Shown piece after piece: positions 1 to 64,000 of a stretch of 64,000 bases of DNA. The stretch spans positions 4,154,001-4,218,000 of the forward strand of contig NC_092673.1 of assembly GCF_964355755.1 (NCBI RefSeq), in the 5' to 3' direction. This DNA comes from Antedon mediterranea (Eukaryota > Animalia > Echinodermata). The notes below the pieces were generated by a model. It was not told the DNA's origin, made no database searches, and saw only the letters and a program-made list of their open reading frames with translations. Numbering within the stretch: the first letter of the stretch is position 1; every line of letters begins with the position of its first letter. The position numbers and the translations under genes were made by a program.

Positions 1-740
1 TGTTGTCTCAGAAGTTCTTAACAAAAGTAAATAAATTGAAATATGCAATATGTATGTTAAGGTTCCCAAATTATGTTCAGAGAACATTTATAAATTCATC
101 TAAATAATCAAGGTGTACATATGCAGTTTTGTTTTAAACATACAGCGGCATTATGTGAGTAATAATTTTGGTTACAAAAGTATTGTAAACACTTCTCTAT
201 AAACAAAAAAATATTCACTGTTGTGAAATTTACAGTAAAACAATGTATTATATATAAATAAATATAATATTTATTATTTTGGCATTATAAACTGTATATT
301 CCCAGTATGTACATACAGTATGCATATAAAATGAATATATGTATATATAGCTATGTGTTTGATATGCATACTTATATATACTGTATAAAGTTTAAAACTG
401 TAAATATTTTTTTATATAAGTACATACAAAATGCAAAGAATCTCATTAATATTGGTTATTTATGTATTTTCTTTGAATCTAGCATTCAATTCTGACCACA
501 TTCGTCTTGGATGACCTAAATATCCTGTTTAGTATATTTATGTTTTAAATTCACTGTTATTTAAGTACCGTAATATTGGTAAATTTAAATTATACACAAC
601 ATGCAAGTATATGTAGGTTTAATATATGGTGTTGTGGTGTGTCCTGGTGACATGGTACCCTGGTGGTATGCTACCATGGTATGGTGATATTATAATGCCC
701 TAGTGATAATAGTACTCATTACTAATCCGTGTGTTGCCTT

Positions 741-1297
741 GGCGACATGGTACCTTGGTGACATGTTGGTAACATGGTACCTTGGTGACGTTGGTAACAT
801 GGTACCTTGCTGACATGTTGGTAACATGGTACCTTGGTGACATGTTGGTAACATTGTACCTTGGTGACATGTTGGTAACCTGCTACCTTGCTGACATGTT
901 GGTAACAGGCTACCTTGCTGACATGTTGGTAACATGGTACCTTGGTGACATGTTGGTAACATGGTACCTTGGTGACATGTTGGTAACATGGTACCTTGGT
1001 GACATGTTGGCAACATCCTACCTTGGTGACATGTTGGTAACAGGCTACCTTGGTGACATGTTGGTAACATGCTACCTTGGTGACATGTTGGTAACATGCT
1101 ACCTTGCTGACATGTTGGTAACCGGCTACCTTGGTGACATGTTGGTAACATGCTACCTTGGTGACATGTTGGTCATGCTACCTTGGTGACATGTTGGTGA
1201 CATGTTGGTAACAGGCTACCTTGGTGACATGTTAGTAACATGCTACCTTGGTGACATGTTGGTAACATGCTACCTTGGTGACATGTTGGTAACATGG
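741..1297. repeat. 27-bp minisatellite (GGTGACATGTTGGTAACATGGTACCTT), about 20 copies
   Basis: Tandem 27-nt unit read directly; it explains the 9-aa repeat ORFs on both strands (CHQGTMLPT / LGDMLVTWY). Confidence 0.95.
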
Positions 1298-3329
1298 TAA
1301 TGTATCTGATATCTTGGTGGTATGACACCAATATGGTATGCATGCTTCCATTCTGGTTACTAGGTATGATGGTATCATTTTTAACTGCTTTAAACTTGGG
1401 TATAGACCAGTTAATAGATGCCTTAAGCAATCTCCTTCAGTGTTATCCTAGTCAAGCTAAGAAGCTAACCCAGTCAAGGAAGCTATCAACAGTCGGACCC
1501 AGCATATATTTGGATTCTAAAGAAGACTGCCTCTTGGATGCGACTGGCATCAGTGGGAGAAACGAAACTGCACTGTACTGTACTTACAGCAACTATTGTG
1601 TAGTTAACTGTAAACCATTCCATGGTTGTTAAATTATTACATAGTGTCTTTATCATACCCATTCTTAATTGTTCCCATAGTGCCCTATTTCTCATGCGAC
1701 CTTATTCTTTTTTATCAACCGTGTCTTTCGGATAGGACTTTAGGCCATAGCCCATCATATATAATTAAGTAAATATACCTATGTTTAGGAAATGACAATT
1801 TAAGTAAATCTTGAATATTCATAGATTATCCTTGCTGGCACATAACAAGAAAACCCTATCCAATATCAAAATATTAAACTACGAACTAGTTGGTCAAAAA
1901 AAATGTGATGTGCCCAAATATGGTAGTGATATGATGTCATATGGGCACATCACATTTTTTTTGTCACATTAAGTTTGATAATATAGAGCTTTATAACTGA
2001 TATTGGGGGAAAATCTCCTATTTTTGCCTTACCTTATATCAAGGATTTGATACTACTATTGGACACATAACACTGAAATACAAATTAATAAATTTATATC
2101 ATGCCTTTAATGTAAAATACTTAATTGTAAAATGTATTGTATATGTTAACATGATGTCAGTGGTTTTCAACGTTCCATTGATATTAACTATTGTGCCAAA
2201 ATAGATTTTTTTTTTTCAAGATTTAAAATCTGACATTCAAATGTATTATTTTATTACATGGTTAATTCATTTTGATTAAGATTCACAAAGATATTTCGTC
2301 AATGTCAACAATAGTTTATACACAACTGAGCAGATAAACTAAGTTATTTTGTGTATATGATTTCACCTAGTTGTACTGTTGGCTTTCTACGAAAGTGATT
2401 AACTTTATGAAAATAACATACTCAACGTATGATTTAATTGATTTTCTATTTTTGAGGGGAAAATACATCTTTAAGGTGAATTTTGTTATTTTTGTGCAAA
2501 CTTTTTGTAGAAGTTAAACTAAAGTTCATGTATTATGAGAGTAAGGAGGTTTTCGTTTTAAAATAACATCAACACAAAATATATAGGTTATAGTTCATCC
2601 TAAATCGAAAGCGTCTTATCTTAAACTTTCTAGTTACGATTTTTGCCTTTTTATTCAATTTCTTAACATGCACTACTCAAATAATTGTTATAGATTTACC
2701 TATTGAGTAAATCCTTGCCTCTGTAATATCCACATTGTAAATAATGTTATGTTGTGGACAATTTTAAATATTTATGTTTTTTCAAACAATTCCTCTAAGT
2801 ATGTAATTAGTAAAATCAAAAGAAAATTATTATGTATTTTATTCAAGAGAGTAATTTAAAAGTTTTACTTGAAAGACATTTTTGTTTTTAATTGTTTCAA
2901 TGCAAGTCTTTATTAAGTAATTAAGATCAACAGAAGTTAGCTTTCTTTTTATGTTTTGTCTCAGAAAACGTTTTTCTTTTTACAAATTTATTTAAATTAT
3001 AACAGTTTGTAAATATTTAGCTGAAAGCTATGTTTAACGGCACACAATGATTTATTTTTTAAAATCTTGTTTGCACGTAGGTCGTAAATAAATTTGAGAC
3101 TTAAATGTTTTAAAACTAACATTTTATGTTTTGTGTAGGATTGGTCTTAAAGACACATGTTTAGAGAAGTTAATTTTAAACAATTCACACTTTTTCTTTA
3201 GTCAATGTACAAAATTATGCATTTTGTATTTATTGTGTGGATATTTATTTTCCCTAAGTGTGTTGAGATTGGTTTATGCACCTGGGAGTGTGGTAAGGTA
3301 TGGCAATGGGACATTGTTGGGACAGTGTT

Positions 3330-3830
3330 TAAGCAGGGTATTACAACATCAGTGGGGAGGGTGTTTTAACAGTACTGTTAGCAGGATGTTATAACAGCAG
3401 TGGGCAGGGTGTTGAAACAGCAATGTGGGCAGGGTATTATAACAGCAGTGGGGAGGGTGTTATAACAGCACTATGGGCAGGGTGTTATAACATCAGTGGG
3501 CAGGGTGTTATAACAGTACTGTGGACAGGGTGTTATAAAAGCAGTGGGGAGGGTGTTATAACAGCACTGTGGGCAGGGTATTCGACCCATTATAACAGCA
3601 GTGGGGAGGGTGTTATAACAGCACTGTGGGCAGGGTGTTATAACAGCACTGTGGGCAGGGTGTTATAACAGCACTGTGGGCAGGGTGTTATAACAGCACT
3701 GTGGGCAGGGTGTTATAACAGCAGTGGGGAGGGTGTTTGTACTACTGTGAGGGTGATTTGGAACAGTCGTGGGGACAGTGTTTAAGCAGTGGGCAGGGTG
3801 TTATAACAGCAGTGTGGAGAGGGTGTTTGA
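3330..3830. repeat. G-rich 23-25-bp minisatellite (ATAACAGCACTGTGGGCAGGGTGTT)
   Basis: Tandem units with 23- and 25-nt variants; edges are degenerate. Confidence 0.9.
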
Positions 3831-4216
3831 AACGGGTGGGGGGGGGGGGAGGGTGTTGAAAGAAGAGTATTAGAAATACTGTAGTAGTAAGATAAGGCTA
3901 GGCTTCCTTTATAAACGATTGCTTTCTTCACGCAATGAATGTATTGTTGTTGTATTTTAATATTTAAACACCGTTTGTTTATTTGATATTTGGGCGAAGA
4001 TAGTTTGTAATTAAAATAGTGCAATTTAGCCCAATTATTGTCTTGCATTTGTACTTTTTGTGTTTTATTTTCCGCGTGTACCAGGAATTTTTAATTTTGT
4101 AAAGAAGAATGGATGATTCCATGGAACCACGTTTTAGGTAAGTATACAGTATTAAATATTTATTTTCTTACTATATTTTATATAAACACGCATGTTCCTG
4201 TTTATTTGATATATAA

Positions 4217-4341
4217 AGCGTGGTTCCCAGGACGTACGCGCAAAGCAAGCGGGTTGACCAAATGACAAGCAACTGTTCGAATAATCCATGGCTTGTGATT
4301 GGTCAAATTACTTGCGTTGCGTCGCTAGTGGGAACCAAGCT
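4217..4341. mobile_element. MITE family B (TIR AGCTTGGTTCCCACTAG; Tourist/PIF-Harbinger-like)
   Basis: Terminal inverted repeats with TAA flanks. Related copies lie at about 27555-27690, 33551-33667, 34183-34230, 34662-34819, 50073-50231 and 52206-52724. Confidence 0.8.
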
Positions 4342-7300
4342 TAAAGAGTCGGTCAACTTACGCTATAGGCAGAGTGACAGATACAATTTTAAAATTGATT
4401 TTTACCATGTATCGTAGAAAACAATTATATTGTAATATTTCTAATTTTAATAACCTTTTGGTGGGTCTTAAGTGAAGTAACTCGATAATGCGTGCCTAAA
4501 GAGTATGATAGGTCAGGTGTGCAATTAAACAATGTCCTCATTCAATCGATAAATCTCCCTTTCGTGATACTGATAAATTCCACTAAACCAGGCTAAATCA
4601 CACATCTATAAACCGTTCAATTCATTCAGATATAGGAATATATTGCAAGAGGAAGCGTAAGGAAGGAGAACAACGTATAAAGATGCCGAAAACGTACTAT
4701 AACCCGAACTTGCATAAAGCTCAGGTAAGACCATGATGACACAGCGTTAAAGTGTAGGTATTGTGTATAGTTTTTGTTATCCCACGATGTCTGAGCTGAA
4801 GTGTATGTATTGTATAGTTTTGTTTTTATCTGGCGGACAATGTCTGAGATGAAGTGTATGCATTGTATATTTAATTTAGTTGATGAAGTGTACACTTTTT
4901 CACGTTTTTATGATAAAAATCACAAAAAAAAACAGTCGGTCTCATTATACTGATAACAAACAATGAAACGTTGTTATCTCAACAAGAATCTGGAAGTCCG
5001 ATATTGAGTTTTAATGGAATATTGATTTAGATCAGAGTGAAATTTTAATCTCGTTTTTGTCATACTTTTTTAGATAATATAAAATAATTTTGGTACGCAC
5101 AAAAATCGGACAAAAAGACCGATTCAAACAGAGTATTGTAAGGTCAATCCCCATCTATCGCTATTACAATTATTTATTTATTTATTTTATTTCAGAAATA
5201 TTTATTTCTCTTTTCTGTTCTATGTACAGAGTCTGTGATAAATAAATTATAAATAAGGGCGGCGAAACCAACGATCCTGAACAACTTCCTATCAATTTAG
5301 GATCCGGTATTTTTGGTTCTTTAACATTAATGTCACCATCAGGATGATCAGAACGTAGGCTAAATTGTGTGAATAAAATCTAGATTTCTTTAATCCCTGG
5401 TTGTTTCAAATATTAATAATTTAAGCACCAAAAATAATCCAGGGATACATGTATGTCGTCACAAACGGACTTAATGATTAAAATTGATTATTACGAGTAT
5501 TGTTGATTTAAAATTGCGAGAGTGCTGACGATATTATTAATGCGAACTAATAATACTGTAAAGTAATTAAATAATTATTTCCTTTGGTTCCTTTTAAATT
5601 GTTAAGCATCAATTAAAAAATTCCATACCTATGGAAACCACAAAATCATTCAAGCTATGCCTTTAAAATCCCTATAGCTAGCTATGAATAGTTAGGCACG
5701 TCACTGATGGAACAAATGCGTTATTTCTTCAACAAATGGCGCCGTGATCCGTTAATAAACTTTTTAAGTAATCGTTATTTATTTAGGATAACGGTGATCA
5801 TTAATTCGACCAATATTTCGTGACTAATTCCTCTGTGACCCGATGCAGACGCTCATTGTATGCCTCAGCTGCCATGATTGAACCATTACGTCCTTATATT
5901 CAATTGGATGTAACTTTGAACTATACATGTGTCCAACAGTAATAGGATACTTGTATAATTATGTACTGTTTTATCCTCGATTGTTTAATTTGCAAAGTTT
6001 ATATGTGTAATTCCAGAAGAATTAGAGGTCATAATTGTATACGAATGGTCCAGGTGCGGGAGATATCCGATAATATATTGCAAACTATTTCTTATCAAAA
6101 TATTGAATCTAGGATACCTTGCCTATTTAGATCTAGTCATGCAAAATGAAAGAAAGTCGCAATATAATATTTGACTTTTTAAACTTTCGTTTTATTGCTA
6201 TGTCAACCGTAAATCGTCTCTTTAAAAAACTTTGTAAGTCTAAAGAGGGCGCTCTACCATTTAAAGTTGAGTCACCAACTTCTAATCGTACAATTGAACC
6301 TCATATTTCCAACTAAATATTTTGTTTAATATATTATAAAGAAGACTGGCATCATTAAATGTTTGCATGTAAGATGTTTTATTTATAATTTATACATATG
6401 TTAATGACTAAGCGCTGAAATATGTGTGTTTACCGGCTATTTGGTAGGTTAAGTAAGTGGACCTGTCCTTAAGTGTGGTAGGCCTGGTTTAGTACAGGTA
6501 AGAGAGTATTCTGACAGGTTGGCATAGGAGGAAATCGTTGAACTCAGTACCACTTGACACTGGCTCATACTGGCCTAGGAACCAACAGTAAATCAAGTAG
6601 GCTAGCACTAATTCTGAGAATTCTAACACTACTGTACTTTCGCAGCTCAATCTCTCTAGAGCTTTTTAACCAAATAAAAATAACATTCTCTGATACGTTG
6701 CGTAGATGATGGTTGGTGACCGTGCAAGTCTTCAATGCCCAGCATTTTTTTTAAAGTTAGTTCAAAAGCATTTGTAATGTTGCTGATCTAAGACAAGTCT
6801 TTCATCGATGAACCAAATGGCAACCCAAAAAAACTGAAACTATTAAAAAATTGTATCGTTTGAACACTTAGTTCACACGCTCATACCTCACTTTCACCAT
6901 CTGCTCTCACAGTTCTTATACTGTACAGTAGCACTCGTCATTGCAGTACTTATGATGATAAAACTATATAAGTCTCAGATTATTACAAGAATATATTGAT
7001 TTAGCTTGTGATCCAGTAGTGATGCTAAAAATACATACAACGCATAATTCATGCATTAATATTAGCTCCCCAATTGTCAAAAGGTTGAATTTACTTTCAA
7101 TTGTTGAAGTATAGGCTTTTCAAAATATTACGTATTCTAATCCCATTAGTTAAATTCAGGAAACTCCATGCAAGTCACTACAGGAAACAATAGGGAATAT
7201 ATTAATATCAAAAGTTTACTGTGCAATATGTATTTACAAAAAAACATGTGTCATTGATTATTGTGTATATAAAGGTACAATTCGAATATAATTGTTAATT

Positions 7301-7536
7301 TCATATCATTTTTCTTATTGAGACCTGTTATAAATGGTGAGTAGCCTACGGTATTTAAAATATTTTGTTTTTGTTATGGAAATCAAACTCATTCTCTAAC
7401 TATAAAAGCTAAGCTAAGTTTGTAGAGTATTATTGTAGATTGTATGAACTATTAACACGCAATTAACATAATTTTTTTTTAAACATAGACTTTGAATAAC
7501 AATCAGCAGAAAAGCACTGACAACAGAAGACGAAGC

Positions 7537-10500
7537 ATGCCACGAAGAACAGTCATAGAAGCTAAGGTGGTGGGTGCGGAGAAACGAGCAGTTCCACGCA
7601 AACATTATGTGAGTATTTTAAAGTATTTTAAGAACAGTCATAGAAGCTAAGGTGGTGGGTGCGGAGAAACGCACAGTTCCAAATGCAGAACTAATAATTA
7701 ATGTGTTTAGGTGTTTTGTTTGTAATGAGATATTGTTGTACAGTTTTCTTCAGGAAGCAGCTATGTATTCATGTTGCATCTGAGTTTTGTGATATGTGAC
7801 CCACGCTAAACTTTTGAACCTTTCAATATCATAATTCAAATCTGAAGTATTTAATGCGATATTCTTTTGTAAAAAAAAATGGTTGTCATCGCATATACTC
7901 TGTTTCTTTATCAGGAACCCGTGACACCACATATTACCTCAATAAAGAGAAATATTTTACTGTATTCAAGGTAGCAATCTTGTTTATCCAGAAGACATTT
8001 GATGTAGTCAGGATTTTGTTTAAATTGAGCTGTTATATTCATATCCACCAAAGTGCTCAAGCCGCTTAAACAATATTACAAGTTTAGAACCCAAATGTCC
8101 ATATATTTTTATAAATTTTTATTTATTCAACTTCTCACTAACTCTGTTAGTTAGTGGATCTGGACCAATAGGTGGTAAACACCTCTATATAACGGTCCAG
8201 TCCCAATTGCGCAGTGACTGCTTGTGACAGTGGCTGTGTTTGTGTGGACTAGTACACCGGGGTAAACCCCTAATCGTACCTTATAATATGAGGCTTAGTA
8301 GGGGTTGTCTATAGTGGTAAAACATATATTTCGTCTGAATACGTTTGTACGAAAGCCGCTAGTCATTTATTGTTCCAACCATTTCCCAAAGTTTGCCTAT
8401 TTATAGTACAGGATACAAGTTAATAAAATATATTGAATACAATACTCCCACCTCCATTATATAATAACATTCCATAGAGGTTTAACTTTGAAACGGTTGA
8501 TTAATTAGTTATTGTATAATAAAAAGTTCCGATTTGTATAAACTTGTTTTTGACATTCTATTGAAAATAAACTAAATAATCAAGATAGGGTTATTAAAAA
8601 GGTAAACTGGGAGCTTTTTAACCTATACAATACCATTGGTTATTTATATACTCCACTGTTGTCACAATCAGATAAAATTATAACATGTTTCAAAATATAG
8701 TAAAACATCTGTATTAAGAGGACACATTTGGGACCCAGCAAGGTTTTCTCTCAAATAGGAAGTCCCCTAAAGTTCTGCCTACGCTATCAAACTAGTTTGA
8801 CAAAAAAATATGTGATGTGCACAAATATGTCAGTGATATGCTCAAATATGGTAGTGATAATATGACATCATTATGTCCATATATGGGCATATCACATTTT
8901 TTTTATCACATAACATTTGATAGTGTATACAGATACTCTAGTAGCTAGATCAACTTTCGTATGCACTTTGAGGTCCAGAGAATTTGACTTCAGAAATTGG
9001 TTTAGGGTGGTCAAACAATCATTTTTGGCTTGGTTACACATTTTGAAAATGTGGCGAAAGGTCAAAAGGTCAGGGTGAAAGGTCATAAGACCAAACACCA
9101 ATATGTCCTTAAATCTCAACAACCACTGGTCACAGCGAAGTAATTTTGGTCTCAAATTGATCAAAAGGTATACATTTATATTCAGTCTAATGGGACATTT
9201 TAGTTTAAAATGACCGGAAATGCCATTTCTGACCTTTGACCCACAACCCAGGGCATGTATTTATCTCCGTAACTACTGATCATATATGGGCATATCACAT
9301 TCTTTTTATCACATAACATTTGATAGTGTATACAGAGCTTTAGGTGTTGGTAAAACATGTCATTTCTCATGTTTGTTTCACACAAAAGTTTCTCCTAAAT
9401 AGTGGTCTCCCAAATTAGGGTTATAATGTATTATTTTGGTATAGTTAGTTTGAAAGTGTCCGGTCCCCTAAATAGGAGTTTTAAAAGATGAGTTTTTACT
9501 GTACGATTGATTGGAACCAGTTCACTAATTATGTTATTCTTTGAAATTTTATTTCAATTATCACAATTACAGAGATGTTTACCTAACGTGCAGTTAGTAT
9601 TGGCCTTACCTTGACAGTGATTGTTGACAAATCTAGTGGGTTTTTAAATCCATGCTTATTATTTGATAGAAAGATTAAGAGATCCTTAATGCAATGCTAA
9701 ATTATAAATAGTTTTCCATGAATTAATTGACGCCTGCCCACATAATAAGTTATGGAAGGTTAAAACTCTGTCTACACTACCAAACTTTATGTGACAAAAA
9801 AGTGATGTGCCCATGGACATGATGTTGTCATATCACTACCATATTTGGACATATCACTACCATATTTAAGCATATCACTACCATATTTAAGCATATCACT
9901 ACCATATTTAAGCATATCACCACCATATTTGGGCACATCACACTTTTTTGTCAAACTAGTTTGATAGTAATAGTATAGACAGAGCTTAAGAAAGCTAGGA
10001 TATTGACAAATATTTTGATGGTTTTTCACCCTAATACTTAATTAAACACAATACCCATGAAAAATGTGTATATTTCATTCAATGAATTGGTAACTTACAA
10101 GCTACAGTTACAATGATTACATTCAAATAAAAAAAAAAATTATAATAATACTTTGAATCAATTTTAATATATGGCAATTTAACATTAATTTACATGGACT
10201 GACTCATCCACCTGCTAATTTGCATACAATATTACCATAAACTTGATTCACATCAAATCAATCGTTATTTTAAAAATCTTCTGTATCACTGTCAGTTCAT
10301 AATCAAGATCCCACTTCAAATAAATCTCAATATACTTAAAGGGTTAACACAATTGCATTAAATAAGGAAATCTGTTACTATACAGTTAGTTAAAATGAAA
10401 CTGTACAATTCATGACTTCATCTGTCTATGGACCTGTTTGTGTTGCGAACGAATAACTGAGTAATAACCATGAGAATAATTTACTCCCGTTTTCTTAACA

Positions 10501-13500
10501 TCAGAAACACGACCAATTTACAAAAACTGGTTAAAATGATGGTGTTCTTATAAATAATAGTTAAAATTATCTGCAACGCAAAATAACAATTATTTGACTG
10601 ACTACCGTCATCATTTAGGTTAATGTTAACATTTTTCATTGAATGATTTGTTGGTAGCACAAACGTAGAGATGTTAATATAAGAAAATAGTTTTTCTATT
10701 TTCTTATATACTGTGAATTTTTTTTTATATAGTAGTCTAATAACCTAACAATAATTATGACTACTATACAACCTTTCCACAGTGTGACCTAGATTGTTTT
10801 ATGTTATGCCTAATTGAGATTCCTTACCTAGGGCTGAGGTACACTGTACAAGAAATAGTTGAAATCTATATAGGAAATATTTTTAAAAATAAAAGTTTCC
10901 CTGCACATACATATTGTCAGACGTTAACTTTTTATATGATTATTTATGGTTATACCGTGTTTGGTTATTTAGCATTGTCTGTTAAATTGATCAAACTGCA
11001 TGTGTTTGACATTGAACTACCGAACGTGAGTTTGAATCCAAAGCTTGTCGCATTGCTTTTATCTTTAGGCAAGACACTTACGTTTGCCTCTCTCCACCCA
11101 GGTGTACAAATGGGTACCTGGTAAGGTAAAAACTCAACTGCTCTGATTACTAGCTGCATTGTGGGAGTATGTTTCCATACATGTTTAATCCAACATTACC
11201 AGGGTTATAATGTGAAGCGCTACGCTTAGAGGCGTTGTGCATTTAAAATGGCTATTATAAGAAAGATGTTTTTCTTTTCTTTTCTTTCAGGTTTATGTTA
11301 TCCATGTGACTTGGTCAGATGGCTCTGTTAATGTCATCTATAGGCGCTACAGTGCTTTCTTTGATTTTCAGGTAATTAGATTTTTTTTTTAAATTATGTA
11401 TATTTTAAGGCTTATATATTGCACAGTTCAGTTTTAGTGTGTATTCAATTTGTCATGCTTAACCACATAGCCATACTGCTGTCTATTTATATTTTGTGCA
11501 GTCTGTTTTAGTAGTATGCAATAACCACATACTATTGTCTCATGTTTCTATTATATTTTCTAGGTAAAACTTTTAATGAAATATCCTGAAGAAGCTGGAT
11601 CGAAAAACCCACAACAAAGGAGTATTCCATTCATTCCTGGTGAGTAAAGCTCTGTCTACACTATCAAACTTTATGTGACAGAAACATGTGATGTTGCCAT
11701 ATATGGACATGATGTCATATCACTACCATATTTAAGCATATCATTACCATATTTAAGCATATCACTATCATATTTGGGCTTTTTTTTTTTGTCACATAAA
11801 GTTTGATAGTGTAGACATAGCTTAAGGCATTCAGACCATTTGACACATAATGAGTATTAACAAACATATTCATGCGTGTTAATTAATTTATTACTAGGCC
11901 TACTTTTTCTTTCTAATGTGCATTCTATTTTTGTGAGATCTTGTACTCTGAGGCACAGTATGCATAACAGTGGCGGATGGAGGGTCCCGCCCAGGGCCTA
12001 AAAATGGTGAAATGAAGGGCTGAGCTTAATTTGATGTTCTATCTTTTGCATTACAATTTCTGGAATTTAGGAGGCGGGGCCTCCTTGAATCCGCCTCTGC
12101 ATTACTTTATATTACACATTTGATATATGCCCTGCATAATTGATTATTGTAAAATTAAAGTACTGTATTTTGCCTGATGGAAGTGATGTCATGATGTATA
12201 ATAATAATTTGTTTTTTACAAATTTTGTGGTGGGGTTTTTTGGGGAATATTTTGATTCTGTTTGTGACTGAGAAGTATTAGAAATTATGCAGTATCATTA
12301 AAAGGAAATAATGCGGATGTAGTTAACAATGAATTTTTAACAATCAAGCATTTAAATGTGCAGGTTTTCTGTTGATGAGGTATGAAAACCAAAAAAAAAA
12401 TTTATGATCTTTGTGGGGGAGGCTTTACTAATAATTCAGTAACCGTATATTACAATATAACATTGTACTAACATTTATTTCAGACTTAAACAGTCCATAG
12501 TATACATAAAAACAAACACGTAATAAATATAAATTAGTACAATAGCTAATATTCCATTTCCTGAATAATGAAGAATACATGCATGGTTGTGTATAATATA
12601 AGTCCTAAGCTCTGTCTACAATCAAACTTTATGTGACAAAATGTGCCCATATATGGACGTGATGATGTCAATACCATATTTGGGCATATCACTACCGTAT
12701 TTGAGCATATCACTACCATATTTAAGCATATCACTATCATATTTGTGCACATCACACTTTTTTGTCAAACTAGTTTGATAGTGTAGTCACAACTTTACAA
12801 TGCTGTTGCCTGAATTTGATATACAGTAAAATACATTATTAAATAGATATATAACAATATTTCAAATAGTACGAATTATTTAATATTGTACTACGATACT
12901 CCACTGTATTATTTGACACTTCATTCTTCAATTCAAGGCAGAATTTTACCATCTACACTCTTACAAATTAAATATATGTTTAGTATGAATAATGAATTTG
13001 TTTTGAATTGTTATATTTCACCAGTACAGCGTAATAACATGTTATTTTTCTATGCACCATTGATAGAAATAAATGTTAATAAATGAAATATTGTACAACA
13101 AAGTTCATTGCTATAAAAGTCAACTGACCCTGTTACCCCTAAAATTAAATTGTTTTTTTAAACAAAATTTGTAATACCTGTACATAATTTATAAATGATT
13201 TCCATAGGTTTCTACCTAAGATGTCAAGTTCATTACCAACCATTAGTAATCTTTAATTGTGGTTTTATTACAATCCAAGTAATAACCTTGTTATTAATAG
13301 GAAATGCTCTATGACTAAATGGGTACTGTATATTGTATGTAAATTTATAGTTTAATTGCTTATTGTACAACAATGCTTACATTGTTACAATTCTATTTTT
13401 GTTTGTCTGTTATTGTTTCTCTGCATACACTACATAACATTTACAATGAAGTTACACAAGTACAATAAAAAAAAAGTCTGCAGAAGGAGGCCAAAATAAG

Positions 13501-16500
13501 TTTGGGAGACAAACTGTAAATCATGTCTACCACAATAAAATAAAATAAATAAATAAATAAAATATTGAAGTATAGTAGCCCAGTTTCAATTAGAGATTTT
13601 ATCATCAATAAAAACATTTATGGCTACCAGAACAGACCTGTTAATCAGAGAGATTTTAACCAAAAAATTAGCTAATATTTTACACCTATTTTAACTGTCG
13701 CTGTCCATGGGAAAGCTTGTAACTCGAGAGAAAAGAAAGCTGTTTGATCTAAACATTTCCAGGTATAAGGTAGTTTATTTATTGACATGTGGAAGAGACG
13801 GGAATGTCCCCAAAAAGTGAAAAGGAAGTACAATAATAGATGTCTTGAAGACATCCAGATGCAAATTTAGGTACCAAGGCTTTGTTTAGAAGTGTGGGAA
13901 TCCAAGAAAGACAATTGCAAAAAGAAATTAGCTTAAATTTAAAACACATTCAATGTCCCTTGAGTACTACCAATAAGTGCGAATGTCTTCAAAAGGAAAT
14001 GAATAAATAAAATTTATATAAGAGATAAAAAAAATGTCTTACAACTTAAATTTCTTATTTTTGTCACAGGAAAAAAGTTATTAGGAAGAAGTCAAACTCG
14101 AGATGTTGCAGCTAAAAGACAAAAACCATTAAATGACTATTGCTCGGTAAGTTGTATTTATTTTAAAATTGATTGAAATCCATGCCCTTTTTTGGTGTAT
14201 TAGTCAGTCCAATGTTTAGGTGTAACCTCTCCTATCCTAACCTGGTACCAATGCCTAGATGTGATGTGACCTCTTCCATCCTAAAGGTCAATTTACACAG
14301 ACGACAAGTAATGGTAAGCGGAAAACTGCGTAGCTTTTCCCACAGAGAATCTGTATCTATCCTAAGCTAAAACCGCCCATCCACTCCGTGTTGTGTGTAA
14401 ATGGTCATAAGGAATAACATAGATTATATTTTTACTAACATTACCGCTTGTCTGTGTAAATAGGCCTTAACACGGTACCAATGCTTTGAAGTGACCTTTC
14501 CCTATTGGCACACCTGAGTGCAATTGTAAAGAGGGATAGAACAGGGCAGCCCTTGTTCTTGCTTTCTGGGTTTTGCCGCTCTTATGATTATTTTTATTCA
14601 CAAACTTAAAAAAAAAAGAGAAATATGTTTTGAAATGACTGGATGTTCAGATTTCATTCACATTTTAATATTGATGACCAATATAACATAATAACGAAAG
14701 AATTATTATTAATATTAATTATTAATTGTAAAGGAAGTAACATTGATGTAATCATGACAAAGATTTTTTTTCTCAATTCCCTTTAGAGCCTTGTAAGACT
14801 GCCAACCAAGATATCAGAGAGTAAGGAAGTAATTGAGTTTTTTACACCCACACTGGAGGATATCAATCCACCCAAAGAAAAAGAGTACGTGTTATAATCT
14901 ATTACCTATATTGTAAACCAAAACAACAATCGTATAATAATTGAATAACTACTTTGAAGTAGCTTTGCGTCACCTTTGGTCCTTGATGCAAAGCTACTCC
15001 AAAGTAGTTAATCAGTTACCATCCTGAAGTACCCTCTCAAATCCACTACACCTAGCCATCTGCGCAATCTCGAAGGTCTAGATGTATAAATGTATAGGTA
15101 TAAATGTGAGGATAGTGGAAGTCTCACCCAAGAATCTTTTCACAAGTAATCTCATATGTACTTAGCAAATTGGCAAAGCTACTCCGAAGTAGTTAATCAG
15201 TTGTCATCCTGAAGTACCCTCTGCTTCCTTAAGCTCAAATTTATTACACCTAGCCATCGGCACAATCTCGATGGTCTAGAGGTATAAACGTGAGGATAGT
15301 GAAAGTCACACCCAAGAATCTTTTCACAAGTAATCTCATATGTACTTGGTATAAAGCACAATTACATGTAGAGTAATAGTGTTTTATAACTTAACGTTAG
15401 CTATTATTGCTATTATTCACTTATCAAATTAGTTTAAGATATATAAGATTGGTTCTATTAATAATAAATTTGTAATATTTTTTTTATTCTATTTCAGTTC
15501 GGGTTCAGGAGACAAAAGTGGTAAGAAAAATAACATTTCTAATTTCAATTTTAAACACTGATTTTGTATATACTATTACTTACAACATACACATATAAAA
15601 ATATAGTAATTTATTTAACAAGACACTGCTCAGAGAGAGCATACTTTAGCTCTGTCCACACTTAACATTAGTCAATTATTAACACTGGCCTGTTTTTTTT
15701 CTTATTGTTATCTTTATTTTAAACATAACAATAGGTTTATTATTCTTATTCCAGGTAATAAAAGCCTACAAATACACAGTTATTTTCATAATAAAAATAT
15801 TTAATTGTAGTATTTTTTTAACTTAACATTTTTTTTTTTCATGAAGTACTATTTCTTTTATAGTATATTTAATATAATTCTTAATGTTTTTCTTTGCAAA
15901 TTATTTTAGGTCGGACGTGTAAGTATTCATCGTTATCACTAACTGCATAAATTTTCCAGTCGTAAAATTCACATTGTCCCCTTGCTTCCTGGCCAATTGC
16001 TTCCTTGGCCCCTTGCTTCCTTGCCCCTAACCCACATTGCAACCCTGAAAAAATGTCACCAACGCATGAGCAATACAATGGGAATAGTAGATTGTTTAAA
16101 ATATGACACACCTTTTTAATTTCTGTAAAACCAAGACTTGATATTTACTTCTCTACCCACTTCATGAATGAAAAAGTTTAGTATAATTAATAGAGAGGGC
16201 TCACTACATATTATTTTAGTTTTCATCATAAGACTTTAAATTTTAAAAATAGGCCTTTATTACACATCATTTTTATGTTATCACCCATATTTTGTTTGTA
16301 AAACCACCTTATTTGATATGCACAATTATTGGTTTTATCATAATTTTGTTACTATTTATAGTTAAATTAAATCCTTTATGTACTTTTTTTTGTGTGTTCA
16401 TTGGCATTGGAGTTATGTTTACATATTTTGTGAATAAAATTATAAATAAGATTTTCATTCTACAGTTATAGGATAATCATTTATGCTGTCTTTGATAAAA

Positions 16501-19500
16501 ATAAAATAGTTGTATTGTCACGATATTACTGCTCTTACTAATCATGACGTCCTTTGATTGGACGTGGGAAAATATTTTTTCATAAAAGGAAGCATAGATG
16601 ATAATCCTATAGTTCTATGATAAAACTTTTTAGTTATAAAAAAACTTCGTTTTATGTATGAAAAATGTGTGTTTATCTATGTATTGTTGATCATTATCGT
16701 CCTAGTGTAAACGGGTCTTAAGCCCTAAGTGAAGTTAGTTAGTTAGTTAGCATATATCTGCATGAATCATTTGCATAAAATTAGCAGGTTACTTACACCT
16801 GATGTTCAAACCCCCAATTAAAAAAGCATGAAATGCAAGCAGGATTTTTTTTTAAACGCATGATTTTGTGTTAATATTTTTAAGATACATTATACATTTT
16901 CTGCATATTCTGCATCTGTATGCATACATAGTGTATTCATTGTTTGTATATTATATATTGCAGTTACATGTTTTGATACTACTATAGTTTTATGTTTAAG
17001 TTATTAAGTTTTGACTTGTTAATGTCATTCTTCATATATTCAAATTCCACCAATCAACTCATTTTAAACTTTGATAATCTGTGTATTCATTTGTAATTTG
17101 TATTTGCATTTATTTTATTATACTATGCAACAAAAAAGACCAATAAATTTCTTTAGAATTTGTTCCAGGTATCAGGATATTGATGTGTTTGTAAGTGCAT
17201 TACAGTAATTTGTAATGCAAAAGATAGGACAACAAATTCAGCACTTCCTTTCACTACTTTTAGGCACTGTATTTCAAAATCTTCGATCCGTCACTCTTCA
17301 TGTTACATCATATTTCTTTGTCGCTTTCTTACAAAAAGTTATAGATGCAATTGTCATTACATACTTTCCTACTGTTTTTTCAGATATTGAAGAAATTACT
17401 GGTCCCATTCAGTCCGAGACCTACATTGTCCTAGCAGACTACAAAAAAGGAGCAAAGAACGAGGTCAGTTTGAAGGAAGGAGAGCAAGTAGAAGTCCTGG
17501 AGAAAGGAGATAATGGTATGAATAATATATTAAGGCATTTCAATGTAATTTATTACTACATTTGACCTACTGTAAAGCTCTGTCTACACTATCAAACTTT
17601 ATGTGACAACAAAATGTGATGTGCCCATATATGGACATGATGATGTCAAATCACTTCCATATATTTGGGCACATCACACTTTTCTTGTCAAACTAGTTTG
17701 ATAGTGTAGAAAGTTCCTAGCAGCCTGGATAGAAAATTTGGAAAAAATTAGTAGGTGGATTACACTTAAACAACAAAGTCTTTCTGTCTGAATTAAGCAT
17801 AAGTTTGGGATTGTATTCGATCATATACTGTAATATTAGGCCTACTACTATTATTATAAAGGTAGAGTCTTGTATTTAATCTGAACATTGAGAAATTAAT
17901 TTCGACCAATTATTTATAATGTCGCTGTTTTCAGTCTAATTTAGTTTTGTTTTTGGATTTGAAATATTATGTTAAGTCACTGTATTTCTTTTCTAGGCTG
18001 GTGGTTTATATCAGTCCATGATGCACAGGGCTGGGCTCCTGGTACTTTTATGCAGAGAGATGATGGAAAAGATGAAGAAGATTTGATTATTGGAAATTGT
18101 AAGCTATTTGAATTTTTGTTATTCATTGTTTTTACAAATTTAAAAAAGTAATGAAAGAATTGCATATTGATGAGTAGTAGTTCCCTGAATATGTTTCGAA
18201 GTAGATTCGAAGGCTATTTAAAGAGGGAGTCTATTATGATTTTTTTTTTAAATCGTAACATTGTCCAATGTTTCAATTGGTATTTGTGACAAACTAAATC
18301 CTCATGTAGGATTAGGTTTACACTATTAAAGGATCCGTTTGACCTTCGTGTTTGGACAGACGATGTTTTCTCATACATGACTTCTCTACCCATATTATTA
18401 TATTATATGGGTACAGCGTTTGGGAAGTTTATATATATAAATATTATATAGGTTTAAATAAGCACCTTGGAGTAACATGGATAAAATCAACATCAATATT
18501 TAAATGTTTTTTTGTTTGCGAATTTCACTATAATTTTAGATCTAATTCGTAAAATGAGTCGCTTTGGTCGAGGTAAGAATGGTAGTTAATTGGTTGCACA
18601 CTGGGTCCTCACCATCCACCAATGCAATTTGAATTATAACACTACTTCACCAAAACGGCAATCGTGAAGAAGATTTAAAACTGTATGAAGAAATTGATAA
18701 TAATTATTTGTTAAAAATTACAAAATATGTTATGTTTACACATTAATATTATTTGTTTCACCAATTTCTCTCTTTCCTTGAAAAATTATATAGATACAGT
18801 ATTATTTTCAATCAAATCCAATTTAATGTCGGGTCAGTTGGGCAAGCAGTAAGGCAGGGGCTCCGCAAACTACAGCTATAAAATCGGTGCAGGTTCAAGG
18901 TTCTCGGCTGTAGAACAAGAAAAAAATAAATTGCTTGAATGTCATAGAAAGAATGGAAACGCGAAAAGAAAACTACAGCTCCCTTCAAACTCAATTTAAT
19001 GTCGGGTCAGTTGGGCAAGCAGTAAGGCAGGTGCAAACTACAGTCATAAAATCAGTGCAGATTCAAGGTTCTCAACAATTTTTCTCAGACACTCTTTCGG
19101 AAGAGTTGTAGTTTACCTTGATTTACCAGTTTCATCTGGGTCCCTGTCGATATGAACCGATGAATGAACAACATTGGTGGGCTGCTTGATACAGAGAACC
19201 CTTAGGGAGATGACAGTATTTGTATGCGTTATCCACACTTGTGTGTATTTCAGCATAATTAAACTGCAAGGCACATGTTATACATTACATTTATTCAATA
19301 AGTTGTTATACCTTCACATGCACTTCATGAAAATCATTATTTTTTATTTTTTTTTTATTTTATGTCTTTAGGCAATGTGGCCAAGGATTACCAATAGTGA
19401 ATTAATCACTGTCCTATCAGATAGGTGGTAATCCCCCTGATACAGGGGCTATTGTGTGAACCAGTTCACCGGGGTAACCCCTACTCTTTTTCGAATAATG

Positions 19501-22500
19501 AACTGGGTTTCTTTAAAGTACACACAGGTTATAACTGTGTACACTGGACCTACGGTTTATAGTCCTTATCCGAGAAGACTTGTTCCACCACCAGAACTAG
19601 GAGCGAGTCGGCCTCGAACCCTTGCCGATGTTGCTGTTGGCTCTTTAGGTACGGTAAACGGCGCCCCTGCCTTAACCGCTCAGCCATATGACTCACTTCA
19701 TGAAAATCATTACACATCTTGTGCACATTCATTTCATTATCAATGTTTGCAAATTTTAATGCAAATGATAGGACATCAAAGTTTAGGCCCTGACACCCCC
19801 ACCTCCTATTTCAAAATCCTGGATCCAACACTGATTGTTTTTTTGGAAAAAAAGGGTTTTTTTCAGTATTGGGATCTGATTTAAACTTTTAAAATCCATG
19901 CAGTTTATAATGTTATTCTAAATATTTTAAAGTAATTGCTGATTATTTGCGTCGTTCAAAATCTGAACAAAACAAGAAAATTAAATTGTTACTGCGAATG
20001 CTACGAAGCGTGACTGAAATTACGATAGGAAAGATCTTTACAATATATTCTGTGTAAGTTTCATTAAGGTATGAGCTTATGCCATGGTGAGGGTGATTTT
20101 CTACTGGACTATTATTTATCTGGAAAGCAGCTAGTCTTAAACTCAGTTTGTTTTTTTTTTAGCTGAGAAGTACATCAGCAACTGTGCTTATGAAGCCCAA
20201 CAAGAAGATGAACTAAGCTTTGACATTGGAGCTGTCGTTGAAGTTGCCAAGAAGAGTTTGGATGGCTGGTGGCTTGTCAAGTAAGTCCTTATATTAAGCT
20301 GCTTTCACATTGCTCCCAGATTTGGTCGAAAAATATCATGGAAAATGACTACAATATTAAAATGCACAGTTATTAGAGCTTGACCCTCGCCTCTAATTTC
20401 TAGTAGTAGGCCTACTGGTCAGTCATGCATTAGGTCTACACGATTCACAAACACACACACGCATACCGTATTGTGCATTCCGTATGGTGCGAAGTAAAGA
20501 CTAGAATTGGATATACAGTAGTTACAAATACTCTCTTATGTTTTGTAGGTATCTGAATGAACAAGGTTGGGTACCGGCAGCTTACCTACAGGCCTACAAA
20601 GGGCCAGACCGCAGTGCTGTGAAGCCATCGTCAGCTACACAACTTATTGGTTCTATCATGGATATTGGCAAAATCAGTACATCTGAAACACAAGCTCAGC
20701 ATCTATTTGTGAAGGGACCACAAAGTTCTGGTGGTGAGTTGAGTTCTTGTAATTTTGTTTTATTTACGGCCCTCATTCAGAAACTGGCAACACAGTGTAA
20801 CGTCCATCATTGATTTTAATGTACAGTATATTCAATGTTTTAACGTGTACAAAACTATGTTTGATAAATATACCGTATATCCTTGGGTATAATCCCACCC
20901 CCACTTTATGTCTGATTTCACAAACAGACATATCCCCGGGTATAGTCCCAGTATTGACTTTTAGTCTGGATGTAGGCCTCTCTCTAGTCAGTTCAGATGA
21001 GTTTTTTCAAGAAATGCTTACCAATCATTTTTTTTCCTGAAGCAGGGTTTCCTCGGGTATAGTTCCACCCTCCAAAGTGGGCCCAATTTTATGTTCTAGG
21101 TGGGTGGGATTATACCAGAAGATACATGTTATTATACTTGCAACACTTTGTAAAGCTTATAGTGGAGTTCACATTGTGCATGGTAATGTATGTACATATA
21201 GGCCCAACAGCTTTACATACCATCTGAGAATAAAGTATCTTGCCTAAAGGATATAAAATCTTCTAAAAGCAAACACAACTAAACAATTATAATTATATTA
21301 AAAGAGTTTGAAAAAGTCTTTGGGGTATATTCAGTTTTTGCCAAGAGTTTTATTTACGTCACAAACTCTTAGCAAATAATCATTTATAGCATTTTAAAAA
21401 CTACAATGAACAAACCTCTTTGTGCAATTGTTTAGAATTACTTAAATCATTACATCTTTTTTGGAATAGGATTTCCAATGATGTATTAATGATTTTAGGG
21501 AAATTAGTTTAACTATTGTTATCTTTGTCTTGCCATGATTATAAACTTCAATTATATATCAGACAGTTTTTGAGAATATTTCCCAATTCTTTGAAATTTG
21601 TTGGTTGTACTTTCATTATTAAGGAAATCAACTCGTAAATGATTTATTGGCCTGTCAGTAATATTTATTACATATCAAAAGTCATTTACAATGCTCTTTG
21701 TTAAAAGATATGATTTATCTTATTGATATGAATCGGCCAATAGAAACACAGATATTCTAAACAAAACTTTAGTATTAATTTGAAGTAAACAAATGTATTT
21801 AATCTAGGTTTTATCTGAAGCATATTAGTCATGTTTAAAGTATGGTTTTTAGCTTACTTATATATTAATCATACAATTCAATTGAGTCTATTTTATTTCA
21901 TATTACAAATCTTTTAACATTATTAGTAGTTAAAATAATACATTGATATGATGATAAATTATTATTATTATTATTTGGTCAAATGTTATTCCCTACTATG
22001 ATGTAATTGTATTGTAATTTAGTGTGTTGTATAATTTTACATTGAGATTGCTATATGAAAGAATATATCATCATTTATTTCAACAATATTTTATGAGGGG
22101 GGTCCATCCAGCATCAGCCGATCATTAGGGACCCTCAAACAATACAAACAGTAAATACAAAATGAACTATAAAAACACAAAATTAACAAAGATATAAAAA
22201 ATTAATATATATAAATGTATATAAATATACAGTATGCCAACAATGAAAGAAGGATAAAAAGAAATAAAATTAGAGAGAGAGAAACAGGTATTCTTTCAAA
22301 AGAGATTTAAAGGAGGAGAAATTGTAAGAGTAACGAATGCTTAAAGGTAGAGAATTAAAGAAAGAAGGAGCATGCTTCATTAGAATATAACCAAAGCCAA
22401 GCCCGCCAATATGTAATACATTTATTTATAGTACTTGTACCTATAGTAGGTAGACCCAGTCCTTCGACAAATCAATCGTGTACACAGTAAAAAGATTCTC

Positions 22501-25500
22501 GTTTACCATATTTTAGGTTTTGACTTGTCATGATTTTCTAAAATAAGTAGTTTTTTGAAGAAGTTTATTTTAAATGTTATCGTTAAATTTTCTCTTAAAC
22601 CATATAGCAGAACTTGACCTTTATTGATATTTAAACCGAAATTTATTTTTACAATTACAATTGGGATAAGTAACAATAAATTCCGTAACAATAAAGCCTA
22701 CTGTAATCTCTTTTCAAATCAAAAGATTCTTATTAACATTCCTTGATAAACAAAAGCTGATTTATTTCCAATGACAATCAATCCCTTAAACCCAAAATGG
22801 GCAAAACCACTTAGTCACTAAAAAATCAAGCAAAAAAGTATTTTGTAAACACTATAATTTATGGACGCTTGGCCTAATATTCTGTTTATATTACGTTCTG
22901 ACATGTTGACCAATCATATTTGATTTACGTGGCTGCGGTGTACCTCAACAGGAACATTTAAGGAAATTCTGAAATGTAGATTTTGGAGACTGATTAGTAA
23001 TATTCATTTTTGTGTGATCTTTGCTGCTGCATGAATGTCATTGGTGAATTCAAACAGAGGTAAAAGTAAAATTTATTTCTTTAGCACTCTACTCTTAAAG
23101 TTATTAAAACGTACTTAAAAAATCATACTTAAATTATTGCATTTATGGACTATTCCATTTTGAATTGAGCATGTGATAACTATAATAGAAGGATGATTAA
23201 TATGATCAGTATTTTTTATGTTTTTTGAATAAGAAGATTTTTTTGTTCAATAATAAATTAGTAATGTAAACAAACTAATATGATTTAGGTCAATATTTAA
23301 GAAGCCATCCTACTTAAGTGCTCTTAAAAATGTCCCGTACTTAGATTGCATCAAGTTGTTAGAAGAAGGAAATACTTAGTATCCTATATTTCATAACAAA
23401 CACGGATATTGGGTCAAATCCTGCTTAGATTCACCATTTCATAAAGGTACAACTTAGTATTTAGTTAGTATTATTCCATCAGCAACGAATCAAGATCACT
23501 AATAAAAGAACGTATATAAAGAAGATTCACCTACAAAATGCCAGGGAAACAATATCTAGAGGTCAAAGAATGTTCTAAACAAAAGAAGAACCACACTGCT
23601 GAAAAGAAGCTTATCAGCATTAATAGACGTGAGACGGCATTGGAAAGGATGGAGTATGATAGAAGAAACAGCTTGACCAATCACAAAAGTATTGAGAACA
23701 AACTGACTAGCAGAAGTGAGGACAAACTGACTAGCAGAAGTGATTCCTTAATCAACATTGATTCTAATTTGATTGCTAGTGTGTTGAAAACAAAGTTTGG
23801 ATTTGTATTTGATGGACAAACTAAAGTATTAGAAAAACTTGCTGATGAAGTTGCGGTATTGGTTCAAAATCAGGTAGTGAAAGAGGCATCTGCCGCCAGA
23901 GATGACGAGATAACTGGACGTCTTGATGAAATTCAACAAAGTGTTGATAAGATTTCTCATTCGTTGATTCAGACAAAGAATTTCGCGATAAAAAATGGTT
24001 TAAGAATAGATGAAATAGAAGATAGTTTAGGTAAGACAATTTTTGGAAACCTATCAATCAGCATTAGAAAAAGCGAAAGAGAATTTATCAAAAGGCTGAT
24101 GTCCGGAATTTTTCAACAAAAGGTGGTTTGTTGATATAAAGTTTGCGGTACACCACGTGTAGTTTTGAAAAGAACTGTTGAGTTTCTCGACATTTCGATC
24201 AATATGCTTTGATCGAAAGTTGGTTTGTCATCTCTCTTTTTATCAAAGCTAAATTTCAACTTGTTTGTTCTTTCAGGAGTACAACTTGATAATAAGAATA
24301 AGCCAACACCACCAAGAAGATCCACTGTAAAGGTACTGTAGTTTTCAATGTACTTATTCCACTATCATTGTCCTCGCCATCTTGTTACTGTATTCTTCTT
24401 CAATGTCAGTATCTTCATCATCAAAATGAATTTATCTATTGTCACCACCTTTTTCATTCTCAACACCATTATCCTCTCCACAATGTCATCTTTGCCTTTA
24501 ACACAAAGAAAAACTTTACATTCTTCATCCCTCTGTATTCATCTGTCAAGTCCATAGCCAGTACAGTTGGTAAGGGGTCAACCTGACCGCTTTTTCACAG
24601 AGGCTTGAACAGAGATTGTTCCCTTATCTTGCGAAAACCAGACCGCTTTATTTCTTGTGGCTATATCACTATTATTTAGTAAACATTCTGTGAGTAATAA
24701 TCTTTTCTATTATTTATAACTATGCTGTTTTGTTCACTTTAAAGAGATCACTTAAAGGCCGCAAATCTGGTGCAATAAGGAAAGGTGGTCGCTCTCCAAT
24801 GGACTACTACACAATAGCAGACTATGACAATCATGTAGGAGATGGAATCAGCTTCAAGAAAGGCCAACATGTTGAGGTACGTATTTCACTACAGGTAGTG
24901 AATTATAATTAGTAGTTTGAAACTCCTAAATTCAAATGATTTATACACACTCTACACACAAAAATGAGTAATTATTAGGGTGTGTGGCACAGTGTGTTGG
25001 ACGTTGGACTATTGTGAGGTTGTGTGTTTAAATTCAACGCATGTCGCATTGCTTGTGTCCTTGGGGAAGGCACTTTACTTATATTTGCCTCTCTCCGCCC
25101 AGGTGTACAAATGGGTACGTTTACTTTGCACTGGTTAGTATCTGCATTATGTGATTACGTTTCCATTTGCGTTTGATCCAAAAATGACCAGGGTAATATG
25201 TAAAGCGTTAGAAGTTTCATAACATTAGGCCCTTTAATCAAGGATTTTATTATTATAATAATTATATGGTATTTATAATTACTGTATTCCATTTGCTGAC
25301 ATTATTTAACAGGATATGGTTTTTAGTGTCACAAAACGAGTAGGTTATAGTTCATTGGGATATTCATTTGTGGCTTGATATCCTGTTTAAAAGGAACTCA
25401 AAAGTTGTATGGTCTGCTCAGATAAACCAGACAACAATATTTCAAGTGTTAAAAATTAAATTAGCTAATCTTTTTGTGTTTATATATTTTTACTGGATGT

Positions 25501-26618
25501 GTAGCGTGTTGTTTTGTGGGGTCTATCAAAGCCGTATACATTATTATTATTTGAATTAGATTTTTCATGTATTGCATTTATTTATATTTTGTATCAACCT
25601 GGTTTTATAAAATAAATTCTAAGGTAAAGTGCCAATATGTTTCATTGTACTAGTATTTAATTATTCAAGTAAATTGGAAATTTTTTAATGAATAATGTAT
25701 TGCTTTTGGGTTCTTTAACTTTGTTGGTCTTTTGTAAAACTTTGTTATTGTTACGAAAGAATTTACCTTACTTAGCTTACCTATCCTCTTTGGGCCAGGT
25801 GTCCCATAAGGCTACAAGATGCTCTCTCCAGTCAGTTCTGTTTCTAGCTTTAACTCTAGCCTAATCTAACTCTTTCCTTCTCCACTGTGCGCCTTCAAGT
25901 TGTTTTGGGTCGACCCACACGACGCTTTCCTTCTGGCGATGAGAACACTCCAGTGGAAATCAGTGGTATTACTGATCTGGGCTTTCCTCTGTAAAGAAGA
26001 CTAATTTTTAAACAAAATATTTTCTTTTAGATTGTTGATAAATCACCCACTGGCTGGTGGCTTGTCAAAATCAACGGTGAGGAAGGATGGGTTCCGGCTA
26101 ACTTTATCGAAAAGAGACCTGCCAAAAACACTTCTACCGTTGGAGATTCGCCGTTGCTTAACAATAACACGGTGAGCTCGGAAAGCAAACCGAAAATGGG
26201 AGGACACGCATTTCAACCTTACAGTAAAGAAGTCATTCAACCAAAACCTGTGAAACCCACAGTTCCAGTGAGGCCTGTCCAACTTGGTGGGAAGAGTATA
26301 TCTGTCAACGAAACAACAAACCAGTTAGCAGAAGCTAGGTCAAAGTTGAAATCTATGGGGAAATCACCAGTGAAACAAAGTAACTTTGATTCCGCTGATG
26401 AATTAAACGAAGAAGTAAAAGAAGTATTCACGAAAAGACCGTCAGCCTCTAACGCGTATATAACTGTAAGCAAATTTGAGAAGGAGGATGTAGAAGGGAT
26501 AGGCTTTGAAGAAGGTGTGGAAGTGGAGGTGCTAGAAGAGCACGATAGTGGCTGGTGGTTGGTTCGTATTGGCCAAATAGAAGGCTGGGCCCCGTCAAGC
26601 TTTCTACAAAAGTTATAA
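7537..26618 (+). CDS. SH3PXD2B: SH3 and PX domain-containing protein 2 (Tks4/Tks5-like; PX + 4 SH3), 13 coding exons, about 579 aa
   Basis: Exons 7537-7608 ([24 protein letters not shown]), 11291-11371 ([27 protein letters not shown]), 11564-11639, 14070-14146, 14787-14884, 15498-15520, 17384-17515, 17997-18098, 20163-20280, 20549-20733, 24277-24332, 24745-24876, 26031-26618. All are GT-AG with continuous phase. The PX N-terminus closely resembles Tks4, and four SH3 domains carry GWW...GWxP motifs. The A/B paralog assignment is uncertain and may predate the duplication. Confidence 0.9.
8697..9503. mobile_element. pogo/Tc1-mariner-like MITE with nested insertions
   Basis: Ends TATAGTAAAAC.../...TTTTTACTGTA; interrupted at 8771-9339 by a family A MITE. 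Confidence 0.55.
9764..9986. mobile_element. MITE family A (TIR AGCTCTGTCTACACTATCAAACT, TAA target duplication, internal 21-bp VNTR)
   Basis: Inverted termini with TAA on both flanks here and at 11648-11822. Other copies lie at about 1870-1991, 8771-9339, 12608-12787, 17576-17710, 38816-38946, 53560-53649 and 63086-63246. Confidence 0.9.
10955..11260 (+). mobile_element. SINE with CORE-like central domain (degenerate)
   Basis: ...GGCAAGACACTT...CCTCTCTCCACCCAGGTGTACAAATGGGTAC plus an L2-like tail; a second copy lies at about 24981-25262. Confidence 0.65.
11648..11822. mobile_element. MITE family A copy inserted 8 nt downstream of the exon 3 donor of the Tks gene
   Basis: GTGAGTAA|AGCTCTGTCTACAC...GTAGACATAGCT|TAA. 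Confidence 0.9.
14989..15347. repeat. About 175-185-bp tandem duplication (2 copies)
   Basis: CAAAGCTACTCC(A/G)AAGTAGTTAATCAGTT...CACAAGTAATCTCATATGTACTT at about 14989-15162 and 15174-15347. Confidence 0.85.
19370..19693 (-). mobile_element. tRNA-derived SINE with Deu/Nin domain (DeuSINE-like)
   Basis: On the minus strand: A-box TGGCTGAGCGG, B-box GGTTCGAGGCC, then TCGGATAAGGACTATAAACCGTAGGTCC...AAGAGTAGGGGTTACCCCGGTG, matching the Deu-domain motif as recalled from AmnSINE1. A further fragment lies at about 8170-8280. Confidence 0.75.
20871..21127. mobile_element. pogo/Tigger-like MITE
   Basis: Left end TACCGTATATCCTTGGGTATAATCCCACCC is the imperfect inverse of right end GGGTGGGATTATACCAGAAGATAC. 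Confidence 0.55.
22075..22371 (-). mobile_element. CR1/L2-clade LINE 3' fragment
   Basis: Minus strand 22371-22285 translates [29 protein letters not shown] (the typical WNSLP..IR....FK..LK ORF2 C-terminus), followed by a 3' hairpin and AATAAA. Confidence 0.75.
23538..24122 (+). CDS. Putative alternative first coding exon of the Tks gene (195 aa, coiled-coil-like), or an independent intronic ORF
   Basis: A 198-aa ORF in AT-rich intron 10 with an in-frame stop just upstream of the ATG. A phase-0 donor AAG|GTGGTT at 24122/24123 is compatible with the exon at 24745. Confidence 0.55.
24131..24210. repeat. About 80-bp dispersed repeat (TTGATATAAAGTTTGCGGTA...TCGATCAATATGC)
   Basis: Copies at about 32308-32388 (+) and 47476-47550 (-). 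Confidence 0.75.
24981..25262 (+). mobile_element. SINE with CORE-like domain
   Basis: Degenerate tRNA-like head, GTGTCCTTGGGGAAGGCACTTT...CCCAGGTGTACAAATGGGTAC, and an (ATT)n tail; homologous to 10955-11260. Confidence 0.7.
25766..25937 (-). mobile_element. RTE-clade LINE 3' fragment
   Basis: Minus strand translates [20 protein letters not shown] and, after a frameshift, [14 protein letters not shown]: the RTE ORF C-terminal signature, ending in a short-repeat tail. Confidence 0.8.
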
Positions 26619-26909
26619 CCCTTCTCAACCCCATACTGGATATGCCAACATACAAACTTCACATACGCTATACAGTACTTCACCTTAATAATGTATAAAT
26701 AAAAAGAATAGAAAAAAAAAACCTTAGTGATGACCAAGTATGACCAAAACGGACCAACTGTATACTGTAATGAGACAAATGATATCTCTATAAGATAATA
26801 CTATAATAGATTATTATAATTCCTGGCATAAAGTTTAGAAGAAAATAGCCAATGTAAAATTAGTATTCAAATTTAAACACAACATAATTATCAATATAGA
26901 TAGTACACC

Positions 26910-27110
26910 CAAGGCAACCTGACAACAGGACACTGAACTCGCCTTTGCCAAGATATGAATTAATAACAGTCCTTTGATCTTATGTCTGGCTGCAACAAAT
27001 ACCAACAGTACTGTACTATGTACATAATCCCTGCAGCGTCCGATGCCTGTTAAGGGGTGAGAGACTGATCGTGTCTCAGCCACAGATAAATCCTTTGATC
27101 TCCGGAGCTC
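26910..27110. repeat. Dispersed repeat in the Tks 3' region; inverted copy at about 37363-37552
   Basis: CAGTCCTTTGATCTTATGTCTGGCTGCAACAAATAC and CAGCCACAGATAAA...TTTGATC..CGGAGCTCA occur as reverse complements downstream of LRP2BP. Confidence 0.75.
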
Positions 27111-29614
27111 ATCATTCTGTTGTTTGGTTTCCTTGGTACTGTATACCTATATACTGTAGATTATAACTGATGCAAACATTTTTATTTGTACATGAAGAGA
27201 TAACCAAACATGGGCATTTTTTTACCAAGTTATATATTGCACTTAATGGGAACATACAATATCACAATCACTGAACTAGCCTGATTCATAGTACAGTATA
27301 TTGATATAAAGATCATTGTACAGTATCATGCAAGTCAAAAACATAGATGACCAATTATGGACATGTTGCTATTGTATATATATTGCAAGAACCTTTTTTT
27401 GATTTATGAGTTTAGGTAAAAAGATGTATATAAACATTTTTTGTTATTGATAATATTCTCATTATTGCCAAAATGTTATTTTTTATTTTTGTGCCTTTTA
27501 ACAGTCTATGCAAGTAATAAGCCTACTTTGTGGTTTAACAACAACATTCAGTCATGCGTAACATGACGGTGTAGACGCAATGGAAGTGAGTTGACCAATC
27601 ACAAGCAACAGCTTGGATGATCTGTTGCATCATGATTGGTCAAGTTAGAGACTTGAGTCCTTGTGTTGTATCCAAGTGGAAACCAAACTTAAGTAACCCG
27701 CATGAGTTCTAAGGAACTAAGAAATCTAGGAATATTTTTAGTTATTGTTTTATGATATACTAAACTACAGACATATTGAGGACCATGTAAAACTGTTTAA
27801 TACTTTTACATTTATTTATATATAGATTAACAATAATATTTTGCAAAGCCATATTTATAAATTTAATTTACTTAGATATTGTTATACAATTATTATTGCA
27901 CAAATGGGTAGTTGTTTTAAAAATCTTTATTTACATTCCTTTATAAATGCTGTATTTATTTAGTTTTTTTTAAAAATGTATTATTGCGTTGTTTACAATA
28001 AGTGGTACATTTATGTTATAGCCATATTCATATTTTGACAAATTGATTGATATTAACAAAATTGATAATAACAATAACAACATAAGAAAATATTATTTTA
28101 GTTATTTAGATAATGTCCAGGGATATGTTGATGTTCCAATGTTTATGGAATGCGGTGAGGGAATTTGTGTTTAATATAACAAACTTTGCAATTGTAGATT
28201 TATGTACAGTATTATTGAGAACCGAAATTTAAATTGTTTCCAGGAAAGAGTTTTCTGCGGTATTTAGCAATAAATTATATTTTTCATACCGACGTCAACA
28301 TGTATGAGTAAAGTTGTTGTAATCTTTGGTTTTGTTACGATTCTATCGACAGTAAATGTAGCTGGTATAGTGCCAGGGCCGTAGCCACCAGTAGCCTACC
28401 TGACCACTTTTTATGAACAGAAAGAGATTGTTTCATTTTCTTGCGAAAACCGAACCACTTTATTTCTTGTGGCTACTGATACCTAATTGTTACATAAATT
28501 TACCACAATGCTAAATAGCTCTATTGGTCTTGGAATGTGATGGGTGCCTTCGTTGAATTATTTTATAGACCGGAAGCAATACAGGTAATGTTTTTACATA
28601 AGTTTGTGATTCCCTATTTGTATAATAATAACCAACATGACAAAACTAATTAAATTCCCTGATAGCATGGAGTAACATTACATTTTTTTCCAATAAATGT
28701 GCTGCGTTTCCAAAGTTCAAATTTTAATATAAAATACTACTCTAATAATATTTTACCAGGGCTATTTATTAAAGATGTTTGTCTCCCAAAAACATGAAAA
28801 ATGAAGATTAATAAAATCTAGGCCATCTTGCAGTTTTAAAGTTATTCAATCCTGTTTAAAAAAAACCCAAAATAATAATTATTTTACTTATAAAAGAAAC
28901 GTTTAATTTTAAACAAAAACCATTGTCTGACAGAAAAGTTAGGTATTTTTTGTGTTAAATTACATTTTTTCTGGTTTTGGTCCAGTTTTTGGTTATTATT
29001 ACTATTATGTGATATTAAAAGGGAATATTAAAAAAAAATGTGTAGGGGGACCATATTATAATTATCTTTAATAATTATAATATTGCAGGTGGCCATCAGA
29101 GTATACATTAATTATTTATTGTTGCCATGGGGAAATCCAACGCTATTGACATGCGTAGTGCGATCCACACAAAAAGTAGACCTCTCAATTCCGTCGCCGT
29201 CGTGTACGTGTGTCGAATCAGCCAGGTGGTTAGATATAGGCCTAGGGCTAGCTAGCCTTCCTTGCCTACAATTATGAATAATTAGTTCAGCGAACAATTT
29301 TTTGCAAATATTGGCTGTTTAGCTATAATTACAAATGTTTTAGGGAGACGCCAAGCAAGTGTTTTAATCTATTTATGATAATAGTGTGAGTATTTATTGC
29401 CATTCATTTTTTAGGCTGGCCTTCAAGCCTTTTTTTAGCAGTAGCTAGGCCAGCAAGCTGAGCCCGGGCGGGGCTACACCCGCCTGACTCCCCCCCCCCC
29501 CCCTAGACTAGAGAGCCTAGCTAGGTAGGAGGATAGGCTTCCTTCTCCTTTACTAGCCTAGATGATATACTACTGAACTGTACTATGTCCTAGGACCTAG
29601 GCCTAGCTGTCATG

Positions 29615-31620
29615 GGATGCTAGTCAAGTCGCCCCATCGCAAAGTCGCCCCATACAAAGTCGCCCCTTACACAGTCGCCCCATCGCAAAGTCGCCCCAAA
29701 ACAAAGTCGCCCCGACACAGTCGCCCCATCGCAAAGTCGCCCCATCGCAAAGTCGCCCCAACGCAAAGTCGCCCCATCGCAAAGTCGCCCTAACACAAAG
29801 TCGCCCCAAAACGTTAAAAAAATAGTTTAAAAGTGCGTAAAATGTCGCAATGATACACAAAATAACACGGAACGTGTAGGCATAAAAGGGGAAGTCCCGC
29901 CATGTAGTCTCACAGGTCACATGATCATCCCCCATCATCATGAGAGGAAGCCCCCAACTAATCACTCCGCGCGCGGTCGCACTAACGTGCTAGCTCACCA
30001 CCGGAGGGAAACCCCCGTAATTACTCCGCCGTTGTCGCACTACCATACAACGCACCATCTGAAGATGGGGAAACCCCGCCGGAGTTTTACGATATCAGTC
30101 GCGTTCGAAATCGGTCGCGTTTAATTTTGGTCGCGATAAAATGATGTTATACGATCTAGATTATTTTTACTTTGGTCGATAAATATTTATTATTATCAGG
30201 TATATGATGAGAAAGATGTGTGCCTTCAAAAATGACAATTTGTAAACATAGTTTAAGATTATAGTATTATTCAGCATAATGTCATTTAACAGTACATAAT
30301 TATTTAAATGTGAAATATTTTATAGGGAACGTAGGCTACGTCTGTAACTTTTATTTTATATGCAACAAATTACGTAAAACAATTTATTTATAAACATTCA
30401 GTTTACTAATAGTATTACAATGAACATTGATTATAAGCCTGGAAAGGCAATCCCATCATTATATCCATTATAAAATTGCATCATATCACCACTATATGTC
30501 GTAAATGATGACGTGTGTGTATGTATTCGTCGTACGTCCGTGTACGTATTATTCCGTGCATCTTCACTGTCTTGTTTAATTTAAAATTAAATAAACACCC
30601 GATATGAGGATATTTATTAGGCATGAGATAATTAGAATGTTCTATAACCAAAAGGGTTGAAAAGAATTTCTTCAGTAAAATGATCATTCTGCTGTTGAAT
30701 ATAAAGCGACTCGCAATCTGAAACATTCTCTGAAACCAATCGGAGCTGCGCCTTCTGGTATCTGTTTCCTCACAGCTGCTACGACGTCTTTCTGCTGGCC
30801 GTCGGGGATTCCCCTTTTTAAAAAACACGCACACGATACGATGGTTTTCCATGGTCAAAATGTAGCGTACGATCATATCGGCGATGAAATCCTTTTTTTT
30901 TATTTCTTCATTTTGAAAAGTCATAATAAAATTAAATAACAACAGACACTTAACTTGTCAATAAATGCAAAGTGATCAATAAGTAGCCTATAACACTATT
31001 GTCTTACAACTACTATAAATCTATACGAAGGCCTACTACACATTTATATACTTATTATATTATCATAAAAAATGAGCTGGTAGGTTGAAGAAAGATTCGT
31101 AATTGTGGCTCTGGTAACTAATTTTAAAATCATATTAAATTAACATTTTCGAAACTATAAATCAGGGATAATCTTTTTAGAACTTTCAAACAAGGGACTG
31201 TTTTTTTAATGATTTCTAAAAAGCACATCACTCCATTAAAACCTGTAAAATAAAAATACAAATTATGTATATAATAGGATAAACATTATAATGTAGGCCT
31301 AGGCCTATACGACATTTAGCGCGACCAAAGTAACAACGCAATCGATATCAAACGCAACCGATATGATTAAAACAGCGTACTACTAGTAATAGCGGCGGCG
31401 CTTCATAGTCATACCGAAATAAAACCGTGGGCAACTTTGCGATAGGGCGACTTTGCGTTGGGGCGACTTTGCGATGGGGCGACTTTGCGATGGGGCGACT
31501 TTGTAATGGGGCGACTTTGCGATGGGGCGACTGTGCCGGGGCGACTTTGCGATGGGGCGACTTTGTATTGGGCGACTTTGTATGGGGCGACTTTGCGATG
31601 GGGCGACTTGACTGGATCCC
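29615..31620. mobile_element. Foldback-type DNA transposon (probably MULE/Mutator-derived, non-autonomous) with tandem-repeat TIRs
   Basis: Both ends are arrays of AAAGTCGCCCC(A) in inverted orientation. Termini are GGATGCTAGTCAAG / CTTGACTGGATCC. The flanking direct repeat is CTGTCATG (29607-29614, 31621-31628). A second inner inverted pair lies at about 30092-30143 / 31313-31362. Confidence 0.85.
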
Positions 31621-31907
31621 CTGTCATGATAGTACCAGCAGTGGTGGTGGTGTGCAAGAGAATTGCAAATGCCAATGAATTGTTGCCTCCAGTCCAGTCC
31701 TAGCGGCCTGCCCTTTTTTCTAACTGTTTAGTTTATTTTGTTTTAATAGGCCTATAAATATGCTAGGCCTATCTGAAAAACTGTAATGTAATACCGAAAT
31801 TGGATACAGTAATGATACAGGATAAAGCCTAAAGGCTAGGCCGACTGTATATAACTTTTGTAACATGAATTTATATCTCCAAATAGATATCTTTGATGTT
31901 CTGAAGT

Positions 31908-34900
31908 ATGGAAATTGAACATAGACTGAGAGATTCTATTTCGGCAGAACCGCTTCCTCCGACAGAATCTGCTGAGATACTAATTCTCCGTGCCAGGTCA
32001 GAAAATGGAAGTATTGACAGTTTAGCGAGTGATCAAAGGAGCTTACACATCATAGATGATTTCCCAGAAAAGAAACGAGCCGAAGGCGAACTAAATGAAC
32101 AAGTAGAAAGCCTTCTGTTGGACAAAGTTGATAATGGCGACAAACTTGCTACATTTCAACTCGCACAGTTCTATTTTGAACAGGTATTATATTGTATTGT
32201 GTATATATTTTTTCAGTTGGAAATATATTTATGTAACATACTACAGTATGAGTCACAAATGTATCAAAAGTTTTCCTCCCATTTTACAATGTGTTGTTGA
32301 CTTTAGCTTGATATAAAGTTTGCGGTAAACCGCATATATTAGTTCTGAAATCAATTGTTGAATTTCTCGATGTTTCGATCAATATGCTCGTCCTCAGTGT
32401 ACTGAAAACTTGATCAACATTTGATTTCGCCATGCAAACCTTCAATAAATATAAGAGTTTAGCTTGTTATTACAGCTATCCACACTCTCATTATTTCTCT
32501 AATTGCAACTTTCTTTTAAAGGAAAGGAACACCCTGGGCTAAATGTGCCACTGTGCTTATAGATAAATGTAATAAAAACATGATTACAATGGTTCAAGGT
32601 ACAATAGTAAGCAATTTAGTTAAAAAATAGACTTTTAAACGACAAAATATCGGAAATTGAACAGCGCCATTTTGACAGGTTAAGAGCAATTATGTGACGT
32701 CAGATTAGGTGGACGCATTCAAGCAAATCCAAGCGCCCATCGTCTTAGTACAGTATTTCAATATGGAAGTGCGGGATATAACCATAAATAAAATCAATTA
32801 AATAGCCTAACATACCTAATATTTTCGGAATATGGCTTGGAGTTTTTATAATTCAAAAAATTTGGAACCAGAATATACAGAAAGAGAGTTAGTTTTGCGT
32901 CGTGCTGATGAGGAAAAAAGAAGAGAAGAAGAACATTCTCGAGCATAACAAGCCGTCGAAGAATGGTGTACTTTCGGCCAGTGTATCTGTACTGTATGCC
33001 TTACTAGGCCTAGAACTCGTGTTGAACGAAAATAAAGTAGACACTGCATCGTCAACCAACAGCCTCCGTTTGGAAGGTTGGCCAGTTAATTCCCCTACCA
33101 AATCCCGTTTGAAACAGCTAGGCAATAAAAGTAACAATAGATTAACAATAGCTGAAAGATTTACGAATTGGCTTGCAGAAGAAAAGATCGATCGAAGGTT
33201 TGTTTACCAAGCCAGCGCATGCTCATACCGTGTCATCGCCGTCCTGCATGACCGCATGTCGCGTTATTAGCCAATCATATTAGCGGATTCGCTTAGCCAA
33301 TAGAAGCGCTGAATGCAACCGCGAATCTTAAAATTTTCGTCGGCCGTATCTGACGTCACAAACAGGCTGCCATGAGCACAAGATGGCGATTTTCAAATGT
33401 CTTGAAAACAGCTTTAAAATCCTGTTTACTAGAAAACTACAAATCCGATTTAAACATAAATTGTGCTGAATATTAAGTTGGTAGGGTTACTTTTATAATA
33501 GTTAGGTAAGATATTAGGGTGTTCCTTTCCTTTAACATCTTTTCTGCACATGAGTTGACCATTAACAAGCCACAGTTCAGATGATCCATCTCGTCGTAGG
33601 TTTAGTGTTCAAATTATATTGCGGTGCGTTTACATCCTTGCGTTGCGTCCAAGTGGAAACCAAGCTTTATTCTTTAATACAGAAATATGTTGTCCCATTG
33701 ATAACATATTTGGAATTGTTAATGGATCCAGAGCTATAACTCAAAGTAACTCGGAATCACCATCAATATGATGATATTTTAATTGTTTATATTTTTAGGA
33801 TGACTACAAACGTTCGTTGATCTACTATGAGAAAATAAAGGACACAGATCCGCAAGCACAGTTTCAACTGGGTGTTATGTATCATGATGGACTAGGAACA
33901 ACTGCAGATCATGTGAGTATGAAGAAGCTACTGGTGAGGGTGTAAACAGCACATCATCTGACATAATCTTGATATGTTGTCCAATCATAAAAGTTGTTTG
34001 AGTATGGCTGATGTATCATTATTGACTTTTTTGACTTGACAAAATGATAACAAATTGGTTGAAAAATGTAAAAAAAAAACAAGAATTGGGTTAACCACAC
34101 AATTCTTTCTTGAGAATGAAGAGGGCGTGTTTCGACCTCTTTAACCAAGCATCCTCACTGTTACCCTTGCATCAAGTTTAACCTTGGTTCCCACTCGCAA
34201 CGCAACGCAAGGACCTAACCCAACGTAAGCACAAGCAATGAAATATTCGAATAGTGGCTTGTCATTGTTCAACATGCATAAATCCTTGCATTTCTTTTTT
34301 TTTTTATCACAAATTGGTTTGTTCAAGTCATGCATAATTTTTACTGTATATGTAATAATCTCAAGTTTTATTTTGATTAATTGATGCAAACAGAAAAAAG
34401 GGCATGAGTTCATGCTTAAAGTAGCAAACAACTTACATTCAAGCAACCAACACTTAATACATGTTGCGCAGTACAACGTTGGCAGGTCGCATTTTGAGGG
34501 GTGCGGTGTGAAGCAGTCTGACACAGAAGCTGAGAGGTGGTGGTTACTGGCAGCAAATGATGGACATCCTAAGGCTAGCATTAAAGCACAGACAGCTCTT
34601 GGCATGTACTACTGCCGTGAGGAGTCTCTAGATTATAAAAAGGTAACATGCAGTAGCAGTAAAGCTTGGTTCCCACTAGGATACAATGCAAGGACGTAAC
34701 GCAACAAAAGCTTGTTGACCAATGACAAGCGACAGTTTGAATAATCAATCGCTTGTGATTGGTAAACTTACTTACGTTGCGTTACATCCTTGTGTTGCAT
34801 CTCTAGTGGGAACCAAGCATTAAGGGATGAGAAAACAAGAATTACTACAAATAAAATATTTCGATTTGATATCATAGAGCAAGCAGTACAGACAAAAACA

Positions 34901-37032
34901 AAGATTTAATACCAGAGATTTACAAACTTGTTTTTGTTTTTTTCGTAGGCTTTTTTCTGGCATTCCGAAGCAACTGGAAATGGTAGTCTGGAATCTCAAG
35001 GTAAATATCCTTAATTGATTATCCGCACTTGGCTGATAACCCCTTGTTATTGTCAGGATCGTTGAAGTGACGAGTTCAAATCGAGTTTAGTTAGTATTAT
35101 ATTCTGGATTTGAGGAAAGTTTACTTTGATTTTAATTTAAAATAATACACATATTTTGTTTTTTATTTTTGAATTTTGAATTTGTTTTTTATATTGTTTG
35201 GAAGATTATACTATGCTTCAGTTTTCAATTTTGTTCCATTAAATTGTTATTTCTTGTGCACTGAGAACGACAATTATTAAACATTGTTATGTTGCTGGTG
35301 ATGTTTTAAATCTATCACTGAGCCATCATTTGAACTCATTGTTCTGCCACTGTGTGGGTATACGGTTGTAGCATAGAGATATTATCTCTATGGTTGTAGC
35401 AATGTAAATTTTGATATGTCTATATTCATGTAGGAGCCCTAGGTGTGATGTATGAGTTAGGCCTAGGATGTCACAAGAACCATGATTCTGCATTTGAATG
35501 TTTGAAGGAAGCATCTGAACGAGGCAACGTGTATGCCATGGCAAACCTAACAGCGCATTATTATGCTAAGAAGCTATACACAAAGGCAGCCGAGACCGCT
35601 GCTAGGTAAGTACTTCTACAGCACACACTCCCTTAGTGATGCTTAAAGGTGAAATAAGGAGGCAAAGGGTATTTACTCGTATAGGCTACCTCCTCTCATA
35701 GATGTGCAAGTCATATTTGTTTAACACTGCCTGCTATGATTAGCACCGTGGATTGAGTCAATAAACAGAAAAGAGCACCCAACATGGTTAATATTGATAC
35801 ACCATCTTTGTCTCTTACTGTTTCTAAACTGTTGCCACCACCCTTATTACAGAGTTGCTCAACTTAAAGACATTGAAGACATTTCAAGAAAGACGGATTG
35901 CTTACCAGTATTCATAGGTAAAGGCATTGCTATGGGCAGTTTCTACTATGCTAGGTGTCTTCATCTTGGACATGGTGTGCAAAAGGACAAAGACCTAGCA
36001 CAGACTTACTACAGCCAGGTATGTACTGTCATTTTAAATAAATGGAGAATTGTGTCCGGGAGGTATAACATAACAGCTCACTAATTTAATTATAATTCAC
36101 TAAAATAATTAACAAATTAGTTTTACTATGTTTTCCATTATGTTTTGGAATTGCAATCCTTCAGATTTTAACTCGGTGTTCCTTTAAAATTTATGAAGGG
36201 AGCCCTCTATTATTCTACTTTTACAAATCTTTAAATATGTAACCAGCATTTAAAGATGTATTGTCCCCCAAAAACATGAAAAATGAAGATTAATTAAATC
36301 AGACTTTGAATATGTTATTTTGTAGTTTTAATAAAGTTAATCACTTCCGTTAAAAAAAAATGAAAAAAAATAATGTTTTCACCTTTAAATTGACAAAATA
36401 AATGGTTAAATTCAACCAAAAACCCACTAGCTGGCAGCCAATTTGGCCATTTTTTGCTTTAAATTACAGTTTTTTCAGGTAAATACATTTTTTTTTTCAA
36501 ACCAATTTTTGGTCAAAGTGGGTAATTATTATGTTACATTAAAATGGAATATTCAACAACAATTTAGTTAAGAAATATTTTTTTCAGGGGGACAATACAT
36601 CTTTAAGCTGTATTTTAGTTTTATTCCAAAATAATAAATAGCTATCTTCTTTGTTTTCTACTCAATACTATCTCCACCTCTATTTACCAGCCTTATGCCT
36701 CTTATGTTTCTTTTCTTTTATTCCTGTCAACTCAGGCAGCGCTTGCCTGATATATCTATCTATCTTTGTCCAAGTACCTTCACTTGCACTGATGAAGGGC
36801 TAGTATTGCCCGAAAGATCTGCCAACTTTTCTGGCTGTTTTACTTTATCGTTTTGATTTTGCTTTTCGCTTTTTTTTTCATTGAGTATTTTTCCTTTGAA
36901 TTTATTTAAATTTTAATATATAGTGAGAACATTGTATAGTATTGTGTTTTATTTTATCCTATCCAGGCATTCAAATTCGATGGGAATACCACACAGATGC
37001 TACAGAACATGGTGACCCATGGAAAAATATAG
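31908..37032 (+). CDS. LRP2BP: LRP2-binding protein (Sel1-like repeats), 7 coding exons, about 364 aa
   Basis: Exons 31908-32183, 33799-33912, 34394-34642, 34949-35000, 35434-35605, 35853-36018, 36967-37032, in continuous phase. Motifs QFQLGVMYHDGLG, AERWWLLAANDGHPKASIKAQ, AFFWHSEATGNGSLESQGALG, ERGNVYA and TDCLPVFIGKGIAMGSFYYARCL match LRP2BP. Confidence 0.93.
32520..33531. mobile_element. Kolobok-like non-autonomous DNA transposon in LRP2BP intron 1
   Basis: TIR AGGAAAGGAACACCCT at both ends with TTAA duplication (32516-32519, 33532-33535). An internal decayed frame reads LEPEYTEREL...*QAVEEWCTFGQC. Confidence 0.8.
36254..36602. mobile_element. MITE family C (TIR AGATGTATTGTCCCC, TTAA flanks; Kolobok-like)
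   Basis: TTAA-AGATGTATTGTCCCC...GGGGACAATACATCT-TTAA. Related copies lie at about 28771-29057, 41888-42130 and 49758-50074. Confidence 0.8.
36783..36826 (+). ncRNA. Minimal hammerhead-ribozyme-like motif (Penelope retroelement type)
   Basis: CTGATGA-a-GGGC(TAGTATT)GCCC-GAAA-GATC-TG, preceded by a pyrimidine-rich tract and a hairpin. The cleavage triplet and stem I are atypical. Confidence 0.5.
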
Positions 37033-38199
37033 CTTAAATAATTGTATGCTGTGCCTTATAAAACAAATTCGGAAATATATAATTATATTTTATATAATAT
37101 AGTGCCTTGCTATGAAATTGACACAAATATAATGTTCGTAAACTTATTTATGTATAATATGTATATTTAATTTGATTATTTTGGTATTTTAAAGTGTTTT
37201 TATTTGTTGTTTTGAATTATAGATTGTAAATACAAATGTATGACTTTAAAAAGTGTAGAATGGTTTTTTTTTAAAGTTAAAAGTTTTTGTATTCACATCA
37301 TATTCATTAATAGATTTGTCATTTATGCCATCAACAATCAAGGCAAATTAACAAAAGGATGCTGAGCTCCGGCGATCAAAGGGTTTATCTGTGGCTGCAA
37401 CACAATCAGTTCCACGACCCTTAACAGCACCGCGCGACACAGAGAATGGGTACACGGTACAGTACTGTTAGTATTTGTTGCAGCCAGACATAAGATCAAA
37501 GGACTGTTACGAGTTCCTATCTTTGCCCAGTGTTCTGTTGTTAGATTGCCTTGCAACAATCATATTATCATGTTGTTAGTATCTTCATAATAATGATGTC
37601 ATCATCATCATCGTCATTATCATGTGTAAATCAGCCTAAATTTGTCATGGTACACTCTCATCACTTGCCCCAAGTCTGTATTTATTTTGAGGTTTTTCGA
37701 TGTTTGCACGTAGTATACGTATGAAACGCCGTATGTCCCAAAATATTTATCTTTTTACTAATAGTCAAAACTCCGTCTGGAACCCAGACTATCTCATCAC
37801 CTTTGAAGGTGCCTAAATTTTAGAATCATATCCGAGTAACTATCTTATCTCTGTGTTGGATACATGGATTTCCTAGGTAAAATATAAACCTGAAATATGG
37901 AGAGCCAAGGGTGAATAAACTCAAACCTACATAACTCAACTTTAAGGTCGTTGGCGTTAAAATAGACAATTAACAAAGTACTAACCCAATCATCATCCAA
38001 TCAAAATGCAGTATTAATGCAATTGTATGTAAATATACAGCTATACTAATCATTTTATGATAAACAGTTACATTTTATGAATGTGAGTGTACAATTTCTA
38101 ACTTTAACTATACTATACTATATCTGGGAAGAGTAAACTCTTTTCTGGTTTTAATGCTTTGGATCAATTCCTATCTCTCTCCATCTATCTATCTATCTT

Positions 38200-38260
38200 C
38201 AATCAATCAATCATTTGATTTATATAGCGCCATTCCAACATTCATTGCTCATGGCGCTGC
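38200..38260 (-). mobile_element. L2-type LINE/SINE 3' tail
   Basis: Minus strand AGCGCCATGAGCAATGAATGTTGGAATGGCGCTATATAAAT followed by (GATT)n. Confidence 0.55.
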
Positions 38261-40840
38261 CAAAAATATCAGAAAATGTGAGTTTGTCCAGTAGCACCTG
38301 ATGATCTTAAGTAATCGTTTGGCCCGCCCTCACAACCCACACATCAAATATAAGTTTAAAATCTTCCTAAAAACCCTTTTACAAAATACACAAAAACGTA
38401 TCGATAAATCCAACAAACAACTGTTATTCGAAATTCTCAATGGAATATCCAAATTATATTTTTGCAGAAAACGTACATCCTTACTTTCGATATTGTGCTA
38501 GATCGAATGGGTAGAAGTACCGGACTGAATAGAATGTATGAGATATATCTTTGCGTGTTTCGGTTTTCTTCATCATTATTATTAATCTCTTTACCCATCT
38601 TTAATTTGCATTGTTGAAATAACCTTTTATTAATAATACTTTTATAATAATAACCTTTTATTAATAATACTTTTATAATAATAACCATTTATTAATAATA
38701 CTATTAATACATTTTGTAAAAAGGTATAAAGAAGAGAAAATCTATTAAAATGAAATTGGCATGTTGAGCGCTTCTTATCGTCGGATTATACACAGACGGT
38801 TTAGGCTACCATTATGCTCTATCTACACTATCAAACTTGTTGTGACAACAAAATGTGATGTGCCCACATAATGGACATGATGATGTAATCACTACCATAT
38901 TTTGGTACATCACAACATTTTTCAAAATAGTTCCATATACAGAGCTGTGGATAAATTAGGCTTTCCAACATTAAGCGACTTACCAATGTATACGGGTTTA
39001 AAATGACACCCGCCTCTTCTCTTTCGTTTCATTTTCCACCCTTCCAACCACAAATGTAGATCGTAGAATTAATTTATCGATTTACGTCATGGATTCTTCC
39101 ATCAATAAATATTTATTTTCCGTCCTTTCCTTTGGTAGGTTAATTTTCGGTTCGGTATTTTTTTTTATTATTTAATTAATTTCTTTAATTATCTTTATTG
39201 TCCGTTTTTGGGCCCTGGGAAGAAGTTAAGCAACGTTGCGTTGGCGGAGCACGTGCTCTCATCAACTTAGTTGTTCTCATCATTTCGGAAATCCGTTGTT
39301 TTAGGGATGTGCTCTAGACATCGTTCAGTACGCTTTTATTTGAATACCTTGATGCTAAAGTTAATGGTTATATAACTTATCAGGAAACAATTGTCATTAT
39401 TACGTTTTAAAATTAGACCGTATTAAACGGTAATAAATGGTATGATAGATTCAATAATCATTTTAAGGTTATAGGTTTTTAAAACAAGGGTTACTTACAA
39501 TTGTAACTCGTCAAACAAGCTCTGGGGACCTTATTATCTTGCATCCCTAGTCAGGCTTAAGCGGGCTTAATGGTCCAGTAACAAGCCTAATTTGGAACGC
39601 TAAATTATTCTGTTTTGCGTCATGCACATATTTATTAATATATTAATGCGTTTTAAAGTCATTATGCAATTAAGACGAAACAAAGATAGTAGTAATCGAA
39701 AAATGTACCAAAATATAACAATAAATACCTCATAAATGGTTAATTTAATCTTCATAAAATAATTACTTCATTGGGCGTTGTATAATTAGTTCTTGGAAGC
39801 TGAAATAATTTAGTATAGTTTCAATGATAATTATCGACGCGTTATTATCGCAATGAAACAACTAAACGTAGATCGAAACATTACTATATTGTTTCTCACA
39901 CCACCCCATTTAATGACTTGTATGCCGTGGAAAGACAATACATGATAATGGTGGTATATTTTATGACCGATTCGCTAAAAATTACGGAAATGAAACCGTT
40001 TCAACCTGCCTTTTTGAAACATTTAAATCGAATTGATTTATACATGAACATGCGGCGAAAAATGTTTGAAATTGATTGCAAAAAATTTGGATATTGTAAA
40101 ATTGCAGAATTTATCAAACATTTTAAAAACACAATTATTATTGTTTTTATTTGTAAACTTTTATTGGATTTTTATGAAAGAAGATGCAGCAATAATCTGT
40201 GGATGAAATTGTGGTCTAAATGTATGAACAAATACAATTAATATTGTGCGCCATGTGACGATACGATGAATGATATTCCACCACCACCTCAGAACTATAT
40301 TAATTTACTATCGATTGCGCAAAATTGAGAAATATGTTATAATGGATTTTAGACGGGGAAATTGTCAAGTCATTAAGAACCATCTGTAGTATTCAGAAAA
40401 GAAACTTCAATTACTTTTAATGTCGCGAAAATACTTTTCATTGTATCGGAAGTTTAAGTTTCCTATTTCTTGAGAAAAAGGTGCTTAATATGAAATAAAT
40501 TACACTAATAATTGGCTTGTACTAATGCATTAATTATTATAAAAAAAGGTTATCTTTGATTTGAGAATCACAGATAAGCTCAATTAACATGATATATATG
40601 TACAGTTAATATCTCATCTATAGAAACTAAAACAGAATAAAATAGTAAAATCAAATTAAGTCAAAATGATGGACGGACGAACATCAACTATGCCGACAAT
40701 CGAAACCATATTTAATTTAAATTATTTACAATTATCATAGATCCTGTTAACGCTCGTAAACTAATGCTTACTTCTATTATTAACTGTATATTGCCAATAA
40801 TTGATTATACTGTTGATACGTAATTATTCTAATCAATGTC

Positions 40841-41064
40841 ATGTAATCATTTCGAGAGAGAGGGATTTTCCGTTATTGCTTTTAAGGTAAACATTATCGG
40901 TTGATTTTAGTATAAAAATGAGCGTGGTTTTACAAACTTCATTCATAACTTCATCGACGAGCATTGACTTACTTATTGTACTTCGAAGAGCAGAAGATAC
41001 CAGCGAACATCATACGTACAAGAAATTATTTACATTTACAAGAAATAACTATACTCAATATAAG
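40841..41064 (+). promoter_or_regulatory. Putative promoter and non-coding first exon of secreted gene A
   Basis: kB consensus GGGATTTTCC 40862-40871, TATAAAA 40911-40917, Inr-like TTCATTC at about 40939, and donor AAG|GTAACT at 41064/41065 joining the acceptor at 41538/41539 five nt before the ATG. Confidence 0.6.
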
Positions 41065-41543
41065 GTAACTATCGCAATATCTTGTCTATGCATTGTATCA
41101 TTTCTTTACGGTATTTAAACAAATAATAAAATGAAAACTTCACTGTTATTTGAAATACTGTATTTTCTAAATAAAATTCAATTTAAAAATTATGCCAATT
41201 GACTATTTATATGCATAGATTTTTTTTAAATACACTGTAGACCGATATGGGTTGGATTATTATTTTACTTATAATTCAATTGAAAATAATACCAATTGTT
41301 AAAATATATGTATGGATCTATATAGTTATTTTCAGGTGTAAAATTTTTTTTTTAATTCTGTAGTAACAAAGTCGTTTATTTAGGCCTAATAATTGTACAA
41401 TTATTTGTGTTTTAGTGATGATATTAAACTTGTATAAATCGGACATACTATGTGCATTATGTATGCAATAATACTAAATACATAATTCGAAATAAAAATA
41501 ATATATTAATATGATATATATTTTTTTACAATTTTCAGATACG

Positions 41544-43317
41544 ATGGCTCTTTTCAATATGACACACTGCATCATCAGTCTGCTGGGTGCATGCTTGTTA
41601 GTGGGTTCAATGCCTGTGTCCCCGACCACTGATGCTCCAATCCAGCTAAACAACGTCGATGACGCTAAAACGGCTGCCGAGAGATGGGAAAGAAATATTT
41701 ACGATTTCTATACAAGTTATGTAAGTCAATAATTTAATGTTTACTAACTAAATCTTAAATCGTAACTAGCCTATGTGCAAGATTGTATAATACAAAAGAC
41801 AAATGTAAAATTTAAACCATAGAAAAAAGAGTGAACTTTAATTTTAAAGATGGATGTACTCCTACAAAAGATTTTAAAAAAAACATTAAAGATATTTTGT
41901 CCCCTAAAAAATTTATATTTTGTCACCCTAAAAAATATATATTTTTAAAAATGCCAATTTTTAATGTCACATAATAGTTATTCACTTTGACCAAAAACTG
42001 GATCGAACAAAAAATGATTTAATGTAATTTAAAGCAAATAAATATTTAAATTGTCTGACGGACAGTGGTTTTTTGGTTAAAATTAACCGTTTTTTTTGTC
42101 TTTTTATAAGTGAAATCATTATTTTGTTTAATTTAACATTGTGATTTGCCAACAGATAAACAATCATACCGCCCTCTCTGCAACCTCTATCCAAAGTAAT
42201 AACATCTCCAAGCGTGTCGATGACTGTATCCTTCAATACAGGACAACCGCTCAGGTAAGATATACAATGTTTTTACATCTTTGCTCACCTTAGAATTATA
42301 CCGCTTTCACAATAAAGGCAAAACTCGGAAACACGCTCAGGTGTTTTGGTGTGAAAGGGGCCCAAGGAGTTTTGCACACTAAACTGCAAGGAACCCACGT
42401 TCATTGTAATTGTGTCTCATAATCGAATACGTTCTCGTTTGGCCCGGTTGCTCTCACTACATTTTAGAAAATAGCATATATATTGATTGTTTCCAATTCA
42501 TTGAGAATAATTTGCTTGTGTTTGTTTTTTAACAGAGTAATTTGGAAACACGTCTGGTAACATTGGTCAAATACTCGGTTAACATCACAACCCTGATCTA
42601 CATTGATGCTTACACAAGAACCACACTGTCCAATCTTGACAAAACAATGGAAAAGTTTGTAAGTTTTTATCACTAATTCTTCTTACCCTCATCTAATATT
42701 CTCATATAATTCCGTAACTTTCCTAATGAATATATACGATTACGAGTTTGTAAGGCTCCATAAGTAACGTTTCTTAGTAATATAATAACTATGTAACTAA
42801 CATTTTATTATTTATTTTAATTTTCCCAGCTTAAAGAAGACAACGTTAGTGTCTGTAACGTCATTGATGATGAACTTGCACCGCCGCTGTGTTTCGAGTC
42901 CTTTGAGGTACGTATTCTTATAAATAACTAAATATGAATAACTCCAGTGCCGTATAACGGCTATGTTACGGCTATGAGCGCTCACTGGCTAAACCCAGGG
43001 GCCCCTGAGTTTATGGTGCCTCAGACCTTATGGGTCACCTGAGAAGTGCCCAGAGGGCCGGGAAAACAGACATTAAAATATGTCGAAAAGGCTAAAAATG
43101 ACCGAGGCCTCAGGTATCTGCGTTACGCCACTTCTCGGACTCCTATCCATCTATAGCCCACAATGACAATTAAGGCCTATGTTTAATTTTATTGCAGACT
43201 GCCGTAGCTGAAGTAAAACAAAAATCGGAGCCCCTTGCTGTTGCATACTCTCTGCATATGCTACGAAGTGCCGCCGATGCCGTGTACAAACTAACCAGCT
43301 CATCTCAACTTTGTTAA
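41544..43317 (+). CDS. Novel secreted protein A (198 aa), candidate helical cytokine; 5 coding exons, all introns phase 0
   Basis: Exons 41544-41720 (177 nt; MALFNMTHCIISLLGACLLVGS signal + MPVSPTTDAPIQLNNVDDAKTAAERWERNIYDFYTSY), 42156-42254 (99), 42536-42658 (123), 42830-42907 (78), 43198-43317 (120, ends ...YSLHMLRSAADAVYKLTSSSQLC*). Splice sites are strong GT-AG and there are no stops. Gene structure is well supported; function is inferred. Confidence 0.85.
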
Positions 43318-44564
43318 AACGTATGGCATACTATATTGTAGACATAATATTCTATTTAAGATTATAAATTATTATATTTGTGGTAATTAAAGCATATTAT
43401 ATATGTATATATATATTTTTTAAATTCAGTGATACCATGGATACAACCATAATTTACGTGCGCGTGCAAACGATGTTAGGTGTTATCAGATTTTGAACAC
43501 GCACGTCAAATTTCGGTCTATTCGATGCATCACTGACATACGCTTGCATCAAGCGCACAACTAATTACAAACTATTTCTAGCTGCTCCCAACACAAACAC
43601 GTTTATTTGGACGTATTACGAAACATTTGCTCTGGTGCACCAATATACAAAAGGAACTAACCATTATTAGATGATTTTATCACGTATTGATAATTTGAAT
43701 GAATAACATAACATATAATAGCTACGTAATATGTACTTTTAAAACGATAATTGAAATAGTAGGCCTATAAAATATAAAATTATATAAGTTCCAATATTTA
43801 TACCATTTATTTGTTAATAATATTAACTATATATATCTGTATGTGTATATCCGTTAATGGATAATATACAGCGTTGAAGAAACTAGTACTCTATATTAGA
43901 CATGCGCAGTAGATCATACTGATCACGTATTTGTCGTATTTTCACGGCACGAGGTAATGTTTGCTGCCCAACGTTATGTTATATTGTTGTTGATATATAT
44001 TTGTCAGTTAGCGTTCTTTTTCTCAAAATCATGTTTTCATAGAGGTTCATAGCGGCAGTACTTTTGAGCTTCAAGTATTGTTTGTTATTTAGGACAAAAA
44101 TTCTTTTTCACATCGTCTAGCAAAACTCGGAGTCGAAAAAAAACCTACACACACCACCGGGCGTTTTGCAAGTTGTATGGAAAGTTTCCAGAGTTTTGCT
44201 AAACAATGTAAAAAAGATGTGCGTTGTTTTGTGTATCTGATTATGATCGGATTGATTGCTTTTTTGTTCTGTAATTATTATACTATTAAACAAACAAACA
44301 CTAGTATCATAATTGTTAGCTTAAAATTAGTTAAAATATATAAAGAAAGCTGAATATTATAGAGCTGCTGTGTTAATATTATTTAAATATTTTGCGATGT
44401 TGTCAGTCGCCTTGCATTTGATATTCATTGTTTAACTTGGCCTCGGTTAAATAAAATCATGTAAAATATATGTTGCCTTTTAAAAATCTTTTATTTTGTT
44501 TTGCTACAGATATTTTTTTCACCCAGAGTAGGAGTTTTTTAGGAATTAAATTATTAAAAACATA

Positions 44565-47473
44565 TAACCATAACATGCGCAGACCACATTATGTGATTCT
44601 GCGTATGTTACATTATTATATAGTAACCAGTTATGTTAAACACAAGTTTTTTTAAATGCAATTATTATGCGATAAAATTGCTCTATATGATCATATATTG
44701 CTTTATCATCATCTTATAGTACCATAGACACTTGTTATCACGACAAATAAAAGTGTCGAAAATTGGCCATTTTTGAAAAAATTCCTGTACTATAGTAAAG
44801 GGATTTTTTCGAAAAATGGCCAAAATATCAAGTTTTTTAAATTAAATTATTATGCGATAAAATTGCTCTATATGATCATATATTGGTTTATTATCATCTT
44901 ATAGTACCATTAGACATCTGTTATGTAACCACTTTTGACATAAATGGTTACTATAGCATAATAAACATGCGCAGAGTCGAATAATGGATTCTGCGCATGT
45001 CGATTGTGCTATAGTAACCATTTATGTCAAATATGGTTATGATAGCACAATTGATGCGCAGAACCCATTATTCGTCTCTGCGCATGTTTATTATGCAATA
45101 GTAACCATTTATGTCAAAAAATAAGGGGGTCGGAAATCGGCCATTTTTCAAAAGTTTCCCTGTACTATAGTACAGGGATTTGTTCAAAAAAATGGCAAAT
45201 TTTCGACCTATTTATTTTTCGATAAAACTGGTTACTATAGCACAATTAACATGCGCAGAACCCATTAGTCGACACTGCGCATGTTTATTATGCTATAGTA
45301 ACCATTTATGTCAAAAGTAAATGGTTATGATAGCACAATTGACATGCGCAGAACCCATTATTCGACTCTGCGCATGTTTATTATGCAATAGTAACCATTT
45401 ATGTCAAAAAATAAAAGGGTCGAAAATCGGCCATTTTTCAAAAATTTTCCTGTACTGTAGTACAGGGATTTTTCCAAAAAAATGGCCAATTTTCGACCTT
45501 TTTATTTTTCGATAAAACTGGTTACTATAGCACAATTAACATGCGCAGAACCCATTAGTCGACTCTGCGCATGTTTATTATGCTATAGTAACCATTTATG
45601 TCAAAAGTAACCACTTTAGACATAAATGGTTACTATAGCATAATAAACATGCGCAGAGTCGAATAATGGGTTCTGCGCATGTTAATTGTGCTATAGTAAC
45701 CATTTATGTCAAATATGGTTATGATAGCACAATTGACATGCGCAGAACCCATTAGTCGACTCTGCGCATGTTTATTATGCTATAGTAACCATTTATGTCA
45801 AAAGTAAATGGTTATGATAGCACAATTGACATGCGCAGAACCCATTATTCGACTCTGCGCATGTTTATTATGCAATAGTAACCATTTATGTCAAAAAATA
45901 AAAGGGTCGAAAATCGGCCATTTTTCAAAAATTTTCCTGTACTATAGTACAGGGATTTTTCCAAAAAAATGGCCAATTTTCGACCTTTTTATTTTTCGAT
46001 AAAACTGGTTACTATAGCACAATTAACATGCGCAGAACCCATTAGTCGACTCTGCGCATGTTTATTATGCTATAGTAACCATTTATGTCAAAAGTAACCA
46101 CTTTAGACATAAATGGTTACTATAGCATAATAAACATGCGCAGAGTCGAATAATAGGTTCTGCGCATGTTAATTGTGCTATAGTAACCATTTATATCAAA
46201 TATGGTTATGATAGCACAATTGACATGCGCAGAACCCATTATTGGACTCTGCGCATGTTTATTATGCAATAGTAACCGTTTATGTCAAAAAATAAGAGGG
46301 TCGGAAATCGGCCATTTTATGAAAATTTTCCTGTACTATAGTACAGGGATTTTTCAAAAAAATGGCCAATTTTCGACCTTTTTATTTTTCGATAAAACTG
46401 GTTACTATAGCACAATTGACATGCGCAGAACCCATTATTCGACTCTGCGCATGTTTATTATGCTATAGTAACCATTTATGTCAAAAGTGGTTCAAATATG
46501 GTTATGATAGCACAATTAACATGCGCAGAACCCATTATTCGACTCTGCGCATGTTTATTATGCTATAGTAACCATTTATGTCAAAAGTGGTTCAAATATG
46601 GTTATGATAGCACAATTAACATGCGCAGAACCCATTATTCGTCTCTGCGGATGTTTATTATGCAATAGTAACCATTTATGTCAAAAGTGGTTCAAATATG
46701 GTTATGATAGCACAATTGACATGCGCAGAACCCATTATTGGACTCTGCGCATGTTTATTATGCAATAGTAACCGTTTATGTCAAAAAATAAGAGGGTCGG
46801 AAATCGGCCATTTTTCGAAAATTTTTCTGTACTATAGTACAGGGATTTGTTAAAAAAAATGGCAAATTTTCGACCTTTTTATTTTTCGATAAAACTGGTT
46901 ACTATAGCTCAATTAACATGCGCAGAACCCATTAGTCGACTCTGCGCATGTTTATTATGGTATAGTAACCATTTATGTCAAAAGTAAATGGTTATGATAG
47001 CACAATTGACATGCGCAGAACCCATTATTCGACTCTGCGCATGTTTATTATGCAATAGTAACCATTTATGTCAAAAAATAAAAGGGTCGAAAATCGGCCA
47101 TTTTTCAAAAATTTTCCTGTACTATAGTACAGGGATTTTTTCAAAAAAATGGCCAATTTTCGACCTTTTTATTTTTCGATAAAACTGGTTACTATAGCAC
47201 AATTAACATGCCAGAACCCATTAGTCGACTCTGCGCATGTTTATTATGCTATAGTAACCATTTATGTCAAAAGTAACCACTTTAGACATAAATGGTTACT
47301 ATAGCATAATAAACATGCGCAGAGTTGAATAATGGGTTCTGCGCATGTCAATTGTGCTATAGTAACCATTTATGTCAAATATGGTTATGATAGCACAATT
47401 GACATGCTCTGAACCCATTATTCGTCTCTGCGCATGTTTATTATGCAATAGTAACCATTTATGTCAAAAAATA
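44565..47473. repeat. Complex higher-order satellite built from two hairpin/palindromic monomers in both orientations
   Basis: Monomer X is about 90 bp (TGGTTA..ATAGCACAATT.ACATGCGCAGAACCCATTATTCGACTCTGCGCATG..TAGTAACCA). Monomer Y is about 105 bp and palindromic, centred on GTACTATAGTAC. The higher-order period is 487 bp between 45321 and 45808. Confidence 0.92.
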
Positions 47474-47929
47474 AGCATATTGATCTAAACGTCGAGAAAC
47501 TCAACAGTTCTTTTCAGAATATGTGGTGTACTGCAAACTTTATAACAACAATATCATACTTGTTTGAAGTAATACTTACAATTAAATAGATTAATTTTGT
47601 TACTACAAATTATTTCTCATAAACGTCAGTAATAATGAGTGACGTATTTCCTTTTTACTTTTAATATAAAAATAATGCATATTTCTCTGCAAGGATGTTT
47701 ACTATAAGGTGGGTGTTAATATTAAAATATGATTCAATGACATAATTTTATACATCGTAAAATATATTCGTGTAATTTAAATTTTATTGAAGATAAATAT
47801 TGTGAAATACCATACTAGATTTCACTCTCAGCATTGTCAACCCTCTACCCACTCCCCAGTCACAATTGAATTGAGGGGTTGTTGGAAGTTCGCAAAATGA
47901 TGAGATACTGGTACTTATTTGAATGGGTT

Positions 47930-48220
47930 TCGTATTCGACTACAATGCTTATTCAACTTTGATACTTATTCGACTGTAATGCTTATTCAACTCCGGTACT
48001 TATTTAACTACATTTCTTATTCGGCTGCAATACCTATTCAACCCCGGTACTTATTCGACTGCAACGCTTTTTTTGACTTCGGTACTTTTTTGGCTGCATT
48101 TCTAATTCGGCTGAAATGCCTATTCAACCCCGGTACTTATTCGGCTACAATGCTTATTCAACCCCGGTACTTATTTGACTGCATTTCTTATTCGATTGCA
48201 ACGCTCATTCGGCTCAGTAT
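47930..48220. repeat. Degenerate short tandem repeat (CCGGTACTTATTCGACTGCAATGCTTATTCAACC-like)
   Basis: Recurrent CGGTACTTATT and TATTCG(A/G)CT subunits. Confidence 0.75.
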
Positions 48221-48545
48221 TTCAATAATTTACCGTAAAGGCAAATAAAAAAATACACCTAAACAATTGTTAACTTAAATTTTTAAATACATACATTGAA
48301 GGGAAAAGGGAGAGACAATAACGAATGGAACAAACAGAAAGTAAAATGTTCTATGTAAGTCACGGGTCGACGTAGCAATCGATATTTTAATTACCGTAAT
48401 CAATTAATACCGAAATTATTTTCTTTTAAAATGTAATTTTTTTACAACTTAAATCCAATACATAGCGCAAATTGAGTAATTGTATTTTTTTCTCATCTTT
48501 TTTTTGTCTTGTGTGAGTTCGTCCCACTTTATTAACACACTCTGT

Positions 48546-48612
48546 ATAGCATAGCATAGCATAGTATAGCATAGCATAGCATAGCATAGCATAGCATAGC
48601 ATAGCATAGCAT
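48546..48612. repeat. (ATAGC)n microsatellite
   Basis: Read directly. Confidence 0.95.
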
Positions 48613-48891
48613 ATTTTTTCCTCTCATTTATATGTTACAACGTTAAAAGTAGTTGTAATAAAAACATCTGCTGTATATACATAAAATGATTGATATTGAT
48701 GTTTTTAAAACCATATTTGCATTCGTTTTTTTACATTTTTAAAAAATGTATTCAAATATACCAAATAATTAACAAAATGGCAAAAAAAGACGATAAATAT
48801 TGATTAAAAACGTACTTTTCTCATCTTAAAAAAATGTTCATAGTGAAATAAATTAAAAAAAATAATAATATCTTTAGAAAAGGTACCGTAC

Positions 48892-48951
48892 AATAATAAT
48901 AATACTAATAATATTAATAATAATAATAGTAATAATAATAATAATAATAAT
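48892..48951. repeat. (AAT)n microsatellite
   Basis: Read directly; imperfect. Confidence 0.9.
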
Positions 48952-50389
48952 CACATCTGTTTAAATGAAGTATTAAAGTATTGAAAGATGTCAACAACAA
49001 TACACTCTTTATTGAATAAACCGAATCAGCGACGGTAAATGAAATATTTAAAAAAACATTAAAATATAACATACATACAAACGTGCATTTACTGACAATG
49101 TCGTCATGTGTAAATAAATTAATTTAAAACAAAAAATATGCTTTATTACCGAAAAATCCAATTGTAAAACGAATCTAAAAATACATTTAAACTTCGGTGT
49201 CTTTAGGAAAAATATATAGTCATAAAAAATCAAATTGTCAAAATAAATCGATATAGGCCCATTGCTACTAAATAATTATATAGTATAAGTATAATCTATA
49301 GTTATTGCACTATTACTTTCGACTACGGGTTATAATCAGGTAAATAATAAACCACCCACACTTCAATATGAAATAAAGAGAACGTTTAAATTAAACAAAA
49401 AAGAAAGTTGTTCTCAGGACATAAAATGATAATTGCTTAAGTCCAAATTGCAAAAACAAATCAATTAATAAAACCATCATCATAGAACTGTTACATAATA
49501 TAAATGTATTTTGTTTGTTACCATTTCCCATTGTAATTATTTTTAAAGAAATTAGGCCTATATATTATTTCAAAATATTTGGTGTATATAAACACAAACT
49601 GAACAGAGCAAACAACAAACATTGTTTACGAGTGAATGCGACTCATCATCAATCATTTGAATAATTATTTATTAATTAATTTATAACAGGTAGGTAACTG
49701 TTTACTATTTTCTGCATAATAAATAGTATACTGTATAAAATAGTCTTAATTTAAATTTAAAGATATATTGTCCCCCTAAAAAAATATTTTGTTACAAATT
49801 TGTTGTAGAATATGTAATTTGAATTTCACATAATAGTTATTCACTTTGATAAAAAATCGGATCAAAAATGATTTCCCAGAAAAAAATAAAATAAATAGTC
49901 AAATTGGTTGAATTTAACTGTTTATTTTGTCATTTTATAAGTGAAAACATTATTTTTTTCATTTTTTTTTCCTATGGAATGTGATCAACTTTGTTAAAAC
50001 TACAAAAATTGCCTATTCAAGTCTGATTTTATTAATCTTCATTTTTCATGTTTTTCGGAGAAAATACATCTTTAAGTTTGGTTTCCTTGGACGCGACGCA
50101 AGTACTTTAAAGCACCGCAATTTGACCAATCACAAGCGATGAAGCATCCGAACTGTCGATTATGATAGGTCAACTCACTTGCGTTGCGCGTCTACCCTCG
50201 TTGCGTCGCTTCCAAGTGGGAACCCCGCTTTAAGAAAAGCAATGCAATATCTATTATGGTCACTATGGAGGCAAATCGACTGACGATGTGTCTATGAAAC
50301 ACTGGAAAAAAGAATGGATGTTTTTTTTTTGAATTAGTGGCTTAGATGGCTTAGTAAACATATTATTATTGAGAGGGTTACACCCTACT

Positions 50390-50494
50390 GAAAGAAAACG
50401 AAATAAATATAAAATAAACAAAGTGATGTAATCATAATTTTAAACGATTTTCATTGGCTGTGCGTTCATTGACCCTGCCAGTTTATTATAAATA
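50390..50494 (+). promoter_or_regulatory. Putative promoter of secreted gene B
   Basis: IRF-like GAAAGAAAACGAAA 50390-50403, ATGTAATCAT 50426-50435, inverted CCAAT at about 50453, and TATAAATA 50487-50494, about 120 nt before the ATG. Confidence 0.5.
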
Positions 50495-50606
50495 CAACAC
50501 ACCAATAGACATACAAATTTACACATTGTCTTCTATTAATCAAAAATTGCAAAATTAAACATTGTTTCGTCTCTACTTCAGATATTTTAGTTTTTCCGAG
50601 AAAAAA

Positions 50607-53001
50607 ATGTTTTTACAGCTGGTATGTGTGCTAGTATTTGCATTGTCTGCATCTTCAAAGCCAATAAGTTCGTGTAGTCTCAGTGAAGGAGACTATTGGT
50701 TGACAAAACTCGATCAACTACACCAGTCATTAAGCAGTGAAGTAAGTAACTAATTAGGCCTGTGTGTGTAAGTTTAGTTACTGACATTATATATAAATAA
50801 TAATACTGTCAAATTATTGATACAATGCTCATATTCGGAACATGATCTCATAATCGCGTCGAGCATAGCTCATCGGCGAAAGTTCCGTATGTTTCAGTTG
50901 TATTAAAAATGTCTGGCGGGATTCGAACATGCGACCTCTCGCTTTACAGGGCGAGTATCATACCGTTAGACCACAGGAGAGCCATATACGGCATTATTAC
51001 AGATCTTCAACCACCATATACATTCTCTTATACAACAAACGACAGGTTTAATTTGTCTCTGTTGTGGTAGATAATGGCGGACACGTGAAATTCCTGCACT
51101 TTTAGGATTTAGACTAAGAATAGATAAGTCAAATAGCGATTTTAATTCGGGTTAAAACAAAATGTCTCGACATGAAACAATACAATTATATATTATATAT
51201 CTTTATATGTGCGATCTCGAATTTATGTCGTCGTGACGGGTAGGCACGCGCGCTCGCCTGCAACAAGCATCGTTGTCGATAAAAAAAACATTGTTTCTTA
51301 AATATTTTTGATTTCATTACAGAGGAACTGTGCTCCTCCTCCATGTGAGTTTGACTTGGATTCTTTTAATCAAACACCACAGGTAAGCATTTTGGCTGAT
51401 AATTTTAATTTACCAACATATAATAAATAAAAAACACTATTCTCCGAATATGTGGTGCATTCTATTTTAAGTTTTAAAAAAATGATCTCTACTATAAAAT
51501 AAAACTGTTAAGCATACGACTGTATATAATATTTTAAAATAATTGGGGTTTTTTCATCAACAGGAATCGGCGTACAGACAAACGGTTAACTTCGTTAAAA
51601 ACACAAACGACGTATTTAGCAGTTGGTTCAATCAATCGCAAACTTCTCGAAGTATAGGCAACTCATTGCAATCACTGGAAAGTCAAGTAAGAATTATGTC
51701 ATTCAGTTTCTTGTTAATATAATAGCATTAAGCCAAAATGTTTTCCTCTATCTCCTCCTAAGCTGCAAGTCCGATACTAGCGCCGTTCGAGTTGGGGCAC
51801 CTTTTAATTCCCTTTGTCCATTAAGCCGTAAAACGGAAAATGTGTACCAAAAATGTGTTATTTAGACCAATTACTTTGAAACTGCCGAATACTGCGGTAA
51901 TTCTCGGCTATTTTCATACGTCACAATTAAGTCACTCATGTCATTAGCAATATCGAGACAGCAGCACATGTGACATGTGTACTATATTACTGTATACTAT
52001 CTGTTTGATTTCCGAACATTAACATCATTATAAGATGGTGCCCGTCCATTGGTACGGCTTAGTTGAAATTTAAATGTTTTTTTTTCTTTCTGAAGCTACG
52101 GAATGCGCCTTCAAATTGTATTCAAACGGGAACGACGGCCACAGATATACAAGATAGTTTTACGGTATGTTTCACACATCTGAAAACTTTTTTTTATAGC
52201 ATTAAAGCTTGGTTCCCACTAGGACGTAACGCAAGGACGTAAACGCAACGCAAGCGTTTTAACCAATGACAAGCGAAGTTATAGACAGTTAGCAATCACA
52301 AGCGAATAAGTCATCGCTTGTGATTGGTCAATTCACTTGCGTTGCGTTACGTCCTTGTGTTGCGTCGCTAGTGGGAACCACGTTTTAAGCTTGGTTCCCA
52401 CTAGAACGTAACGCAAGGACGTAAACGCAACGCATGCGTTTTAACCAATGACAAGCGAAGTTATAGACAGTTGGCAATCACAAGCGAATAAGTCATCGCT
52501 TGTGATTGGTCAATTCACTTGCGTTGCGTTACGTCCTTGTGTTGCGTCGCTAGTGGGAACTAGAACGTAACGCAAGGACGTAAACGCAACGCATGCGTTT
52601 TAACCAATGACAAACGAAGTTATAGACAGTTAGCAATCACAAGAGAATAAGCCATCGCTTGTGATTGGTCAATTCACTTGCGTTGCGTTACGTCCTTGTG
52701 TTGCATCGCTAGTGGGAACCACGCTCTTGAAGTACCATCTCACGTACACAGAGATAAGCATTGTGCAAATTTCTGCAACAATTTGCGAAGTTATCATGGT
52801 CATTTTGTAGGCATTATGCGTGTAAACTGTAAAGTCAAGTTATCATTGATTGAAATTCATGTATTTATCAAAAATAATAATCCTTTTAATAAATGTTGTT
52901 TGTTACAGTGTATACAAAACATGACGGTAACTGAACTAGGCTGCATCATGAGAACACAACTTCGAGTGATAAAACGATTGGTTTTCAATGTTATACCGTA
53001 A
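50607..53001 (+). CDS. Novel secreted protein B (159 aa), candidate helical cytokine; 5 coding exons, all introns phase 0
   Basis: Exons 50607-50741 (135 nt; MFLQLVCVLVFALSASS signal + KPISSCSLSEGDYWLTKLDQLHQSLSSE), 51323-51382 (60; RNCAPPPCEFDLDSFNQTPQ), 51564-51686 (123), 52096-52164 (69; LRNAPSNCIQTGTTATDIQDSFT), 52909-53001 (93; CIQNMTVTELGCIMRTQLRVIKRLVFNVIP*). Splice sites are GT-AG and there are six mature Cys. Function is inferred. Confidence 0.85.
50911..50980 (-). mobile_element. tRNA-derived SINE head or tRNA pseudogene in gene B intron 1
   Basis: Minus strand TGGTCTAACGG (A-box), CTCGC..GCGAG stem and GTTCGAATCCCG (B-box); the acceptor stem is poor. Confidence 0.6.
52206..52724. 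mobile_element. Three head-to-tail copies of MITE family B in gene B intron 4
   Basis: Near-identical palindromic units of about 165-180 bp start at about 52206, 52388 and 52560; the third lacks the outer left TIR. Confidence 0.9.
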
Positions 53002-53078
53002 GAATACGTCATACCGTAAGCATACGTCATACCGTACAAATACGTCATAGCGTACGTCATATCGTAAGAATACGTCAC
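52993..53078. repeat. 18-bp tandem repeat (ATACCGTAAGAATACGTC) overlapping the gene B stop codon
   Basis: About 5 units, one of them truncated. Confidence 0.85.
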
Positions 53079-53650
53079 AATGTTTAAATGATACGCTCAG
53101 GGAAATATATTTATATTTTACTGAAAACGATATTGAATTTTTTAACTACAACCCGGTCGCCTACGAGTACACTCTATATTTTATCAAATTTAATAAGTAA
53201 TTAAGTATGAAAATAGAATTTAACAAACGTCAATATATCGAAATATTTTAAATAATTTATTGATCTAAAAATAGAAAATATTTAGTTTCTGTGAAACTAA
53301 AACAGTAGTAAACACAATGTGTACCATTATTGACGATGCTGGTTGAGAAATTTGTATTTATATTATTGTAAAATGTCAGAATATTTCTGAATACATGTAG
53401 CATATGTTGCAACTGATATGTATATTCTTTTATTCATATTGTATATTGTCAGTATATCTAAACGTGCAATGGTAAATTAAATATATAAGTAATTTTACTT
53501 TTTAATATTGTGGTCGTTTATAATGATCTACTTATTATTTGGATTGAACACATACAGTACATATATGGACATGATGATGTCTTATCACTACCATATTTGG
53601 GCATATCACACTGTTTTTGTCAAACTAGTTTGATAGTGTAGACAGGGCTA

Positions 53651-53899
53651 AAGCCTGTTTTGCTGTCGACGTTATTCGACGCTATATCGTCGTTGATCGT
53701 TAACAGTTCAACCATAGAGATATTAGTTCACTATAATATCTCTATGGTTCAACGACGATCGTTTGAAAACGATCAAGTTGAAATAATAACGATAGCGAGT
53801 ACCTTTCCTGTAAATCGTTAACATTTCAATGTTTACGTAGAAGATTACCGATTATTGTTAACGATAGCGTCGAATAACGTCGACAGGAAAACAGACTTT
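53651..53899. mobile_element. Palindromic MITE with a small nested inverted-repeat element
   Basis: TIR AG(C/T)CTGTTTT(G/C)CTGTCGACGTTATTCGACGCTAT; inner hairpin AACCATAGAGATATTA...TAATATCTCTATGGTT at about 53709-53749. Confidence 0.75.
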
Positions 53900-55820
53900 A
53901 GAAGAGATGTTAAACAGAGCCATATTTATGGCTCCGATGTTAAAATTGTTAGTGCGCCCTCTATATCGTCACACAGTCAATGTTCCTTTTTTATGCGATG
54001 AATTTGTCGAGGTTCAACTTGCATTCACAACAAATGACGATACATGCACTACACACAATAAGTTTTTTCAAATTTTATTACCTCTCAAATTGACAACTTC
54101 AGAAAGATAATTTAAATAGTAGTTCTTAACAGTAACATTAATAAAAAGATCAACAATCAAAGAAAGACAGGAATAATGGTAATGGCATATATATTACATA
54201 TACACACAGAAATAAAATACACAAATAAATACAAGAGTATTATACACCAAGAAAAAACGCAACATGTCTAATAAGACAAAAAAACATAGGTAAATAAAGA
54301 AGTGGATAAAAAAATAAGTAAGTACATTTAAGTACAACCAGGGAAGAGTAAAATTACAATTAAAAAATTATAATTTCACTCTTCCCTATTATAATGGAGA
54401 AATAAGTACAATTTTAGTACCAAATTAATGTTTTGTGGCAGTACAAACTCTATTCAACTAATATATCTATTCTAATACAAACACACCCAACAAATTCCAA
54501 ATTAATACCCCTTCCAGATGTTACCCATTCCTAACAATTCCCCTTCAAAATAATCCTCCATCTAGACTCCCTATTATTTTTCTCCGCTATCGAATAAAAA
54601 TTAAATGATTCTACAGTAAAAGATGACCTATCACATTAATTATCTTATATATTGCAATAAATTCAAACATGATTACATGATATATACTATATTTATTATT
54701 AAATATTACGTTAGAAATCTAAACATTTTTCTTTTACTGATTTATTGGTCAAGCATTTATAAAAATATTTCTAATAAATTAAATAATTGCATTCAATTTA
54801 CAATTTGAGAAGGGTTATGAATAATGATAAACTAGGGGTTTATACAGATTCAAGCATTTATTGATGAAGGGTAATTTTGTCTACTGTATAAAATAATGTA
54901 GAAAAAACCTAGGTAGAAATAATATATATTTAGACAGGACTATCACTTAGTATATTCACAATACAGACGTTGGTGACACGCCATACAAAACGGCTTTTTA
55001 ATCCGGCGGCCTAGATTGTAGGTGGCCAAGATGGATCTAACCCCTAATACACACAGTGCACAAACACAGAGAATAAAAACTCTTACAAATTTATCGCTTT
55101 TGGACAAACATAAAATAGCCTCATGACGGACTCATATTGGTATTAAAATAATCATAAGATTATATCTTAGATTCTAACTGGCATAGAAGCTATTCAATCT
55201 ATACCATGCTAAGTGTAATAAATACATACATAATTATTAATATATAATACAGTCAATTCATAATATACATATTTTTAACAGCATCGTATAGCACTGGTTT
55301 GTGGTCTTAGGTGATTTGGTCACTAGTTATTTACATGACGTTAAATGATACAAATAATATAACATGAGTTTAAAAAGAAATAAAATAAAATGGCCACTTT
55401 TTAAAGCAAGATCCAGCCATTGATCAATAATATGGAGTAATTAAAATTAAGAGTAATTTGTGTGCGTTTGCGAAGTTAACGGGATATTATTAGGAAACAA
55501 GCACAGATGCCTTTAGTTTACAAGGATATAATGCACAAACTATGATATATTAAAATTTAAAATGTTGGGCTGGACCTGGCATATTAAGTTTAAAAAAAAT
55601 TAAGTTTATTAAATTAAAAAACCCTAAATTGAAGATTACTTTCTAAGAAAACATGCAATTTAACTGCTTTGACATAAAATATAATTATTTCAACTTCATA
55701 AATTTAAATATAACCATTAAGAAAATTGATCATTCATATATTGTTCAGTTCCAAATTTACCAAATAGTGCATGTTTGAAAATTCATAAATAAGTTATCAA
55801 GTAGGTACAGAGTTCAAAGA

Positions 55821-58800
55821 TCAAAAGTCAAGGTTCACCGAGGTACTTTCACGTAAACCATCATATTGCTGTCCCTCTTCCGTCATGTAGTATGCCATTG
55901 TCGGCACTCTTTTAAGCGTTACACGTCCTCCGCCCATACCGCGTAATCGTCGGATAAAAAGGAGTATCGCAGTGAACACGATGATAAAGCAAAGTATAAG
56001 TAGATATTCGTATGAAATTACTGAAACAGGGATCCAAGGCGGTTGGTAATTTTTTTGGAATGAACCTTGTTGGATTTCTCTGAAATTTAAAAAAAAAAAA
56101 AATCCTGAAAATATTTATTTATTAACTCCCTGGTAATGGCAAAGTGCATTAACAGTACTATAGCCCTATCCTACAATAGCCTACACAATGCAATCTGGGT
56201 TTTCTAGACATGCACAGATGATTGTAAAGTTCCTGTTTTTCAGTCTCTAAATATGTTCTTTGTAAAAAATCTTATGTGTTAGACATACATGTTGACTATA
56301 TTTAAAGGTTTAACAAACAGGTGATAATAATATTAATAATAACTTTAAAATGAAAAACTTTTTTTTATAAAGCATGAATTTCAATTATCTCATTAAGGCA
56401 TACAGTATATATAATTAATAACAATATGGTTTCTTGAAGGCAGATTGCACATCAAGAAACCAAACCAAGGATCCCTAACAAGTGCAACTAAAACGACACA
56501 AGATAGGAGGATCTGGCAAGAGGTCGTGAAACAGAAGCCATCACAAGTCTCCCAGACGGTGTGGACAGCTTAGGTCAAGGTCAGGGGCCAAGTCTCCGAG
56601 TGTTATATCTATCTACCTGATGTGATAGTGCCAGCAACATACCTTTCCAAATCATCCGGATAAACCCTTGCTAAACTTCCACCAGTACTCCTTCCATTCC
56701 CCCCCCCCCCCCATTGGTTTATTTTTTAAATGTTAATGTATCTCATTGGCTATTGCTAAATTTCATTCATGCATTGTTTAAAAAACGTTGTAATAGTAGT
56801 TTGATGTCCATGTACATTAGATATGTATTCGTCATTCGCTACAGTACATAATAAAGAGCTTTTTGCGACGAAATAGGACATACGTAATTTTTCCAAGTTT
56901 CAGCGCTGTAAAACTGATTTTGATTTTTACACGATGACCATAAAACCAAAAATGGTTAAATTGTGCATGTCTGTGATAACAGAATCCGAGGTAATCACCT
57001 GGAACAAGACTCAAGCAAATACAAGCATGGTACGGTGACAACATCTTCTAAACTAAGCATACGCGAATAGTGATGTTGCAAAATTGAAATCTTATCGTAT
57101 ACTGTATACAACAGGGATTGCTTATGACCGCAAAGATAAACATCTTTTACATGTTGATAATGATTCTTTCTCATTTCTTGAATCATATATCAAGTAATTT
57201 AATATTTTTAGTGACATAGAACCTTCATAAAATCTAGTGTGAAATAGATAATAAATTTATAAATAAAATAATTTACATAATGTATTTACGCTGGTAAAAC
57301 GAAGCACTACTAACCTGAGAGGTAAAAACCTTGTTCTATATAAAATTGCACCTAACGTCCACTGCACTTCTTTATCGTGAATAAGACTTGCTGTACGCAA
57401 ATATTTATATTCTTTAGGAAACTTAAAACCACTATGCAATACTGCCATCATCCATGCCGATTTAAAACATTGATCACTAAAAAATACAATTAAAATATAT
57501 ACATAAATTCTGAATCCCAAGTAAGAAAAATAGTGTTTTAAAAAGATTCAATAAATAATGTTTATTAATACACTGAATACAGTACGTTAAATTGTTGAAG
57601 TGGGGAAAATGTTGGAAATGAATTAAAAATGAACGTGTTATTTACAATTATTCATCATACTATCACACTACATGAGGGAAATATACATTGTCTATTCTAC
57701 AATTCATTCATAACTATCTATAATATCATCAATTAAACTAAACATAATTTAATTGCAGATACGGATGTGTTTTATGATGCCATGAAACTAGTTTCAAAAG
57801 CAGTCATTAAAATCAAAATAATTTGTAATATTAGACACATATAGAGTAAGTCTTGTTTGTTGTTGAATAACTTATTAATAGCATTAACAAGTAAATATAC
57901 AATAGACAAACGATAGCAGTATTATTATTATACGACTGCGAATTGATACGAAACAAATTTTATTGTTCAGGAGGGTTTTTAGAGGGATGTTTATTTGAGG
58001 GAGGCGTTTATTTTTTTGGGTGTAATATGGTAACACGTATATATATATATATGAAAAATGCAACACAATTAATATATAAATGTTATCAAAATTTTATCAA
58101 AATGCTTTGTAAATTGTAGATTAAATTCTACTACAAATAGAAATGTATTGTAATATAATATTGTGTATATTATGCGTGTGGCGGGGCATTTATTCGAGGA
58201 AATAAATAAACGCCCTGGGTGTTTATTCCAGGGGGCGCGTTTATTCCAAATTATGTTCTATGGGAGGCGTTTATACAAGGGAGGCGTTTATACAAGGGAG
58301 GCGTTTATTCAAAGCGGGGTGTTTATTTAAATAAATATGGTATCTATCTATAATTACAGTTCCAATCAATTTTAAAAACCTACCGTAACCTAAATTCATC
58401 TGCTTTAGTATAAAGGCCTTTTCTTCTATGCTCTTCTATTAAAGACCATTTTGTTGCACAATATTCCTACAAGAGAAAACATAACATTACTGTATTACGA
58501 TACATAAAAACACAGAATTAAAACGAACGTCACGATAAAGACTACACATAGGCGGCTCAAGAAATATCCTGGCCCTGATAAATATAAATCAATAAAAAAA
58601 ATTTAGAACAACCAGAAAAATGTTTCAACGTTTGCACATGCTAAAAATTTTGAAACACTGATGACGCCAACGCAACACAAATAGATGTGCAAGCAGGTGC
58701 AGATTTGGTTTCATAAGTCTGTAAAATGAACAAAAACAAACATTAAACAAACTTACAGATGCTGCTTTACGATAAACGTTGTAAGAATAAGGTCCTCCAA

Positions 58801-61800
58801 TTCGCAAAACATCCTCCATACAATACCAGTACTCGGAAAAGCCATAGAACTCACTATTTGCAAAGTTAATATTTGGCTGGAATACTCCATTTACAGAGCA
58901 GGGTTGTTTTTGACAAGGGACAGTCTTATTCAGAAGTGGTTGAATAACTTGGTGACATGTACTGAAGTCACCCGTTCCTTCTAGGTGGTATTTTGTGTTT
59001 TTAAAATTAATACTGGTCTGCATTTCAACAGGCAGGCATGGGTCGAGTATTGGTGACACAGGACTTAGGCCTAGAGAGGTCAAAGAACTGCAAATAAAAA
59101 AAAACAAATTTATAAATCTATTGTACTTGATTAATTTTAACATGGCTGAACATTTATTTGCAACGACCGACGACCAAACCACGTAATGTCAGATCGTTGT
59201 TCGCATGCAGAAAAATATTTGGATGCGTGTCCTCGCTCCTCAACTTGGCACAGTTTTGATGGGTTCTAGGTCCAGGGCGCGATATTTTTTTACGCTCAAC
59301 GAAACTGCCAGCTAGCCAGAATACCGTTTTCTGATTGGATGTTGATGTCACGTGAGATGTTTAAATCACTCACTCATGCAGTTCGCCTCAGTAGGTAATT
59401 CCTCCTCGCACTCTCCGACCGGTTGCGACTCGCACTGCTCTTTAGGCTAGCAATTACGTGTTGTAGGAATGGTACATTTCAACTACTAGCTCCTTGCACA
59501 ACAGACAGAGGCTTACAATTTCCCGCATTTTTATCGTGTCGCCATCGTTGAAATGTTTTTTCGTAATATTTATTGCTCTTTTCTATGTACAATGTTTGAG
59601 ATAAAATAATTATAAATAAGAGCAATTATCGTTGTGGATAATACCGAAACGTGGATAATAAAGAAATCACGCATTGGCGATAAAACGTTGGTCTGGATGG
59701 TGTAAATTTGTTTTTGTTTATGGTCCAACATCATTTGTTGAAAATTTTAAAAAAATGATAATAAATAATCACAAACACTATTTCCCTGTGACTTATAAAT
59801 ATATATTTAGATGAGTTGTTGCTTGTAATTCTGCCACAAAGGAATTGAGCCTTTTTTGTCAGTATATAAAAGGATGACAAAAGTGTATTTTGACCGTGCC
59901 AGCCCGATGTTCCAAGAAACTCTTCACAAGTTTCCGCTTTTTGGGTTTAGCCGCTCTTATTTATAATTATTTTATCTCAAACATTGTAGGCCTACATAGA
60001 AAAGAGCAATAAATGTTACGAAAAAATTTCAACGATGGCGACACGATAAAAATGCGGGAAATTGTAAGCCTCTGGTTGTCTCCTCTGGCTGTCTGTTGTG
60101 CAAAGAGCTAGTAGTTGTTTCAGGCAGCGTGCTCTCAGGCAGCGAGCCATTGAAATGTACGATTCCTACAACACGTAAATTGCTAGCCTAGAGCAGTGCG
60201 AGTCGCAACCGGTCGAAGATTGCGAGAGGGGGAATTACCTACTCTGAGGCGAACTGCATGCGTGAGTGATTTGAACATCTCACGTGACATCAACATCCAA
60301 TCAGAAAACAGTATTCTGGCTAGCTGGCAGTTTCGTTGAGCGTAAAAAAATATCGCGTCCAGGGCGACGACTGACGACACATTGATTGACTAGGTTGGTT
60401 GTCGGTCGTCACAAATTGATAGCTCTCAAATACCATGTGAAAACGTCAGATCACCAAATTGCTAGACTATATTGTGTTGGTGCTTCCAACATACATACCT
60501 TCTATTACTAGACAGCATGGATTTAATTAGCATATTTTCATAACGTGATCTTGCAGCATTACTTCCAAAGCCAAGGAAAGTAGTGACGTACACTCTGTAG
60601 TTATGCTCAGCTTCATGAGTATCACAACCTAAACTAAACTCTGCTAGTAGAGATTTGGCATCCTCCTCCTACAATGCAAATATAACAACATAGATGTAAT
60701 GTATGTATGTATGTATTTTAAATTATTATTTTTTTTCCACTAATGCAGTTTTGCATAGCATACACAAATGTGCTTTGTTAAGGCACGTGCTGTTTGAATA
60801 AATTATATTTAAAACTAGATTTAATTCGTCACTATGACGAATTATAGGTTATATGCATTGATTTAAATAAAGATAATTGATTTTTAAAAGATATATTGAT
60901 TGATTGATTTTCTCAGAATCTTTAATTATTTATAATATATGATAGGACCTTGCTAACGCGAACACCATAGCCGGTATCACAATCCGATCAAAGATCCATA
61001 TGCGTATAATGTCATAAACCACATTTGTTGTTACATAATAATAAAGACATAAGTTACTTTTTATCTAGATTTCATTATAAATCATGTGTATAATCTATAC
61101 ACAAAGAAATAAATTTGAACAAACAATACGGATAATAAAAAAAAAATCTTATTTCGTTTCCCAAGGTGAGACTCGATCTCGGTACCTTGAATGCCATAGA
61201 CACGAGCACAGACCATCGAGCCATACACAACTGACTAAAAGTTGTAGAAAAATTCCTCCGTGTATTTACTATGCAGTAACCACTTTGGTGCAAATAGATT
61301 ATTACATACCGCAATGAATTATAATTTTTTACTATGATGACATCTTTAAAAATGTAAAAAAATGATGCACTGTCAAACTATATACTTTTAACTTTAATAT
61401 ATGAACTTCTTAAGAAAGAAAGTTAATGTTAAGTTTGTTATTTCGGCCTAAGAAAATGTCATAATTTGTCTGATTGTCAAAATTATTTTTTTTAAATTTA
61501 ATATGCAATTAATGAAGACTTAATCAACTTTTGTTCTCTTAATTTGATAATAAATCATACATATGATACATACACTTCAAGAAAATGAAATAAAAAATAG
61601 GTGTTCCCCAGCATTCTGACGATATCTATTAATTAAAAAAATTAGCATATTTTCACCATTTTGTTAACTTATACGTGCGTAGCCTGTCACTTTTGACGTG
61701 CTCGTATAACGCAATTTCGAGTTGAAAAGTGAATCACATATGATGATATTATTAAAGAAAGACTGTAAAACAGAAATCAGGCAAAAAGAGTGCGCATTAA

Positions 61801-64000
61801 CGTTTAACGCGCAGTGCGCGTGCAAAAATCAGCGCACTCATGGCAATTTTTTAAACGCCTAAAATTGCCTGAAACGTACTCTAATTTCATCGAAAATAAA
61901 TTTTAACAATTTTGAACATTTTAAGCGCGCGTACCCAAGCGTTATATGCGCTACGCACGTAATTGTATTGCCATATGATGAAATATGACCTGAAATTTAT
62001 GAGTACCAAATTTTGTTTAATTGTGATTCATGCTTGTGAAGATATGAATACAAACGTGATTTCGTTAAATCGCGCGTAGATTGATTGATTGATTGCGCAC
62101 CGTGAAAACATAACCACATCGATTCCTGGTCATAAGGAATATACTCTGAAAAATTGACTTAGCTAGATGAAACTGATGCCAAGATTCACGGACAAAATAG
62201 TGCTAAGGAAAGAATAAATAAATAAATAAATAAATAAATAAAGATCCTGACAGAATCAAGAGGTTATATGCATTAATGCATATAACCTAATTACAAATTT
62301 TAACAGAAAAATATGAAATCATATTACAGCCAAAAACTTAATACTGAAATAAGGATCTACTGATAAAAATGGCAGTAGAGACAAAAATTGACGGATGTTG
62401 TTTATAACTAGCTAGTCTGTTAGGCCTACATTTCTTTATAAATAGTAGCCTAACTATTACAACAACTAAAGCCAAAGTCTAGTCATGTCCTGGGACCACA
62501 CTCTATTAGTCACCACGGATTGACTTTTTTCATCTTCGACTTTTGGGACCAGGAATGCTAGTAGACCAAACCCAGTACCGTTTTGATTCCGATAATTCAG
62601 GAAATTTCCTCATGACATAATGATTCCTCAAGTTATTATTGTGTCCATTTACATTGCATGCTAGTATACTTTAAGAGGTGCCACTAGCTGGCGTTTTGAT
62701 TTTTATTTGTAAAAATGATACCCCATGTCCACCAATTTATTTTACAAATATTTAGCCAAATCATCACGATCTACAACCTAGACCAATTTCTAAATGTGCA
62801 AACATTATTGCATTGTTAGTAATATACTACCATAGCTTTCTGAACATGCAAATTGTGAATAATCACCCACATATTAGTATACATTGTATCAGAAAGCACT
62901 ATTCAAAATAGAGGTAATTTCCAGAGTACATAATAATGTTAGTGTCCAAGAAATATATAAAAATACCTAGAGTTAATATTTTAAAAAGATGAGTATATTG
63001 TTTGTAATTACAAAGTGAACAGAAGTTTTAATAGCTAAGATAAATTTCTCAATTGCCATCCTTCTGAATTGGGAGAAATATGTTAAGCTCTGTCTACACT
63101 ATCAAACTAGTTTGACAAAAACAGTGTGATGTGCCCAAATATGGTAGTGATATGCTTGATTATGGTAGTGATATGACATCATCATGTCCATATATGGGCA
63201 TATTACATTTTTTTGTCACATAAAGTTTGATAGTGTAGGCAGAGCTTAAGTAATGAATTGCAAGCAAATGATTAGAAAGTTAGAATTACTAAAATACTCA
63301 CTCATTCTAGCATACTAATGCATAGAGATATAGATAGTAGTGCAAAATATTAAAATAATTCATCTGTTTAGAAATCTGGGGCAATGGGGAATCTTTAATG
63401 TAGGTAGGTGGTGTAACAGTGAAATGGGTGATATATTAAGCTAGTTAGCATATCCCTTCTACCTAGCAAAATGCAATAATTCTGTGTTGGGAGAAGAAAT
63501 GATAGCATATAACCGGATGGTTTTGTAATTACAATGATATTGTATTCTACAGTGATAACCATCTCTAAGCACAATAAACTAGTTATCCCTCGCAAAGGTC
63601 CTTCATGTATAGCCGACATCATACATATTTCTGATTTAAAAACAGATAATTTATTTTGAAAAAATACCAGTACTTGATAAACACCTTGACATTAGATGGG
63701 TCAAATCTTACAATGTACGGGACTTCAAAAGCAATTTGAGCCGACCCGCCTCCCATGTCTAGGATTCCCACGGTACGCTTTCGTTGCATGTGGTCGGTGT
63801 CACCATTAATTGCTGGCATCTCAACATCAACAATAGCGTCATCTATAAAGAATCCAGAAAGTTAATTTTTATTTATTATAAATAAATAAATTTTGGTTGT
63901 ACTGTACAATCATTTAAGACTTATTTAAGATTCACAGATAAAATTTTATGAAAAATAAAAAAATGTAGAATTCCAGTTAATTGTAAACTTACCGTCATCA
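55821..64000 (-). CDS. ENTPD4: Ectonucleoside triphosphate diphosphohydrolase 4/7 (GDA1/CD39 apyrase), 3' part; the gene continues beyond the window
   Basis: Minus-strand exons >64000-63993, 63842-63712 (GILDMGGGSAQIAFEVP, ACR4), 60668-60499 (LLAEFSLGCD...VYVTTFLGFG), 59087-58757 (DPCLP...FYGFSEYWYCMEDVLRIGG), 58466-58384, 57476-57315 (QCFKSAW...VQWTLGA, ACR5), 56079-55821 (C-terminal TM helix, stop). Phases are continuous. Confidence 0.92.
57975..58342. mobile_element. Degenerate MITE-like element with GGGAGGCGTTTAT subrepeats
   Basis: Repeated GG(A/G)GGCGTTTAT units ending in AAATATGGTA. Confidence 0.5.
59156..60416. mobile_element. Long inverted-repeat (foldback) element in an ENTPD4 intron, unclassified
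   Basis: 59156-59623 is the reverse complement, with indels, of 59953-60416; the spacer is about 330 bp. No clear target duplication. Confidence 0.85.
60811..62291. mobile_element. Helentron/HINE-like non-autonomous rolling-circle element
   Basis: One end has AAACTAG, hairpin AATTCGTCACTATGACGAATT and AGGTTATATGCAT (60846). The other has (TAAA)n and a perfect 28-bp palindrome AGGTTATATGCATTAATGCATATAACCT (62261-62288) containing the same 13-mer. Confidence 0.7.
63086..63246. mobile_element. MITE family A copy
   Basis: Complete TIRs AGCTCTGTCTACACTATCAAACT ... AGTTTGATAGTGTAGGCAGAGCT. Confidence 0.9.

What the first reader, a model, noticed from the sequence alone, without database searches (positions are those of the whole stretch)
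41544..53001. Tandem pair of unrecognised secreted genes with helical-cytokine (IL-10/interferon-like) gene architecture in an apparently invertebrate genome
Seen in sequence: two same-strand genes, largely invisible in the ORF track, each with a signal peptide and exactly five coding exons joined by four phase-0 introns (A: 177/99/123/78/120 nt; B: 135/60/123/69/93 nt). Exon 3 is 123 nt in both and aligns without gaps (V8, V11, K12, T27, N33 and E39 identical; L/F10, I/V17, Y/F22, L/I31 and M/L38 similar). Exon 4 in both starts L[KR], has a Cys at position 8-9 and ends [ED]SF[ET]. They therefore look like very diverged paralogs. Established knowledge: five coding exons with all phase-0 introns is the hallmark of class II helical cytokines (IL-10 family, IFN-lambda, fish type I IFN). 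Such ligands diverge too fast for BLAST and are mostly unidentified in invertebrates that have JAK/STAT receptors. Inference: this is an undescribed cytokine cluster. A class I four-helix fold (helix A / AB loop / helices B+C / CD loop / helix D) fits the exon layout as well.
Basis: partly seen in the sequence, partly recalled or inferred. Interest (0 to 1): 0.93.

Follow-up and report, generated by a model that had tools for sequence, protein, structure and literature searches.

The report
Feather-star cytokine-like gene pair
Two neighbouring feather-star genes with no detectable relatives have the five-piece gene layout of vertebrate interleukin-10 and interferon genes and likely encode secreted helical immune signals, which would supply a missing trigger for the JAK/STAT pathway in echinoderms, although their fold and function are untested.

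Summary
Genes A (41544-43317, 198 aa) and B (50607-53001, 159 aa) each have a signal-like N-terminus and five coding exons joined by four phase-0 GT-AG introns. An unguided search ranked exactly these two chains first (38.2, 30.2; best of 40 simulated windows 18.8). A matches a RefSeq 'uncharacterized protein' of the crinoid Antedon mediterranea; B's exon 1 found no protein record. A has no homologue among 1.84 billion representatives. Splicing is unconfirmed because no RNA run was listed. Single-sequence AlphaFold2 gives A six helices that track the exons, but at pLDDT 41, so the fold searches are uninformative. B resembles IL-10 weakly: exons 135/60/123/69/93 against 180/60/153/66/105 in an intron-keeping viral IL-10, and a viral IL-10 profile scores it above 99% of shuffles, in the colinear helix D-E region. 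Neither gene has the exon-3 cysteines of IL-10. A leans weakly towards IL-6. Verdict: real, orphan, probably paralogous secreted helical proteins; helical cytokine about 0.6, class unresolved; class II outside chordates about 0.3.

The parts
40862..40871 (+). NF-kappaB consensus site (GGGATTTTCC), ending 39 bp before the putative TATA box of gene A
   Evidence: one of 6 distinct kappaB-consensus places in the window; function inferred
40911..41064 (+). Putative TATA box (40911) and non-coding first exon of gene A, ending at a donor at 41064; its acceptor is at 41538, 5 nt before the ATG
   Evidence: (donor 98.3rd, acceptor 98.4th percentile); inferred, no RNA
41544..41720 (+). Gene A coding exon 1 (177 nt): signal-like stretch and first predicted helix
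42156..42254 (+). Gene A exon 2 (99 nt): loop and second predicted helix, one Cys
42536..42658 (+). Gene A exon 3 (123 nt): two predicted helices, no Cys
42830..42907 (+). Gene A exon 4 (78 nt): long acidic loop, two Cys
43198..43317 (+). Gene A exon 5 (120 nt with stop): short helix, last long helix, C-terminal Cys
49585..49689 (+). Putative TATA box and non-coding first exon of gene B (donor at 49689; acceptor at 50581, 25 nt before the ATG)
   Evidence: donor 99.9th, acceptor 99.3rd percentile; inferred, no RNA
50607..50741 (+). Gene B coding exon 1 (135 nt): signal-like stretch, one mature Cys, amphipathic helix
   Evidence: no protein record found
51323..51382 (+). Gene B exon 2 (60 nt, same size as IL-10 exon 2): Pro-rich loop, two Cys
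51564..51686 (+). Gene B exon 3 (123 nt): two amphipathic segments, weak IL-10 helix-D likeness, no Cys
52096..52164 (+). Gene B exon 4 (69 nt; IL-10 66 nt): one Cys, weak intron-anchored match to IL-10 exon 4
52909..53001 (+). Gene B exon 5 (93 nt with stop): two Cys, strongly amphipathic last helix

Best explanation
A and B are two orphan genes of the crinoid Antedon with the five-exon, all-phase-0 layout of helical cytokines; they are probably old tandem duplicates and likely encode secreted helical-bundle cytokines that would signal through fibronectin-type cytokine receptors to JAK/STAT. Shown: gene structure, hydrophobic N-termini, no homologue of A. Predicted at low confidence: six helices in A, laid out exon 1 = first helix, exon 2 = loop plus second helix, exon 3 = two helices, exon 4 = loop, exon 5 = short helix plus last helix. 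Inferred: secretion, disulfide bonds (four mature Cys in A, six in B), immune or stress induction (kappaB site at A), receptor dimerisation and STAT activation. The class is unresolved: B leans to the IL-10/interferon side, A weakly to the IL-6 side.
For: Gene structure beyond chance (RefSeq model). The layout is the one papers give for IL-10-family, IFN-lambda and fish IFN genes (passages). It is also the filter that found lamprey and lancelet IFNs, where 1 of 14 short secreted 0-0-0-0 lamprey genes was helical and was the IFN. Two AlphaFold2 runs agree on five long-to-medium helices of mature A at residues 38-62, 73-90, 95-118, 158-165 and 172-193; the fourth of six is 123-135 but only 130-133. 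Exon borders are at 59/60, 92/93, 133/134 and 159/160. Helical hydrophobic moments peak in the same exons of B. B exon sizes 60 and 69 against 60 and 66 in an intron-keeping viral IL-10; rough joint chance 7e-4 from an assumed length distribution, before correcting for the several families I could have compared. A viral IL-10 profile scores B at 3.5 bits: 18 of 2000 plain shuffles, 32 of 2000 pattern-keeping shuffles and 24 of 2000 reversed ones reach that, and the match is colinear (profile 106-153, B mature 74-119). The same profile lists no interferon among its 26 PDB matches at E<=10, so true class II members can fail this test. A aligns to viral IL-6 nearly without gaps over its last 45 residues (global z 1.8, p 0.04-0.05). 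An echinoderm IL6R-like receptor is reported, with no invertebrate IL-6 found.
Confidence: 0.6

Rival explanations
1. Within the cytokine reading: both genes are class II cytokines (IL-10/interferon lineage) that would bind CRFB-type receptors and induce an interferon-like or anti-inflammatory programme.
For: Five exons with four phase-0 introns; B exons 2 and 4 match IL-10 in size; weak IL-10 profile match and exon-4 match for B (exon 4 p 0.006-0.09 over five references); six predicted helices in A. B's Cys spacing (exon 1, exon 2, exon 4, exon 5) resembles type I and lambda interferons; this is recalled and untested.
Against: No IL-10 signal for A; no exon-3 Cys; A's fifth helix falls at the start of exon 5 rather than in exon 4; a screen of two sea urchin proteomes found no IFN fold.
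Confidence: 0.3
2. Within the cytokine reading: both genes are class I cytokines (IL-6/LIF/leptin/Unpaired type, or short-chain type for B) that would act through a gp130/Domeless-like receptor.
For: A 123-nt exon 3 holding two helices matches the class I 'helices B and C' exon (120-129 bp in IL-4/13 of shark, gar and amphibian). The C-terminal third of A is colinear with viral IL-6. CNTF and prolactin appear among weak Foldseek rows (E 1.9-3.7, TM under 0.3). An echinoderm IL6R-like gene is reported. Unchecked notes of this scan describe IL-6-like families in octopus, an annelid and arthropods. A's Cys at the start of exon 4 plus a C-terminal Cys recalls leptin (recalled).
Against: All these signals are at noise level. 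The vertebrate class I genes in the passages read have three phase-0 introns, not four; five-exon class I exceptions such as IL-3 and IL-21 are recalled only.
Confidence: 0.27
3. They are lineage-specific secreted helical proteins unrelated to cytokines (carrier, matrix, defence or gamete proteins), and the intron pattern is a coincidence inherited by both copies.
For: No Pfam, PDB or protein homologue. The models form ordinary antiparallel bundles. ESM feature neighbours are unnamed arthropod clusters and DUF725 at 0.82-0.87, below the 0.9 mark. Paralogues count as one draw of the phase pattern, and 13 of 14 short secreted 0-0-0-0 lamprey genes were not cytokines.
Against: Those 13 were excluded for not being helical. 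Exon sizes and helix positions fit the cytokine scheme exon by exon, and B's IL-10 profile score survives pattern-keeping shuffles.
Confidence: 0.35
4. Gene B is a silent pseudogene or a chance chain of splice-like sites.
For: No protein record matched B exon 1; no RNA evidence; its stop overlaps an 18-bp tandem repeat.
Against: B outscores the RefSeq-annotated A in the unguided search and is recovered with free phases; the frame is intact; no indel rows fell in its exons in the DNA runs.
Confidence: 0.05

Closest known systems
IL-10 family (compared through viral IL-10s A3, L022 and the intron-keeping L023)
   Same: Signal-like start, five coding exons, four phase-0 introns, exon 2 of 60 nt and exon 4 of 66-69 nt (gene B), a Cys in exons 1 and 4, weak colinear match over helices D-E in B.
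   Different: Exon 3 is 123 vs 153 nt and has no Cys at either end; B has extra Cys in exons 2 and 5; no match in exons 1, 2, 5; A shows no sequence match.
Intron-containing interferons (fish type I, IFN-lambda, lamprey and lancelet IFN-like proteins)
   Same: 0-0-0-0 five-exon genes in tandem clusters, secreted, 150-200 aa, helical, too diverged for sequence search.
   Different: No CAWE motif in either exon 5; no interferon sequence was available to compare; antiviral activity untested; so far reported only in chordates.
Class I cytokines (IL-6/LIF/CNTF, leptin, Drosophila Unpaired; short-chain IL-4/13)
   Same: Exon-by-helix layout with phase-0 introns and a 120-129 nt two-helix exon; the C-terminal loop, short helix and last helix of A are colinear with viral IL-6.
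   Different: One more phase-0 intron, between the loop and the last helix; the sequence signal is borderline for A and absent for B; four-helix topology not obtained.

Membership tests
Class II helical cytokines (IL-10 family, IFN-lambda, intron-containing type I IFN) | Secreted protein of about 150-200 aa with an N-terminal signal peptide | tested here: met
   198 and 159 aa; the strongest 19-residue hydrophobic window is at the N-terminus in both (1.94, 1.72; elsewhere at most 1.21, 0.81). SignalP was not available.
Class II helical cytokines (IL-10 family, IFN-lambda, intron-containing type I IFN) | Five coding exons, four phase-0 introns | tested here: met
   from DNA; RefSeq model for A; no RNA check
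Class II helical cytokines (IL-10 family, IFN-lambda, intron-containing type I IFN) | Five to six alpha-helices packed in the cytokine bundle | tested here: inconclusive
   Six helices predicted for A, but pLDDT 41; fold searches give generic bundles; B could not be folded
Class II helical cytokines (IL-10 family, IFN-lambda, intron-containing type I IFN) | Sequence match to a family profile | tested here: inconclusive
   No Pfam hit; viral IL-10 profile: B p about 0.01-0.02, A none; the profile also lists no interferon in PDB
Class II helical cytokines (IL-10 family, IFN-lambda, intron-containing type I IFN) | Binds a class II (CRFB) receptor pair and activates JAK/STAT | not testable with these tools
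   No Antedon genome or receptor sequence was held
IL-10 proper (orthologue) | Four-Cys pattern with one Cys near the start and one at the end of a 153-nt exon 3 | tested here: not met
   L023 exon 3 has both Cys; exon 3 of A and B is 123 nt with no Cys
Class I helical cytokines (IL-6/LIF/leptin/Unpaired; short-chain) | Phase-0 introns after helix A, after the AB loop and after helix C | tested here: met
   Introns 1-3 fall at these places if the predicted helices are right; a fourth intron is extra
Class I helical cytokines (IL-6/LIF/leptin/Unpaired; short-chain) | Up-up-down-down four-helix bundle | tested here: inconclusive
   Low-confidence models; CNTF and prolactin rows at E 1.9-3.7 only
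Class I helical cytokines (IL-6/LIF/leptin/Unpaired; short-chain) | Sequence likeness to IL-6 | tested here: inconclusive
   One viral IL-6: A global p 0.04-0.12 depending on gap cost, local none; B none
Class I helical cytokines (IL-6/LIF/leptin/Unpaired; short-chain) | Binds a gp130/Domeless-type receptor | not testable with these tools
   No receptor sequence was available

The most novel reading that the evidence does not exclude
The pair are class II (IL-10/interferon-type) cytokines of an echinoderm, the first outside chordates. That would move the origin of interferon-type signalling back to the deuterostome ancestor and contradict a 2026 screen that restricted it to chordates. B, with IL-10-like exon sizes and interferon-like cysteine spacing, and A, with IL-6-like traits, might then preserve a stage close to the class I/class II split.
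Probability: 0.3. Interest if true: 0.9.

Novelty: new member of a known kind. Interest (0 to 1): 0.66.

Why it matters
JAK, STAT and an IL6R-like receptor are reported in echinoderms, but no IL-6 ligand was found in invertebrates (PMC13203501, passages). A 2026 screen placed interferon-like ligands no deeper than lancelets after folding two sea urchin proteomes (10.64898/2026.05.30.728932, section 5). If A and B are helical cytokines, they give named, expressible candidates for that missing signal in crinoids. Gene B also seems to have no protein record, which shows that proteome-based screens can miss such genes. If they are class II, the timeline of interferon/IL-10 signalling changes.

Tried and rejected
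RNA evidence: no RNA holder listed. Run X1, guessed as RNA, has contigs that read across exon-intron borders, and no joint at a predicted intron was shown for any run (tables cut); this says nothing about expression.

Homologues: A exon 1, 1 hit of 8 candidates (itself). B exon 1, 0 of 5. Whole A, only itself in phmmer of 1.84 billion representatives and 1 of 124 candidates. Metagenome scan: 1 of 137 stretches passed; it is a bacterial-type metabolic gene sharing 11 residues, which I read as chance. Pfam: none for A or for 10 of 10 single exons. PDB by sequence: none for A; four of B's five exons were tried and gave only a repeat-protein artefact and an unrelated small domain. ESM Atlas: all feature scores under 0.9, structure TM at most 0.43.

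Folds: five searches in PDB and one in BFVD listed no cytokine as a convincing match; with pLDDT 41 that absence is not evidence. Homodimer prediction of mature A: no verdict. hhalign of the viral IL-10 alignment with A and with B exon 3: no match. MAFFT could not place B's exons on A.

Regulation: AU-rich elements in the 3' regions (4 and 6 ATTTA per 600 nt) are within the window's background (mean 3, 90th percentile 6). Of three STAT-type sites near B, two lie in high-copy repeats and were discounted. The kappaB site is weak support: 6 such places occur in 64 kb, about 2% for 200 bp, and 7 motifs were scanned. Variant depletion in A's exons is not significant (2 of 20 SNP rows, 0 of 8 indel places).

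Synteny with relatives could not be tested, because no genome is held. Three papers on cytokine gene structure were not held.
Full report
1. What is there. The window comes from the crinoid Antedon mediterranea, according to the source label of the only protein hit. The two genes lie on the + strand between a Sel1-repeat gene (+) and a GDA1/CD39 nucleoside-phosphatase gene (-), with an SH3 gene further upstream. Gene A has coding exons of 177/99/123/78/120 nt (198 aa) and gene B 135/60/123/69/93 nt (159 aa); every intron is GT-AG and phase 0. Both ATGs lie just behind a strong acceptor, and a strong donor with a TATA-like box sits 0.5-0.9 kb upstream, so both probably have a non-coding first exon as well (inferred).

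2. Is it more than chance? All 16 of 16 splice sites are in the top 10% of their kind. An unguided search for signal-like start plus four phase-0 introns gave B and A first (38.2, 30.2; next 13.2; best of 40 simulated windows 18.8). With phases free, B is recovered unchanged; A keeps exons 1-4 but prefers another 3' end under my crude scoring. B's exon 1 found no record, so B is probably unannotated. No RNA run was listed, and the contigs laid behaved as DNA.

3. Paralogy. Shared architecture, equal exon 3 and tandem position make common origin likely (my estimate about 0.8). Sequence support is thin: exon 3 ungapped p=0.0008 (plain shuffle) and 0.01 (hydrophobic pattern kept), exon-wise sum p=0.04, whole-protein p=0.13-0.24, and a different offset in A scores slightly better for B exon 3.

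4. Homology and fold. A is an orphan. Two single-sequence AlphaFold2 jobs (whole and mature A) gave pLDDT 41 and all-helical models whose helices track the exons. The better-scored part is a plain three-helix bundle, and fold searches return only generic bundles; CNTF and prolactin show up as weak Foldseek rows. These models neither show nor exclude a cytokine fold. B could not be folded because no stored full-length protein exists; its helical hydrophobic moment is high at the end of exon 1, at both ends of exon 3, at the end of exon 4 and in exon 5.

5. Direct comparison with real cytokines. I fetched viral IL-10 and IL-6 genes as comparators. One locus, L023, keeps the host-type introns: 180/60/153/66/105 nt, all phase 0, with Cys near the start and at the end of exon 3. 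B matches it exactly in exon 2 and within one codon in exon 4; exon 3 is ten codons shorter and has no Cys, so neither gene is IL-10 itself. A profile of 10 viral IL-10s scores B above all but 18 of 2000 shuffles (32 of 2000 with the hydrophobic pattern kept), in the colinear region; A is at chance (454 of 2000). Intron-anchored tests give B exon 3 p=0.02 and exon 4 p=0.01, nothing for exons 1, 2 and 5, and a sum of p=0.056; right-exon pairs beat wrong-exon pairs only 5 of 30 to 11 of 120. The profile finds IL-10, -19, -20, -22 and -24 in PDB but no interferon among 26 matches, so failing it does not exclude class II. Against one viral IL-6, A gives a borderline global score with its last 45 residues nearly gap-free (p 0.04-0.05, lost at other gap costs), and B gives none. 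These tests were chosen after looking at the sequences and are weak.

6. How it most likely works. Inferred: transcription from a TATA promoter, in A next to a kappaB site (40862; about 2% by chance for 200 bp, before correcting for 7 motifs); secretion; a disulfide-stabilised helical bundle, with N-glycosylation sites in both proteins; binding to two fibronectin-type receptor chains; and JAK/STAT activation in coelomocytes or regenerating tissue (established for vertebrate cytokines and fly Unpaired; untested here). I put 0.6 on this: about 0.3 class II, about 0.27 class I, the rest other helical cytokines. An unrelated secreted helical family takes 0.35, and a silent B 0.05.

7. Literature. 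10.64898/2026.05.30.728932 (abstract, sections 5 and 11, passages) used the same 0-0-0-0 filter, found IFN-like genes in lampreys, hagfish and lancelets and none in other invertebrates; the words 'crinoid' and 'echinoderm' do not occur in its main text, and its supplements were closed. 10.64898/2026.08.17.745176 (abstract, section 6) reports amphioxus IFN-like ligands with low TM-scores to vertebrate IFNs. Passages only: PMC12652433, PMC5723907 and PMC4929537 (also section 19) for the phase-0 layout; PMC4905449 for the class I exon-helix map; PMC13203501 for an echinoderm IL6R-like gene and no invertebrate IL-6; PMC3296744 for the older view that the sea urchin lacks cytokine receptor signalling; PMC9465101 cites a 1996 report of an IL-6-like molecule in a starfish, seen as a reference only; PMC3610868 for six Cys in IFN-lambda3. 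Searches listed no paper whose title or abstract start reports a crinoid helical cytokine gene; the library lacks most subscription journals.

8. Verdict. These are real orphan genes and good, testable candidates for echinoderm JAK/STAT ligands, but membership is unproven. Interest 0.66; if class II, 0.9.

Noticed in passing
window 44093-44218 (+): A 126-nt open stretch with an AG before and a GT after, phase 0 at both ends, between genes A and B; picked up as an alternative 3' exon of A. It could be a remnant of a third paralogue, an alternative exon or part of a mobile element.
   Followed up: partly
window 44570-47480: About 2.9 kb array of roughly 90-100 bp palindromic units in higher-order repeats (290 and 487 bp periods), some inverted, separating A from B.
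   Followed up: no
window 52205-52730 and 50080-50230: Very high-copy miniature inverted-repeat element: about three copies in B intron 4 and a related one in B's putative 5' intron.
   Followed up: no
window 29889-30814: Four of the window's six kappaB-consensus places cluster here, upstream of the Sel1-repeat gene and between GC-rich short tandem repeats.
   Followed up: no
window 41511-41543: The RefSeq model of A starts 11 codons upstream and reads through a strong splice acceptor; the downstream ATG at 41544 gives the better signal-like start, so the annotated start is probably wrong.
   Followed up: partly
window 52993-53054: B's stop codon lies inside the first unit of an 18-bp tandem repeat that also holds a weak donor; a sixth exon cannot be excluded without RNA.
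   Followed up: partly
L023 516-1381 (+): A viral IL-10 gene that keeps five exons and four short phase-0 introns, a useful natural reference for the IL-10 gene layout.
   Followed up: yes

Follow-up and report, generated by a model that had tools for sequence, protein, structure and literature searches.

Several families of helical cytokines have genes of five exons without split codons. According to PMC2654155, IFNL1, IL-3, IL-21 and the whole IL-10 family of six genes share this design, and IFNL2/3 have an extra upstream exon. The same phase-0 five-exon layout is reported for fish type I IFN (PMC4929537) and for IL-10 (PMC12652433). The five exons and signature motifs of IL-10 are also treated in PMC4338397. 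A June 2026 preprint used the intron-phase layout to find lancelet IFNs (bioRxiv 10.64898/2026.05.30.728932). In its screen of a lamprey genome, 132 genes had 0-0-0-0 phases, 14 of them also had a signal peptide and fewer than 300 residues, and a single helical one remained, the IFN. These counts suggest that the full filter has a low false-positive rate, in this one genome. The preprint reports no IFN outside chordates, Foldseek searches on predicted models having yielded none in two sea urchins and a tunicate, and it puts the origin of interferons in lancelets.

PMC9465101 restricts gamma-chain cytokines to jawed vertebrates. On the receptor side, PMC13203501 reports a sea urchin receptor of the IL6R/gp130-like type and, for most invertebrates, no ligand. 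An older paper describes the sea urchin as having no apparent cytokine receptor system (PMC3296744). Ciona has two class I receptors, according to PMC1963337. In this literature, echinoderms have no cytokine ligand and, at best, a receptor (PMC13203501; PMC3296744).

Here we analyse a window of 64,000 nt, the whole stretch of DNA under study, from the crinoid Antedon mediterranea. It holds two genes, A and B, which we interpret with moderate confidence as a fast-evolving pair of secreted helical cytokines. The new element is an all-phase-0 tandem pair in an echinoderm.

A five-exon gene without split codons

Gene A encodes 198 residues in five coding exons of 59, 33, 41, 26 and 39 codons (Table 1). 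Its introns of 435, 281, 171 and 290 nt are all of the GT-AG type (4 of 4) and all in phase 0 (4 of 4). This gene model, spanning 41544..43317, had been proposed in a preliminary description of the locus and is confirmed by the reading frame, the splice sites and a matching NCBI model. The latter, XP_071949046.1 (209 aa, 'uncharacterized', Antedon mediterranea), is identical to the gene A protein over its residues 12-209. An acceptor lies 5 nt before the ATG of gene A, opening an exon at base 41539, and the 11 extra residues of the NCBI model are translated from the DNA just upstream of it. Because this reading frame crosses a probable splice acceptor, the 209-residue start was rejected. The acceptor scores 2.7 bits and a donor at 41065 scores 4.1 bits; on these signals, gene A probably has a non-coding first exon ending at this donor. 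Its upstream exon recalls that of IFNL2/3, with the difference that in gene A it is probably non-coding.

A blind splice-chain search of the region 37.2-44.5 kb returned the exact gene A chain at 26.1 bits, compared with at most 14.1 bits in 100 local shuffles, using an approximate splice matrix and length windows set with the answer known. With wider length windows, the search favours another last exon for gene A, at 44510-44542, and unrelated chains reach 25.3 bits. The alternative exon was rejected, as it has 10 codons and no helix. Given this preference of the wider search, the support for exon 5 of gene A comes from the NCBI model and from the coding character of the exon. The G+C fraction is 0.37-0.47 in the exons of gene A and 0.23, 0.26, 0.37 and 0.45 in its introns.

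Table 1 Features of genes A and B, in positions of the window
Feature	Position	Strand	Remarks
Consensus NF-kB (kB) site, gene A	40862..40871	+	40 nt upstream of the TATA-like box
TATA-like box	40911..40917	+	one of several in an AT-rich stretch
Probable non-coding first exon, gene A	40940..41064 (start approximate)	+	donor GT at 41065
Gene A coding exon 1	41544..41720	+	predicted signal peptide and first amphipathic helix (38-62)
Gene A exon 2	42156..42254	+	loop with two sequons, then predicted helix 73-90 with Cys83
Gene A exon 3	42536..42658	+	41 codons; predicted helices 95-118 and 126-135
Gene A exon 4	42830..42907	+	loop, Cys142 and Cys154; helix propensity lowest among the exons of gene A
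Gene A exon 5	43198..43317	+	last predicted helix 171-193, terminal Cys198, stop
Putative poly(A)-like signal ATTAAA, nearest after gene A	43386..43391	+	
GAS-like (STAT) consensus, gene B	49873..49881; second at 50594-50602	+	upstream of gene B
Gene B coding exon 1	50607..50741	+	predicted signal peptide, first helix, Cys7 and Cys23; acceptor 50582, 25 nt before the ATG
Gene B exon 2	51323..51382	+	20 codons, Pro-rich loop, Cys48 and Cys53
Gene B exon 3	51564..51686	+	41 codons, same length as gene A exon 3
Gene B exon 4	52096..52164	+	23 codons, loop, Cys114; acceptor ends AAG
Gene B exon 5	52909..53001	+	Cys130, Cys141, strongly amphipathic last helix, stop

The gene A protein

The gene A protein has cysteines at positions 9 and 17, in the signal region, and at 83, 142, 154 and 198, the last residue. 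Sequons are found at 62, 75, 108 and 138, and one more at 5 lies within the signal peptide. The four mature cysteines, the last of them terminal, and the four sequons listed in the preliminary description were thus all recovered on re-reading. A hydrophobic core covers residues 9-20 (mean KD 2.83). The best later 19-mer reaches 1.21, so no further stretch of membrane length is present. From hydropathy, the protein is predicted to have a signal peptide and no membrane anchor. Together with the sequons and the AlphaFold models, this supports the view, also put forward earlier, of a secreted, mostly helical orphan glycoprotein.

The orphan character was assessed at several levels. No Pfam family was found for the gene A protein, nor for any of the 10 single exons of genes A and B. 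None of the PDB sequences matched the protein at E 10. It found only itself among 1.84 billion representatives, and only itself among the 124 word-sharing candidates drawn from 5.8 billion proteins. Its 90% cluster contains no other member. A search with exon 1 returned only the gene's own NCBI model (1 of 8 candidates), and tblastn on the 64,000-nt window gave no paralog. By features, the ESM Atlas places nearest to it unnamed arthropod proteins and a cluster labelled 'venom protein'; these score 0.83-0.86, under the tool bar of 0.9. No usable named cluster was obtained there, and all structure rows have TM below 0.5. The literature covered, mainly outside subscription journals, gave nothing on either gene or on any crinoid helical cytokine. 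Cytokine sequences are described as poorly conserved even between orthologs (PMC3894449; PMC4690019), and very low conservation is noted for IL-10/IFN-type cytokines in PMC2654155. Because such similarity vanishes even among orthologs, the orphan sequence costs the cytokine reading little.

Four amphipathic helices separated by loops in exons 2 and 4 had been proposed for gene A. Three of the four segments are more amphipathic than shuffled sequences (matched by 1, 17 and 90 of 2000 shuffles), but segment 95-113 is not (476 of 2000); since the segments had been picked by eye, these figures are optimistic. The best amphipathic 15-mer of exons 1 to 5 is matched by 4, 108, 97, 331 and 8 of 500 shuffles, respectively. 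The loop assignment holds for exon 4, which has the lowest helix propensity, but less so for exon 2, where a helix is modelled. Two single-sequence AlphaFold2 models were obtained, both poor (pLDDT 41.0 and 41.9), and the ESM Atlas gives a pLDDT of 0.39. The mature-chain model (pLDDT 41.9) contains six helices, at 38-62, 73-90, 95-118, 126-135, 158-165 and 171-193. Helix 73-90, in exon 2, and the short helix 158-165, across the exon 4/5 border, are present in both of these low-confidence models, in which the first three helices lie antiparallel in a bundle.

Foldseek searches of the gene A models against the PDB and viral models gave no match at E 0.001. With the full-length model, the top PDB row was apolipophorin-III (E 0.18, TM 0.37, rmsd 10). 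At noise level, CNTF appeared at rank 36 in one run (E 3.1) and prolactin at rank 18 in the other (E 3.2). Neither of the two VIA-align runs placed a cytokine among its best 50 entries. An IL-23 entry returned by VIA-align was discarded: judging from its length of 81 residues, the aligned chain is the entry's designed binder and not the cytokine. The best-ranked structural matches are generic antiparallel three-helix bundles. All matches, obtained with models of pLDDT ~41, lie within the range that the tool calls common for helical bundles. The models, which are of low confidence, have six helices and best match antiparallel three-helix bundles, do not show the up-up-down-down four-helix bundle suggested in the preliminary description. 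Because the models are poor, the missing cytokine match carries little weight.

A second gene of like design

Gene B is located 7.3 kb downstream of gene A on the + strand (50607-53001) and encodes 159 residues. Its five coding exons measure 135/60/123/69/93 nt, with canonical GT-AG introns that are all in phase 0. The splice chain scores 35.6 bits, compared with at most 11.4 in 100 shuffles of the region, and is the top chain of the whole window; judged by its splice signals, gene B is a real splice chain. A protein search with exon 3 retained none of 4 candidates at E 0.01. As this exon finds no database protein, gene B is apparently unannotated. The product has six mature cysteines and three sequons. 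A hydrophobic core at residues 2-13, with a best later 19-mer of 0.81, predicts a signal peptide. The best amphipathic 15-mer of exons 1 to 5 is matched by 30, 354, 30, 106 and 3 of 500 shuffles. Exons 2 and 4 are non-amphipathic and of low helix propensity.

Genes A and B have in common the signal peptide, the five exons, the 0-0-0-0 phases, the 41-codon exon 3 and amphipathic stretches in exons 1, 3 and 5. Exon 3 is free of cysteine in both, and acceptor signals make an intron shortly before the ATG probable in each. By exon, the amphipathic pattern of the two sequences partly fits helices in exons 1, 3 and 5 and not in 2 and 4. Aligned without gaps, the two exons 3 are slightly more similar than shuffles (24 of 2000 as good), and for all exons together 190 of 2000 shuffles align as well. 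The hydrophobicity profiles of exon 3 correlate with r 0.35 (66 of 5000 shuffles), and equally well at shift -1. BLASTP of gene B exon 3 against gene A gave no alignment. Sequence homology is thus marginal; gene B is likely an old paralog of gene A, a common descent suggested by the common exon design.

Regulatory motifs, expression and variation

The kB site and the TATA-like box upstream of gene A would form a candidate inducible promoter. The motif tests were picked after the motifs had been seen and give leads only: a kB site arises in 1 of 1000 shuffles of the 300 nt before the TATA-like box and in 15 of 1000 for the 2 kb before the ATG; two GAS-like sites within 2 kb at gene B, in 4 of 1000 (nine such sites occur in the whole window); and the six ATTTA in the 400 nt after the gene B stop, in 23 of 1000. 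No ATTTA excess follows gene A (771 of 1000 shuffles), and no kB site was found at gene B. Over the whole window, the kB consensus has 12 matches at 6 places for 1.57 expected. This excess was rejected as support because four of the six places lie in one transposon-like element (29613-31620).

Run X1 contains a spliced contig of the Sel1-repeat gene at 35432-37124, at depth 63 and with two GT..AG joints, and therefore holds RNA. The contigs of this one run, which cannot show silence, include no spliced joint for gene A. Gene A is represented there by unspliced pieces at depth 4.4-5.5, much as intergenic pieces are at 2.6-4.5. In the DNA-like run X2, at least two differences fall in the exons of gene A; the two listed, both in exon 2 (42181 and 42238), give A68V and Y87F. 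They are too few to test selection and agree with fast evolution.

Relation to known cytokine families

Genes A and B share with class II cytokines (IL-10/IFN) the five coding exons, separated by four introns of phase 0. As in the IL-10 family, IFN-lambda, fish type I IFN and the lamprey and lancelet IFNs, the products are predicted to be helical and to have a signal peptide, are about 160-200 residues long, encoded in tandem and of very low conservation. The lamprey filter retains gene A at its phase, size, signal-peptide (by hydropathy) and helix (modelled) steps. It retains gene B at the phase, size and signal-peptide steps, gene B being helical by pattern only. Unlike class II members, A and B have no sequence or profile match and a non-chordate host. 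Read with six helices, as modelled, gene A would fit the class II layout at least as well as the four-helix layout of class I. The IL-10 signature and CAWE motifs (CAWE as given in PMC4929537) are absent from both proteins, the best partial matches covering 5 of 10, 5 of 9 and 2 of 4 positions. Likewise absent is LxTP, a motif of IL-2/15/21, of which 2 of 3 positions match. Lacking these vertebrate motifs, A and B cannot be classed with IL-10, the fish group II IFNs or IL-2/15/21. Missing vertebrate motifs say little about distant class II relatives.

The phase-0 layout of the class I genes IL-3 and IL-21 (helix A / loop / helices B and C / loop / helix D) is also found in gene A, taking its helices as predicted. 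Among short-chain class I cytokines, IL-3 and IL-21 have the five exons without split codons seen in A and B (PMC2654155). In total length and in the length of its predicted first and last helices, gene A is also like the long-chain class I cytokines (IL-6, G-CSF, IL-11) and insect Unpaired; it differs from them in having no sequence match and, with poor models, no fold match. Long-chain class I genes usually have a tiny first coding exon followed by a phase-1 intron, and their last loop and last helix are not split by an intron. Membership of this subclass is very improbable.

Some further comparisons concern exon sizes, cysteine order and chain length. The 41 codons of exon 3 are fewer than the ~48-51 of class II genes and close to the numbers in GM-CSF, IL-5 and IL-7. 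The exon sizes of gene B resemble those of human IL-10 (165/60/153/66/93 nt). In gene A, one cysteine precedes the second core helix, two fall in the last long loop and one is C-terminal, an order that would resemble that of GM-CSF. In gene B, one cysteine stands where helix A starts, the first loop has two, another follows the third helix and the last exon has two about 11 residues apart, which would resemble IL-7. The mature chain of gene A (~170-175 aa) and its predicted first helix (~25 residues) exceed those of typical short-chain cytokines.

Genes A and B sit between the Sel1-repeat gene, probably LRP2BP-like, and a gene of ENTPD4/7-like type, which is encoded on the minus strand and matches ENTPD4 at E 4e-32. 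Another flanking gene, with SH3 repeats, matches SH3PXD2A/NCF1 domains. The human orthologs of the SH3PXD2-like, LRP2BP-like and ENTPD4/7-like genes lie at 5q35/10q24, 4q35 and 8p21/10q24, respectively. The 4q/5q/8p/10q paralogous block holds the IL-2/IL-21/IL-15 and IL-3/4/5/13/GM-CSF clusters, and not the IL-10 or IFNG loci.

A candidate cytokine pair and its alternatives

The interpretation of A and B as helical cytokines gains from the four phase-0 introns, the tandem second gene of like design and the kB- and STAT-type motifs. An immune stimulus acting through NF-kB (gene A) or STAT (gene B) would briefly switch on the genes. The products would be secreted and N-glycosylated, with two stapling disulfides in A and three in B. 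One helix from exon 1, two from exon 3 and one from exon 5 would build the core of four helices that class I and class II cytokines share, and exons 2 and 4 would provide long connections that may carry two accessory helices. The ligand might then join two FNIII-type receptor chains and start JAK-STAT signalling.

Within this interpretation we lean slightly towards short-chain class I, because of the 41-codon exon 3, the possibly GM-CSF- and IL-7-like cysteine orders and the neighbourhood; an assignment to the IL-3/IL-21/GM-CSF/IL-7 type is itself tentative. A class II ligand (IL-10/IFN-like) would have six helices A-F: exon 2 would contribute B, exon 3 both C and D, and exon 5 F, with E placed at the border of exons 4 and 5. 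The poor mature-chain model of gene A places its helices in that exon order, both genes are retained by the phase, size and signal-peptide filter that found the lamprey and lancelet IFNs, and the exon sizes of gene B are like those of human IL-10. The IL-10 and CAWE motifs are missing from both proteins, though, exon 3 is shorter than in class II genes, and the human orthologs of the neighbours fall in the interleukin block rather than at the IL-10/IFNG loci. A class II identity is unlikely, though little less probable than a short-chain class I one. The preprint, with no IFN outside chordates, also speaks against it (bioRxiv 10.64898/2026.05.30.728932).

As the main alternative, the two proteins may be crinoid-specific secreted helical proteins with another function (for example lipid-binding, antimicrobial, pheromone or matrix), folded as a simple up-down bundle and sharing their layout by coincidence or through one local duplication. 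The antiparallel packing of the first three gene A helices, the apolipophorin-III row at the top of the Foldseek results, the arthropod and 'venom protein' clusters, below the tool bar, and the absence of any cytokine motif from A and B are all consistent with this. These fold matches come from models of pLDDT ~41, however, and stay within the common helical-bundle range. A and B are also too divergent to align and yet keep the same 0-0-0-0 design and 41-codon exon 3, which fits an old constrained architecture, and exons 2 and 4 of gene B fit long crossover loops rather than an up-down bundle. We consider a non-cytokine function possible, on the unlikely side. Silence or decay of either or both genes, or a gene B wrongly assembled from chance exons, would agree with the missing database protein for its exon 3 and with the amino-acid changes caused by both X2 differences listed in gene A exons. 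Against this, both frames are intact over five exons with canonical splice sites, the gene B chain scores far above its shuffles, NCBI models the same gene A exons without any homolog found to guide it, and these exons are richer in G+C than two of the introns (0.23 and 0.26), if not the other two. Silence, decay or mis-assembly is highly improbable.

Whether A and B truly belong, as echinoderm genes, to the lineage of phase-0 helical cytokines, be they interferon/IL-10-like or short-chain interleukin-like, we regard as evenly balanced. If they are, an NF-kB/STAT-wired tandem cytokine cluster would already have existed in the deuterostome ancestor, contrary to claims that interferons started in basal chordates and gamma-chain-type cytokines in jawed vertebrates. 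Screens by structure search could miss gene A because they need good single-sequence models, and those of gene A are poor (pLDDT 41-42). A candidate crinoid ligand pair makes the origin of interferon and interleukin signalling directly testable, and the interval between the LRP2BP-like and ENTPD4/7-like genes is the locus to compare in other echinoderms, hemichordates and lancelets.

Repeats and mobile elements

The transposon-like element at 29613-31620, which contains the four kB places mentioned above, has the character of a non-autonomous DNA transposon. Its 185-nt inverted arms consist of ~16-nt tandem units and are 88% complementary. The 9-nt flanks match at 8 of 9 positions, which we take to suggest a Mutator/foldback type. 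For a reading frame inside it, on the minus strand, Pfam returns just a weak row below the cut-off, DUF4668 (E 0.024). Within the span of the SH3PXD2-like gene, a 204-codon open frame at 23520-24134 is coiled-coil-like, has sub-threshold Pfam rows only and is possibly a mobile-element remnant.

Between genes A and B, positions 44500-47480 are occupied by a palindromic and tandem array of ~3 kb whose very high summed contig depth marks it as a high-copy repeat. A short repeat is common to 41886-42134, in the first coding intron of gene A, and 49757-49964, upstream of gene B (77-87% identity). Because its contig depth is high, it appears to be a genome-wide repeat rather than the trace of a duplication. 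Finally, the last intron of gene B contains, at 52200-52750, several copies of a short, very high-copy repeat, of which a related copy is found at ~50070-50230.

Follow-up and report, generated by a model that had tools for sequence, protein, structure and literature searches.

Organization of the locus

The window analysed here is the whole 64-kb stretch of DNA from the feather star Antedon mediterranea, and the gene survey made by reading it covered all but about 500 nt at 36001-36499. Two small genes on the same strand, gene A and, 7.3 kb downstream of it, gene B, have a SEL1-like gene on one side and a GDA1/CD39 gene on the other (Table 1). Judged by eye, the SEL1-repeat gene is presumably LRP2BP-like and the SH3 gene upstream of it, with what looks like a PX-like N-terminus, is taken to be p47phox/NOXO1/TKS-like; the GDA1/CD39 gene is presumably ENTPD4/7-like. 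One of the introns of the SH3 gene contains an open frame of 204 codons (23520-24134, plus strand) that has a coiled-coil appearance and is perhaps a transposon remnant.

Table 1. Genes, exons and other features of the window (positions in nt from its first letter)
Feature	Position	Strand	Description
SH3 gene	about 4100-26620	+	multi-exon with several SH3 domains; Pfam confirms the last exon
SEL1-repeat gene	31908-37030	+	seven exons, phases 0,0,0,1,2,0; three introns spliced in run X1
Tentative gene A promoter	40841-40917	+	10-mer 40841, kappa-B-like 40862, TATA-like 40911
Gene A	41544-43317	+	five coding exons, all phase 0, 198 aa, four mature Cys, hydrophobic leader
Gene A exons	41544-41720, 42156-42254, 42536-42658, 42830-42907, 43198-43317	+	177/99/123/78/120 nt
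Tentative gene B promoter	50394-50493	+	IRF-element-like 50394, 10-mer 50426, TATA-like 50487
Gene B	50607-53001	+	five coding exons, 159 aa
Gene B exon 1	50607-50741	+	45 aa; leader (likely signal peptide), Cys23, predicted helix A
Gene B exon 2	51323-51382	+	20 aa; predicted AB loop, Cys48 and Cys53
Gene B exon 3	51564-51686	+	41 aa; predicted amphipathic helices C and D, without Cys
Gene B exon 4	52096-52164	+	23 aa; Cys114, predicted short helix E
High-copy short palindromic repeat, nested or tandem	52205-52719		intron 4 of gene B; putatively MITE-like
Gene B exon 5	52909-53001	+	30 aa and TAA; Cys130, Cys141, strongly amphipathic predicted helix F
GDA1/CD39 nucleoside phosphatase gene	about 55820 to beyond 63800	-	Pfam E 3e-23; converges on gene B

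Exon 1 of gene A was 100% identical to XP_071949046.1 of Antedon mediterranea, with our model corresponding to the last 198 aa of that record, and the NCBI annotation of the gene has identical exon joins. The NCBI model carries 11 more N-terminal residues, apparently by way of an intron in the 5′ UTR, whose donor may be at 41065 and acceptor at 41538. Gene A found no relatives beyond itself among 8 and 124 candidates and bears no significant sequence likeness to gene B; exon 3 measures 123 nt in both genes. We treat gene A as a candidate tandem relative of gene B. Its Cys residues in exon 2 and at the last position loosely recall the bond of IL-22 (excerpts of PMC4034011).

Coding sequence of gene B

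The exon sizes given in the initial annotation (135/60/123/69/93 nt) were reproduced exactly, and all four introns are GT..AG and of phase 0. The N-terminus is the sole strongly hydrophobic stretch of the protein (Kyte-Doolittle 11-mer 2.92, versus at most 1.34 elsewhere), and small size together with a leader, as judged by hydropathy, was found in gene B, in gene A and in the Anneissia ortholog described below. Cys residues occupy positions 7, 23, 48, 53, 114, 130, and 141; the six assigned earlier to the mature protein are present, as are the three N-glycosylation sequons. Exon 5, which lies outside the ortholog coverage, is the least certain exon of the gene. Its acceptor ranked 6 of 174 AGs and fell inside the range of 13 training acceptors, its frame had the top helical moment of 44 candidates, and its inclusion gives the mature protein an even number of Cys. 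Cys130 is encoded by the first codon of this exon and Cys141 is placed three turns further. When contigs of run X4 were compared with the window, the gene B coding sequence differed at 50667 and 52935, corresponding to one amino-acid change (exon 1) and one synonymous change (exon 5), with no exonic indels among the differences listed.

Conservation in a second feather star

A search with exon 3 of gene B against 1.84 billion proteins returned two matches at E ≤ 0.001. This search identified XP_033097432.1 of Anneissia japonica, a partial, uncharacterized protein of 133 aa (E 4.3e-4); a plant match to the same exon (P0002) was discarded as a repeat artefact with 19 repeated stretches. Across gene B exons 1-4, the Anneissia protein was identical at 66 of 129 residues (24 of 45 in exon 1 and 11 of 23 in exon 4), and it retains all four Cys of this stretch, including both in exon 2, while neither of the two sequons in the stretch is kept. 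The record stops exactly where gene B exon 4 ends. As indicated by this comparison, gene B is a real gene under constraint, conserved in a second crinoid over exons 1-4. Further relatives were found neither in a metagenome scan (0 of 197 stretches) nor, as additional copies, by tblastn within the 64-kb window. The gene B product itself was not among the four candidates recovered with the exon 3 query from the protein collection, which is a weak negative.

Exon layout relative to known cytokine families

Five exons with phase-0 introns are described for the IL-10 family, IFNL1, IL3, and IL21 (excerpts of PMC12652433 and PMC2654155) and for fish type I interferons (excerpts of PMC4929537). Interferon-upsilon has the same layout and was screened for by (i) five exons, (ii) phases 0-0-0-0, (iii) a leader in exon 1, and (iv) a length below 300 aa (excerpts of PMC8863823); gene B shows all four features, with helicity as a prediction. 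Because IL3 and IL21 share the layout, it is not specific to IL-10. The same filter led to the interferons of lamprey and lancelet, and in lamprey it narrowed 132 genes of phases 0-0-0-0 to 14 that were small with a signal peptide and then to a single helical one (bioRxiv 10.64898/2026.05.30.728932, excerpts). The layout alone is not rare; it becomes selective when small size, helicity, and a signal peptide are required as well. Phase 0 is also common locally, as in the SEL1-like neighbour. Human IL10 has exons of 165/60/153/66/93 nt. Exons 2 and 5 of gene B equal these sizes (60 and 93) and exon 3 is 30 nt shorter; at least two exact matches in five would arise at P ~0.005 under a crude uniform null that is uncorrected for the many comparable cytokines.

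Helicity and predicted structure

The mature gene B sequence had a mean helical moment of 0.337, compared with 0.221 ± 0.029 in shuffled versions, and 0 of 2000 shuffles reached it. The Anneissia ortholog was likewise reached by 0 of 2000 shuffles, and gene A gave a P-value of 0.004. A low-confidence model of the ortholog placed helices at 26-46, 71-92, and 94-120, which by exon amounts to a helix (exon 1), a long loop (exon 2), two helices (exon 3), and a short helix (exon 4), with the second exon 3 helix extending into exon 4 beyond the conserved Cys. Several amphipathic helices, exon by exon, are thereby predicted for gene B, their placement being taken from this low-confidence model. If exon 5 supplies the final helix, the modelled order of elements would be that of class II cytokines (excerpts of PMC4034011); the models have a pLDDT of 41-44, too low to show an up-up-down-down A/C/D/F core.

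Remote homology searches

Profile searches returned no cytokine family. Each of the five gene B exons gave 0 Pfam families at E ≤ 10, so that the likenesses to IL-10 motifs proposed earlier for exon 4 and exon 5 (MTVTELGCIM) are undetectable at this level. Pfam likewise gave 0 families for the 10 exons and for gene A, four weak unrelated families for the ortholog, and no match to IL10, IL22, Interferon, IL28A, or IFN-gamma; PDB sequence searches returned no cytokine. An FNIP-like repeat match and phosphatase matches were attributed to chance. Helical cytokines are hard to detect by sequence, and no HMM match is expected for proteins so divergent (excerpts of PMC2654155).

A language-model Atlas search was run with residues 20-133 of the Anneissia ortholog against named clusters only. 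All 10 of the best 10 of 30 matches were clusters of four-helix cytokines, each scoring below 0.9 and hence a lead by the tool's own rating: IFN-gamma (0.87, 183/256 features) and IL10/IL22 (0.84) came first, followed by mixed EPO/IFN-gamma/IL10 (0.83), IL34 (0.83), IL10 (0.82), IL2 twice (0.82), IL7 (0.82), IL-26 (0.81), and IL10/22/28 (0.81). Class II families appear in six of these ten. In this search, one in three shuffled proteins attains 0.8 or fills a single clan, a rate that is uncalibrated for parts and filters; the result carries weight because a cytokine target had been named beforehand from the gene structure. The scores do not split class II from class I cleanly. Gene A, searched as a whole protein and unfiltered, retrieved unnamed arthropod clusters and DUF725; therefore, it is on architecture that its status rests.

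Cysteine layout

A disulfide between the N-terminus and the C-terminal end of helix D is described as nearly universal among class II cytokines. IL-10 has one between helix C and the DE loop, and type I/III interferons have one that fixes the AB loop to where helix F starts; this last bond rules out intertwined dimers and is absent from the IL-10 family (excerpts of PMC4034011). In fish group 2 interferons, Cys of exon 1 bonds with Cys of exon 3 and Cys of exon 2 with Cys of exon 5, and the same source cautions that Cys patterns by themselves classify poorly (excerpts of PMC12232857). Exon 3 of gene B, the predicted source of helix C, has no Cys in either crinoid, and an IL-10-type helix C bond thus finds no partner there. 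Cys23 and Cys114 are conserved and, by the low-confidence model, positioned for the bond from the N-terminus to helix D, while Cys48 and Cys53 (exon 2) with Cys130 (exon 5) fit the AB-loop-to-helix-F pattern. The 5-residue spacing in the loop and the 11-residue spacing in the helix each span ~16.5 Å in idealised geometry. The layout of Cys residues read from the sequence fits type I/III interferons and not IL-10, though imperfectly, and Cys placement discriminates among the families better than the exon layout.

Like gene B, fish group 2 type I interferons and IFN-lambda have five coding exons, phase-0 introns, a leader, and 160-200 aa, with Cys in the first two exons and at the beginning of the fifth. 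Gene B differs from them in that it has no detectable sequence match and no CAWE motif in exon 5 (a motif of group 2 type I interferons; excerpts of PMC4929537), its N-terminal Cys would find its partner in exon 4 rather than exon 3, and it has an additional exon 2/exon 5 Cys pair. The N-terminal CXXXXX[W/L] of interferon-upsilon (excerpts of PMC8863823) is not found either; both crinoids have C-x7-W. With the IL-10 family (IL-10, 19, 20, 22, 24, and 26), gene B shares five exons, four phase-0 introns, and clustered genes, and it differs by the missing helix C Cys and the likely AB-loop-to-helix-F bond. Interferon-gamma, the best Atlas cluster for the ortholog (0.87, among the best 10 of 30), has four exons in teleosts (excerpts of PMC12232857) and no mature Cys (excerpts of PMC4034011), compared with five and six in gene B. 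The interferon homologs of lancelet and lamprey pass the same filter as genes A and B (helicity predicted here) and also form small clusters; those homologs were assayed for their ability to induce interferon-stimulated genes, and the likeness drawn here to the echinoderm genes is one of screening criteria.

Interpretation of gene B

On balance, gene B probably encodes a secreted four-helix cytokine of class II, the interferon/IL-10 superfamily, that is nearer to type I/III interferons than to IL-10. After cleavage of the leader the protein would be secreted. In the predicted fold, helix A is encoded by exon 1, the AB loop by exon 2, helices C and D by exon 3, a short helix E by exon 4, and helix F by exon 5. 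One disulfide would join Cys23 to Cys114 and so fasten the N-terminus to the C-terminal end of helix D, and two more, from Cys48 and Cys53 to Cys130 and Cys141, would anchor the AB loop on helix F; since such bonds preclude an IL-10-type swapped dimer, the product is predicted to be a monomer. By analogy with class II cytokines (excerpts of PMC4034011), it may use helices A, D, and F to engage two class II receptor chains of the fibronectin-III type. The same analogy would have it signal through JAK-STAT after immune stimulation and be induced by infection. Class II receptors carry two fibronectin-III domains, with phases 1-2-1-0-1 (10.64898/2026.05.30.728932, excerpts). The tandem arrangement of genes A and B resembles vertebrate class II clusters (excerpts of PMC2654155) and, as an analogy, lends support to this reading.

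The initial annotation had drawn a parallel with IL-10. Its broader sense, a class II-type helical cytokine, is favoured by the screening features and the lead-level Atlas matches, whereas IL-10 itself is not: exon 3 lacks a Cys for the helix C bond, and the narrow IL-10 reading is therefore unsupported, while the exon 2 and exon 5 Cys fit type I/III interferons. We consider it very improbable that gene B is a genuine ortholog of IL-10 whose product is an intertwined homodimer. The two exon sizes shared with human IL10 (60 and 93 nt; crude P ~0.005, uncorrected) and the second place of IL10/IL22 among the best 10 of 30 Atlas matches speak for it. Against these stand the absence of an exon 3 Cys for the helix C to DE loop bond, a likely AB-loop-to-helix-F bond that would block the swapped dimer, and the lack of a match to Pfam IL10.

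A reading that leaves cytokines altogether, in which gene B is a crinoid-specific secreted helical protein (hormone, defence, or matrix) with its layout arising by chance or convergence, would agree with the lack of cytokine matches in Pfam and PDB sequence searches, the lead-level Atlas match, the local frequency of phase 0, and the 14 small secreted 0-0-0-0 genes that the lamprey filter kept before helicity was applied (10.64898/2026.05.30.728932, excerpts). We nonetheless judge it unlikely, as layout, exon-helix mapping, Cys placement, and the blind match to the predicted clan are concordant. Quite unlikely, in our view, is a class I four-helix cytokine (IL-3/IL-21/IL-2/IL-7-like) or a lineage outside both classes acting on gp130/domeless-type receptors. 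IL3 and IL21 do have the five-exon phase-0 layout (excerpts of PMC2654155), and IL2, IL7, IL34, and one mixed EPO cluster score 0.82-0.83 among the best 10 of 30 Atlas matches; however, the top two and 6 of those 10 carry class II families, and the Cys layout of gene B matches documented class II bonds (excerpts of PMC4034011).

Evolutionary context

Interferon homologs have been reported from lamprey, hagfish, and lancelet and from no other invertebrates, with an origin placed in lancelets, and a structural screen in the same preprint added two sea urchins and a tunicate (10.64898/2026.05.30.728932, excerpts). The words "crinoid" and "echinoderm" occur 0 times in its main text, and the invertebrate genomes screened are listed in its Dataset S2. 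Titles and abstract starts within the literature covered, outside which most subscription journals lie, contained no crinoid or echinoderm class II cytokine. Gene B is thus likely a class II-like member in a lineage without reported ones in that literature. Given the proposed origin in lancelets, a crinoid member would matter: if true, the interferon/IL-10 family would extend beyond chordates and its origin would move to the deuterostome ancestor. More tentatively, and with some doubt on our part, we suggest that crinoids have a tandem class II pair in which gene B is of interferon type with an exon 2-exon 5 disulfide, and that this ligand family predates the chordate/ambulacrarian split and was lost or missed in sea urchins. 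The ortholog is recorded as partial and uncharacterized and the search of the protein collection did not turn up the gene B product, which could explain why annotation-based screens missed gene B. Were a crinoid class II cytokine established, genes A and B would be two named genes open to direct cloning and testing.

Promoter candidates, RNA, and repeats

Promoter regions were tentatively assigned to both genes with general consensus patterns (Table 1). The same 10-mer lies ~60-70 nt ahead of a TATA-like word at both genes. The window has five occurrences of it, and among control pairs about 2% have a 10-mer in common at a comparable offset. The IRF-type pattern was not enriched in the window (4 found versus 4.9 expected), 8 of the 11 kappa-B occurrences cluster at 29889-30814, and ATTTA counts of 6 and 4 versus 2.5 expected are a weak UTR signal. 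The promoter and UTR signals play no part in the case for the cytokine reading. The candidate promoter region of gene B may instead lie inside a 5′ UTR intron, and a second candidate promoter with a non-coding exon is found near 49586-49690.

Run X1 contains spliced RNA, as judged by three GT..AG joints in the SEL1-like gene; among the joints listed for this run, none belong to gene A or B. Over these two genes the run has unspliced pieces only, at a depth of 3-7 (including 52936-53156, exon 5), much like the 2.6-4.5 of intergenic pieces, and the run is thus uninformative about expression of either gene. The intron 4 repeat of gene B is made of tandem units of 182 and 159 nt, and its contig depth was very high in runs X1, X2, and X4. 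A complex tandem repeat array of ~2.5 kb (44945-47469), with units of 93-487 nt, lies between genes A and B.
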